The translations under genes were made by a program, and so were the position numbers. From a virus: DNA of 45,165 bases. The stretch spans positions 1 through 45,165 of the IMG/VR virus record IMGVR_UViG_3300037126_000044, one strand, 5' to 3'. Positions 1 through 45,165 of this stretch are shown piece after piece. Position 1 is the first letter of the stretch. Each line of letters starts with the position of its first letter. The notes beneath the pieces are model-generated. The model was not told the origin of the DNA. It saw only the letters and a program-made list of their open reading frames with translations, and ran no database searches.

Positions 1-127
1 TCGCTCTGGGGCTCGCTCAGTGACTCGCTCTGGGAATCGCTCAGGGTCTCGCTCGGGGGTTCGCTCAGTGACTCGCTCTGGAAATCGATCAAGAACTCGA
101 TCAGGGATTCGCTTTGGGACACTGGAT
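1..127. repeat. Terminal overlap: exact copy of 45039-45165. The window is a circularly closed or terminally redundant genome with a unique length of 45038 bp.
   Basis: Read directly. Both stretches begin tcgctctggggctcgctcagtgac and end gattcgctttgggacactggat. The ORF opening at 44772 continues in frame from 45165 into base 128. Confidence 0.9.
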
Positions 128-339
128 GGCTCGCGTTTTATTCGTTTTGCGCCGAGGAGCTAAAGATTAAAATTGATGATTCAACGCACGAAAAACTGCG
201 ATTGCACAACGAGATCGCTGCGTCCTGCTTTGCTCTCTGGATAGTACCAGGAACGATAATTCTATGCGAGAGACCGAGTAGAATTAAGATCATAGATGGC
301 AATGTCATTGATATTGAGTTCGACAAGACACATGGATGA
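1..339 (+). CDS. C-terminal part of tetrapeptide-repeat protein copy A. The gene wraps the junction: 44772..45165 joined to 128..339, about 201 aa.
   Basis: Frame 1 is open from base 1 to TGA at 337-339. It encodes ...SLWDTGWLAFYSFCAEELKIKIDDSTHEKLRLHNEIAASCFALWIVPGTIILCERP..., nearly identical to the C-terminus of the 1951..2553 product. It is missing from the ORF track because no start codon lies at this end. Confidence 0.8.
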   Translation, partial: SLWGSLSDSLWESLRVSLGGSLSDSLWKSIKNSIRDSLWDTGWLAFYSFCAEELKIKIDDSTHEKLRLHNEIAASCFALWIVPGTIILCERPSRIKIIDGNVIDIEFDKTHG

Positions 340-382
340 TAGAGGATGGCTTCTCTTGGTTATTTTTTTTTGAAGATAAGAT

Positions 383-637
383 ATGAAAATATTAAACAAA
401 GTAAAAAAGGCACTCGAGAAAATAATGAAAAATGCATCCATGAGTCTTGAGGTAGAAACAGGATGCTATATTTGTGAATCAGTCATGTCGACACAGATCG
501 ACGATGGTCAAACTGGAATCACTTTAACTGGTACTGATTTTATGGAATTCGTGACCATCATCGAGTTGTGTGATAGCCTAACCTACTCGTCTGCGACGCG
601 AAACCGAAACGGAGATCATAATGAAAAAGTGTCATAG
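383..637 (+). CDS. hypothetical protein (84 aa)
   Basis: ATG ORF in the co-directional early block; no motif recognised. Confidence 0.5.
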   Translation: MKILNKVKKALEKIMKNASMSLEVETGCYICESVMSTQIDDGQTGITLTGTDFMEFVTIIELCDSLTYSSATRNRNGDHNEKVS

Positions 638-833
638 ATGGATATTCGACAGTCTAGAAACAGATTATTCACAATGCAAATGTGAACATTGTGGATTACA
701 AAAAAGATTCTATGAGAGGAGAAGCGAGCGAGCCTCTGGTGGAACAACACTTGACGAATGCATCTTGGTAAATGGTGAATGGAAAAGACTGTATGAAAAT
801 GGATTGAAAATGCCAACATGCAAAAGGATTTAG
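621..833 (+). CDS. small Cys-rich protein (70 aa), possible zinc ribbon
   Basis: GGAG lies 6 nt upstream of the ATG. Cysteine pairs CKCEHC and a distal C are present. It overlaps the previous ORF by 17 nt. Confidence 0.55.
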   Translation: MKKCHRWIFDSLETDYSQCKCEHCGLQKRFYERRSERASGGTTLDECILVNGEWKRLYENGLKMPTCKRI

Positions 834-1288
834 AAATGATTAGAAGAACAAAACCTATGCGACAGGAAATAAAAGAAATGGAAAATAACATTTACAATGC
901 AGAGAGAAAAATTAGAGAGAAACAGAATAGAGAAATGTACGGTGATGGAATTGATTTTATCAAAGGTGCAATATCTGCTATTATTGTTATTGGAATTTTT
1001 CTTCTTGTAATTTCTCTGTTTGGTTGTGGCGCGATACAGATCGAACCACACGAGACAGTGGCGACATGTGAGAAATTACAGGAGCACCTTGTAGAAGTTG
1101 GTTGCTTTTACAATGAGAAATGCTACTGGATGGTCCAGGAAATCGTCGAAAAAAATATATCAACCAGAATTCCGGAATCAGTTGACTTTGATATTTACTG
1201 CGACATCGCTCTGATGTCCGGATTGCTACCGGTGGATTGTCTGATGGAGGCGACCACCATCGCCGGGGTTCGAGCCTGCATCGAATAA
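818..1288 (+). CDS. membrane protein (156 aa) with one hydrophobic helix ending in a lipobox-like LFGC
   Basis: Hydrophobic segment AISAIIVIGIFLLVISLFGCG follows a charged N-terminal region. The start could be the internal Met before this helix. Confidence 0.5.
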   Translation: MQKDLEMIRRTKPMRQEIKEMENNIYNAERKIREKQNREMYGDGIDFIKGAISAIIVIGIFLLVISLFGCGAIQIEPHETVATCEKLQEHLVEVGCFYNEKCYWMVQEIVEKNISTRIPESVDFDIYCDIALMSGLLPVDCLMEATTIAGVRACIE

Positions 1289-1311
1289 TAAAAACAAAAG
1301 TTAGAGACGCC

Positions 1312-1944
1312 ATGTCACAGAAAAAAATAGATCTAGAGTCATTGTCTAACAGGATAATGCTTCTTTTGGTTCAGTTCCAGGCGCGAACCGAATCTGGCAG
1401 TCTAGGTGATGGTCTCGTGTGGACCGCCGAGATGATTGCTGAACAATTAAGAATATCAACGGCTGATGTCTCTGTCGCTCTTATCGGTCTGCTAAAGCTT
1501 GGCTACGTCGAGCAACGTGGCAAAGAGTGGGTCAAGACTATCGACGGCGAGATACTCTTCTTGGAAGAAATAAAAGATACCAGAATAAGAACGTCATCAG
1601 TAGAATTTCGAGACGAGGCGCTGACCGGAATGGCCAAGGGTGGTAACGAAAGCAAACTCACCAGGGCTGCACTGCCATCACTTTCAGAATCATCTCATGG
1701 ACACAGAAATAAAGAAGAAGATGAAGCCATCAAAGTATCCATGAGATCGTCTGCCATTCGAACAATTGCCAGAGATCTTGACATGAGCCCTGATGATGTT
1801 GCGGATGGGCTCAGAACGGGTCGCGTCGGTAGATGCAAGGGGATTGATGGTGTCGGACACTGGGGCATTTTTCACAAGCGTTCAGAGGGTGGTTGGAAGC
1901 ATCTCTGTAAGAGATGTTTAAACAAAAACAGAAATAGAAAGTAG
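1312..1944 (+). CDS. putative winged-helix DNA-binding protein (210 aa)
   Basis: ATG at 1312 inside the 1237 ORF. The segment AEQLRISTADVSVALIGLLKLGYVEQRG looks like an HTH plus wing. The C-terminus is basic and Cys-containing. Confidence 0.45.
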   Translation: MSQKKIDLESLSNRIMLLLVQFQARTESGSLGDGLVWTAEMIAEQLRISTADVSVALIGLLKLGYVEQRGKEWVKTIDGEILFLEEIKDTRIRTSSVEFRDEALTGMAKGGNESKLTRAALPSLSESSHGHRNKEEDEAIKVSMRSSAIRTIARDLDMSPDDVADGLRTGRVGRCKGIDGVGHWGIFHKRSEGGWKHLCKRCLNKNRNRK

Positions 1945-1950
1945 AGAGAT

Positions 1951-2553
1951 ATGAAAATAGAAAAACTGACAAAAGAGCAAGAAGACAAGATCGAAGAATA
2001 TCGTGAGAAGTATTTCGGGCAGGCGGTGTCTACTGAACCTGCAGATCGGCCTCGAGCCGAGGCTGCAGCGCGTAAAATGGCGGAGATCGCAGATGTAGAA
2101 ATAAACTCGGTAAAATGGGTCAATTCGCCAAAACAAGGGGCCTCGCTGTGGGAATCGCTTTTGAACTCGCTCAGGGCCTTGCTCAGTAACTCGCTCTGGG
2201 AATCGCTCAGTGACTCGCTCGGGGCCTCACTCTGGGACTCGCTCTTGACCTCACTCTGGGACTCGCTCAGTGACTCGCTTAGGGACTCGCTTAGGGACTC
2301 GCTTAGGGACTCGCTCTTGATCTCGCTTTGGGATTCGCTTTGGGACACTGGATGGCTCGCGTTTTATTCGTTTTGTGCCGAGGAGCTAAAGATCAAAATT
2401 GATGATTCAACGCACGAAAAACTGCGATTGCACAACGAGATCGCTGCGTCCTGCTTTGCTCTCTGGATAGTACCAGGAACAATCATTCTATGCGAGAGGC
2501 CGAAATCTGTCGAAATCGTAGATGACAAATTGGTCGGAATTGAGTGGCGGTAG
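1951..2553 (+). CDS. tetrapeptide-repeat protein copy B (200 aa): conserved N-terminal domain, 17 S-L-x-x repeats, conserved C-terminal domain
   Basis: ORF track. Repeats run SLWE SLLN SLRA ... SLWD, followed by TGWLAFYSFCAEEL...CERP. From memory this resembles the S-V-W-D repeat proteins with a WLAFYDF...ERP tail (DUF6745-like); not verified. Confidence 0.8.
   Translation: MKIEKLTKEQEDKIEEYREKYFGQAVSTEPADRPRAEAAARKMAEIADVEINSVKWVNSPKQGASLWESLLNSLRALLSNSLWESLSDSLGASLWDSLLTSLWDSLSDSLRDSLRDSLRDSLLISLWDSLWDTGWLAFYSFCAEELKIKIDDSTHEKLRLHNEIAASCFALWIVPGTIILCERPKSVEIVDDKLVGIEWR
2143..2346 (+). repeat. Tandem array of 17 x 12 nt (consensus tcgctcnnngac) inside CDS 1951..2553
   Basis: Counted codon by codon: 204 nt, in frame, each unit encodes S-L/I-x-x. 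Confidence 0.9.
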
Positions 2554-2577
2554 AGTCAGAACTAGAAAGACAAGCAA

Positions 2578-2949
2578 ATGAAAGATTTTACAAAAGGAAA
2601 ACTTGCCGAAATCGGGGTGATGCGGCGTGATCGTGATACTAATGGATGGGTTGTTGACTATAAGACGTTAGAAAAGATCACCGCCAAAGCCTGCCAAATC
2701 GAGCCGGTATCTATGGAGGAAACCGAGGCTGTTATTCTGGCATTGGTTTCTGTGAACGAGTTTATTCAACATCTCATCAAGCTCCAAGAATCCCGCACTG
2801 GGAAACCGAACAATCGACACAAGTTGAGATTTTTACTCCAATGGATTCACGAGGAATGCAAGTTGCGATGGCCGAACGTGAGCAAGCGAGAGATTTGGGA
2901 TATAGTCAAAAAAATCGATGGGTACGATTTTGAAAGGGGCAAGGAATGA
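2578..2949 (+). CDS. hypothetical protein (123 aa)
   Basis: ATG ORF; its stop overlaps the next start (ATGA at 2946). Confidence 0.6.
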   Translation: MKDFTKGKLAEIGVMRRDRDTNGWVVDYKTLEKITAKACQIEPVSMEETEAVILALVSVNEFIQHLIKLQESRTGKPNNRHKLRFLLQWIHEECKLRWPNVSKREIWDIVKKIDGYDFERGKE

Positions 2950-3158
2950 TTGATCCATATCAATTCGAAGAGCGTATCTGCATCTGCATCGAATCTGGTA
3001 TGTCGCGACGTGATGCAGAGAGAGTCGTCGCAAAGCAGTTTTTCGGATCTTGCAATCTGCCAACCAATGATGACAAGGCCGATGCTAACCGGCTTGGGTG
3101 GTCGAAGTTGAAGATGTTCCGAACTATGAACCAGGAAGGATTTAGAGAATGGCGATAG
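2946..3158 (+). CDS. hypothetical protein (70 aa)
   Basis: Translationally coupled to its neighbours on both sides. Confidence 0.55.
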   Translation: MIDPYQFEERICICIESGMSRRDAERVVAKQFFGSCNLPTNDDKADANRLGWSKLKMFRTMNQEGFREWR

Positions 3159-3472
3159 ATCATGAATACACAGACGAAATAGTATGCCCGTATTGTGGCG
3201 CTGAGTTCTCTGACTCATGGGAGTTTAGAGACGACGATTACCCAGAATGCGATTGCGGCAAAAAGTTCATATCCAGAAGAAATACTTGTGTGAGTTACAT
3301 AACGGAAAAATGCCCATGTCTGAACGGAGAAGCACCGCACGTCTGGCGCAGCATGGAAGTCGAATTTGCTGGAGATTTATTATACAAGAATCAATACATG
3401 TGTCACAAATGCGATTCCGAAAGAGAATTTCCAGGCGAAACAAGAACTGAGTTTGAGGCGTTTGATGAATAA
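3149..3472 (+). CDS. zinc-ribbon protein (107 aa)
   Basis: Motifs CPYCG, CDCG, C..C and CHKCD. Confidence 0.6.
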   Translation: MAIDHEYTDEIVCPYCGAEFSDSWEFRDDDYPECDCGKKFISRRNTCVSYITEKCPCLNGEAPHVWRSMEVEFAGDLLYKNQYMCHKCDSEREFPGETRTEFEAFDE

Positions 3473-3507
3473 CCGCAATACGAAAATACATTGAGATAAA
3501 TTTAAAA

Positions 3508-4392
3508 ATGGAAAATCATATTGTAAATGTAGAATTTCACGGTGGACATATTGAAGCCGTGCAACGTGGTGAATATGTTTGGGTTTCTGTCCGAAGGGCT
3601 TGCGAACACCTCGGGATTGACGTAGAGGGGCAACGACAGAAACTTGCAAATCCTGAAAGAACACCATGGTCAACTGCCTGTGTGATAAAGGCGGTTGCGG
3701 AAGATGGTAAAATCAGGGAGCAATTCATGCTTCATCTAGACTCTGTTCCGATGTGGTTGGCGACTATCGACGCCGGTAGGGTGAGACCAGAGGCCAAGGA
3801 GCTCCTCATCGCCTATCAGAAGGAAGCGGCCAGGGTTCTTAGAGACCACTTCTTCGGAAAACCCCAATCTCCAATCGACAAGATGGCAAAGATGAAAACA
3901 TCCGAACTACTCTTGTTGGCGGCAGAACAGGCGGAACAGCGCGAAATCGCCGAAGCAAAGGCGAAATCAGAAATGAAAGGACGGTTGCTGGCCGAAAGAA
4001 CCATTTATGAGTTGAAACCATTCGCCGATGTAGGGAAAAGCATGTGTGATGCAAATGGACTATACACGATAGGAGAATTTGCCAAGGCAATAAAGACAAA
4101 CGGTGAACCATGGGGCAGAACAAGGATGTTTGAGTTTTTGCGAGAAATAAAGTGTTGTTTTCGCAACAATGTAAGAAAGGGCGAAAACGAACCATATCAA
4201 TATCATGTCAATAGTGGCAGGTTTGTATTCAAAATACAAACAGTGAAAAATAAAAATGGTCAAGCCTGCTCATATGGACAGACGCTTATTACACCAAAGG
4301 GTATTGGATACGTTATAAGTAAGCTTAAAAGTAGATACAATGGATTGTTTGGAGTTGAAGTTAGTAAAGATTTTCAAAATATAATCGATTGA
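3508..4392 (+). CDS. phage antirepressor (P22 AR N-terminal domain plus KilA-C/ANT-like C-terminal domain)
   Basis: N-terminus: FHGGHIEAVQRGEYVWVSVRRACEHLGIDVEGQRQKL...MLHLDSVPMWLATIDAGRV...YQKEAARVLRDHF. C-terminus: YTIGEFAKAI...GRTRMFEFLRE...EPYQYHVNSGRF. Both recognised from family memory. Confidence 0.7.
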   Translation: MENHIVNVEFHGGHIEAVQRGEYVWVSVRRACEHLGIDVEGQRQKLANPERTPWSTACVIKAVAEDGKIREQFMLHLDSVPMWLATIDAGRVRPEAKELLIAYQKEAARVLRDHFFGKPQSPIDKMAKMKTSELLLLAAEQAEQREIAEAKAKSEMKGRLLAERTIYELKPFADVGKSMCDANGLYTIGEFAKAIKTNGEPWGRTRMFEFLREIKCCFRNNVRKGENEPYQYHVNSGRFVFKIQTVKNKNGQACSYGQTLITPKGIGYVISKLKSRYNGLFGVEVSKDFQNIID

Positions 4393-4401
4393 TAAAAAAA
4401 G

Positions 4402-4430
4402 TTGACAAAATGCTTACCATTTTTTAGGCT
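4402..4430 (+). promoter_or_regulatory. sigma70-like promoter ahead of the packaging and structural genes
   Basis: TTGACA (4402-4407), 17-nt spacer, TAGGCT (4425-4430). It lies in the only sizeable gap between the early block and the ParB-like gene. Confidence 0.45.
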
Positions 4431-4608
4431 CCTATTAGGGAGAGTTGCGAGTGAAACGAGCAACGAATCCCGCAACCTATCGAAATCATAAAACTAACTC
4501 GCGATTTGCCGTAGGCAAGAGACTGAACGAAAAGCTCGGTTTCAGAAGATAGTAACGATGTTGTTGTTGACGTCGTTTTTACCCCCGCGCGTATGGACGA
4601 TAGGAGTC

Positions 4609-5133
4609 ATGCAGTATCACTGCGAATACACAGAGTTGGTCGACCCGAAGACCTTGAAGCCCCACCCCAAGAACGCGAATAAGCACCCGCAGAGCCAGGT
4701 GAAAGCCCTGGCAGAGGTGATAGCGCGTATCGGATGGCGCCGGTGTATCGTTGTCTCGAATCGGTCTGGCTACATCGTTGCAGGTCACTGTAGCACCATG
4801 TCGGGGATTGAGCTCGGTTGCCAGGTCCCAATCGACTATCAGGATTTCGCCAACGAGACAGAGGAGCTCGACTTCCTCATGGCCGACAATATTATCCCCG
4901 AACTGGCAGAGTGGGACGCATCACTAAAACTGTCCAATCTCGAAGAATTGAAGCTTGAGGATATCAGTTTTGATGTTGAGAATCTGACGCCGCAGAGCGA
5001 ATCAAGTGAAAAGGAAATTGACCCTGAAAAACGTCTCATCGTCGAAGTGGAGTGCTCATCTGAGTTGGAGCAACACGAGGTGTTCGATATGCTTACATCG
5101 CGCGGCTACAAATGCAAAGTCATGGGGATTTGA
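4609..5133 (+). CDS. ParB-like nuclease domain protein (174 aa)
   Basis: LKPHPKNANKHP ... GWRRCIVVSNRSGYIVAGH ... LMADNI pattern typical of the ParB/Srx fold. ATG 4609 follows AGGAG with an unusually short spacer; ATG 4558 is an alternative start. Confidence 0.65.
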   Translation: MQYHCEYTELVDPKTLKPHPKNANKHPQSQVKALAEVIARIGWRRCIVVSNRSGYIVAGHCSTMSGIELGCQVPIDYQDFANETEELDFLMADNIIPELAEWDASLKLSNLEELKLEDISFDVENLTPQSESSEKEIDPEKRLIVEVECSSELEQHEVFDMLTSRGYKCKVMGI

Positions 5134-5135
5134 AG

Positions 5136-5816
5136 ATGAGATTCGACATAAAAAGACAATCGAAAGTTGATGAATCATCCTTCCGCGTAGCTTTCGTGAA
5201 AGGCAGATTTGATCTTGAAGTCGAGAAAATACAAGAACATTTTGAAGGTGATATTTTAATTCCGGAGAATTGGCAGATTGGTATCATATATGGCGGTAGC
5301 GGAACAGGAAAGACGACAATATCCAAGGAGATGTTTGGGGACGAATACGTCAGCATCCAGGACTATTCAGCAGAAAGCGTTGTCGATGATATGCCGACAG
5401 GAAAGACAATGGAAGACATCACCAAGATGTTCGTCTCTGTCGGCTTTGGCAGTACACCTTCATGGTTGAAGCCTTACTCGGTATTGAGCAACGGCGAAAA
5501 GATGCGCGTCGACTTGGCGCGAGCGCTGTTGTCCAGACAAGATCTGATTGTGTTTGACGAGTTCACGTCTGTGGTTGATCGACACATAGCAAAAATTGGT
5601 TCCATGTGCGTGTCGAAGGCTGTTCGACGCTCTGATAAGCAGTTTGTGGCGGTTTCCTGTCATGATGACATTCTTGAATGGCTTGAGCCAGACTGGGCGT
5701 TCTGCACTGACACTATGACTATGATTGATATTAAAAAAAAAGACCACCGCTCAAGCTTGAGGTTTTCGAGTACGATAGAAAAGCGTGGGGACTGTTTAGC
5801 CGCCATCACTATTTGA
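5136..5816 (+). CDS. ABC-type ATPase domain protein. The last 25 codons after the A9 run look out of frame.
   Basis: Walker A GGSGTGKTT, signature-like LSNGEKMR and Walker B LIVFDEFTS. GGGGA lies 7 nt upstream of the ATG. Confidence 0.7.
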   Translation: MRFDIKRQSKVDESSFRVAFVKGRFDLEVEKIQEHFEGDILIPENWQIGIIYGGSGTGKTTISKEMFGDEYVSIQDYSAESVVDDMPTGKTMEDITKMFVSVGFGSTPSWLKPYSVLSNGEKMRVDLARALLSRQDLIVFDEFTSVVDRHIAKIGSMCVSKAVRRSDKQFVAVSCHDDILEWLEPDWAFCTDTMTMIDIKKKDHRSSLRFSSTIEKRGDCLAAITI

Positions 5817-6190
5817 GCAATAGGCTTCAATCGAATGCTCGCTGTTTTGTTGGAATGATTGATGATCGTCCGGCCGCTTTTGTTTCGACGAGTCGATTTC
5901 CTCATGCCACCGTGAAGAATATGATGATGCTGAGTAGGGTTGTGGTGATTCCCGACTTTCAGGGTATAGGCGTTGCGATAAAAACCATAAATGTTGTAGC
6001 TAAAATGTTTCATGAACGAAGTCAAAGAGTAAGAATAACCACGTCTCATCCTGGAATGATTTCGTCTCTAAAAAGAAATGATAACTGGTGCTGCAAATTT
6101 CGAGGCAGAAAAGGTAGACACAGAGGGACTGTATCAGGAAAGGGATCCTCTGGTCGAATAACAACGTCCTGGGAGTATAAACAAATCTGA
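5735..6190 (+). CDS. GNAT acetyltransferase domain in the -1 frame, probably a continuation of the ATPase gene
   Basis: The frame is open from 5735 and reads KKRPPLKLEVFEYDRKAWGLFSRHHYLSNRLQ... through RVVVIPDFQGIGVA (GNAT motif A). The first ATG is only at 5813, which would truncate the domain. Confidence 0.6.
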   Translation, partial: KKRPPLKLEVFEYDRKAWGLFSRHHYLSNRLQSNARCFVGMIDDRPAAFVSTSRFPHATVKNMMMLSRVVVIPDFQGIGVAIKTINVVAKMFHERSQRVRITTSHPGMISSLKRNDNWCCKFRGRKGRHRGTVSGKGSSGRITTSWEYKQI

Positions 6191-6227
6191 TACCCTCGTG
6201 GTTCCTCGAAAGGAAGTGGGTAGGCGA

Positions 6228-6539
6228 ATGCCGATTGACAAGAGACAGCGTGCGGTAGACGCTCTGACGAAGAAAATCAAAGCTGGGAAGCGACTCAGCG
6301 AGAAGGACGTCAGAGAAACTCTATATCTTGCCCGTGACTACGCCCTGCTTTATATGGCGACGGAACTCGTTTCGGGTAAGATCATCGAGAAAGCTCGCGT
6401 CCGAGTTTACAACGCTCTGCAGAATGCCGTGGAACGTCACGAGATCATGCATCCGGCTGAACGCAATGCTGAGCCGATCACCATCGGTTACGATCTGGAG
6501 CTACCCGTCAGAGGCGACAGCGAGGAAATAGAGGCATAA
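6228..6539 (+). CDS. candidate small terminase subunit (103 aa), assigned by position only
   Basis: AAGGAAG upstream of ATG 6228. It sits immediately upstream of TerL. Helical, basic N-terminus. Confidence 0.4.
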   Translation: MPIDKRQRAVDALTKKIKAGKRLSEKDVRETLYLARDYALLYMATELVSGKIIEKARVRVYNALQNAVERHEIMHPAERNAEPITIGYDLELPVRGDSEEIEA

Positions 6540-6540
6540 T

Positions 6541-7917
6541 GTGCCTCGCTATACCCTTCGGGGTATCGGACCCCCACATCCGAAACAGCAAGAGATAATC
6601 TCGTACCTGCTTGAGCCGAAGCCCGACTTTGTGAAGCAAGTCGATGTGATGTGCGGACGTGGGTTCGGGAAGTCCACCTTTTCGATTGACTTCGCAACTC
6701 GGGTTTTATCCAAGGACGAGAATCAGTGCATTCTGTTTCTTGAACCGGACAAGAACCGAATGGAGAACACCTTTCTCGCCGAGTGGAGGAAGATTGTCCC
6801 GCACGAGCTCTATACGCTCAACTACGGGAAGCGGACGATTCTGTGGAAGCCGACGGGGTCGAAACTCATCTTCTGGCATCGAGACAGGCGCGGGAACAGA
6901 GAAGTCCGCGCCGAGATGTTCAACGGGCTCAACCTCACTGGCGTGATTGACGACGAGGCAGCTCTCGGATTCCTGCTCGAGCAGCAGCAAAACACCTTCA
7001 ACTGCATCCGAGTATTTTCTGACGTTCAGTTCTATCTGACAATCACCACGCCGCGTGTCGGGGAATACGGACGGTTCATCAAGCGTGAGGGCCACAAGGT
7101 CTTTCGCGGTACGTCATACGACAACGTCTACATCTCAAAAGAGAAGATAGACAAGATGGCTGCTAACATGTCCCGCGACCAGGTAAGTCGCGAGATATAC
7201 GGCGAGCTCATCGCTCTCGAGGGACGGATCTTCAGAGAAGCGCTGGTAGATGTCGATGAAATAATGCACCAATGGCCCGATGGCAATGTCCACTACGAGC
7301 ACGATAGCTTTCGGCATGGCCAGCCATGGTGGTTATTTGCGGATCTTGGTAGCGCAACCGGCGCCTACGTGGTTGTACAGCGAGAGCCTGCGCCACCTGG
7401 ATGGGGTGGCCATATTTGGGTTGCTGTCGCAGACTATTGCCCACAGGCGGATGCATCGGCATCGAGGGCACTTCAACGACTCGATGCCGAGTTTGGGCCA
7501 CCTCGGGCAGTGATTGCGGGTCAGGATGTCAACACCCGATCGTCAGCGGACGGAACAACAGTTGCAAATATCGTTGACCAGATTTGGGGATTCGTTCCGG
7601 TTATGCCGGTGAGCGAGGCGCGTGCGAACAAGCAGCTCCAATATGACCGGATGATCTATCTCTTGAATTCGAGCGGTGATCGCCGGCGCTTTTGTGTCGC
7701 GAAGAAATTCAGAAACCTGGATGTCGACAGCAAGCGCGGCGTCATAGAATGCCTACAGGAATACGAGCACAGGGCGGCTACGGAAAGGCGCAGCGGGGAA
7801 TTCCTCCCGAAGGGGGCCGACCAGCCGCTTTGTCACGTTGCGGATGCTCTCATGATGGGCGCGGTCCAGATAATGGCGCCACCGCGGTGGTTGAAAAGCA
7901 AAGAGCTTGCTAAGTGA
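6541..7917 (+). CDS. terL: terminase large subunit
   Basis: 458 aa. Walker A-like CGRGFGKST and Walker B-like GVIDDEAA. GTG start 6 nt after GAGG. Directly precedes a portal-sized gene. Confidence 0.85.
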   Translation: MPRYTLRGIGPPHPKQQEIISYLLEPKPDFVKQVDVMCGRGFGKSTFSIDFATRVLSKDENQCILFLEPDKNRMENTFLAEWRKIVPHELYTLNYGKRTILWKPTGSKLIFWHRDRRGNREVRAEMFNGLNLTGVIDDEAALGFLLEQQQNTFNCIRVFSDVQFYLTITTPRVGEYGRFIKREGHKVFRGTSYDNVYISKEKIDKMAANMSRDQVSREIYGELIALEGRIFREALVDVDEIMHQWPDGNVHYEHDSFRHGQPWWLFADLGSATGAYVVVQREPAPPGWGGHIWVAVADYCPQADASASRALQRLDAEFGPPRAVIAGQDVNTRSSADGTTVANIVDQIWGFVPVMPVSEARANKQLQYDRMIYLLNSSGDRRRFCVAKKFRNLDVDSKRGVIECLQEYEHRAATERRSGEFLPKGADQPLCHVADALMMGAVQIMAPPRWLKSKELAK

Positions 7918-7954
7918 CACGGCTTATTCGCAGGAACGAAAGGAAAAACCAATA

Positions 7955-8218
7955 ATGTATTTCAAATGCAAACCCGAGACAGTCGCCGGGAATATTAATG
8001 TCGCACAAATTCTGTTTTCCATGGGGAACGTAATTATCGAAAAGATCGTGATGTCCGAGTTGTCCTGGATCGCGATGTTTGGTGATGATCCTGGCACGAA
8101 AGTGACGAAGGATATGAAGATTTGCGGAGTTCCCGTAGAGCTCAATGACGATGCCGGTAAGTATGCTGTCATTTATATCGGCACGAACGCCCCTGCCAAG
8201 AAGAAGATGAAGAAGTAA
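7955..8218 (+). CDS. hypothetical protein (87 aa)
   Basis: AAAGGAAAA upstream of ATG 7955; Lys-rich tail. Confidence 0.55.
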   Translation: MYFKCKPETVAGNINVAQILFSMGNVIIEKIVMSELSWIAMFGDDPGTKVTKDMKICGVPVELNDDAGKYAVIYIGTNAPAKKKMKK

Positions 8219-8221
8219 TCA

Positions 8222-9874
8222 ATGCCTGAAGTAATCCGGCAATACATCGAAGATCTTTCGATGTCCAAAGCGTCTAGTATCCACGAGTCAACTCTTAAGA
8301 AGATGGCCGCGTTTTATGATCGTGTAGACGACAAGGAGCAGGTCGAGAATGCGATGATAAAACGCTGGGGTATGGGTATCACAAAGAAGAGCGCGGACGT
8401 TGACGGCGTATGTGACTCTACGATTGAGACCTATGTTCACGAAGCGTTCAAGAACAAGGTTCACCGCGGAGAGGTGGACGCGATAAACACCGGATTCGTT
8501 CACAAAATTTCCGATGCAAAGGGGACGCTTTTCACGGAGCCTGGAGGCTCGATGTCGTTGACTCATGAAACAGTTGACGACTTGGAGGCTCCACAGAAGC
8601 TGCTTGAGCGCCATCGAAAGCTTGGCGGATACAAGGCAACACTGACCGCATCTGACCGATTCTCAGCGTACATGGGATCTACCGGGGTAATGGTTGCCCC
8701 TCAGCGTGGTGCACTTCGGTACTACCAGACGAAACCAGGGGATATTCGAGCATTTTTCGGCTCAACAATTATTGAGCGAATGAGTCCAGATGATGAGCCG
8801 GAAGTGCGAACCGTTGATAGGACACGAATCCAGGATGCATCGGTGGTATTGGTGAGACTGGGTCTAGTTGATGAATCAGACTATGCATGGATTGCGATTG
8901 TACCACGAAATACTGAATATGAATATGGCCGGTATGTGGCGTTCACCGCACCAGCAGAAGTCACAAAACTGCCTGAGCCCGGTGAAGAGAATGTGTTCGA
9001 TTATGAGATAGACGGGACAAGATGCAATCCACTGAGCTGGTTTGCACACCACAACCCGGAATACGACGTTCCTGAGATCCCTATTGCGATCATGTATGGT
9101 GGGACGACGGATAGTAAAGAATTGTTCCCCGTGTCGCTATCGCTTTACAGGCTTGGAATTTCGTTGGATGCAAAACAGTCGCACATCAACGACGAGGCAG
9201 ACTTTAAAGCAGCTGGAACGCTTGCTCTTGCGACTGCTCAAGAAGCAGAAGGTAAGCCACTACCGCGGACGCTCACAGGGGCAATTCATTTGCTTCCAGG
9301 TCAAACAGTCGAAGACATCGCTCATGATGCGTCGGCATGCAAGATTGCGCATGATCTTCTCAAAGAAACGCGAATTGACGCGGCTGCTTCGTATTCGGTG
9401 CCCGATTTTATGGCATCATCTGAGGACTATACTCTAGACGCGTCAAGCGGAATCGCGCTTGCCATCAAGGCAAAACCGCTTGTGAGAGACCGTGACTTCC
9501 GAGAGGAAATCAATCAGCCGTTCGTGCGCGATCTGTTCCATATTGAGCAGGCGTATCTCGCTTTTAAGCAATGGGATCCAGAAGACATCATAGACCTGCT
9601 CATGGAATGCGATCAGGTGTGGGACTCCGGAGGCCTTCAACTCCCTCAAAACACTAAGGAGCTATCAGAAGAGCTGCACTTGGTAATGAACGACGGCTAC
9701 ATGGACATCATTGAAGCTATGCGGCGATACTACCAATTGCCGTCTGATGAGGAAGCAAAGGCCATGCATAAGCGCATGGTCGAACGGCGTGAGGAATTTC
9801 CACCGCTGAATCAGAAGGAAAAAGAGACACAGAATCAAGATGGTTTTGTGAAAAATTTGAAAGGTGATTTTTGA
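8222..9874 (+). CDS. portal protein, assigned by size and position
   Basis: 550 aa. It lies between TerL and the scaffold/capsid pair. No portal motif recognised by eye. Confidence 0.55.
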   Translation: MPEVIRQYIEDLSMSKASSIHESTLKKMAAFYDRVDDKEQVENAMIKRWGMGITKKSADVDGVCDSTIETYVHEAFKNKVHRGEVDAINTGFVHKISDAKGTLFTEPGGSMSLTHETVDDLEAPQKLLERHRKLGGYKATLTASDRFSAYMGSTGVMVAPQRGALRYYQTKPGDIRAFFGSTIIERMSPDDEPEVRTVDRTRIQDASVVLVRLGLVDESDYAWIAIVPRNTEYEYGRYVAFTAPAEVTKLPEPGEENVFDYEIDGTRCNPLSWFAHHNPEYDVPEIPIAIMYGGTTDSKELFPVSLSLYRLGISLDAKQSHINDEADFKAAGTLALATAQEAEGKPLPRTLTGAIHLLPGQTVEDIAHDASACKIAHDLLKETRIDAAASYSVPDFMASSEDYTLDASSGIALAIKAKPLVRDRDFREEINQPFVRDLFHIEQAYLAFKQWDPEDIIDLLMECDQVWDSGGLQLPQNTKELSEELHLVMNDGYMDIIEAMRRYYQLPSDEEAKAMHKRMVERREEFPPLNQKEKETQNQDGFVKNLKGDF

Positions 9875-10314
9875 TGAAAATTTCGAAAGTGATGTATGTG
9901 CCAGTATTCATGATCGTGCTTTCTTTCGCTGTGTTCTCAACTCTGTCGCACATTGGATGTGGAGCGTCGATAGAAGATCTCAAAATCGATGACTCTGCTA
10001 AAGTGCAAATGGCAATCGAGTCAGGATGTGCGGCGGCTACCGCGGCCGGATGCTTCAATTCTTCGGATCAATGTGTCGATGCCATCACGGACGCCGTTGA
10101 CGGTCAAAAAATCACACCGGATGCTGTAAAGATCATTCTCGATCTGTCGACGTGCGAGGCGATTCACGACGCCATGGAGCATCTTTCATTTGGTAAAGAT
10201 GATGATGGGGTATCGAAATGGATGAAAAAAAATATGATGCATCGACTTGTCTTTCAGAGGAAGAGCTTGAAAAGTTTGAGCCTTTGTCAGAGAAGACTAT
10301 TGCCAAAGTTCTAA
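9871..10314 (+). CDS. secreted or lipoprotein-like small protein. The C-terminal 30 codons after an A8 run look non-native.
   Basis: N-terminus MMKISKVMYVPVFMIVLSFAVFSTLSHIGC resembles a signal peptide with a lipobox-like end. Confidence 0.5.
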   Translation: MMKISKVMYVPVFMIVLSFAVFSTLSHIGCGASIEDLKIDDSAKVQMAIESGCAAATAAGCFNSSDQCVDAITDAVDGQKITPDAVKIILDLSTCEAIHDAMEHLSFGKDDDGVSKWMKKNMMHRLVFQRKSLKSLSLCQRRLLPKF

Positions 10315-10409
10315 AAGAGGGAGAGCGGGAACGCGATGCATTCGAGGCCACTTTTTATCCTCACCAAGGGATAAACCCTAACGTGCGTTACCGATTTAAA
10401 TGCCGATAA
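10218..10409 (+). CDS. acidic small protein (63 aa), or the -1 frame continuation of 9871..10314
   Basis: The ORF overlaps the previous one by 97 nt in the -1 frame. Its sequence (EEELEKFEPLSEKTIAKVLKEGERERDAF) looks more protein-like than the overlapping tail. Confidence 0.5.
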   Translation: MDEKKYDASTCLSEEELEKFEPLSEKTIAKVLKEGERERDAFEATFYPHQGINPNVRYRFKCR

Positions 10410-10493
10410 GGCGATTCTAAAATAACCGGCATCGCCGATTTACATAATCGTACTTCACGGGAACCAACCCGTTAAAAAGGTGAGGAGTCAACG

Positions 10494-11150
10494 ATGACAA
10501 CGATGAACCCAGAAGACAATGGCGACACCGGAACGACCGGAGTCACAACCGACAACAACCAAGAGCCAGTACCAGTAGTCAGCAACAGCGACATAAAGAA
10601 AAGTCCGCTATTTCAGAAACTCGCCGAAGAGAACGCCCGCCTGAAAGCCGCAGATGAGAAGCGGAAAGAAGCCGAGGCGGCCGCTGCAACCGAAGCGGAA
10701 CGGAAGAAGCTCGAAGGTAAGCAGAGATACGAAGAAGCCCTTGCGACTCAGAAGATCGATTTCGAGACCAGGATCGCGAATCTCGAGCGTCAGAATACCG
10801 AGAAGGATTTGACCAACGAGCTTTTACGCGCCGGATTCAAGAACAGCGTGTTCAATGCTGGTGCAATAAAGGGATTCGACCCGGAGAAGAGCACTGTCGA
10901 GGAGTACGTTAAGGCGCTCGCCGAAGACGAGGCGAACAAGATCTTTCTATACGATGAGAAAGGCGCACTTCCGAAACGTGGTGATGTTCCTACGCCGACC
11001 GCGAGCACTCGGCAGATGTCCCCCGCTGAGCTCAAAGCTGCTCTCCATGACAAGGATCCAAAAATTCGTGCGACTGCAAGAGATCAGGCCAGGCGAAATT
11101 GGCTCAAAACTGGCTCGACCGGTGTTGGAGGAGAACAGAAAGGAAAGTAA
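10494..11150 (+). CDS. scaffolding protein
   Basis: 218 aa, A/E/K-rich coiled coil. Strong GGTGAGGAG RBS. Immediately upstream of the capsid gene. Confidence 0.6.
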   Translation: MTTMNPEDNGDTGTTGVTTDNNQEPVPVVSNSDIKKSPLFQKLAEENARLKAADEKRKEAEAAAATEAERKKLEGKQRYEEALATQKIDFETRIANLERQNTEKDLTNELLRAGFKNSVFNAGAIKGFDPEKSTVEEYVKALAEDEANKIFLYDEKGALPKRGDVPTPTASTRQMSPAELKAALHDKDPKIRATARDQARRNWLKTGSTGVGGEQKGK

Positions 11151-11155
11151 AGTAA

Positions 11156-12070
11156 ATGAGTTATCTAAATTTTGAGGACATTCTCACGAATGTCTGCAGT
11201 GGTGAAGTGTACGATAATATCGTCCTACCTTCTCTCAGTGAGCTCGAGGCACTCTTCACCATGGACACCAACATCAGAGAGGGATCGAGTATCAAGGATA
11301 CCGACACTATGACCGAGACAGCAGGCGGTGGCGCATACACTCGTTCCGACGGCGATCCCGCTCCTCTGGCGATGACGTGGGCACAGCCTACGTGGGTGAA
11401 AAGTTACTACCACGAAAAGGCATATCTTCGTGGCGAGGACATGAAAGAGATGCTCGGATCTCAAGCGGGAGCCGTGGCAAGCCTTCAGCGCGCCACCAAT
11501 CGTGCGGTTGCTCAGCTCATGAATACTCACGTGTGGGGTGGAATATTCACCCAGATGGCTTTGGACATCGATTCGTCTGGAGATTATTCCGACGCCCCTA
11601 TCACTCGATCTACTCCTCTCCAGTCCTATGAGGAGGGAACAACTGCCACAATGACACTCGACTACTGGCGTGGAATGTGGCAAGCAATTGATCTTCGCGC
11701 AGAAATAAATTGGGACTACTACCTAGGCATTTTCGCTCCGGCAGTTTGGAAAACATTCTATCCTCTGGCCGATGCCACGATAACAAAAACAAGCATAGAT
11801 CCGAAAATGTCGGATGTTCTGGCGGCCGGTTACCAAAAGATAGATTCCTTTGACGGAATTCGAATCATGAAAAAATACGGCGTACCTACCGGATTCGTTT
11901 ATTTGGTAGATCGCAGAGACGTTCTAATTCAGAATCACAGCCCACTCGAGCTCACCTTCCAAGGTCCTGAGCATCTGAACGAGGACGCCTATGCCGTCAC
12001 AGCGCGTATTGGCATCAACCTCCGCGTACAGCGGCCCCGTTTTCAGGGGAAACTATACGGAAAGAGCTGA
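11156..12070 (+). CDS. major capsid protein, assigned by position
   Basis: 304 aa. It follows the scaffold gene with a 5-nt gap. No family recognised by eye. Confidence 0.6.
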   Translation: MSYLNFEDILTNVCSGEVYDNIVLPSLSELEALFTMDTNIREGSSIKDTDTMTETAGGGAYTRSDGDPAPLAMTWAQPTWVKSYYHEKAYLRGEDMKEMLGSQAGAVASLQRATNRAVAQLMNTHVWGGIFTQMALDIDSSGDYSDAPITRSTPLQSYEEGTTATMTLDYWRGMWQAIDLRAEINWDYYLGIFAPAVWKTFYPLADATITKTSIDPKMSDVLAAGYQKIDSFDGIRIMKKYGVPTGFVYLVDRRDVLIQNHSPLELTFQGPEHLNEDAYAVTARIGINLRVQRPRFQGKLYGKS

Positions 12071-12078
12071 GGCAAATC

Positions 12079-12450
12079 ATGGGAACTGCAGCAGCAGTAA
12101 CAGCAATCGTGAAACCAACGGCAGCAGTAGCCGGCGGCCAAACCTACATGGGAGTTTTTTCCCTCGCTCTTGATGCGACCGACGCTACCGGTATTCAGAC
12201 CGTGGATCTCACCGACTATTTCAAATATGTCGACGCCGTGATCGTCTGTGACAATGACACATTGGCTGACAACGGATACAAGGCTCAGGCGATTTGTCCA
12301 GCAAGAACAACTGCACTCACGGCAACGAATGTGTCTATTTCATTTCATCAGAGTGCAGGATCTGCGGCGGCCATGGCGGCGGTAACTTCTGCAGATCTGT
12401 CTGATATTGGCGCACTGAAAATAGTCGTTTACGGCCGAAAAGCCGTATGA
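12079..12450 (+). CDS. putative head decoration or minor capsid protein (123 aa)
   Basis: Ala/Thr-rich, beta-type composition; directly after the capsid gene. Confidence 0.4.
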   Translation: MGTAAAVTAIVKPTAAVAGGQTYMGVFSLALDATDATGIQTVDLTDYFKYVDAVIVCDNDTLADNGYKAQAICPARTTALTATNVSISFHQSAGSAAAMAAVTSADLSDIGALKIVVYGRKAV

Positions 12451-12499
12451 CAGCCGGGAATTCACCCGACCAATAATCAAATACTTGAAGGGGCAGCAG

Positions 12500-13138
12500 A
12501 TGAAAATTAGCCTTAGACGTCTCAGAGAGGCGCGCAGTTATGATGAGATGAATACTCAGATTCGTCTCATATTGTCAGACATAGTAGAACAAAAGAACGA
12601 AGCGTTCATCAGTGATTTGATTTTGAACGAGATTGATGGAGGATCATTTCCTCTACTTGATAGACTCCGAAAAGATCACGGAAAGAAATACTATCTGAAG
12701 GTCCTTGGCGACGAGTGGGGCAAGAAGGTAAAGCCAGGGGATGTTGTGAGGCGAAAATTCAAAGAACCCCTCCAGCGTGTTCCAGGGACTCCGATTTCTT
12801 CATCGGTGATCAGCAACGCTGTAAGAGCTGGAACATTTGAGCGAGATTTTCTAAGATTCGAAGAATTCATTGTAGATGAAAAAGGATGCATAAAGTGTTC
12901 CGCAGATGACATGTGGTATTTTCTTACCCACTTCGGGATTCACTGCTATTCCAGGCAACCGTTGTCCATGTACGTGAATGAAAGGAGTACTGATCCTCAG
13001 AAGAATCAGAAAACCGGAGAGATGGGACATCGATTGTATTGGCGATTTGAAGAGGTCGAGACGAAGGAATATGCAAAGCTCCCGATGCTGAATGTCAATT
13101 CGGACGAGAAAAGGAATACATCCGAGAAGAAGAAATGA
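12500..13138 (+). CDS. hypothetical protein (212 aa) in an AT-richer insert within the head module
   Basis: GAAGGGG upstream of ATG 12500; no structural motif recognised. Confidence 0.55.
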   Translation: MKISLRRLREARSYDEMNTQIRLILSDIVEQKNEAFISDLILNEIDGGSFPLLDRLRKDHGKKYYLKVLGDEWGKKVKPGDVVRRKFKEPLQRVPGTPISSSVISNAVRAGTFERDFLRFEEFIVDEKGCIKCSADDMWYFLTHFGIHCYSRQPLSMYVNERSTDPQKNQKTGEMGHRLYWRFEEVETKEYAKLPMLNVNSDEKRNTSEKKK

Positions 13139-14028
13139 GAGAGCTCAGACACAACAGCGCGTCGGAAACGATCCGTTTGGCGTACCCACACGGTTGGGAC
13201 CCGGCAGACATCACCGGTCTGACGCTTACCATTAACGATCGGGCGGGAAACGAGCTCGCCGAGGCGGCCGCTGCAACGCTTTGGACACCCACAACTCTAA
13301 ATGGGGCAGTAAGCGCATACACCACGTCACTGACCCTTGATGCTGGTGCAGACGACCTTGAGCCAGATGACCTCATTATGTTGGATGGGGCTGGTGGAAT
13401 AGAAATACAGACTGTCAAAGGATACGATAGTGCGACTAAGCTTGTGACTCTCGATTCAATTCTGAGGAACGGTTACAGTGACGGGGATGCCGTCTACGGT
13501 ATGTTTGCCGTCATCGAAATTGACCTCAGCGACACCGATGTGTTTCCGGTTGGGAAAGAGCTCGTACTTATCTGGACTCCTGCGGGCACAGGGGCGCCAT
13601 TCACGGAAAACGGGGCGATATTCAAATATCGACAGATTGACTCTGCCGGTTTCGAGGGACTGTTTCGAGATTTGTATCCACGCGCACACCTCGGATTGAC
13701 TCAACCGCGAAACCGCCTGCCATCTGTTTTGAGGATTGCAAAGCAGGAGATCAAGACGAGACTTTTGGCCAAGGATCCAACGTTCGATATAACCAAAATC
13801 AGAGATCAGAATTTAATCGAACCGTCTTTAATGGCGAGCTGTGCAGTTATTTGGGCCCGGGATGGAGATCAAGTGTTGGAGGATGAGCGAAAAGAGTACA
13901 AGGATGCGCTGTTGACGGCAATAGAAACGCTTGCAGCCTTGCCTATATGGATTGATCCAGACGAGGATAACATCCAGGATACTGGGGAAATTTCCGCCCA
14001 TCCACCAATTTTCATGGCAGGATACTGA
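13135..14028 (+). CDS. head-tail connector or adaptor-like protein (297 aa)
   Basis: ATGA overlap with the previous gene. Position in the head-completion block. Helical C-terminal half. Confidence 0.4.
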   Translation: MRELRHNSASETIRLAYPHGWDPADITGLTLTINDRAGNELAEAAAATLWTPTTLNGAVSAYTTSLTLDAGADDLEPDDLIMLDGAGGIEIQTVKGYDSATKLVTLDSILRNGYSDGDAVYGMFAVIEIDLSDTDVFPVGKELVLIWTPAGTGAPFTENGAIFKYRQIDSAGFEGLFRDLYPRAHLGLTQPRNRLPSVLRIAKQEIKTRLLAKDPTFDITKIRDQNLIEPSLMASCAVIWARDGDQVLEDERKEYKDALLTAIETLAALPIWIDPDEDNIQDTGEISAHPPIFMAGY

Positions 14029-14282
14029 TGAATAGGGAACAGGCAAGAAAACAATACTTGAAAATGGTAACAGACAGGGCAAAGCAGATTGCTCTAAAAC
14101 AGGATAGTTGTCTAGTTGCAAAGACAAACCATCTTGCATATGCACTATTGGAACAACTTTCTGAAGCGTTTCTTGTGAACCAGGAACTGGTCGCAGAAGT
14201 TTCAAACTTGCGCGCGGATATGGAAGCTCTCAGGCGCGCAATGAATGGCGATTTAAATGGCTCTCGAACCAATACCGGTTGA
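14028..14282 (+). CDS. hypothetical protein (84 aa)
   Basis: TGATG coupling to the upstream gene. Confidence 0.5.
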   Translation: MNREQARKQYLKMVTDRAKQIALKQDSCLVAKTNHLAYALLEQLSEAFLVNQELVAEVSNLRADMEALRRAMNGDLNGSRTNTG

Positions 14283-15186
14283 TCCTTATCTCCATTGGAG
14301 ATGCAATCCATTCGGAAATCTGACAACTCCTCCTCGAATACAGTGCACGATAGATCCAGCTTATGATCTAGTTAAGGGCGATGGAGAGACGGCGGCAACC
14401 TATCCGACGTTTGTGGATACCGATGTGGACACAGGAATTCCATCTCACTATGATTTCGACGGCGTTGACGATTACATTTCTGGCTGGCCAGAGGATATGC
14501 CAGATGAATACACAGTATGCGCCGTTGTCGACACCGGAGATGGTCCTACTCTATGGACATCAAACGATATGACTATTGAGAACGCATTGACAGTGTCAGG
14601 GGCGTGGGAGGGGGCGCTTTATCGCTTGGCGATATTCAGCGAGGAGCTCTCGTCCGACGCACTGGATCTCGTCGAATACTGGTGGGTGTACAGAGTCCCA
14701 AAGAAAGGTGCGAAAGGCGTAGAACACCGTTTGATTCTGGAGGGGGCATGTATAGCAGCGGTTCTTTCTGCAGAGACCGATCCAGACGAGGATAGGGCGA
14801 CCGGCGAGACATGGTCTGAGACTGGAGTATCTTATGACAATGGGGCAGAGTTTGCTGGTGCGAACGCTGGACTAAGAAAGACACTAACTGGAGGAGAAGA
14901 ATTCTCGGCAATAATATTTGGTGAGCATGCTTTTTCTGATGGCGAATCAGGATTTTTTGGGGCGTCAGATGGACTGTATTTTTTAATATCTGTTTCATCA
15001 GGAATAGTAACGGCTGACTTCTGCGGATCAATATTGGAACTCCCACAGGGTGATGTCTATGCGGTAACGGTTGAACAAGACGAGAAGCCAAAGTTTTATG
15101 TAGACGGAGAATATATCGGTGAAGGATCAACTATTGGTCCATCCGGCTTTGCACTTGGCAATTTCGTAATAGGCAATAAGCTTTAG
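14257..15186 (+). CDS. LamG/concanavalin-like domain protein (309 aa)
   Basis: HYDFDGVDDYISGWPEDMPDEYTVCAVV and ...KPKFYVDGEYIGEGS are the typical entry and exit strands of Laminin_G_3-type jelly rolls (from memory). Confidence 0.5.
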   Translation: MALEPIPVDPYLHWRCNPFGNLTTPPRIQCTIDPAYDLVKGDGETAATYPTFVDTDVDTGIPSHYDFDGVDDYISGWPEDMPDEYTVCAVVDTGDGPTLWTSNDMTIENALTVSGAWEGALYRLAIFSEELSSDALDLVEYWWVYRVPKKGAKGVEHRLILEGACIAAVLSAETDPDEDRATGETWSETGVSYDNGAEFAGANAGLRKTLTGGEEFSAIIFGEHAFSDGESGFFGASDGLYFLISVSSGIVTADFCGSILELPQGDVYAVTVEQDEKPKFYVDGEYIGEGSTIGPSGFALGNFVIGNKL

Positions 15187-15198
15187 GATCTATTTAAT

Positions 15199-16047
15199 AT
15201 GCCAGAAAAAGTATTTCTTGGTACAGCGTGGGAATCTGGTACTCCTTATTCTTATCCAAATATTCATGCAATACTTCATTTCGAGGCTGCATATTCAGGC
15301 GTACTGACCAAGCTAGGGTTGTATTCCCGTGCATCAGGAGATGCTAAATTAAATCTGTATGAAATATCTGGTGGCTCTGCAACTAATTTGCTTTATGCAG
15401 ATGACACGGGAATGTCCTGCATAACCGATCAAATGAACCATCTTGATATATCATCTGCGAAGATTCCAATTATATCTGGAACTAAATATGGAATAGGGGT
15501 CATAACAGATACGCCTGATGTCGTTTCTACTAACGCTCAATCTGGAGCTAGGTCCTATAAGACTGGTTTAAATTACAGTACGTTTACCGCGCCAGATCCG
15601 GTATCCGGGTACACTGATCAATCTCCTATATCGAATGTATTTAGTCTTGTCGCATATGGTGTTGAACCGCCAAGTATATCATCTATAAGCGATTCATTAG
15701 TATACGATGGCCAAACCGGAGTATCAATTAGTGGTTCAGATTTTATGGCCTCTGGAGCTACTCTTGAGATATGTGATGGGCCAGTATACGCAACTGCAAA
15801 TAAGATTTCGCAGACAATTACAAATCAGACGGATTCAAGCATTGAGTTTACTGTTGTTAATACCGTCCCATTTTATGGAGATTGTTATTTATTTATCACA
15901 ACAAGTCTTGGTCAAAGAAATTCGACAGGATATAAGCTTGGGTTTCTATCTGAATTTAAAGGCACTCTTAAAAAAGCAATGGTTTTTAATATAATATTAA
16001 ATGCTCACGAGATAAAGAGTCTCTATAACAGATCGCGAATTGGATGA
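15199..16047 (+). CDS. surface-display-type protein (282 aa) with an IPT/TIG-like beta-sandwich and a LamG-like C-terminal signature
   Basis: PPSISSISDSLVYDGQTGVSISGSDF...IEFTVVN...GDCYLFITT, and an ending of VFNIILNAHEIKSLYN. The DNA is AT-richer than its flanks. Confidence 0.45.
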   Translation: MPEKVFLGTAWESGTPYSYPNIHAILHFEAAYSGVLTKLGLYSRASGDAKLNLYEISGGSATNLLYADDTGMSCITDQMNHLDISSAKIPIISGTKYGIGVITDTPDVVSTNAQSGARSYKTGLNYSTFTAPDPVSGYTDQSPISNVFSLVAYGVEPPSISSISDSLVYDGQTGVSISGSDFMASGATLEICDGPVYATANKISQTITNQTDSSIEFTVVNTVPFYGDCYLFITTSLGQRNSTGYKLGFLSEFKGTLKKAMVFNIILNAHEIKSLYNRSRIG

Positions 16048-16066
16048 TTCGCATATTGGAGAAAAA

Positions 16067-16471
16067 ATGATAATCACATCAAAAATGGTCTTACCGTTGA
16101 CTATCTTTCGAAAAGATCTTAATGGAAAAGAAATCAAAGAGATCATCATGCTCAGACCAGGTAAGCATAGCTACCAAAACGTGAACCACAAGGATCCAAG
16201 GGTGGCCGAACAGCTACGCGTCCTTCGAAAGCACACAAGCAGGAATGGAGTCTGGTTCGACGAGTTGCTTCCTTCCGATGTCGAGCTCATGTCGAAGATG
16301 AAAGGGACTCCCGGGGAGAAAGCTGCGGCGATCAGGGCGGCAATCACTGGTCCCAGCAGAAAGGTTGTGAAACATGCTGCGCGAGCTTCAACGAATGAGA
16401 GCGGAGCTCAAGACTCTGGGAAAGACGACGGTAAAAGTAAAGGCGGTCGGAAGGTATCCGACAAAAAGTAG
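16067..16471 (+). CDS. hypothetical head-tail protein (134 aa) with a basic low-complexity tail
   Basis: GGAG 6 nt upstream of ATG 16067. The last roughly 33 codons overlap the next ORF. Confidence 0.5.
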   Translation: MIITSKMVLPLTIFRKDLNGKEIKEIIMLRPGKHSYQNVNHKDPRVAEQLRVLRKHTSRNGVWFDELLPSDVELMSKMKGTPGEKAAAIRAAITGPSRKVVKHAARASTNESGAQDSGKDDGKSKGGRKVSDKK

Positions 16472-16742
16472 GACGCCGGTGCAGGATGTCGCTCATTACC
16501 AAAACGACGGTACAAAAGACAAAGGCGGAAATGTAACGGCCGCGCGCTTTGTCGAGCGCGCAGAATCAGCAGAAGGTAAATGGGAAGAGGAAATCGACGA
16601 AGCGGTTGAATCGGCTATCGACGGCAATGAAGCGGCACTGCAGGTACTCGGGACACAGATAGCCGACGATATTGGCGACATGTGCGACAGAATACGTACA
16701 GGGCGCCTCAAGGCATCATTTCGAGGAGAAGTCAAGCAATGA
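16374..16742 (+). CDS. tail-completion protein, HK97 gp10-like
   Basis: 122 aa. The C-terminal DRIRTGRLKASFRGEV resembles the gp10-family TG-L--S motif. Position upstream of the sheath. Confidence 0.45.
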   Translation: MLRELQRMRAELKTLGKTTVKVKAVGRYPTKSRTPVQDVAHYQNDGTKDKGGNVTAARFVERAESAEGKWEEEIDEAVESAIDGNEAALQVLGTQIADDIGDMCDRIRTGRLKASFRGEVKQ

Positions 16743-17281
16743 ATCCGAAGAATACGATAAGACCTTGGTTGCTTGCATGCTCGGTGCAGGGGGAGATAGG
16801 CGCAATAGAAGCCTACGAGACCAATGCCCCGGATATGTCCGGAAAGCCAGAGCACATCTATTTCGTTTATCATGTAGATGGCGCGAGACAAGTCACGAAA
16901 CATCGTCCAATAAGATCCAGATCTCTGCCAGATCCAGAAGGATATGATGTAGTCGTCTCCGCTTCTCAGCAGTGGCAGACTAGAGTTGTAATCGATCTGT
17001 ACAACTCAGAAAACGGACTATCGGAGCTCGCGGGATGCGCTGTTGCTGCTGAGTCGGACGAAGATGTCGACATCCAGAATGTGCTTCGTTCAGGCGGCAT
17101 AGAATTTGTCTCTGGCTCTGCCGAGGTCGAGAATAAATCAACCCGCGACGGTACGCGTTTTTATTATCATCATCGGATGGTATGTTATTTAAACACCACC
17201 GAAGGTTTCCGACACACAAAAACAAATCACAGAGTGGATACGGTCAGCTTGGATGACGCGTTTTCATTCGAAACAGAATAG
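16739..17281 (+). CDS. neck or tail-terminator-like protein (180 aa)
   Basis: ATGA coupling at 16739; last gene before the sheath. Confidence 0.45.
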   Translation: MNPKNTIRPWLLACSVQGEIGAIEAYETNAPDMSGKPEHIYFVYHVDGARQVTKHRPIRSRSLPDPEGYDVVVSASQQWQTRVVIDLYNSENGLSELAGCAVAAESDEDVDIQNVLRSGGIEFVSGSAEVENKSTRDGTRFYYHHRMVCYLNTTEGFRHTKTNHRVDTVSLDDAFSFETE

Positions 17282-17293
17282 GAGAAATCAATC

Positions 17294-18733
17294 ATGGGAA
17301 TTGAGAGGTATTCGAGTTTTGTGACCGGTCTTTCGGTTACGCCGCCAGCCAGCGCTGGATTTTCTGTTCCGCTGCTATTGGTGGATACCGAAGAGGTGCC
17401 GTTAGATCGCCGATACATCATAACGACACAATCAGCGTACGCGACAGATCTCACAGCAGACAGCGACGCCAAAAACTGGTGCGCAGGCGTCTGGGGCGGA
17501 AGTAGTCTGAATCCATCCAAGGCCTACATCGGAAGGTGGGTCAGTGCTGCTACATCACCATATTTTGTTTGCGGATCTCCAGCTACATTTGATTCTTCGT
17601 GGGCCACCGGAACGCCAATTATCGATGGGACCTTAGATATTAAGGTCGGTTCTACAACCAGTAATGTGACAGCAATTGATCTTACTGGAGATACGTCATG
17701 GGCTGATGTTTGCGATTCGATAGAAGCAGGAACTGGTTTCCCGGCTGATGTCACTGTTACAGTGGATGTCTTAGGAAGAATCATCTTCACAAATACTGCA
17801 GGCACTGGTTCGACTCAAGATGCCATATCTGTATTAAGTAATGGTGCTGGAACAGATTTGACAGATCCTGAATATTTAAACATCGCATCTAATTCTTTTG
17901 CTGTTGCTGGAATGGACGCTGAGGATCCTGATGACGCACTGGCAGCCATCAAGGCACTGGATGACACTCCATTTGTTTGCAGCGTTCGTGGAGCGAGCAT
18001 CGCGCAAACGGTATCTCTCGCCGCCGCGCTTCCAACATACAAGATGGTAGGCGAGTTTGTCATCAACGACACGGATGCGAAGAACTCAGGGGCCACAACT
18101 GATGTTGGTTATCAGCTCGAAGGTGTATCCAACACAAATGTCCATCTGATATACACTGAGCACACAACTGAAAATCCTGATGCAGAGGTGATAGGCGCTT
18201 GCTACCCGAGACCGGAAGGTAAATGGTCATCTGCGTTCATCGGATTGAGCGCCAGTCATCAAAGTGGCCTGGATGTCGACGGTATAACAGACAAGTCACT
18301 CACAGATGCAGAGATTGTAGCGCTCAAGGCAAAGGGATACGACTATCTGGATAAGCCGTCAAATGCTGTGCATTGCTGTACGGGGCTCACGCCGTCTGGT
18401 GCCGAGATGCGGCATCGCATCGCGTTCTATTGGCTCGACAAGCGGAGCTCGGAGGCGGTCTATGCCTATCTGCGATCTCAGTATGAAGCCAACGAAGTGG
18501 TCACATTCAGTGATGCGGACATCCAGGCAATTGGAGGCATCGTCAAGGGATACATCGACACCTTGGTAGAGCGCAAAGCGATTGAGCCGGATTATACTTT
18601 GGATCTCCCGACGGCGTCCGAGTTTGACGCTACGATAAAGGCAACTCATACACTGGCGCTGACAGATATGGCAAGCATGTTCGGTCAGTTTGCCGTAAAC
18701 GCCATCTCCGGCACTATGACGGCGACGGTATAA
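17294..18733 (+). CDS. tail sheath protein
   Basis: 479 aa. It is followed by tube-sized genes, a chaperone pair and the tape measure. The N-terminus resembles DUF3383-type sheaths from memory. Confidence 0.65.
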   Translation: MGIERYSSFVTGLSVTPPASAGFSVPLLLVDTEEVPLDRRYIITTQSAYATDLTADSDAKNWCAGVWGGSSLNPSKAYIGRWVSAATSPYFVCGSPATFDSSWATGTPIIDGTLDIKVGSTTSNVTAIDLTGDTSWADVCDSIEAGTGFPADVTVTVDVLGRIIFTNTAGTGSTQDAISVLSNGAGTDLTDPEYLNIASNSFAVAGMDAEDPDDALAAIKALDDTPFVCSVRGASIAQTVSLAAALPTYKMVGEFVINDTDAKNSGATTDVGYQLEGVSNTNVHLIYTEHTTENPDAEVIGACYPRPEGKWSSAFIGLSASHQSGLDVDGITDKSLTDAEIVALKAKGYDYLDKPSNAVHCCTGLTPSGAEMRHRIAFYWLDKRSSEAVYAYLRSQYEANEVVTFSDADIQAIGGIVKGYIDTLVERKAIEPDYTLDLPTASEFDATIKATHTLALTDMASMFGQFAVNAISGTMTATV

Positions 18734-18743
18734 GGAATCAATC

Positions 18744-19193
18744 ATGGGAGAATATAAAGACAACCTAGATTTTGAACCACACAACTTCAACACAACAACA
18801 ATGACTATTAAGGCCCTTGAGAGCGGTGATACTCACAATTTGCAGGCACTTCACACATTAGAGGCTGCAAGGAAAGAAAGCCGATGGACAACGCAAGAGG
18901 TGAATTCTGGAGTATCAATTGACGTCGAGAAGCCGTCCACGGCCGGATCCATCAAGTGGACTCTACTCGACGCCAGCCCGTCAACGGACTGGCTGTTCGA
19001 TCACATCGACGAGCGAGTACAAGTTACTGTCGCAGATTCAAATGCACCAAGTCTGAACTGCTCAGGAAAGGGACGACTCATGGTTCCACCACCGCTCAAG
19101 CGAGCCGACACAGTGGATACTCCGGAGTGGGAAGTCGTCGTAAAGTATCTCAAGATCCGAGGCGGTGGATACCGTCTGGTGACCGAGGAATAA
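18744..19193 (+). CDS. tail tube protein (149 aa)
   Basis: Directly after the sheath; followed by a strong intrinsic terminator. Confidence 0.55.
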   Translation: MGEYKDNLDFEPHNFNTTTMTIKALESGDTHNLQALHTLEAARKESRWTTQEVNSGVSIDVEKPSTAGSIKWTLLDASPSTDWLFDHIDERVQVTVADSNAPSLNCSGKGRLMVPPPLKRADTVDTPEWEVVVKYLKIRGGGYRLVTEE

Positions 19194-19211
19194 TAGAACA
19201 GGTGGCAGTCG

Positions 19212-19251
19212 GCATGGGGCAATCGAGATCTGTTGCCCCATGCTGTTTTTT
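19212..19251 (+). terminator. Rho-independent terminator after the sheath and tube genes
   Basis: Perfect 11-bp stem gcatggggcaa / ttgccccatgc with a 10-nt loop, followed by tgtttttt. Confidence 0.8.
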
Positions 19252-19265
19252 CTTACGGTGAATCA

Positions 19266-19739
19266 ATGGGAATGTCCGATGTAATAAAGATGATGGGGGG
19301 CCATGACGGTCTCTATTATCGGCCGTACTCCGTTACAGACATAAAGATCTCTGTAGGATTCATCCCGAAACTTATGGGTGCCTGGCACTACGTGATGGCA
19401 AAACACAATGCCCCACAGAATAAGCGATTCGGTAGTTTGGCGGGATCTGGTGTTTTTGTAGGAAATCAGAACAAGTCTGGCATTATAGAGATAGGAATGC
19501 TTGACGGAACTCTTGACGCGGCAATATCGGACATTTTCAACGCGGTAGACATTGCATTCCCGATTGCTGTAATCGACATCGGAACCGCTGGAACATCCGG
19601 TCTAATAGCCCTGGCGTGCAAAAGGGTAGAAACCCCAGCGTGGCGCCGGGATGCCCTTCCTGACATAACCACGTTTACATTCGAAGCACATCATCTTGGG
19701 ATGTCATGGGGGCTTCGAATTCCAGAAGGAATTGATTGA
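19266..19739 (+). CDS. second tube-like tail protein (157 aa; DUF3277-like from memory)
   Basis: ATG 19266 lies just past the terminator. Tube-sized, between the tube and the chaperone. Confidence 0.4.
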   Translation: MGMSDVIKMMGGHDGLYYRPYSVTDIKISVGFIPKLMGAWHYVMAKHNAPQNKRFGSLAGSGVFVGNQNKSGIIEIGMLDGTLDAAISDIFNAVDIAFPIAVIDIGTAGTSGLIALACKRVETPAWRRDALPDITTFTFEAHHLGMSWGLRIPEGID

Positions 19740-20212
19740 TGAAGGAAAAAAACAGAACCAAGCTTGTTGGAGCAACTCTTGGAGAAGAAGTTAGATCGTA
19801 TGAATTCTTCAAGATGCCTGCAATATCTGGTGTTCGAATAATTCATGAGTATGGTTCAATAGTCTTAATGAATATGGAAAAAATCAAAGAGGCATTTTCC
19901 GTGTTCAAAAATGGAGACGAGAAGACCTCTGGATTGCTTCCAGTTCTAGAGTTACTCCCCAATATCATAACTTTTCAGAGACTGGCCGAGTTGGCCAAAG
20001 TCCTTCTCGCCGACGGGAAGGTAGACGGTCAAGATATAGACAGCGACGGAATGTGCGATCTATTTGGGGAAGATCCGCTGGAACTCTATGCGGCGATATT
20101 CTGGGCTCTGACTATCAACTATCCGAAGTACTTTGGCCCTTTATTGGAGGCCCTCGAGGAGGGGGCGGACGACGATACGACCCAAGATTTCGAGACGACG
20201 ACAGAGACATAG
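19736..20212 (+). CDS. tail assembly chaperone (gpG-like)
   Basis: 158 aa with an acidic C-terminus. Immediately upstream of the tape measure, with an overlapping -1 ORF. Confidence 0.65.
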   Translation: MMKEKNRTKLVGATLGEEVRSYEFFKMPAISGVRIIHEYGSIVLMNMEKIKEAFSVFKNGDEKTSGLLPVLELLPNIITFQRLAELAKVLLADGKVDGQDIDSDGMCDLFGEDPLELYAAIFWALTINYPKYFGPLLEALEEGADDDTTQDFETTTET

Positions 20213-20406
20213 AAAAAGACAACGAAGTAGAACACTCACTTGATTCGGTGACAATAGAAATACTATCGGTTGCTGAGCACTTCCATGTCGATCCTGATAC
20301 AGTCGAGCAATGGCCCATTGATGTGTTCATGGACAGACAGGAATGGATGTGGCTGAGGACACGCGTTCCTGAGCCGAAACCAAAACCACAGAGGCGAAAT
20401 GGCTGA
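20053..20406 (+). CDS. -1 frame extension of the tail chaperone (gpGT-like). The functional part probably starts near 20164.
   Basis: The -1 ORF has no plausible internal start. It ends 8 nt inside the tape-measure gene. This is the classic G/GT arrangement. Confidence 0.55.
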   Translation: MRSIWGRSAGTLCGDILGSDYQLSEVLWPFIGGPRGGGGRRYDPRFRDDDRDIEKDNEVEHSLDSVTIEILSVAEHFHVDPDTVEQWPIDVFMDRQEWMWLRTRVPEPKPKPQRRNG

Positions 20407-23400
20407 TTTTGAGAAAGTCTATCAATTAGATTTCGACACAGCAAAGGCGGAAGAGGGCATCAAGCGATTGGAATCGTTTGTAACCAAATTTGAGCAGAAG
20501 CTGGCCCGTGCTTTCTCTGGAAAGGCCGTCTCGAAATCAATTGAGTCAATGATCTCAAAGGTCGGAAAAGCTGACAAGTCATTATCTAAGGGGCTCGGAA
20601 TTGCGAGCGATGCCGCGCTGAAGATGCGAGCGACGTTCGAAAAGTCGATGGATAAGTCAGCGGGAACCGTAAAAAAAGTCCGCGCTGGAGTAGGCACTAT
20701 TGAACAGGCTCTCGATCGGGCAAGGGCTTCCGGTGCACGGCTTGATGCTGTTCTCGGCAAAGGTGCCGCGTCGTCGAGGATGAAAAAGACAGCCAGTGAA
20801 ACTCTGAAAGCTGCTTCGAGTACCAATAAACTGAGATCCGGTATGTCTCGTGTCGCCACTTCCGAGACCAAAGTGAAAGAAGCTGGAGATGCACTCTTCA
20901 AGATGATGAAAAAAGCATCTCGGGCCGGTGAATCCGGGATAAAGAAAGTTGAACGGGCGATGGTTGCCACGGAGAAGGCAACCAAGAAAACTGACGAGGC
21001 AATTTCAAAAATGCTTCGTCCAAAAGGAGAATCCAGAAAAGCAAAATCGCTTGGTGAAATAGGCAAGAGAATTCGTCGCATAGGATCGTCATCCAAATTG
21101 GCGTCAACATCGGTGACTGGTCTTGTCGCCAAAGTGACACTGCTTATCGGAGCGGCAAACAAGATCAGAGGCATCGTATCAAACTGGATGGACTTTGATG
21201 ACACCATGACCGTCGCTGCGGCGAAATTCTCCAAGCTTGAGCCGCAGATGCGCCCCGGAACCAAAGCCTTCGGAGAATTCAAGAAAGAGGTTCGCGAGGC
21301 GGCCAAAGAGACCGAGCACTCGGCGACCGGTGTCGCCAGAGCTGTGGATTTTTGGGCCAAAGCCGGGAAGTCTTCTGCGCAAACCAAGGCAGTTTTGAAG
21401 AACACTCTTGATTTTGCGTCTGCAAACACCGATGCATCTGGGTCTATGCTGGACGTCGCCAGGGCTGGCGACATTCTCTCAGATGCTCTCGGACAATTCA
21501 GGCTCGACACGAATGATCCAACGAAGCTGATGGAGAACACCGCTCGCGTTTCAGACGTTATGAGCGCGGCGGCAAATTCGGCGAACCTTTCCGCCGAGGA
21601 ACTCTTCGAAGGTTTCAAAGACTCCGGTCCGGTCATGACACAACTCGGAGTCCAGATTGAGGACGTGTCCGCCTATCTAGCCACCATGGCAAACGCAGGC
21701 ATCAAGGGCACAAAGGCCGGAAGATCGTTGAAAATCGCAATGTCGGCCATGAATTCACCGACATCAAAGCAATCAGAGCTATTTGAAAAATATAATGTCA
21801 AGGTAAAAGATTCAGAGGGTAATTTCAGAGGGCTCACGACGATTATTGGAGAGCTCAGCAAAGCCACAGAAAATCTAGGCACCAGTGAGCGATTCGATGT
21901 TTTTGGAACCATTGTCGGACGGGAAGGAATCGCACCGTTCCTGAATCTTCTTGCAGCAGGAGAAGATAAACTTGGTGATTTTTCGGCGAAGCTGCGCAAC
22001 GTCAGTGGGGAGACAAAGAGACTCGCCGACATCACGCGACAGTCAGCATCTCGTGAGATGCAGAATTTCTGGAACAAAGTTTCAGATCTCGGTTTCACGA
22101 TTATAGAAAAGACAAAGCTCTTTAATAAGTTCGGTAAAGCGCTCGACGGGATAGACTGGAAAGCGGCCACTGATTTCATTACGGGAAACTTGCTTCCAGT
22201 ATTGAGCGATGTTGGTGCGGTGATAGTGGACTATCTATGGCCAGCAATCAGGATCGTATCAGGGGCGCTGAATACTGTGTTGTCGCCAGCAATCGAAGGC
22301 ATATTGAGCCTATTGTCTCTATTGAGAGGCGAGGGATCTTACGTGTCTGACAGCTTGAATTCTATAGCCGATGACATGCCGAAGACTATCAGCAAGGGAT
22401 TCGACGAGCTATATCGAAGATTCTACGGCTTTGCTCGATTGGCGAAATCGTTCGTGTCAAGATGGGGACGTCTTTTTGAGGGACTATCTTCAGGGATGGT
22501 GACTGAGTGGGATTCAGCTGGCGGACACATCACCGCAGGTCTAGAGATGCTGGGTGAATCGTTTGGAACAGTTTTCGAGGAAATAAAAGCTCTCGTCTAT
22601 GAAGTAGTTGCCGTATTCATTGGCGGGGCCGATCATGTCGAAGATCGTTGGGTGTTGGCCGGAGAATTTATTGGTGGTTCAGTAGTCAACCTCGTCGGTG
22701 TTGTAACCGGCGCCCTCGGGGTGATAGCCAAGACGGCATCTGCGGTGTTCGGCATGGCTGTGAGGATGATTACGACTGCCATTCATGGAATCCGGACATC
22801 GGTTGAGGAACTGTTTGCCGGTGTGATGCAGATCATGGAAGGAGATTTTCTTGGGGGGATCACAAGAATTGGCATTGCCCTCGCCAACGCCATTACTCTT
22901 CCGGTGAGAGCCGCAATATCAGGACTTCTGAAGCTTATCGAAAAGATTCCAGGGGCATCAAGCTTGGCAGAATCGGTCGGAATAAACATAGACGACATCT
23001 CAGCGGCCGTCAGTGAGGGACTGACAGTAGATGCCAAGGGAAATGTTGATATTGGCAGGAACTATGTAGAGCCAGCTCCAAAACAGGCAGAGCCGGAATA
23101 CGAAAAGCTCGTTTACGGCGAGCAGCAACCCAAATATCTCCAGTCGCCAGAAGCACCGAAATCTATGTTGAGAGAGCCCATGCCATGGGAAGTTCCAATA
23201 TCAGTGCCGAAAAGCGCCTTTGTTCAGCCAGAAACTGCAGCATCAGTTCCAGTTTCTCAGATGTCGCCAGGCCTTTCTGAACAATTTGAAAAGCTGTATG
23301 AGCTTCAGAAATCCAAAGCAGACGAGGACAGAACATTTCAGCAGCAATCTATGGATATGTACCTGTCAACTGCAAAAAAGACAGAGGCAAAAACAGTCAA

Positions 23401-23572
23401 CCAAAAAATAGAGATTGGAGGAAACACGTTCAACATCAAAACGAGCGGCAATCCAGAGGATCTCAAGAGACAGATTGAGACTATATCGAAGGCAATGTAT
23501 AGAGATCAGATGCGTAATCTGAAAGACGAACTCGGTGACGCAAGCGCCAACGAGGGCGCCATGGAGTTCTGA
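20399..23572 (+). CDS. tail tape measure protein
   Basis: 1057 aa. Helical A/K-rich N-terminal half and hydrophobic Gly-rich central segments. Position after the chaperone pair. Confidence 0.85.
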   Translation: MADFEKVYQLDFDTAKAEEGIKRLESFVTKFEQKLARAFSGKAVSKSIESMISKVGKADKSLSKGLGIASDAALKMRATFEKSMDKSAGTVKKVRAGVGTIEQALDRARASGARLDAVLGKGAASSRMKKTASETLKAASSTNKLRSGMSRVATSETKVKEAGDALFKMMKKASRAGESGIKKVERAMVATEKATKKTDEAISKMLRPKGESRKAKSLGEIGKRIRRIGSSSKLASTSVTGLVAKVTLLIGAANKIRGIVSNWMDFDDTMTVAAAKFSKLEPQMRPGTKAFGEFKKEVREAAKETEHSATGVARAVDFWAKAGKSSAQTKAVLKNTLDFASANTDASGSMLDVARAGDILSDALGQFRLDTNDPTKLMENTARVSDVMSAAANSANLSAEELFEGFKDSGPVMTQLGVQIEDVSAYLATMANAGIKGTKAGRSLKIAMSAMNSPTSKQSELFEKYNVKVKDSEGNFRGLTTIIGELSKATENLGTSERFDVFGTIVGREGIAPFLNLLAAGEDKLGDFSAKLRNVSGETKRLADITRQSASREMQNFWNKVSDLGFTIIEKTKLFNKFGKALDGIDWKAATDFITGNLLPVLSDVGAVIVDYLWPAIRIVSGALNTVLSPAIEGILSLLSLLRGEGSYVSDSLNSIADDMPKTISKGFDELYRRFYGFARLAKSFVSRWGRLFEGLSSGMVTEWDSAGGHITAGLEMLGESFGTVFEEIKALVYEVVAVFIGGADHVEDRWVLAGEFIGGSVVNLVGVVTGALGVIAKTASAVFGMAVRMITTAIHGIRTSVEELFAGVMQIMEGDFLGGITRIGIALANAITLPVRAAISGLLKLIEKIPGASSLAESVGINIDDISAAVSEGLTVDAKGNVDIGRNYVEPAPKQAEPEYEKLVYGEQQPKYLQSPEAPKSMLREPMPWEVPISVPKSAFVQPETAASVPVSQMSPGLSEQFEKLYELQKSKADEDRTFQQQSMDMYLSTAKKTEAKTVNQKIEIGGNTFNIKTSGNPEDLKRQIETISKAMYRDQMRNLKDELGDASANEGAMEF

Positions 23573-24105
23573 TGCTGACATCACTGGTAGGACTTGCTAA
23601 AGCAATCGCCGCTGGAAAAATAGGGGTCATCGATGACATCAAGATAGGCGACGTTGTGTTGTCTGCTCTAACAGGGTTGAGTGGTCGTGATTCTGTTACC
23701 ATCACAGAGCGCGCCGTTCAGGCCGGCTTTCTCGTCACTGAAGGAATCATCAGAGATCCGCTAGAACGAACGCTGGACATCGTTCTAGCGGATCCTCAAA
23801 TCAGTATCGAGTCCGGAATCTCTGCTGCTCTCAGTGGTGGCCTATCTGGATTCTCGGAATCATGGCGTGACAAAAAAGACACTCTCTATTCGTATCTTGG
23901 TCAAATAGTCGCCGTGACAACTCATGAGGGGTCATATCCGCGCATGATACTGAAAGCGATAACTCCAATTTATGATGTCGAAGAAAATTGGGATTGCTTC
24001 ATCGCGCAGGTTGAACTTCGCGAATGGGACGAGAGATCAACCGAGGCGGCATCAGATGTTGATAGCGCAATAACGGCAGCAGAAGCGGTGGTTGGCGGAT
24101 TATGA
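23572..24105 (+). CDS. tail or baseplate protein (177 aa)
   Basis: TGATG coupling to the tape measure; first gene of the baseplate block. Confidence 0.45.
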   Translation: MLTSLVGLAKAIAAGKIGVIDDIKIGDVVLSALTGLSGRDSVTITERAVQAGFLVTEGIIRDPLERTLDIVLADPQISIESGISAALSGGLSGFSESWRDKKDTLYSYLGQIVAVTTHEGSYPRMILKAITPIYDVEENWDCFIAQVELREWDERSTEAASDVDSAITAAEAVVGGL

Positions 24106-24410
24106 GAATAAAACTCTTCAGTAGACCAGCATACACCGGCTCGAAAGTCTTAGACGGAGATCCTTATATTCTTCGTATAAAATGGAACACATATAGCGAA
24201 AAATGGCACCTGCATTTGAAGGGCGTGTCTAACGGTGTAGAAATCCATGGAATAGCATTGCTCTGTGGGAAAGACTTGCTCGCCCCATACGGGTATCGAC
24301 ATCTTCTTGGCGAGCTTTGGCTTATCGACAATTCAGGTCGAGACGAGGATCCAGGTTTTTACGAAATGGGAACACGCTGGACTCTTGAGTACACATCGAA
24401 AACCTCATGA
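24102..24410 (+). CDS. small baseplate-module protein (102 aa)
   Basis: Coupled at both ends (ATGA overlaps). Confidence 0.45.
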   Translation: MRIKLFSRPAYTGSKVLDGDPYILRIKWNTYSEKWHLHLKGVSNGVEIHGIALLCGKDLLAPYGYRHLLGELWLIDNSGRDEDPGFYEMGTRWTLEYTSKTS

Positions 24411-25444
24411 CAAGCCATGTGAATCAGAAAATCTCTGTCGTCATACGTGGCGACACCGACATAGATCTCACCGATGAAGAGAAGCGCATCGAATCCATAT
24501 CGAAGGATCTGTCCGACGAGCCAAATGAAGCGGTGATCGAGATCTGCAACCTGAAACCGGAAACGCGCGCCGCGGTGAAGGCCGCTGCGGACAAGTACGC
24601 TCCTATCGAGATCGGTGTCTCTCCGCTTCATTCTGCGGATCCGATGACGGCGTTCGTCGGGGAAATCGAGACGGTTGCGAATCGGTACGTTAAACCGGGT
24701 TTTGTAACGCGGATTCGTGCGCTCACACAGAAGCGCGCTCACCGCGCAGCCTATGTCTCACAGAAGACCTACGCGGCCGGCACGCCAAAGGCGGACATCG
24801 TGAATGATCTCGTGACGGCCATTGGACTTCCATCAGAGATTGATACGATGCCGACAACCGGTATTCTTCTTGGTCAATCATTCAGCGGAGCGGCATTTCC
24901 GATCCTCCAGCGTTTCGTTTTTGACTTCGGAATGTTTTGCTACATAGATAACGGCGTACTCCATATTACAAATGTCTATGACCCGCCAAACCCAACAGTT
25001 ATTGAGATTACCGAGAACATGCTCATCACAGAACCACAGGAGACAACACGGAGAGACACACGGGACACCGCGCTGTTCACCGTGGCGAACATGACCAACA
25101 TAGAGCCGGAGCGAAAACGAAAGCGGCGTAAAAAGCAAAAGACATTGAGAAAAGAACTTGTTGCAGACTTACTGGCACGTAATGTAGAAAATGTTCTTGA
25201 GGGATCTGATTATGTAGAGATAGAGGCTGTAGACATCACAGTACCCGGTATCGAGCTGGAATGTTTCGCTATCCCCAACCTAGCTCCTGACCATCTCATC
25301 ACACTTGACGGAGGGGAGACGCACTACAGGGTTTTCGAAACAGAGATGTATGGAGATGACATACGGGATGGGGAGCGGCCGACAACACGGATACGAGCGG
25401 ACCGATTCGAGGGCGGTGTCTCGGATATAGGGGCGACGACGTGA
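24407..25444 (+). CDS. baseplate hub protein (gpD/XkdQ-like, by position and size)
   Basis: 345 aa; precedes the V-like spike gene. Confidence 0.45.
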   Translation: MTSHVNQKISVVIRGDTDIDLTDEEKRIESISKDLSDEPNEAVIEICNLKPETRAAVKAAADKYAPIEIGVSPLHSADPMTAFVGEIETVANRYVKPGFVTRIRALTQKRAHRAAYVSQKTYAAGTPKADIVNDLVTAIGLPSEIDTMPTTGILLGQSFSGAAFPILQRFVFDFGMFCYIDNGVLHITNVYDPPNPTVIEITENMLITEPQETTRRDTRDTALFTVANMTNIEPERKRKRRKKQKTLRKELVADLLARNVENVLEGSDYVEIEAVDITVPGIELECFAIPNLAPDHLITLDGGETHYRVFETEMYGDDIRDGERPTTRIRADRFEGGVSDIGATT

Positions 25445-26292
25445 GTCTGGTCCGTTTCTTTAAGAAGCTGGCGCGGTCCATCGCCAGAACCGAGGTCCAG
25501 CGGATTCGGACGTGGGACGTGGGACAGATTATCGAGTATGACGATGCTCGGAATGCCGCGAAGATCCGACTCTGCGTCAAGGGGATTCGCACAGAGGATC
25601 CGGAAAACGACACTACTGTGGACCTCCCCGTGCTCGAGGACGTCCCCGTAAGGCAGGAAGGATCCGGGAAGCTCCTTAAATCGTGTGGGTCGGCGCCAGG
25701 ATCCTACGGAATAGTGCTCTACTCACATCGGGACATTGAAGCCTGGCTCACCACTGGAGGAATCGTTGATCCGGCGAACACGCGGCGCTGGGACCTCTCG
25801 GACGCGGTGTTCCTCATGGGACTGTACCCGTTCGTCGCCGACGGCGACAACGGAATGATCGAGGAGCCGGTCAAGACAGATCGCATCTCACTCCGGACGC
25901 GGTCTGGACTGACTGAGATTTCTGTTCTAGATGACGAATCGGTCGCGATAAACGTCAACGACGGGGCCGCTAATGTGACAATTGATGTCGATGGAAACGT
26001 TTCGATTATATCTACAGGTGACATCTTGGCGCAAGCCGACGGGAAGGTAACTACATCGGCTACAGAAACTGTCGTTCAAGACGGTACCGATTACGCGGTA
26101 CAGTTTACGTCGATGAAGTCTGCGTTTGACACGCTAAAATCAGAGCTCAACGCATTAGTTACAATTTTCAATGCACACATCCATCCTGGGGTATTGGCTG
26201 GAGGTGCATCAACCGCTGTTACTGCGACACCAGGAACCCCGCCAGCTGCGACGATGGACAGCGCAAAAGTAGATGATGTGAGGTTGCCATGA
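25441..26292 (+). CDS. baseplate spike or assembly protein V (Mu gp45-like)
   Basis: GTG start. DVGQIIEYDDARNAAKIRL...LPVLEDVPV...GIVLYSHRDIEAW...RRWDLSDAVFLMGL matches the gpV OB-fold pattern from memory. Confidence 0.55.
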   Translation: MSLVRFFKKLARSIARTEVQRIRTWDVGQIIEYDDARNAAKIRLCVKGIRTEDPENDTTVDLPVLEDVPVRQEGSGKLLKSCGSAPGSYGIVLYSHRDIEAWLTTGGIVDPANTRRWDLSDAVFLMGLYPFVADGDNGMIEEPVKTDRISLRTRSGLTEISVLDDESVAINVNDGAANVTIDVDGNVSIISTGDILAQADGKVTTSATETVVQDGTDYAVQFTSMKSAFDTLKSELNALVTIFNAHIHPGVLAGGASTAVTATPGTPPAATMDSAKVDDVRLP

Positions 26293-26681
26293 TTGGATTG
26301 AGACTGACAAGAAACTCGGAAGGTCGCCTAGATCTGCTTTTAGAAAACGGCCAATTCGTTATGGCAGAAGACGGCGATGCAGCCGCGTCAGCTCTGACAC
26401 TCCGCATGCATATCGAACGAAACGAGTGCATAGACTCTCCAATAGTGGACACTCAAGAGGAACCGCTTGCCGGTGTAGATCTCTACGGAATCCTCCTCGA
26501 TGTGTCGAAGAGCCGTGCGGAGAAAGAGCTCGAGCTACGCAGAGCTGTATTGGCGGCGCCCAATATAGAAAAGATCATCCGAATAACCTGGACACAGATA
26601 GGTCATGTCGCCTATCCAGAGATTGATGTCCAAACAGCATGGGGTTCCGAGTCGGTATCCCAGCAGGTAATACCGTTATGA
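26289..26681 (+). CDS. baseplate wedge protein (gpW/gp25-like)
   Basis: 130 aa; lies between the V-like and J-like genes. Confidence 0.5.
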   Translation: MIGLRLTRNSEGRLDLLLENGQFVMAEDGDAAASALTLRMHIERNECIDSPIVDTQEEPLAGVDLYGILLDVSKSRAEKELELRRAVLAAPNIEKIIRITWTQIGHVAYPEIDVQTAWGSESVSQQVIPL

Positions 26682-27811
26682 CAACAGAACTCACGTCACT
26701 TGGGCTGCAAATTTCAAGATACGCAGATCTTGTGAGCGAATACAATGATGCGTCAAAGGCAGTGTGGGGCGAATCGATAGATACCTCACAACTAAGTTCG
26801 CTTGGTCACCTTCATAGACTTATTGCGCTGTCGCTTGCCGAAATCAACGAAACCTTGCAGGCCGTAATTGATGTCACTTCGGCCGCCAACGCTTCAGGGA
26901 ACCATCTCGATCATCTATTTTCTCTCATCGATCTTCAGCGACAAAGCGCGTCCAAGTCGACTGTCACGCTGACATATACTGTATCAGTAGTCACAACGAT
27001 TCCGGCCGGGCATCGCGTAAAGACGAGCGCTGGCGTCGTGTTCCAAACGCTTACTGATTTAGTTTTTACTGGATCCGGATCTGACGATGTCTCGGCAGAA
27101 TGCACAGAAGATGGACCGTTTGACGCGGCAATTGATGAGGTGTCTATACCAGTGACTACACTCTATGGACTGACTTCTGTCACAAATTCTGCGGCCGCGA
27201 TACCAGGACGACTTCGCGAGACGGATCCTCAATTCAGAGCCAGACACACGGCAGCGGTGGCGACCTCCGGAGAAGACGACGTGGCGAGCATCTATGAAGC
27301 GGTTTCTTCTGTTGAGGGTGTGGCGTCGGTGTATGTCGCTGAAGATACCGAGAATCACACGATTACGGTCTCGGTAATAGGTGGGAGCGACAACGACGTC
27401 GCTGCAGCCATCAACAATAACAGGACAGCTGGAATATCTACAGTTGGAATTGAATCAGTTGAAGTTTTTTCGGCAACAACTGGACAAGTCGCAACGATAA
27501 ATTTCCACCGTGCTGATGATGAAGATTTCTATATCGATCTCACTCTCACAAAGAATGACGCGCTATTTCCGGCAGATGGTGAAGCACAGATAAAGGCTGC
27601 TCTAGTGGCGCTCGCCGAGGAGTACGTGATAGGTCAGACGATTGATTACTACGGCCTACTCGCTCCTATTTACACGATTCAGGGAGTAACGGTGACAGAC
27701 ATGCGGATCGGATGGGCGCCCTCCCCCACCGGAACGGTGAATCTCACGACAACAATTATTCAGCGACCAGCGTTGCCGATAGGTAACATATCGATTTCAT
27801 TCACGTCATGA
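26678..27811 (+). CDS. baseplate J-like protein
   Basis: 377 aa from ATG 26678 (ATGA coupling); canonical order V-W-J-I. Confidence 0.6.
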   Translation: MTTELTSLGLQISRYADLVSEYNDASKAVWGESIDTSQLSSLGHLHRLIALSLAEINETLQAVIDVTSAANASGNHLDHLFSLIDLQRQSASKSTVTLTYTVSVVTTIPAGHRVKTSAGVVFQTLTDLVFTGSGSDDVSAECTEDGPFDAAIDEVSIPVTTLYGLTSVTNSAAAIPGRLRETDPQFRARHTAAVATSGEDDVASIYEAVSSVEGVASVYVAEDTENHTITVSVIGGSDNDVAAAINNNRTAGISTVGIESVEVFSATTGQVATINFHRADDEDFYIDLTLTKNDALFPADGEAQIKAALVALAEEYVIGQTIDYYGLLAPIYTIQGVTVTDMRIGWAPSPTGTVNLTTTIIQRPALPIGNISISFTS

Positions 27812-28446
27812 GCAACGGAACGATTCATCAGAGGTGGCTGGACCGCCAATTCGCAGTGTTCCGGGAGTCGCCGCACATGCTCGGCATTGCAGAGGTTCTC
27901 TCTGGTCCCATGAATGAAACTTTGGCGGCCATGGAGTACTATCTCGCCAACACCGACCTCGATGAACGCGAGGGCGTCATGCTCGACTTCTGCGGCTGGC
28001 TCATCGGTGTGCGTCGGCCGCCGGCGCAAGAACCCGATGAGAATCTGCTTTGGTTGTGCGCTCTTGATGGAGTGGATATAGAGTCTGAGAAGCGCGGATT
28101 ATCGACGCTTGATCAGACTGAGGGCGGATACATGACGGGAATTGAAGGAATCAGCTCTCAGAGTGAACCGGGAACATTCATGTCGGACGATGATTATCGA
28201 GAGCTCATCAAGACAAAAGCGGCGACGTTCAGACGAAAGGCGACACTGGATAATCTGTTCGTGTACCTGCAGCGCTTCGGAATGCGCGTTGAGTTCACAG
28301 AGGGGATCGCTGAGGTTACGTTCACGCCGGAGTCGTTTGATTCTGTTTCGTACTGGAAGAGAAACTACGTAACAAATAGAGGATTTAGACCTGCTGGGAT
28401 CAAGATAGTGCTCAGTACGCAAACAGATCCGGAGGAAGGATTATGA
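27808..28446 (+). CDS. baseplate or tail protein I-like (212 aa)
   Basis: Follows J with a 4-nt overlap. Confidence 0.5.
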   Translation: MSNGTIHQRWLDRQFAVFRESPHMLGIAEVLSGPMNETLAAMEYYLANTDLDEREGVMLDFCGWLIGVRRPPAQEPDENLLWLCALDGVDIESEKRGLSTLDQTEGGYMTGIEGISSQSEPGTFMSDDDYRELIKTKAATFRRKATLDNLFVYLQRFGMRVEFTEGIAEVTFTPESFDSVSYWKRNYVTNRGFRPAGIKIVLSTQTDPEEGL

Positions 28447-29804
28447 GCATCACGAAATTGGAAGAGTGGGCAGCTGATGTAGTAGGTGAATCAGACATCA
28501 ACGGCCCGAAGGTAGAGACAGACAGTACCTACCTGGCCAGGGTACCAAATGGAATGACGGCAGAGCGTCTACCATATCCAACGTTCAATAGAATACTGAA
28601 TGACATCCATGCAAAGACCAATGAGTCATTATCTAAAGGGCCCAAAGGGGCAAATCCAGATGCGACCATGGAGTCTGTCATTAAAGGGGTGCGGTCATCA
28701 TCTGAGTTTGGCACGTTCGGATATGATTCTCACAACGAGCTCGATAGCGGTGATGCGTCGGATGAATTTATTTATCTAGCTGTCGCTCTTATTGACGGTA
28801 GCAGAAAGCTGATCTGCCTGGATCAAACGACTGCTCTCAATGTCGAGATATTCGACATTGAGACAATGTCGTATGATGGGGCGCAAACCATTCCCTCCTC
28901 CTCATTACCGTCGGATGGCAATGAAAACTGGATCCCGAGAGCTATCGTTTGTGACCTTGATTACGCATATATAGTATTTGGTTCTAATAGTTCTGGATCT
29001 ACCTACGATAATGACCACTATCTTCAATCATACCGACTATCAGATTGGACTGTAAACTCAGGATGGCCCTCCACCGGTCTATTTTTATTTGATAATGGCA
29101 GCTTACAACAAATGAATTTATTATTTGCGAATGATGATCTACTCGCGGTGACCGACACTGAAACGACGATAACCGGTGGGACTTCTAGAGCGGTGATTCT
29201 GATTGACGCGGCGACTGGAACTGAGGATTCATACGGGGCAGGCGATCTTTCGTCCGACAATGTTTATGGGATCTGTTCAAACGGCCAATACATCTTCATC
29301 GCTACCTCATCATATATTGGCTCTATGTCAATTGCCGCGCCATCGTCTGGCTGTGGTGGAAATGGATGGCCGAGAAATGTCGGCTCCTTTAGTATATCTT
29401 GCCTTGGGGATGTCGTGGTCTCGACTGATGGTTCAGTCGCATACGTGTTAAATACGAGCATGGCTGATATTGCCACAATTACACCAGTCACAGATCTTAT
29501 TATACATATCGGAGAAATTAAAACTGATGGGCTCAATTTTTGGTGTCGCGGGGCAAAATACATAAACGGGTCCGACCAAAAAGAGGGCTTTATATACAAG
29601 ATGAAAATACACGGATTGATGGGACAAGGTTCTGGAGGAACACCTGAAGCTGCGGCCGACGAGATTTTTGAACCCTATGCATTATCCCGTGGTGACAGCA
29701 ATTGGCAATCCCGCATGATCTATGATGGTGATGGGATAATAGTCGTATATGATTCTGCTGGATCTGGTAAGTTACATAAACTACCTAAGACAGCATTGCG
29801 ATGA
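28443..29804 (+). CDS. tail fibre or receptor-binding protein (453 aa)
   Basis: Last gene of the tail block. The N-terminus has a fibre-attachment-like PYPTFNRILNDIH. The distal half is AT-richer and repetitive in Ser/Gly/Asp. Confidence 0.55.
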   Translation: MSITKLEEWAADVVGESDINGPKVETDSTYLARVPNGMTAERLPYPTFNRILNDIHAKTNESLSKGPKGANPDATMESVIKGVRSSSEFGTFGYDSHNELDSGDASDEFIYLAVALIDGSRKLICLDQTTALNVEIFDIETMSYDGAQTIPSSSLPSDGNENWIPRAIVCDLDYAYIVFGSNSSGSTYDNDHYLQSYRLSDWTVNSGWPSTGLFLFDNGSLQQMNLLFANDDLLAVTDTETTITGGTSRAVILIDAATGTEDSYGAGDLSSDNVYGICSNGQYIFIATSSYIGSMSIAAPSSGCGGNGWPRNVGSFSISCLGDVVVSTDGSVAYVLNTSMADIATITPVTDLIIHIGEIKTDGLNFWCRGAKYINGSDQKEGFIYKMKIHGLMGQGSGGTPEAAADEIFEPYALSRGDSNWQSRMIYDGDGIIVVYDSAGSGKLHKLPKTALR

Positions 29805-29813
29805 GTGCGATGA

Positions 29814-30344
29814 TTAATTCAAAATGGAATACTTCCGAATGATATCCTTGTCGGCATCTGTATATGCCGTTGATATTTCATCTTCCAGCCCGAGGACAAA
29901 ATGAAGCGGGCTATAGAATACATCATCTGGATTGTCAGAATGCTCGTCTTCGCCGGCGCCCATCAGATGAATGAGTTCGTGCATCATGACGCGCTGGAAC
30001 GCCTCGATACCAAACTCTTCGGTTGTCAGATCGCTTCGGACGGCAATATCACCGGCGTGATACCAGCCGACGTGATCACCGTAATCGAATCCGGATGCAG
30101 TCTCATCGTCTGAGATGCACATGACGAGGTGGCCGCCGCCAACTTCAGACACCGTCTCATAATCGACCGACTTACTTCCGGTGATTATGGCATGCTCGTA
30201 TCCGAGAACCACATTCAGCGCCTCGAAGGCTTTCATCGCTGCCCATCTTTCATCAGATGAGCAGTTTTTGTCGATGTGGAACTCGATTGGTTCCACACAG
30301 CCCAAAAAAGTCAAAGCACAGATGATTACAAATATTGTTTTCAT
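29814..30344 (-). CDS. lipoprotein-type zinc metallopeptidase (HExxH)
   Basis: MKTIFVIICALTFLGC resembles a signal peptide plus lipobox. HELIHLMGAGEDEH is a zincin motif. AAAGGAG lies 7 nt upstream of the ATG. Confidence 0.65.
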   Translation of the reverse strand: MKTIFVIICALTFLGCVEPIEFHIDKNCSSDERWAAMKAFEALNVVLGYEHAIITGSKSVDYETVSEVGGGHLVMCISDDETASGFDYGDHVGWYHAGDIAVRSDLTTEEFGIEAFQRVMMHELIHLMGAGEDEHSDNPDDVFYSPLHFVLGLEDEISTAYTDADKDIIRKYSILN

Positions 30345-30384
30345 TGTTTTCTCCTTTAATTATAGAATAATCATGGATTGATAA

Positions 30385-30633
30385 ATGACAACTGAACAGA
30401 TTAACAGGATTGAAAAAAAACTCGAAAAAATAGACGATATTCTTGCGTCGACCTCCAAGATAGAAGAGCACCTTAGGCATGTTCCAACGAAGTCTGATAT
30501 GTTGTTGGCTATCAAAAGCCACTGGGATCAATGCTCAGCAAAGAGGACTGCCAAGACTCGATGGATACTTGGGATTCTGCTTGGTGTATCGACTATTGTA
30601 TTGGGCGTATTCGAGATTATTCATTTATTTTAA
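30385..30633 (+). CDS. tail-anchored membrane protein (82 aa): coiled-coil N-terminus, C-terminal TM helix
   Basis: WILGILLGVSTIVLGVFEIIHLF at the C-terminus. No clear SD. It is the lone + gene inside the minus cassette. Confidence 0.45.
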   Translation: MTTEQINRIEKKLEKIDDILASTSKIEEHLRHVPTKSDMLLAIKSHWDQCSAKRTAKTRWILGILLGVSTIVLGVFEIIHLF

Positions 30634-30894
30634 TTGAGATATTCTTTGCAACATAGCTGTAACCCCTATGGATCCAATGCAGATCCAATCAGGCTTTCCA
30701 CACGTTACTTCGGATTCAAAATCCAGACATCCATTCTTCCCAATCACGGCGATATTGTACACCTGACTGCCATCTCTAAGAGTAACTGAGGCTCCGTATC
30801 CGTTCGGAAAACTGAATCGCCATTTGCGTCGTTGTTCTTCTCCAAACTGATCTAGCACTTCGTGTCTTTCATAATTGAACCCAAACTGTTTCAT
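30625..30894 (-). CDS. conserved-looking small phage protein (89 aa)
   Basis: ATGA coupling to the upstream gene. The FPNGYGASV...YNIAVIG... pattern recalls a widespread phage small-protein family (from memory). Confidence 0.6.
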   Translation of the reverse strand: MKQFGFNYERHEVLDQFGEEQRRKWRFSFPNGYGASVTLRDGSQVYNIAVIGKNGCLDFESEVTCGKPDWICIGSIGVTAMLQRISQLK

Positions 30895-31073
30895 TTTCTG
30901 CCTCTACCACATTCCAAGAGTCGGATTATGGCATGGATACTCGGTTTCCCGAGAGGAGCATCGTCAGCTCTTCTGTCGCGCTCTGATGGATGTCTTTCGA
31001 TCCATCCCGTCTCGATTACTAGCGGGTCACGTTTCTCTACATGAATACTGTATTGTGTTTTCGTTTTTTCCAT
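30891..31073 (-). CDS. small protein (60 aa), paralog of 32804..32971
   Basis: AAGGAG 6 nt upstream of the ATG. Shared motif TQYSI-EKR-PLVIETG. Differences from the paralog in that block are mostly synonymous. Confidence 0.65.
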   Translation of the reverse strand: MEKTKTQYSIHVEKRDPLVIETGWIERHPSERDRRADDAPLGKPSIHAIIRLLECGRGRK

Positions 31074-31074
31074 T

Positions 31075-31575
31075 TCATACTCCTTTTCTGGCCGAATCGG
31101 CCTCCACCAACTCCGCCAGTACAAGGCATGCCTTGTTTTCCCACGGAGGGAGGCCTGGACTGTCAATTCTAGCAGCTTTTTGGTATTTTTCATGCTCTCG
31201 CAACCACTTAGCTTGAGATACCACAGCATGTCGGAAAGCCGCATGCCATCCCCTTGGCCCAAAGTGGAGTTGAGTCAAATGCGGACTCATCCAGGCAATC
31301 AACTTTCGGGCCCAGGACTCCGAGTCGTCTTCGCTGGCGCATGACTCAATCAACATATCGTAGCATAAAAATGCACAATCCAATTTACAAGATGAATCTG
31401 AAAGAAGTTCTTCTTTCACCGCCTCTCGTAGTGGGTTTAAAATTTGCTCTCTGGACAATTGCCAAGCCCAACCCGATGGGTCCTCCTTCAGACAATCCAC
31501 GACACGCTGTTGTTTTTCATTCAAATCCATCAGCGACGGCCCTCCGGCCATCACTTGATCTAAGAATTCTCCCAT
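31075..31575 (-). CDS. hypothetical protein (166 aa)
   Basis: Start taken at the ATG preceded by AAAGGAGT, just after the truncated repeat element. The longer 200-aa ORF reads through that element. Confidence 0.6.
   Translation of the reverse strand: MGEFLDQVMAGGPSLMDLNEKQQRVVDCLKEDPSGWAWQLSREQILNPLREAVKEELLSDSSCKLDCAFLCYDMLIESCASEDDSESWARKLIAWMSPHLTQLHFGPRGWHAAFRHAVVSQAKWLREHEKYQKAARIDSPGLPPWENKACLVLAELVEADSARKGV
31090..31107 (-). repeat. Truncated copy of the element, embedded in the 3' end of 31075..31575
   Basis: ggccgaatcggcctccac matches the first 18 nt of R1 and R2. Sits immediately upstream of the SD of 30891..31073. Confidence 0.7.
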
Positions 31576-31593
31576 CTTTACACTCCTTTGCTT

Positions 31594-31608
31594 GGCCGAT
31601 AATCGGCC
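31594..31608 (-). repeat. Truncated copy of the element (small hairpin plus RBS flank only)
   Basis: ggccgataatcggcc, with the flank ctcctttgcttggccga shared with R2. Sits immediately upstream of the start of 31075..31575. Confidence 0.7.
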
Positions 31609-31609
31609 A

Positions 31610-31792
31610 CTATATGTTTTCTTCGGCGACGTAGATTCGGACGCCATCGCAATCCTCCACCCAGCCCCATGCTCCATTCTTGATTGCTGCCGGCGTAAGG
31701 CCGGCCTCGATAATCATTTTGTCACGAGCATCCTCAATCGAGGATGCCTGAATTATCCCGCTTTCTCCGTCTGTCTTATAGAAAAAATCCAT
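31610..31792 (-). CDS. small acidic protein (60 aa)
   Basis: AAAGGAGT 6 nt upstream of the ATG. Confidence 0.6.
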   Translation of the reverse strand: MDFFYKTDGESGIIQASSIEDARDKMIIEAGLTPAAIKNGAWGWVEDCDGVRIYVAEENI

Positions 31793-31796
31793 TTTC

Positions 31797-32051
31797 TTAC
31801 TCCTTTCTGCCCATAGTATCGATATCTAGCGGATAGCAAGATACTTCCCATGTCGCGAGACTTTCTGGAGTCCCGCTTGTAATCAATTTCGCCCCTATTG
31901 CCGGGGCATATCCACTGACGCCCCTGTTGTCCCAAGAAGTATCTGTGAATCGGATTATATCTCCATTCGGAGACGGTCGAAACTTGTTTTCATTTTTATC
32001 GTTTTGTACGATAAAGCCAGTCGTTGCTTTGGTCCCTGTTCTGATCTTCAT
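31797..32051 (-). CDS. hypothetical protein (84 aa)
   Basis: Start taken at ATG 32051, downstream of repeat copy R1. The 142-aa ORF in the track reads through the repeat. Confidence 0.55.
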   Translation of the reverse strand: MKIRTGTKATTGFIVQNDKNENKFRPSPNGDIIRFTDTSWDNRGVSGYAPAIGAKLITSGTPESLATWEVSCYPLDIDTMGRKE

Positions 32052-32071
32052 CTTTCTTCTACTTCTTTTCC

Positions 32072-32126
32072 GGCCGAATCGGCCTCCACTCCCGCCCGCC
32101 ATGACTGACGGGCAGGGTGGGGGTCG
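32072..32126 (-). repeat. Intercistronic GC-rich double-hairpin element, copy R1
   Basis: 55/55 identical to R2. Lies between the stop of 32128..32496 and the start of 31797..32051. Confidence 0.9.
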
Positions 32127-32127
32127 A

Positions 32128-32496
32128 TTACAATCCTCTACGCTTAATTTCTTCTTTGCAGTATCGGTTTTCTGTTTCCCACGATACATGCCAATATAGA
32201 CAATTTTCGTCACCGAGCCACCCATTACGGATGGCTTTGTCTACGGCATCTCGCCACCAGTCTCTCTCGGCGCGATGATGCGCCTCGATTGATGATGATA
32301 TTCCTATACAATCACCACCGTGTATGGCACATTCGCAAGGATCATGATCTTCCCTCCATGCTTTAGAGGACTCAACGCCATCGAGCAACTCTCGACAGCC
32401 TGGTTCGTCGACCCAATAAGGTCGACACGAGCATCGTCGGTCATCTCTCCCGTGATGGTGAACGGGACACCCGTATCTATTGACACAATAATGCAT
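32128..32496 (-). CDS. Cys/His-rich protein (122 aa)
   Basis: AAAGGAGT 6 nt upstream of the ATG. Contains many C and H residues (CVNRYGCPVHHH, CSC, CEC). Confidence 0.65.
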   Translation of the reverse strand: MHYCVNRYGCPVHHHGRDDRRCSCRPYWVDEPGCRELLDGVESSKAWREDHDPCECAIHGGDCIGISSSIEAHHRAERDWWRDAVDKAIRNGWLGDENCLYWHVSWETENRYCKEEIKRRGL

Positions 32497-32513
32497 CTTC
32501 TACTCCTTTGCTT

Positions 32514-32568
32514 GGCCGAATCGGCCTCCACTCCCGCCCGCCATGACTGACGGGCAGGGTGGGGGTCG
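32514..32568 (-). repeat. Intercistronic GC-rich double-hairpin element, copy R2
   Basis: Plus strand reads ggccgaatcggcctccactcccgcccgccatgactgacgggcagggtgggggtcg. Lies between the stop of 32571..32738 and the start of 32128..32496. Confidence 0.9.
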
Positions 32569-32570
32569 GT

Positions 32571-32738
32571 TCAATCTGCAACGTAAATCAAAGTCGGGTC
32601 TTCTGAGGCGATCTCCTCGGCATCATCGAGAGAGATGTCCCGGCGTGCGTCCTCGGTAGGGTCTGCGTATTTGCAGAGCTTGGCTTCTGGATTTGCTCGC
32701 TTGAATTCGATGGCTTCGTGTCCCGTCAAAGGTTTCAT
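32571..32738 (-). CDS. small acidic protein (55 aa; below the ORF-track cutoff)
   Basis: Hand-translated: MKPLTGHEAIEFKRANPEAKLCKYADPTEDARRDISLDDAEEIASEDPTLIYVAD. AAAAGGAGT lies 5 nt upstream of the ATG. Confidence 0.55.
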   Translation of the reverse strand: MKPLTGHEAIEFKRANPEAKLCKYADPTEDARRDISLDDAEEIASEDPTLIYVAD

Positions 32739-32803
32739 TTTTTACTCCTTTTTTGTTGTGTCCTTATATCTATAGTTTAAGGCTCAAATTTGACAGTGCA
32801 ATT

Positions 32804-32971
32804 TTATTTTCGTCCGCTGTTTAGAATATTCAAGATAGTCAAAATATTTGGACTGTTCGGTGCAACGTCGAATGGTCTTTTTTTTGGACCGTCGTCTTTC
32901 GACGGACCCGTCTCGATTACCAATGGCTCGCGTTTCTCTATTATTGAATATTGCGTATTTATCTTTTTCAT
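32804..32971 (-). CDS. small protein (55 aa), paralog of 30891..31073
   Basis: Start taken at the ATG after repeat copy R3 (AAGGAT 6 nt upstream); encodes MKKINTQYSIIEKREPLVIETG... Confidence 0.6.
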   Translation of the reverse strand: MKKINTQYSIIEKREPLVIETGPSKDDGPKKRPFDVAPNSPNILTILNILNSGRK

Positions 32972-32988
32972 CTTATAATCCTTGTCTT

Positions 32989-33043
32989 GGCCGAATCGGC
33001 CGCCACTTCCACCCGCCATGACTGACGGGCAGGGTGGGGGTCG
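32989..33043 (-). repeat. Intercistronic GC-rich double-hairpin element, copy R3
   Basis: 52/55 identical to R1 and R2. Lies between the stop of 33052..33303 and the start of 32804..32971. Confidence 0.9.
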
Positions 33044-33051
33044 ATTAAATT

Positions 33052-33303
33052 TCAGTCAACAAATTTAATCAGTGTGGCATGTACGACTTGTATACAGCCA
33101 TCATCAAGCTCTAGGATCCCAACTGGATATTGACCACCATCACCATCGCTATCACTAGACCAACAATGGAATTTGGCATCTATAACGATTCTATTATACT
33201 CATAATTGCCAACACTGTTACACATTCGGACACGTTTTGTGTATACACAAGATCGCAAGTTTTCATTTACTCTTTTAGTCTTTGTGGCCATTGTTGCTCT
33301 CAT
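33052..33303 (-). CDS. small protein (83 aa), inverted paralog of 33613..33840
   Basis: Shares LRSCVYTKRVRM, FHCWS, DGCIQVVHATLIKFVD with LRPCTFKKKVRI, FHRWS, DGSVELVYAESVKFID. It is the first gene of the leftward cassette. Confidence 0.65.
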   Translation of the reverse strand: MRATMATKTKRVNENLRSCVYTKRVRMCNSVGNYEYNRIVIDAKFHCWSSDSDGDGGQYPVGILELDDGCIQVVHATLIKFVD

Positions 33304-33408
33304 TTTTCACTGCTTTGTTACAGCTTATATCTATATTGTGTATCCTGGATTTCTCGGCGCAAGTGCTTTTTTGTATTTTTCTCATATTACAATTTTATAG
33401 TATTAAAT

Positions 33409-33445
33409 ATTTCACAAATGAAATGTACTGTTTCACAAATGAAAT
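33409..33445. promoter_or_regulatory. Two palindromic operator-like sites 21 bp apart in the divergent control region
   Basis: ATTTCACAAATGAAAT at 33409-33424 (6-4-6 perfect palindrome) and GTTTCACAAATGAAAT at 33430-33445. The 15-nt core is identical. Confidence 0.6.
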
Positions 33446-33542
33446 ACAATGAATTCAGTACTATGAACAAAATATAGTTATTTCAGTCACTTATATCTTG
33501 TCATTAAATTTGCAGTGTGACAACAGAGGCATATCCCTGCTT

Positions 33543-33587
33543 ATCCTGCCCGAGATTATACTCCTTGCTCGGGCAGGATTCTTTTTT
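33543..33587 (+). terminator. Intrinsic terminator or attenuator in the leader of the rightward early operon
   Basis: Perfect 12-bp stem atcctgcccgag / ctcgggcaggat with a 13-nt loop, followed by tctttttt. It ends 2 nt before the first AAGGAGTA repeat (33590), 25 nt before ATG 33613. Confidence 0.65.
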
Positions 33588-33612
33588 ATAAGGAGTATCA
33601 AGGAGTAAAAAA

Positions 33613-33840
33613 ATGAGTAAAAAAGAAGAATTGCGTCCGTGTACATTTAAGAAAAAAGTGCGGATTGATGGAGGAGTCTGGCCCGATAACATTAAAGAGA
33701 TCCAGATCAAGGGTCTCTTTCATCGCTGGAGTCAAGAGTCAGAGTCATCTAATGGAGATATATCTACTGTGGCGGTGATCGAATGCATGGACGGCTCAGT
33801 GGAGCTTGTCTATGCCGAGAGTGTCAAATTTATTGATTAA
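33613..33840 (+). CDS. small protein (75 aa), inverted paralog of 33052..33303
   Basis: AAGGAGTA 5 nt upstream of the ATG; first gene of the rightward operon. Confidence 0.7.
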   Translation: MSKKEELRPCTFKKKVRIDGGVWPDNIKEIQIKGLFHRWSQESESSNGDISTVAVIECMDGSVELVYAESVKFID

Positions 33841-33852
33841 CAAGGAGTGAAA

Positions 33853-34650
33853 ATGAATAAATACAATGAAATTGAAGCGCTAAACTGGAGTACGCTGAAA
33901 CAGATGTCGATCTCGCCGGCATTCGCAAAGCACCAGGCCGACCATCCCGAAGAAGCGAAAGACACGGACTCATTTCGCCTCGGGCGGGCAGTACACTGTG
34001 CGGTGTTGGAGCCGGAAAGGTTTCTGGATGAGTACATCGTGCAACCCGACTTCGGAAACATGCGCACAAAGGCCGCCAGGGAAGCCAGAGATAGCTGGCT
34101 GGATTGCTTACTCAAGGATGTCGAGGTTATCAGTGGTGAAGAGTTCGAGACGGCGACGAGGGCCGCAACAGCGGTACATGCACATGAGCACGCCATGGAA
34201 TTACTGCGCGGTGCAAGAACAGAACACATCGTCCAATGGACGCATCCTGGAACAGGCATCAAATGCAAGGGACGGCTGGACGCCATTACCGACAGGGTTG
34301 TGGACCTGAAGACAACTCGGCGTCCGATAGTGCGTGATATCCTGCGGGATGCCGCGAACTATGACTACCACGGCCAACTCGCATGGTACCACGACGCAGC
34401 AGTTCTAGCCGGGCTGATCGATGGACACGTGCTCCCGGCAATGATCGCCATACATGTTCCAAAGGGAAGCTCCTTCGTTGACATCGCCGTTTTCAGTACG
34501 GGGTATGCCCCCGAGACGATTGAAGCCGGGCGCGCATTATACGAAAACCTGATCTCACAATACGCGGGATGTCAATCAACAGGGTGGTGGCCAGGCATGG
34601 CGCCAGAGGTAATTCCATTTGAGTTGCCAGGATGGAAGCTGGAGGGTTAG
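33853..34650 (+). CDS. PD-(D/E)XK exonuclease (RecE/DUF3799-like recombination exonuclease)
   Basis: FRLGRAVHCAVLEPERF and GRLDAITDRVVDLKTT motifs. AAGGAG 5 nt upstream of ATG 33853. Paired with an annealing protein. Confidence 0.65.
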   Translation: MNKYNEIEALNWSTLKQMSISPAFAKHQADHPEEAKDTDSFRLGRAVHCAVLEPERFLDEYIVQPDFGNMRTKAAREARDSWLDCLLKDVEVISGEEFETATRAATAVHAHEHAMELLRGARTEHIVQWTHPGTGIKCKGRLDAITDRVVDLKTTRRPIVRDILRDAANYDYHGQLAWYHDAAVLAGLIDGHVLPAMIAIHVPKGSSFVDIAVFSTGYAPETIEAGRALYENLISQYAGCQSTGWWPGMAPEVIPFELPGWKLEG

Positions 34651-34854
34651 ATGGAACGAAAAAGGAATATCATGACGGCACCAATGGTTGCGCGCATCTG
34701 TGAGTGCGATCTGAAAACAATCCACAATTGGGTGAACAGCGGGAAGATGAATGCCTTCCGGACACCGGGCAGACATCTCCGGTTTACCAAGATGGATGTC
34801 ATTTCTTTCTTGCGAAAATACGGCTTCGTCGTGCCCGGGGAGTTGCTGAAATGA
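34651..34854 (+). CDS. excisionase/MerR-type HTH DNA-binding protein (67 aa)
   Basis: MVARICECDLKTIHNWVNSGKMNAFRTPGRHLRFTKMDVISFL is the HTH_17-type pattern. Confidence 0.6.
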   Translation: MERKRNIMTAPMVARICECDLKTIHNWVNSGKMNAFRTPGRHLRFTKMDVISFLRKYGFVVPGELLK

Positions 34855-35783
34855 CTGACTCACACGCGATAACCACGACGGCGCCGGCACAGATTGAGCA
34901 ACAAACGAAAATGCATCCGCTGGTCGAGCTGGCCATGAGTGGTGGACAGGAACTGGATACCGAGAAGCTGAGGGAGCTTATGGCGCTCCAAAGGGAGTGG
35001 CAAGCAGACCACGCGAAGCAGGCGTACACGCGATCGATAACGAATCTGAAGAATGAGATGCCTTCTGTAATTGAAAAAGATGGGATGGCGTCATTTGGTA
35101 CAGGAGAGAATAAGCCAAAATACAGATTCACTACACTCGCCAGGGCAATGGATGTGGTGACACCATGTCTTTCGCGAAACGGGCTTTCCATATCGTGGAG
35201 GACAACCAATGACGGAGACGGTGTGTCCGTCACTTGCCGTATTACCCATGCCGATGGTCACCATGAAGAAACAACTCTATCCGGGCCAATCGACAAAAGC
35301 GGCGGCAAGAATGCCATACAGGCTGTCGGCTCAACGGTAACTTATCTGCAGCGCTATACGGCACTTGCCCTGCTCGGCATCGCCACCGCCGACATGAAAG
35401 AACCACATGGATCGAAAGACGACAAAGTTGACGCCGCGAAAAACCTCCAGGCCGTCGCCACACTCAAGCAGTGCGGCGTGACATTGGAGCAGGCGTGCAA
35501 CCATATTGGCAAGGACGTGCGCCAATGGACATTGTCGGATCTGGAAAAGCTCAGAGAGCTCGTGAGAGCCAACCGGCAGCAACCAACCGAAGAATCACAT
35601 GACGCCAAAAACGAAGAGGCAACCGAAATAGAACAGCTTCGTGCCGAGGTGATCGACAAGGCCCGCGAGAAATGGGGCGACAATGGAATGATCAAGCTTG
35701 GTCAACTCCTGCGGTCAAATGGGACAATGATTTCCGATGCCGGCCTGGATGCCTTGAACTGGGCACTGGAGGAAATGAGATGA
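34851..35783 (+). CDS. ERF-family single-strand annealing protein
   Basis: ATGA coupling at 34851. KYRFTTLARAMDVVTPCLSRNGL and GSTVTYLQRYTALALLGI are ERF-type motifs (from memory). Confidence 0.65.
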   Translation: MTDSHAITTTAPAQIEQQTKMHPLVELAMSGGQELDTEKLRELMALQREWQADHAKQAYTRSITNLKNEMPSVIEKDGMASFGTGENKPKYRFTTLARAMDVVTPCLSRNGLSISWRTTNDGDGVSVTCRITHADGHHEETTLSGPIDKSGGKNAIQAVGSTVTYLQRYTALALLGIATADMKEPHGSKDDKVDAAKNLQAVATLKQCGVTLEQACNHIGKDVRQWTLSDLEKLRELVRANRQQPTEESHDAKNEEATEIEQLRAEVIDKAREKWGDNGMIKLGQLLRSNGTMISDAGLDALNWALEEMR

Positions 35784-36853
35784 ACATCGCACTGGCAACA
35801 ATCGTAGAGCAATCAGGTCTTGAGAGAGCAAAAGCCGAAAGCATCTGGTCTAATTTTGAACCATATTTCAATGCGGCGTCAGAATGTAGTGTAAAAGTCA
35901 ACGGGCTGGAAATCACGGACGTCACTCAAAAGAAAGAGATGAAGCTGGCCCGGGATATCAGGCTTGAGCTCAAGAAGATCCGTGTTGCTGCCGAGAAGAC
36001 CAAAAAAGAATTGAAGGATAGTGTACTGAAAGAGGGGCGCTTCATCGACGCAACTTTCAATCTCATTGCCGACGCAACGAAACCAATCGAGGCCGACCTG
36101 AAAGAGAAAGAGGAGTTTGCGAAACGTAAAGAGGCCGAGCGGATAAAGAAACTCGTAGCCACGCGCGAAAACGCTCTCTCTTTACTTGGTGTCGACATCA
36201 GATTTTTGGACCTCGCAAAGATGTCTGACACTGACTATGACGTTCTATTGGAGAAATCCACGCGAGAGCACGAAGAGCGTCTCGAGATGGAGAGAAGATC
36301 CGAAGAGGAATGGCTCGCCCGTGAGAAAGCCGAAGCTAAAGAACGTGCCCGTATCGAGGCCGAGAACGCCCGCCTACGGGCCGAGGCCGAGGAACGTGAG
36401 CGACAGATCGCTGAAGAGCGGGCGAAGTTGGAGGCAGTCAGAAAGGCCGCCGAGGATGCCGCTCGGATTGAACGAGAGAAGCGCGAGACCGCAGAGAGAG
36501 CCGAGAGAGAAGCGAGAGAGGTCGCAGAACGGGCGGAGCGAGCGAAGATCGAGGAAGAAATCAGGAAGGCTCAAGAAGAAGTGGAGGCGGCACAGCGCGC
36601 GCTCAGGGAGAGACAGGAAGCCGAGGAACGGGCAAAACGAGAAGAGGTCGCCCGCCTCGAAGCGCAACGCAAGGCGGAAGAGGAAGAGCGTAAACGCCTC
36701 GAGGCCGCCGGCGACAAGGAAAAGCTGTCCGCATACTTCGATCAGGTTCTATCCGTGGAAGTCCCGACAGTGAAGAGCGGCGAGGCGGAAGGCATCCTCG
36801 CTCTCATGCACAACTGTATCAAAGTGTGCGTATCGAAGGTTGAGAAGCTCTGA
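35780..36853 (+). CDS. charged coiled-coil protein (357 aa), DUF1351-like recombination-module partner
   Basis: ATGA coupling at 35780. Contains a long E/R/K/A-rich helix (ERAKREEVARLEAQRKAEEEERKRLE). Confidence 0.5.
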   Translation: MNIALATIVEQSGLERAKAESIWSNFEPYFNAASECSVKVNGLEITDVTQKKEMKLARDIRLELKKIRVAAEKTKKELKDSVLKEGRFIDATFNLIADATKPIEADLKEKEEFAKRKEAERIKKLVATRENALSLLGVDIRFLDLAKMSDTDYDVLLEKSTREHEERLEMERRSEEEWLAREKAEAKERARIEAENARLRAEAEERERQIAEERAKLEAVRKAAEDAARIEREKRETAERAEREAREVAERAERAKIEEEIRKAQEEVEAAQRALRERQEAEERAKREEVARLEAQRKAEEEERKRLEAAGDKEKLSAYFDQVLSVEVPTVKSGEAEGILALMHNCIKVCVSKVEKL

Positions 36854-36907
36854 CGCAGAGCGTTGTATTTTTAAAACCGACCGACATGGTCAAGGGAGAA
36901 TATCGAG

Positions 36908-37444
36908 ATGAAAGTAAGTTGTGAATTTGAATTGGACTGGGTCAATGAAGACGAAACCATCGATAGTGAGATTGAGAAACGACTTGTTCGCGCGGTAATT
37001 GATAAGATGCCCAAAAGCATAATGGAGGGCATCGAAAAAAAAGCATCTGATCTGATGTCCGATAAGGTCGATAGCACAATCGACACAATACTTGATCGCT
37101 TCATGAATCGAGAAGTGATGGTGACGGACCGATGGGGGGATATTCAAGAGAAATACGAATCCGTCAACGAACTATTGAAATCAAAGTTCGATTCCTTCGT
37201 TTCACAGCCAGTCGACAAAAATGGAAATCCAGCTAAGGGGTGTTCGTACGGCAAAGTGTACACACGAATTGAGCATCTGATCGACGCGAGAATACAAGAT
37301 AAGGCCAGCAGGTTTACAAAGAACATACTTGACGGAGTTGAGGCACAGCTGAAACAGCACTTGAATGAACAGATCAAAAAAAGCACCGAGGATGCATTCA
37401 AGAAAGCGATGAATCTGGATGAGATCCTGTCAGGAAATAAATAA
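36908..37444 (+). CDS. hypothetical protein (178 aa)
   Basis: AAGGGAG upstream of the ATG. Confidence 0.6.
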   Translation: MKVSCEFELDWVNEDETIDSEIEKRLVRAVIDKMPKSIMEGIEKKASDLMSDKVDSTIDTILDRFMNREVMVTDRWGDIQEKYESVNELLKSKFDSFVSQPVDKNGNPAKGCSYGKVYTRIEHLIDARIQDKASRFTKNILDGVEAQLKQHLNEQIKKSTEDAFKKAMNLDEILSGNK

Positions 37445-37521
37445 CCGCGAAACCGGCTCAGGCCGGTCGTTACGGGGTGGCGCCCATGACCTGATGAGCA
37501 GCTAGGGGACGGGAAATTTAA

Positions 37522-37800
37522 ATGATCGAACGAACGCATACAACAGAAGAAGATAATTGCAAAAGATTATGGTATTCTGTTTTGCTCCAAGCGATCAAAG
37601 ATATAGAAGCACTACAAAGAAATAAATTACCAATTGCATCTAAAACCAAAGTTTTATTTTATAGAGAATTACGATATTTTTTTTCTGAGAGATGCGAGGA
37701 ACTTGATAACATATGTGAAATTATAGAAATTGACGTTGGACGAGTCAGGAGAAAAGCAAATATCATGCTTGATAATGTTGACATGAAACAGAAGTTATAA
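37522..37800 (+). CDS. hypothetical protein (92 aa)
   Basis: GGGGACGGGAAA upstream of the ATG. Confidence 0.55.
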   Translation: MIERTHTTEEDNCKRLWYSVLLQAIKDIEALQRNKLPIASKTKVLFYRELRYFFSERCEELDNICEIIEIDVGRVRRKANIMLDNVDMKQKL

Positions 37801-37961
37801 TGATTAAAGACATGAAACCAACTATGAAGAACGCGATAAGAGCGTTCTGTCACCAGTGCATGGGATATTACTCAGATACTGGAAGAGATTGCGAGAATGT
37901 CAGATGCCCACTGTATTCATTTCTGCGAAATAATCACAAAATGGAACCAGATTTCGACTGA
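37800..37961 (+). CDS. small zinc-binding protein (53 aa; below the ORF-track cutoff)
   Basis: Hand-translated: MIKDMKPTMKNAIRAFCHQCMGYYSDTGRDCENVRCPLYSFLRNNHKMEPDFD. TAATG coupling. The CxxC...C....CPLY pattern is common in phages. Confidence 0.55.
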   Translation: MIKDMKPTMKNAIRAFCHQCMGYYSDTGRDCENVRCPLYSFLRNNHKMEPDFD

Positions 37962-38082
37962 ACGCGCTGGAACCCATCCAGGTCCGGTCGAGTGCTTTTC
38001 GCGGATTGTGAGTCGCGTACAGTATCAGAAAATGCATTAGAGGGATTAAAGCTCGCCAGAGAGAAGCGATCGAAAAAGTCTA

Positions 38083-38111
38083 TTGACTCCGAATGAGAAT
38101 TTTGGCATAAA
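38083..38111 (+). promoter_or_regulatory. sigma70-like promoter with an extended -10
   Basis: TTGACT (38083-38088), 17-nt spacer ending in TGg, CATAAA (38106-38111). Confidence 0.5.
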
Positions 38112-38117
38112 CAAAGT

Positions 38118-38228
38118 GCGATGATGAAGAACTGCAAAACGAAATCAGTGGACAGCCGGTCGGGATCAACTCACCCCGCCGCAGTTCGATCATCGCAGCC
38201 GGCCGGTTGCCTACTGGTTTCGTTTTTT
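38118..38228 (+). ncRNA. Candidate roughly 110-nt structured leader or small RNA between the promoter and a U-tract
   Basis: Predicted start about 7 nt past the -10. A long-range stem closes a GC-rich 63-nt core and is followed by seven T. No known family recognised. Confidence 0.3.
38137..38228 (+). terminator. Long-stem terminator or attenuator directly upstream of the replication gene RBS
   Basis: aaacgaaatcagt (38137-38149) pairs with actggtttcgttt (38213-38225) with one G-U pair. The T-run then continues to 38229. Confidence 0.45.
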
Positions 38229-38238
38229 TGGGGAAATC

Positions 38239-39054
38239 GTGACCTTAAGAATTAAAAATTGGTCTAACTATCAGCACTACAGAGATCGTTGTCCGCCATG
38301 GATTAAACTCTACAGGAGTCTACTCGACGATATTGAATTTCTGAAGCTATGCGGTGACTCTGAGATTGGCGTCCTGATTCGGTTATGGCTTATTGCCTCC
38401 GAGGATAAAACTATGAAGGGGGAGCTACCTGATATCGAAACGCTAGCAGTGCGCTTACATATGGCTTTCCCAGGTCGAGTTACAAAACGTGACATTGTCA
38501 AGGTAGAAAATAGATTAAGTGCCCTGAAACATTGGCTGGAGCACGATGCTAGCACGGTGCTACATAAAGCGGAGCACGGTGCTATACCAGAGACAGAGAA
38601 AGAGACAGAGAAAGAGACAGAGAGAAAGACAGAACACGCGCGCGAGCGCGCTTCAAACGTAGATCACGATTTTGAATTGTTTTGGAGATCGTACCCCAAA
38701 AAAACAGGAAAGAAGGCAGCGATAAAGGCCTTCCACAAGGCACGTAAAACCGGTTTGCCTAAAATTGATACCTTGGTAGCCATAATCGAAAGACAAGCAG
38801 CCAGTGACCAGTGGAAGCGCGACAACGGGCAGTATATTCCAAACCCTACAACATGGCTCAACCAAGGGCGATGGGACGACGAGGTGAAATCTACTCGTAA
38901 GCAACCTCGAGAAGACATGCACAGGAATCTCCACGAGTGGGCGATGGAAAAAGAAAGGAAAATGCAAAATGACACCATCGGCGATAGCGAATTGCCTAAG
39001 CGTGATATCGGAATGCTACCCAGGACGGTTTACCCCAAGCCGGGCGACCACTGA
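38239..39054 (+). CDS. replication initiator or replisome organiser protein
   Basis: GTG start after GGGG. N-terminus: NWSNYQHYRDRCPPWIKLYRSLLDD. C-terminus: FELFWRSYPKKTGKKAAIKAF...PNPTTWLNQGRWDDE. Both are patterns I associate with phage replication proteins. Confidence 0.55.
   Translation: MTLRIKNWSNYQHYRDRCPPWIKLYRSLLDDIEFLKLCGDSEIGVLIRLWLIASEDKTMKGELPDIETLAVRLHMAFPGRVTKRDIVKVENRLSALKHWLEHDASTVLHKAEHGAIPETEKETEKETERKTEHARERASNVDHDFELFWRSYPKKTGKKAAIKAFHKARKTGLPKIDTLVAIIERQAASDQWKRDNGQYIPNPTTWLNQGRWDDEVKSTRKQPREDMHRNLHEWAMEKERKMQNDTIGDSELPKRDIGMLPRTVYPKPGDH
38589..38624 (+). repeat. 3 x 12-nt tandem repeat (agagacagagaa) inside the replication gene linker; iteron-like
   Basis: Read directly; encodes ETEKETEKETER between the two conserved domains. 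Confidence 0.85.
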
Positions 39055-39574
39055 GGTGTGGTCCAAGATGCTCGACGACGTTGACGATACAATCGGGGAG
39101 GCAGCAGTGGTACAACTCTGTTCCTCCAGAGACTTCCCGCCGACCATCGCACAGATTCGAGAAACAGTCCTCTCTCTTTCCGAGGGGGACGTGGTGCCCC
39201 CTTCACCATGGGAAGCATGGGAACGAGTTTTGTCTGGAGCATCATTTGCTTCTGGAAGTGAGGAGTCTGTGAACCACTATCGAAATTTGTCAGAGATGGA
39301 AAGGCGAACAGTGAATTTGCTCGGGGGCGCATATGAAATTCGTCACGCAGAGAATCAAGGGGTAACTCGTTCGAACTTTGTAAAGGCGTACAACGATTTG
39401 CTCACGAAGGATCGCCAAAGACGCTTGGCAATCAAAGGTGTGAAAGCTCTTGCCTCATCAAACCGGCAAAAACCGGAAGTGACGCCGGTTGAACGACAGA
39501 TTGATGAGCCAAGGGAGATACGGAAAGCAGATCCAGCAACGGTGTCGGAGATGCTCAGGGAGGCGGGATTCTGA
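38969..39574 (+). CDS. replication-associated protein, possibly a helicase loader (G39P-like)
   Basis: AAAGGAAAA upstream of the ATG. It overlaps the previous gene by 86 nt. The family guess comes from memory of ...FPPTIAQIRE... patterns. Confidence 0.35.
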   Translation: MTPSAIANCLSVISECYPGRFTPSRATTEVWSKMLDDVDDTIGEAAVVQLCSSRDFPPTIAQIRETVLSLSEGDVVPPSPWEAWERVLSGASFASGSEESVNHYRNLSEMERRTVNLLGGAYEIRHAENQGVTRSNFVKAYNDLLTKDRQRRLAIKGVKALASSNRQKPEVTPVERQIDEPREIRKADPATVSEMLREAGF

Positions 39575-39771
39575 TGTACGACCGCCCATACCGACCGTCA
39601 AGAGAAGTCTGCTCGCGCTTCTGGCGAGCCAAAGATAGATGTCATCGGTGCCCGATAGCAGACGCATGCGTGTCCGGTACACCGATTACCGTAGACACGA
39701 TTAAACAACACGAATCCGATTTGGATTTAGCAGCCAGGAATTGGCTTGAGAAGGCAAGATTGGAGCGGTGA
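39574..39771 (+). CDS. small Cys-rich protein (65 aa)
   Basis: TGATG coupling; contains CHRCPIADAC. Confidence 0.55.
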   Translation: MYDRPYRPSREVCSRFWRAKDRCHRCPIADACVSGTPITVDTIKQHESDLDLAARNWLEKARLER

Positions 39772-40013
39772 TGAGTAACGATATTGATTACACGAGACTT
39801 CCGAGACATGAACTAAATGAGTACCTCGGAATCACAATCTGGAACATGCGCAGCATCCGCAAACGAAACGATGCCAAGAAACGCGCAGCAATAGCTGCAA
39901 TAGGCTCCGATGTGACCCCGGCATACCGGAGAAAACGGCGCATCCGAAAGAAGAACCGTAAGGAGATAAGACGCGCAGAGATTGCGGCTTTCACCGCAGG
40001 AATTCGATCATGA
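39768..40013 (+). CDS. small basic protein (81 aa)
   Basis: Coupled at both ends; Arg/Lys-rich C-terminal half. Confidence 0.55.
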   Translation: MMSNDIDYTRLPRHELNEYLGITIWNMRSIRKRNDAKKRAAIAAIGSDVTPAYRRKRRIRKKNRKEIRRAEIAAFTAGIRS

Positions 40014-40558
40014 TCGTCTATGGAATCGACCCAGGCACCGAGCACAGCGGCGTGGTCGCATACGACACCGGACGGAGAATTGTATTGGAAGCTGGAGAGA
40101 TATCGAATGGGTCTCTGCTGGCTCATCTACGCGATCCAGATACTCGCATATTTCATTTTCGTCTGGATCGGCTCTACATAGAGACAATCGAGCCGATGGG
40201 GTTGCCAGTCGGAAAGTCCACCCTCGAAACAATGCGATGGGTGGGTCGGTTTCAAGAGGCGTGGGAGCGATACTCTGGTTTCGCCGCGAGATTGGTATCT
40301 CGAGGCGACGAGAAGACTCTTCTTTGCGGTTCGGCGACATTCCGAGATCCAAAGTCTGGGCGCCGCCGATCCGTAACGGACGCTCAGATTCGCCAGGCGA
40401 TCATTGACCGATTCCCGGCAACCGGCGGCGGTAAGACCCCGCAGGTAGGAACAAAGAGCCAACCTGGCCCGCTGTACGGAGTGAAAGGGCACGCTTGGAG
40501 CGCACTTGCGGTCGTACTGACAGGACTCGAGGCAACAGAAGGTGGACAGCAGCCATGA
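40010..40558 (+). CDS. RuvC-like Holliday junction resolvase
   Basis: MIVYGIDPGTEHSGVVAY ... LYIETIEPMG is the RNase H-fold catalytic D/E pattern. Confidence 0.7.
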   Translation: MIVYGIDPGTEHSGVVAYDTGRRIVLEAGEISNGSLLAHLRDPDTRIFHFRLDRLYIETIEPMGLPVGKSTLETMRWVGRFQEAWERYSGFAARLVSRGDEKTLLCGSATFRDPKSGRRRSVTDAQIRQAIIDRFPATGGGKTPQVGTKSQPGPLYGVKGHAWSALAVVLTGLEATEGGQQP

Positions 40559-40755
40559 AGACGGCAGTAAAGCTTGGATACGCAATTGTACGCGCTGAAA
40601 CCGAATTGGCCGTCATGTTCGACACGAAAGAATACGGTACGTTATGGGTCCCGAAGCGCGCGATACACGATGATTCTGAAACATGGGACTCCAAGAACAA
40701 CACCGGCGAGCTCATTGTTCACGAGTGGTTCGCAGAAAAGAGAGGTTTAATCTGA
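40555..40755 (+). CDS. hypothetical protein (66 aa)
   Basis: ATGA coupling at 40555. Confidence 0.55.
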   Translation: MKTAVKLGYAIVRAETELAVMFDTKEYGTLWVPKRAIHDDSETWDSKNNTGELIVHEWFAEKRGLI

Positions 40756-41012
40756 TGGATCTTCGTACAAATGAAGTTTTTAGAAATATGCCTGATATAC
40801 AAGATGATTTTACCGAGTATTTCACTCGTATACCAAAAGAATACCATGAAGCAGCTGAGACCCTGCTGAATGGGAAGGATAGAGCAGTTGCAGATAAAAC
40901 AACATCAGCTGGCCGATCACTGTTGTATTTTGCAGAGAAGATAAAATCACGACGCAGAAAAGAAAAAAATGCACGTAGAGCGCGACGCAAGCAGCGTAGA
41001 CGTAGAAAATAA
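40755..41012 (+). CDS. hypothetical protein (85 aa) with a poly-basic tail
   Basis: TGATG coupling; C-terminus is SRRRKEKNARRARRKQRRRRK. Confidence 0.55.
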   Translation: MDLRTNEVFRNMPDIQDDFTEYFTRIPKEYHEAAETLLNGKDRAVADKTTSAGRSLLYFAEKIKSRRRKEKNARRARRKQRRRRK

Positions 41013-41120
41013 GAGGTTTGAACAGTTGAATCAATTGTCGATGCAACTTGAACGACTTTGCAGGGTGCGAGATCAGGCCATTCAATACGGATGTGTCATA
41101 CTGCAATGTTTATATTGGAA

Positions 41121-41411
41121 ATGAAATACTCAACAATAAACCCGCGACTCGAAATACTTGACGGTCGGATAAAATGTTTCGAAACCGCAGAAGAAGCGAT
41201 CGCACATGCGAAGAAAAATAAGTGCCGAGCCTATGAATTGGGCACTGTGATCTATGGACAGTTGGAATTTAACTTTAAGAGGAGAAACGATGAAATACAT
41301 CACATTCAAACAGGAGATGGCGCGCGCCTATGCAGAGGGTCGGAAGCGGATGACGCGACGGGTTATCAAGTGGTCAAAGTGGATTCAGAACTGCGATCAC
41401 TCTCTCAGTAG
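41121..41411 (+). CDS. hypothetical small protein; start and extent uncertain
   Basis: The 3' third overlaps the next, better-supported gene in another frame. Confidence 0.3.
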   Translation: MKYSTINPRLEILDGRIKCFETAEEAIAHAKKNKCRAYELGTVIYGQLEFNFKRRNDEIHHIQTGDGARLCRGSEADDATGYQVVKVDSELRSLSQ

Positions 41412-41961
41412 GATCGCCGAGATCATCAACTCGAATGACTATCGCGGTGTCGTCAAAAGAGACTGCTGCGACGGTATTGAGCACCAATATCGCTGCCCAT
41501 ATGGTGCACCTGGAGACCAGCTCATACTCGGTACGACTTGGGCTGTCTACTGCGGATTTGATCATCTCAAGCCAAGCGAATTGCCGAAAGACGTAATTAT
41601 AGACGAAGTTCTGCAACCTATACCAATCTGGTCCTACTTCGACTCGGAAGAGAAACCAGAAGGATTCGGAAAGCTGCGGCCTGGTCGGTTTCTGCCTGGA
41701 TTTCTCCGCGATCGGATGCCGTGCGAGACGCTGAGGATCGTGAGAGCTGAACGGGTGCAGGACATCACGAATGAAGAGGCGATCTTGGAGGGGATATTCG
41801 AGACACCGAGAGAACCCGGGTTCGATTGCTGGTCCACGCACGGCATGCGTGACTATTACCCGACGCCAAGAGATGCCTTCAGGGCGCTTTGGGATTCGAT
41901 CAATGCCGGTAGAAATTTCTCATGGGCAAGAAACCCGTGGGATTGGGTTTTGGGGTGGTGA
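41290..41961 (+). CDS. ASCH-like domain protein (223 aa)
   Basis: AGGAG 6 nt upstream of the ATG. The N-terminal ITFKQEMARAYAEGRKRMTRRVIK is the pattern I associate with ASCH-type phage proteins. Confidence 0.5.
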   Translation: MKYITFKQEMARAYAEGRKRMTRRVIKWSKWIQNCDHSLSRIAEIINSNDYRGVVKRDCCDGIEHQYRCPYGAPGDQLILGTTWAVYCGFDHLKPSELPKDVIIDEVLQPIPIWSYFDSEEKPEGFGKLRPGRFLPGFLRDRMPCETLRIVRAERVQDITNEEAILEGIFETPREPGFDCWSTHGMRDYYPTPRDAFRALWDSINAGRNFSWARNPWDWVLGW

Positions 41962-41975
41962 ACGGAGGTGAAGTG

Positions 41976-42275
41976 ATGAGACCGGATAAGCCAGGGTATT
42001 GGTGGTACAAAACGTATGACGGTAGGGAAAGAATCGCTGATATTGCGAGCGGGTTTTCTTACGAATTGTGTGTCTTTGAGAACCAGCGTCCAGTTCCTGT
42101 TTCGGCGTTCGAATGTTCGTCAGAGTTCGGAGAATGGCTCGCCCAGGCACATCCGCCGAAGAAAGTAGACAGATATACAGCTGGCATTCTGCCTATGGAT
42201 TTGCAAATAAAACCTCACGAACGTGGCTCATTAGTGTTTTACGACGACGTAAAAGAGTTTCTGATTGGAGATTAG
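41976..42275 (+). CDS. hypothetical protein (99 aa), tandem paralog 1 (RPDKPGYWW ... AHPPK)
   Basis: GGAGGTG upstream of ATG 41976. Confidence 0.6.
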   Translation: MRPDKPGYWWYKTYDGRERIADIASGFSYELCVFENQRPVPVSAFECSSEFGEWLAQAHPPKKVDRYTAGILPMDLQIKPHERGSLVFYDDVKEFLIGD

Positions 42276-42276
42276 G

Positions 42277-42690
42277 ATGAAAAATAGACCAGACAAACCA
42301 GGATGCTACTGGTGGGAAGATGACTGCGGACGCTATCACGTTGCAGAGCTTGACGAGGAAATGGAGACCCTTGATTCTTGCGATACTGGTTTTGTTAGTC
42401 CAGAAAAGTTTGAAGAATCGGTCTGTTTTATTCGATGGGTAAGCCCGGCGCATCCGCCGAAGTTGGAACCAACAACCGTACACGAAATGGTGAGTCAATG
42501 GCTCGTAAGAAATGGGGCCGATGGGCTCTGGAACGAAGAAGGGCCTTGCGGTTGTGATGGAACTGCACCGTGCGGCGACGGTCCATATCCGGAGTGTAAA
42601 GCGGCGGTAGCTGTAGATGAGGATGGTAATGGTGTTGACTTTATATACTATCCTGTAACTATACTACCTTATTGGGACTCCAATGGCTGA
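42277..42690 (+). CDS. hypothetical protein (137 aa), tandem paralog 2 (RPDKPGCYWW ... AHPPK) with a Cys-rich C-terminal extension
   Basis: GGAG upstream of ATG 42277. Confidence 0.6.
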   Translation: MKNRPDKPGCYWWEDDCGRYHVAELDEEMETLDSCDTGFVSPEKFEESVCFIRWVSPAHPPKLEPTTVHEMVSQWLVRNGADGLWNEEGPCGCDGTAPCGDGPYPECKAAVAVDEDGNGVDFIYYPVTILPYWDSNG

Positions 42691-43090
42691 CAAATCGAAG
42701 ATAATAACGATATGCGGTTCTTCTCGTTTCATACAGATTATGGCGGTTATAGGCTGGCTGCTGGAAAAACGCGAGCATGCGATTGTATGCTCACTTCATT
42801 TGCTTCCATGGTGGTATGAAACGAACGTACCAGATCATCTCGCAGAGCATGAAGGCGTGGCCGAAGAAATGGACAGCCTACACCTCAGAAAGATAGATAT
42901 ATCTGACGAGATATTCGTTGTAGATTTTAATTGTTATATTGGCGATTCAACCAGAAACGAAATTGAATACGCTACCAAATTAGGGAAAACTGTCCGCTAT
43001 TTGACGTGCGAATCAGAACTTTACAATGAAATAGTGTCAATGCTTGCAAGCATTGACACTAAAACGCTGAAAGATGACGACAATGACTGA
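42683..43090 (+). CDS. nucleoside 2-deoxyribosyltransferase-like fold protein (135 aa)
   Basis: IITICGSSRF ... YIGDSTRNEIEYATKLGKTVRYL resembles the Rossmann-like NDT/DUF4406 pattern (from memory). Confidence 0.35.
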   Translation: MADKSKIITICGSSRFIQIMAVIGWLLEKREHAIVCSLHLLPWWYETNVPDHLAEHEGVAEEMDSLHLRKIDISDEIFVVDFNCYIGDSTRNEIEYATKLGKTVRYLTCESELYNEIVSMLASIDTKTLKDDDND

Positions 43091-43127
43091 CAAATCAAAG
43101 CCTGCACCCAAGATCTAGAGAGGAACA

Positions 43128-44090
43128 ATGCAGTCAACAAAAATCGAATATTTAACTCATACATGGAACCCTTTCGCGATGAGATGCACGCCAGTGAGCG
43201 AAGGATGCGCGAACTGTTGGCACCTCAAAATGGCGAATCGACTTCGTGGGTATTACAGAAATATGCCAGCAGAGAGAACAAACTGTTATGCAAAGTTTCA
43301 GGCATACAGGAGCGGAGATCCATGGCTGAACACAAAGGAACTGGCCGCACCGTTCTCGGTAAAAAAGCCCGCTGTCATCGGGGTTCAGTTCATGGGGGAC
43401 CTGTTCCACGAATCGCTCACAGACGAGCAGATCGCGGCCGTGTTCGGCGTTATGGCGGCTACACCGCAACATCAGTATGTGATTTTGACGAAGCGGCTAC
43501 AGCGGGCGATGGATTGGTTTGAGTGGATCAGTGACTTTGCTTTTGACAATGAGTGGTACGACGAGGATAATGTTCCGATTGAGATCAGTGAGTCGGAGGC
43601 GTGCATCCTCGAGTTGATGAGCCACGAGCCGGATATCGACGGTCTGCGCGCGCCATATCCGCGAGAGGGCCCTAAGTGGCCCCTACCAAACGCCATCATG
43701 TGCGCCAGCGTGGAGAATCAGAAGGCGGCGGATGAGCGCATACCGTTATTGCTTCAGATACCGGCGAAATGGCGCGGAGTGAGTGTCGAACCGATGTTGG
43801 GGCCAGTTAGACTTGATGATATAGTCGAGTATGGCGATGAAACTGAATGGCATGCAAACGCTCTAGAATGTGATGTAGACCCTGAGGATGATGAGGTATG
43901 GAAAGGCGCGACGCTTGACCTAGTAATCTGTGGTTCCGAGACCGGACCTGGCAAGCGGCCGTTCAAGGACGAGTGGGCGCTGGATCTTCGAGATCAGTGT
44001 CGTATGGCTGGCACTCCATTCTTTTTCAAAAAAGACGGAAACGGAAATGGGACGCTCTGCGATTTCGAATACCATGAGTGGGTGAAGTAA
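43128..44090 (+). CDS. phage Gp37/Gp68 family protein (DUF5131)
   Basis: The N-terminal IEYLTHTWNPFAMRCTPVSEGCANCWHLKMANRL is the family signature (W-NP...GC...S.GC.NC). Confidence 0.75.
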   Translation: MQSTKIEYLTHTWNPFAMRCTPVSEGCANCWHLKMANRLRGYYRNMPAERTNCYAKFQAYRSGDPWLNTKELAAPFSVKKPAVIGVQFMGDLFHESLTDEQIAAVFGVMAATPQHQYVILTKRLQRAMDWFEWISDFAFDNEWYDEDNVPIEISESEACILELMSHEPDIDGLRAPYPREGPKWPLPNAIMCASVENQKAADERIPLLLQIPAKWRGVSVEPMLGPVRLDDIVEYGDETEWHANALECDVDPEDDEVWKGATLDLVICGSETGPGKRPFKDEWALDLRDQCRMAGTPFFFKKDGNGNGTLCDFEYHEWVK

Positions 44091-44225
44091 TGGAAGATTA
44101 TTGTGACATTTGTAGATGGCGATACACGAGATATTGCTGGCTGCTTGGTTGTGTTTACAGTTAAGTGGCCGACTGAATAACAAATCTTTGCGGTGTCGAA
44201 TATCATGAGTGGCCGAAGGATTGAG

Positions 44226-44594
44226 ATGGAAAAAATAAATTGGGAAAAATACAGAATACGTAGATGCAAATCAAGATATATTTGCAAAATATGCGGTAAT
44301 TTAATTTCCAAAGGCGAAAAATATTATAATACCGGTATGAAGCAAGCGCATACATCATGCGTTGAGTTTCTTGATTACGATGATTCAGACATTGATTCAA
44401 AATCAAATTTAGAGCAAGAGGAATTATTCAAAAAAAATTTCAAGCCTTCCACAAAATCGTGCTACAATGGACCGCGCGGATTTGTCCACGTGTTTGAAAG
44501 TGGTTCTTACACATGTAATTACGGAGAGAGAACTTGTCAACCAATGGAAGGAAAATATGTAGGCAATAGCTTTTTGTATGGTAATATGAAGTAG
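44226..44594 (+). CDS. Cys-rich hypothetical protein (122 aa)
   Basis: AAGGA 6 nt upstream of ATG 44226; contains CKSRYICKICG and C-rich distal motifs. Confidence 0.5.
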   Translation: MEKINWEKYRIRRCKSRYICKICGNLISKGEKYYNTGMKQAHTSCVEFLDYDDSDIDSKSNLEQEELFKKNFKPSTKSCYNGPRGFVHVFESGSYTCNYGERTCQPMEGKYVGNSFLYGNMK

Positions 44595-44603
44595 AATAAA
44601 ACA

Positions 44604-44627
44604 AACATGGGCCTACCCCCATGTTTT
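44604..44627 (+). terminator. Weak hairpin after the last early gene
   Basis: aacatggg / cccatgtt stem with a 6-nt loop. Only a short T-run follows, partly inside the stem. Confidence 0.35.
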
Positions 44628-44664
44628 ACCATAGTTCTCAATGGTGAGACTACGGTCTGTTCTG

Positions 44665-44743
44665 GCGCCATGTCTGAATTTGCCAGAGAATATAAAGACT
44701 ACTGAGGTTTTAATCATAAACTGTCCAGGCATGGCGCTTTTTT
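44665..44743 (+). terminator. Long-range stem plus T6; probable terminator of the rightward early operon
   Basis: gcgccatgtctg (44665-44676) pairs with caggcatggcgc (44726-44737) with one G-U pair, followed by tttttt. Confidence 0.5.
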
Positions 44744-44771
44744 AGAAATTAAATGAAATGAAATAAAGACA

Positions 44772-45165
44772 ATGAATAAAGACAATAAAATTGAAGAGTA
44801 TCGTGATAGGTATTTCAGACAGGCGGTGTCTACTGAACCTGCAGATCGGCCTCGAGCCGAGGCTGCAGCGCGCAAAATGGCGGAGATCGCAGATGTAGAA
44901 ATAAACTCGGTAAAATGGATCAATTCGCCAAAACAAGGGGCCTCGCTCAGGGACTCGCTCAGGGACTCGCTCAGGGCCTCGCTCAGGGACTCGATTTGGG
45001 ACTCGCTCAGGGACTCGCTCAGGGACTCGATTTGGGAATCGCTCTGGGGCTCGCTCAGTGACTCGCTCTGGGAATCGCTCAGGGTCTCGCTCGGGGGTTC
45101 GCTCAGTGACTCGCTCTGGAAATCGATCAAGAACTCGATCAGGGATTCGCTTTGGGACACTGGAT
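44772..45165 (+). CDS. N-terminal part of tetrapeptide-repeat protein copy A (continues at base 128)
   Basis: ATG 44772 opens MNKDNKIEEYRDRYFRQAVSTEPADRPRAEAAARKMAEIADVEINSVKWINSPKQGA, followed by 18 S-L/I-x-x repeats. The N-terminal domain is near-identical to that of 1951..2553. Confidence 0.8.
   Translation, partial: MNKDNKIEEYRDRYFRQAVSTEPADRPRAEAAARKMAEIADVEINSVKWINSPKQGASLRDSLRDSLRASLRDSIWDSLRDSLRDSIWESLWGSLSDSLWESLRVSLGGSLSDSLWKSIKNSIRDSLWDTG
44943..45158 (+). repeat. Tandem array of 18 x 12 nt inside repeat-protein copy A
   Basis: 216 nt counted in frame (SLRD SLRD SLRA SLRD SIWD ... SLWD). Its last 120 nt are duplicated at window bases 1-120. Confidence 0.9.
45039..45165. repeat. 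Terminal overlap, second copy of 1-127
   Basis: 127/127 identity with the window start, read by eye. Confidence 0.9.

Follow-up and report, generated by a model that had tools for sequence, protein, structure and literature searches.

In the polycistronic mRNA of phage T7, Dunn and Studier reportedly found repeated intercistronic hairpins of ~20 bp, each with a bulge or internal loop, that are processed by RNase III, and the cut hairpin is said to remain on the 3' end of the upstream message and to stabilise it. To our knowledge, these T7 sites have not been reported as points of cassette exchange. In T4-type phages, promoter-early stem-loop (PeSL) cassettes have been described (Arbiol et al. 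2010, PMC2839356; Comeau et al. 2014, PMC4122927). The SAS/ESAS elements of Cluster K mycobacteriophages have no known function and are thought to affect expression (Pope et al. 2011, PMC3203893). The element analysed here, which lies in a leftward accessory operon in a stretch of viral DNA of 45,165 nt (the window), resembles the T4-type PeSLs in its behaviour but lacks the promoter by which PeSLs are defined.

Results

A 55-nt element recurs in the gene junctions of one operon

The window bears three full 55-nt copies of the element and two 3' remnants, all on the minus strand and in the same sense as the genes. Copies A (32126-32072) and B (32568-32514) are identical at 55/55 positions, and copy C (33043-32989) shows three mismatches to them; the coordinates and identities given in an earlier note on this DNA were confirmed upon re-examination. 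The features of the locus are as follows.

33847..35783, plus strand: recombination genes adjoining the array (PD-(D/E)XK nuclease, 33847-34650; ERF single-strand annealing protein, 34704-35783)
33052..33303, minus strand: g1, 83 aa, opens the leftward unit; matches phrog_11000, function unknown
32989..33043, minus strand: copy C, full element, g1/g2 junction; 77 bits with model R1; fold of -29.5 kcal/mol
32972..32988, minus strand: A-rich spacer and RBS, from copy C to the g2 start
32804..32971, minus strand: g2, 55 aa, paralogue of g8
32739..32803, minus strand: AT-rich gap without an element, upstream of g3; carries TATAGATATAAG, also present upstream of g1
32571..32738, minus strand: g3, 55 aa, conserved lead gene of the array, with an AT-rich region upstream
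32514..32568, minus strand: copy B, full element, g3/g4 junction, 2 nt past the g3 stop; 83.7 bits (R1); -38 kcal/mol, z -4.46
32497..32513, minus strand: A-rich spacer and AAAGGAG RBS, from copy B to the g4 start
32128..32496, minus strand: g4, 122 aa, Cys/His-rich cargo with an element on either side
32072..32126, minus strand: copy A, full element, g4/g5 junction, 1 nt past the g4 stop; identical to copy B
32052..32071, minus strand: A-rich spacer and weak RBS, from copy A to the g5 start
31797..32051, minus strand: g5, 84 aa, cargo; missing from contig L190
31610..31792, minus strand: g6, 60 aa
31594..31608, minus strand: small-hairpin-only variant GGCCGATTATCGGCC, g6/g7 junction, without the long hairpin
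31075..31575, minus strand: g7, 166 aa; its last 6 codons are a fused element remnant and RBS
31090..31107, minus strand: 3' remnant GTGGAGGCCGATTCGGCC, a recombination scar among the C-terminal codons of g7
30891..31073, minus strand: g8, 60 aa, paralogue of g2; came with the 3' half of an element

All five copies had been placed in gene junctions, which is correct for the three full copies and for 31608-31594, but not for 31107-31090, which lies inside the last 11 codons of g7. Likewise, a distance of 1-8 nt from the preceding stop codon had been given for the full copies; A and B lie at 1-2 nt and C at 8 nt, yet copy C retains the usual TAAT directly before CGACC. Allowing up to two mismatches, GGCCGAATCGGCC gave 11 matches where 1.05 were expected. 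Because the orthologues of copies A and B on contig L190 differ from each other while A and B do not, the identity of A and B points to homogenisation inside the window genome.

Beyond the window, ~23 distinct copies are spread over at least 10 metagenomic phage contigs. The carrier phages are ~45-52 kb in size and not T4-like. Their array-bearing backbones are unrelated and differ in head, packaging and tail genes, and the same linker connects different ORFan genes in these otherwise unrelated phages. On the carrier contigs a full element follows each g3 homologue; in L197-L200 just a 12-nt 5' stub does. The order of the linker is stop codon, 1-3 nt, long GC hairpin, one base, small GGCCG/CGGCC hairpin, A-rich AAGGAG RBS and ATG. 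Throughout the ~23 copies, the element begins 1-3 nt past the stop (window copy C, at 8 nt, being the exception) and the ATG follows 15-22 nt past the element; all full copies are in gene orientation, and the linker keeps a fixed register to both the stop and the start codon. Variable coding sequence whose last letters are AAY makes up the 5' flank, GGCCGATTCGGCC followed by AGAAAAGGAG forms the 3' end, and the RBS part reads A(G/A)AAAAGGAG plus 5-8 nt. As a separate observation, the corresponding place between stop codon and RBS is taken by a hammerhead ribozyme in the rightward operon.

A search of Rfam 15 returned nothing at the gathering threshold or at E-value thresholds, in line with the first impression that the element belongs to no named family. 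The best sub-threshold match was CRISPR-DR9 (16.8 bits versus 45 needed, E = 3.8), besides a snoRNA match far below threshold; mimicry of a CRISPR repeat was rejected on account of this low score. Among isolated phages (50,697 genomes), neither blastn of positions 30000-34000 nor tblastn of the terminase gave a match. Gapped pattern scans of metagenome and genome collections yielded ~170 loci, nearly all of them chance matches scoring at most 26 bits with model R1. In 185,579 representative cellular genomes no true copy of the element was present, and therefore no host or host-borne copy was identified.

The long hairpin covaries and is biased toward the sense strand

A 12-bp stem with a 10-nt loop had been drawn for the element by hand. 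RNAfold instead gave a long hairpin of 15 pairs, a bulged A and four further pairs, closed by a GUCA loop of 4 nt (-38 kcal/mol, z = -4.5; loops of 4-6 nt across the copies), and the additional upper pairs are backed by covariation. Of the stem cells, 96% in 13 copies and 90.5% in 23 copies are paired, versus 35-58% when the partners are slid. Upper-stem pairs each occur as 3-5 pair types with compensatory changes, and RNAalifold independently recovered a 10-bp upper stem with four covarying pairs; the lower stem and the small hairpin hardly vary at all and are therefore uninformative on covariation. The 35-nt hairpin core occurs three times in the window versus zero times in 100 shuffles, the significance of such shuffle controls being overstated because the related copies share ancestry.

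Cells of the long helix contain 57 G-U versus 16 A-C combinations, a bias toward the sense strand, and hits on the sense strand score 60-84 bits versus 14-38 bits for the antisense strand. Copy C had been singled out for a stem substitution that creates a G-U pair; this was upheld, and its two other differences disrupt a C-G pair beside the bulge and fall in the single-base linker. Together, the compensatory changes found in homologues and the sense-strand G-U bias support the notion that the long hairpin is under RNA-level, sense-strand selection. In some centroid folds, AAUCGACC paired with GGCCGAUU in an extended helix that displaces the small hairpin. We rejected this helix, as it contains mismatches in the AAC copies, which are the commoner ones; it is also disfavoured by the sole compensatory change, AGCCG...CGGCU in L002, which fits the small hairpin.

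The small hairpin behaves differently from the long one, being conserved as a sequence rather than as a structure, with that one compensatory change and no strand bias. This conservation might reflect an operator, in which the palindrome GGCCGA-T-TCGGCC by each RBS, as an RNA hairpin or as DNA, would allow a phage or host regulator to co-control all cassettes. The palindrome always stands 4-6 nt ahead of the RBS and survives in every truncated copy, as this explanation would have it. However, no candidate binding protein was found, and the palindrome is weakened in several carriers (L191 GACTGATTCGACC and GGCCGATTGGCC variants). We consider an operator unlikely; as far as the present data go, it is indistinguishable from a 5'-end stabiliser.

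The element carries no recognisable promoter or terminator

Neither hairpin is followed by a U-tract on either strand; A-rich sequence follows. A scan of the sense strand detected no terminator-like site at any full copy, and a consensus scan detected no minus-strand promoter-like site at any copy. The copies have a GC content of 67-76% and contain no AT-rich hexamer. The initial verdict against an intrinsic terminator and against an obvious sigma-70 promoter thus stands. As there is no promoter in the element, the cassettes rely on an upstream promoter. Judging from its sequence, the AT-rich gap at 32739..32803 is probably an internal promoter; the consensus scan returned no promoter match in it.

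A stable GC hairpin (-30 to -38 kcal/mol) directly after the stop could also act as an attenuator, partly terminating transcription so that expression falls stepwise along the array, in the manner of the stem-loop part of PeSLs, which lowered lacZ expression like a strong terminator (PMC2839356). The present element differs from an intrinsic (Rho-independent) terminator in that its GC hairpin lacks the U-tract. Moreover, no promoter lies downstream of any copy, so three efficient serial terminators would silence g4-g9, and the G-U bias and covariation suit any role of an RNA hairpin rather than this one specifically. Attenuation has, in our estimate, a small chance of being correct. We also rejected the idea that the element insulates the RBS, since the predicted unpaired probability of the RBS was 0.73 with the native element, 0.68 with a shuffled and 0.70 with a deleted element, too small a gain in accessibility.

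Cassettes are exchanged at the elements

Between phages, sequence identity steps from ~70% to 99.5% at the elements. When the window is compared with L190, g3 is ~65-75% identical, g4 ~99.5% (100% at the protein level) and g6 100%, while g5 is missing. L189 and L191 carry an unrelated gene of 79-81 aa in place of g4 between the same two elements, and in L202 the gene order is shuffled. Cassettes with 99.5-100% nucleotide identity thus reside in otherwise dissimilar genomes, and cargo genes are swapped, deleted or reordered at the elements. Several points of the earlier note are borne out by these comparisons: homologous elements flank different cargo in other phages, with identity breaking at the elements, and cargo swaps at these breaks resemble a PeSL-like recombination boundary. 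In addition, the compensatory changes and the differing cargo support an element maintained independently of its neighbours at the gene junctions.

Partial elements mark microhomology junctions at scattered sites, and individual scars can be read at the nucleotide level. In relatives, g7 ends ...GTGGAGGCGGAGACAATATGA; in the window, GTGGAGGC is the point past which the 3' part of the element, an RBS and g8 follow instead, and homology to L189-L191 ends at 31097. The 3' half of an element was here fused into g7 at the microhomology GTGGAGGC. The 5' stub after g3 in L197-L200 is a further scar, and in L018 one copy has collapsed, with its two CGA triplets as the boundaries. L189, L190 and L191 also have the small-hairpin-only variant GGCCGATTATCGGCC, whose pairing is weakened in them by single-base changes. 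Since a small hairpin alone, or a collapsed copy, is all that some working junctions retain, they can do without the long hairpin. The linker, or its edge, is where crossovers, deletions and illegitimate fusions occur, and a role of the element as a putative recombination boundary has direct comparative support. Junction positions are scattered over the element (~3, 12, 20, 31 and 38-45), which fits homologous or microhomology recombination rather than a fixed cleavage point.

This scatter bears on the possibility that the element is an integron attC-like site, recombined site-specifically as folded ssDNA cut by a dedicated recombinase. It does share with attC sites an imperfect palindrome with an extrahelical base right after each cassette's stop, conserved ends around a variable centre, and a promoter-less cassette array behind one promoter. 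Yet it has no R'' RYYYAAC or R' GTTRRRY core sites, no integrase was recognised among the ~40 window ORFs scanned (Pfam or PHROGs), and with breakpoints so dispersed exchange appears homology-driven, not site-specific. An attC-like site is highly improbable.

A selfish palindrome that, like MITE, REP or Correia elements, inserts and spreads between genes, with any RNA effect being incidental, would account for element ends that form an imperfect inverted repeat, for a plus strand that folds as a single long hairpin and for two identical copies within one genome. The L018 junction resembles an empty or excised site, edged by the CGA triplet next to the long hairpin, and Correia elements are reported to be co-transcribed and to bind RNase III (PMC2649163). 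However, mobile palindromes of this kind are marked by numerous copies across a genome, lying in either orientation, and by terminal inverted repeats and a target-site duplication. The full copies described here all point the same way and keep a single register relative to stop and start codons; model R1 found none in the 45 kb window outside this operon, and the cellular genomes searched had none. A possible CGA duplication is seen at one site only (L018), the breakpoints define no fixed termini, and the ~40 ORFs scanned include no transposase or HUH protein. Selfish insertion is therefore improbable.

Discussion

A promoter-less linker between exchangeable genes

We assign a probability of roughly 0.6 to the reading that the element forms the central part of an intercistronic linker without a promoter, consisting of hairpin and RBS, that acts in polycistronic mRNA in protecting or processing cistron ends and serves as a crossover point. 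Protection or processing of cistron ends is probable from the anatomy of the linker. The long hairpin would protect or process the 3' end of the upstream cistron, either in an RNase III-like manner or as a block to exonucleases, and the small hairpin and RBS would form a 5' module for the downstream cistron, such that each gene would be a self-sufficient expression unit wherever it is inserted. At the same time, homologous and microhomology recombination can use the 55-75 nt of common sequence as a substrate. These reactions are plausibly performed by two proteins that the phage encodes beside the array, the ERF annealing protein and the nuclease (Pfam matches to ERF and DUF3799/PDDEXK_1), and their outcome is cassette swapping, loss, reordering and homogenisation of copies. 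A more radical version, in which the element is a signal for a dedicated machine (an RNA endonuclease or a hairpin-directed recombinase) and the ORFan genes are portable promoter-less cassettes, traded between unrelated phages, of a phage 'integron' without IntI that rests on a hairpin-plus-RBS linker, seems to us quite improbable.

The linker offers a natural example of the 'linker sequences' of the modular theory of phage evolution, in that a short conserved module allows small accessory genes to be expressed and also to be exchanged, even where the phages differ in their head, packaging and tail genes. As the linker is promoter-less, unlike PeSLs, the array is comparable in behaviour to the cassette array of an integron, with expression driven from a single end. 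A covariance model of the element provides a practical marker for hypervariable accessory loci in uncultivated phages. Such loci likely hold host-takeover or anti-defence genes; searches of Pfam and PHROGs with ten cassette proteins returned essentially nothing on cargo function. If the role in processing or stability is true, the element would be a compact natural part for polycistronic constructs.

Comparison with known systems

The analogies to REP elements and attC sites drawn in the earlier note are only loose, because the defining features of neither were found. ESAS shares architecture only: it is an imperfect inverted repeat of ~17 bp with a variable spacer of 4-13 bp directly upstream of a conserved motif with an RBS (arms of 15+4 nt and a loop of 4-6 nt in the element), and it is found, always in the same orientation, before some of the non-structural genes. 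However, the 13-bp SAS, GGGATAGGAGCCC, which stands 3-8 bp before the start codon, was not found in the linkers, and there is no sequence homology. ESAS has also not been reported as a recombination junction, and our element is bound in position both to the stop before it and to the start codon after it. Its hairpin length and bulge, as modelled, are compatible with an RNase III site of the T7 kind, while sequence similarity to T7 sites is lacking.

PeSLs are defined by a strong sigma-70-like promoter with -35, -10 and an AT-rich upstream region, which the element does not have. The element in turn has a second, small hairpin and a fixed distance of 1-3 nt from the stop; its carriers are of a different kind, and the sequences are dissimilar. 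What it shares with PeSLs is a composite and conserved motif that separates the stop of an ORFan from the SD and start of the next, a GC-rich stem-loop with G-T/G-U pairs, clustering in a hyperplastic region, and indels or replacements between related phages that arise at the motifs via homologous recombination.

A hairpin element repeated among the small ORFans of a leftward operon

The window derives from a tailed phage encoding a terminase, a tape-measure protein, baseplate proteins, an ERF annealing protein, a PD-(D/E)XK nuclease and replication proteins; blastn of positions 30000-34000 and tblastn of the terminase revealed no relatives among 50,697 isolated phage genomes. The 55-nt double-hairpin element (E) is found among small ORFans (g1-g9) that form a leftward operon and whose proteins yielded almost no information against Pfam and PHROGs.

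Genes of the leftward operon and copies of E
33303-33052 (-), g1
33043-32989 (-), full copy C, junction g1/g2
32971-32804 (-), g2
32738-32571 (-), g3
32568-32514 (-), full copy B, junction g3/g4
32496-32128 (-), g4
32126-32072 (-), full copy A, junction g4/g5
32051-31797 (-), g5
31792-31610 (-), g6
31608-31594 (-), partial copy, between g6 and g7
31575-31075 (-), g7
31107-31090 (-), partial copy, within the final codons of g7
31073-30891 (-), g8
30894-30625 (-), g9

The three full and two truncated copies described in the earlier note are all present at their coordinates; copies A and B are identical across 55 nt, and copy C differs from them at three positions. Both truncated copies had been placed in gene junctions, which holds for 31608-31594, but 31107-31090 lies inside the end of g7. 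The 35-nt hairpin core was counted three times (0 in 100 shuffles), and the GGCCGAATCGGCC motif has 11 matches (1.05 expected). E is a real, reproducible feature, and its earlier interpretation is supported.

Several further features surround the array. As both g1 (33052-33303, minus strand) and the gene at 33613-33840 (+) match phrog_11000 (function unknown), they are divergently transcribed paralogues. In the divergent regulatory region between them (33304-33612), TTTCACAAATGAAAT stands twice at 33410-33445 as a perfect direct repeat, and g1 and g3 are each preceded, ~30 nt ahead of the start, by the motif TATAGATATAAG. At 33543-33590 (+), shortly before the RBS that serves the first rightward gene (33613), TTCTTTTTT follows a strong hairpin (CCTGCCCGAG...CTCGGGCAGG), an arrangement that resembles a leader terminator or attenuator; its CCTGCCCG, also present in E, explains a weak 10-bit match there to a covariance model of E. 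The array holds a duplicated cassette, since g2 (MKKINTQYSIIEKREPLVIETG...) and g8 (MEKTKTQYSIHVEKRDPLVIETG...) are paralogues. The leftward region ends with 29814-30344 (-), whose 176-aa product combines a lipoprotein-like N-terminus (LTFLGC) with a HELIH metalloprotease-like motif and had no match in Pfam or PHROG.

E holds the same register to the flanking stop and start codons in related contigs

Carriers of E were gathered by exact and gapped pattern scans and via homologues of g3 and g7, giving four contigs in IMG/VR (L002, L004/L190, L005/L191 and L006/L189) and others in metagenomes and Logan (L018, L099, L192-L196 and L201-L206). Scores from the covariance model, built from 13 copies, were 35-84 bits for true sense copies, 22-29 bits for two degraded copies and 14-38 bits for antisense copies; the model rejected ~180 chance pattern loci, including all loci from 185,579 representative cellular genomes. 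Every one of the distinct full copies (about 23) has its upstream ORF ending 1-3 nt ahead of CGACC, inside a conserved AAY, with A(G/A)AAAAGGAG following E and the ATG 15-22 nt downstream of E. Sequence comparison thus shows that the position of E relative to stop and start codons is fixed.

Degenerate E-like junctions were seen in three more IMG/VR contigs (L207 9206-9271, L209 1423-1488 and L208 1581-1654), with an exact 3' module, GGCCGATTCGGCC, and AAGGAG retained and the long hairpin decayed; the L208 junction also contains an 11-nt internal duplication.

The long hairpin is constrained on the sense strand

RNAfold recovered the GC stem with its bulged A and the small hairpin drawn in the earlier note, but with a longer stem: 15 pairs, the bulged A, four further pairs and a GUCA tetraloop, followed after one base by the 5-bp GGCCG/CGGCC hairpin. 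The predicted folding energy of full-length E is -38 kcal/mol (z = -4.5). Standard pairs fill 96.1% of cells in 13 copies and 90.5% in 23 copies, versus 35-58% in slid controls. While the loop-closing A-U pair of the long hairpin is invariant, the three pairs beneath it vary as GC/CG/AU/UA/GU, UG/CG/UA/AU and CG/GC/UG, and RNAalifold without a supplied structure returned the upper stem as 10 bp, four of them covarying. The long helix contains 57 G-U versus 16 A-C cells, and sense pairing (91.8%) exceeds antisense pairing (79.8%). Of the differences in copy C, one is the G-C to G-U change from which a function at the RNA level had been suspected, one breaks a pair beside the bulge and one affects the linker base; the compensatory changes and sense-strand G-U excess among homologues support a constraint at that level. 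These alignments provide direct comparative evidence that the sense strand of the long hairpin is under structural constraint. The lower stem, being nearly invariant, is uninformative on pairing, for or against. In the small hairpin a single compensatory change (AGCCG...CGGCU) is seen and neither strand is favoured; its conservation lies in the sequence, with its pairing a prediction.

Cassettes are exchanged at E

An all-against-all comparison of cassette proteins revealed that the same linkers connect different genes.

Gene order around E
Window: g3-E-g4-E-g5-g6
L190: g3-E-g4-E-g6
L189: g3-E-(unrelated 81 aa)-E-g5-g6
L191: g3-E-(79 aa)-E-(131 aa)

Homologous elements thus flank different cargo in related phages; further cargo sets occur in L018, L099 and L002, and in L202 g7 precedes g6. 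When the window is aligned with L190, identity shifts at the copies of E: g3 is about 65-75% identical, the stretch running from the RBS behind copy B up to where copy A begins is about 99.5% identical, and g6 is 100% identical throughout, with the upper stem of copy A differing and g5 absent from L190. This is direct comparative evidence for E as a recombination linker used as a crossover point, the boundary role that had been proposed. The window has identical copies A and B where L190 has two differing counterparts, which points to homogenisation inside the genome.

The partial elements are junction scars. g7 ends in ...GTGGAGGCGGAGACAATATGA in relatives, and the window g7 diverges at GTGGAGGC into the 3' half of E, the RBS and g8. 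In L197-L200, g3 is followed by just CCGACCCACACC and then unrelated DNA; one L018 junction is E collapsed between its two CGA triplets, and L002 and L099 hold copies with internal deletions. Breakpoints fall at many different positions within E, a scatter that disfavours a site-specific enzyme and fits homologous or microhomology recombination.

E arrays occupy unrelated phage backbones: in the window the array separates tail genes from the ERF module, in L197-type phages it follows tail-fibre genes and in L192-type phages it stands between the portal and a lambda-type GpA terminase. In the lambda-like L192 (5490-9817) and in L193-L195, the array is inserted in opposite orientation between portal-side genes and the GpA-type large terminase, an unusual site for accessory genes. 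Separately, L198 (~6300-6370), L199 and L200 contain a ~65-nt insert with a GGGGTTAACCCCCC/GGGGGGTTA palindrome, flanked by the direct repeat AATGATTT and missing in L197, which looks like a separate small mobile palindrome.

A possible mechanism and comparison with known elements

We suggest that the long hairpin would protect or define the 3' end of the upstream cistron, that the small hairpin and RBS would form a 5' module of the downstream cistron, and that the phage ERF and nuclease might catalyse exchange at short homologies, the kind of role proposed for Rad52-like recombinases of phages (PMC3945230). In a parallel that supports this reading, the rightward operon has a type II hammerhead ribozyme (RF02276; 50.2 bits, threshold 37) at 37445-37507 (+) that spans exactly the interval from the stop of ORF 36908-37444 to the RBS/ATG of ORF 37522-37800, so the phage plausibly cuts its mRNAs between cistrons. 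As an RBS insulator E found no support, the predicted RBS unpaired probability being 0.73 with the native element and 0.70 with E deleted.

In keeping with the earlier failure to recognise a named family, Rfam, searched at gathering thresholds, gave no match to E, and the strongest match to the copies under permissive thresholds was CRISPR-DR9 (16.8 bits, 45 required). Neither hairpin is followed by a U-tract and no copy has a promoter-like site, which agrees with the earlier view that E is neither an intrinsic terminator nor a sigma70 promoter. On defining features, E does not belong to the intrinsic terminators, MITE/REP elements or attC sites. Nearest in behaviour are the promoter-early stem-loop cassettes (PeSLs) of T4-type phages (PMC2839356, PMC4122927); however, E lacks their defining promoter and is therefore no PeSL. 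The ESAS of Cluster K mycobacteriophages shares the architecture of E, an inverted repeat directly before the RBS, but not its sequence (PMC3203893). E is a hairpin-plus-RBS linker devoid of a promoter, which forms integron-like arrays of ORFans in phages outside the T4 type.
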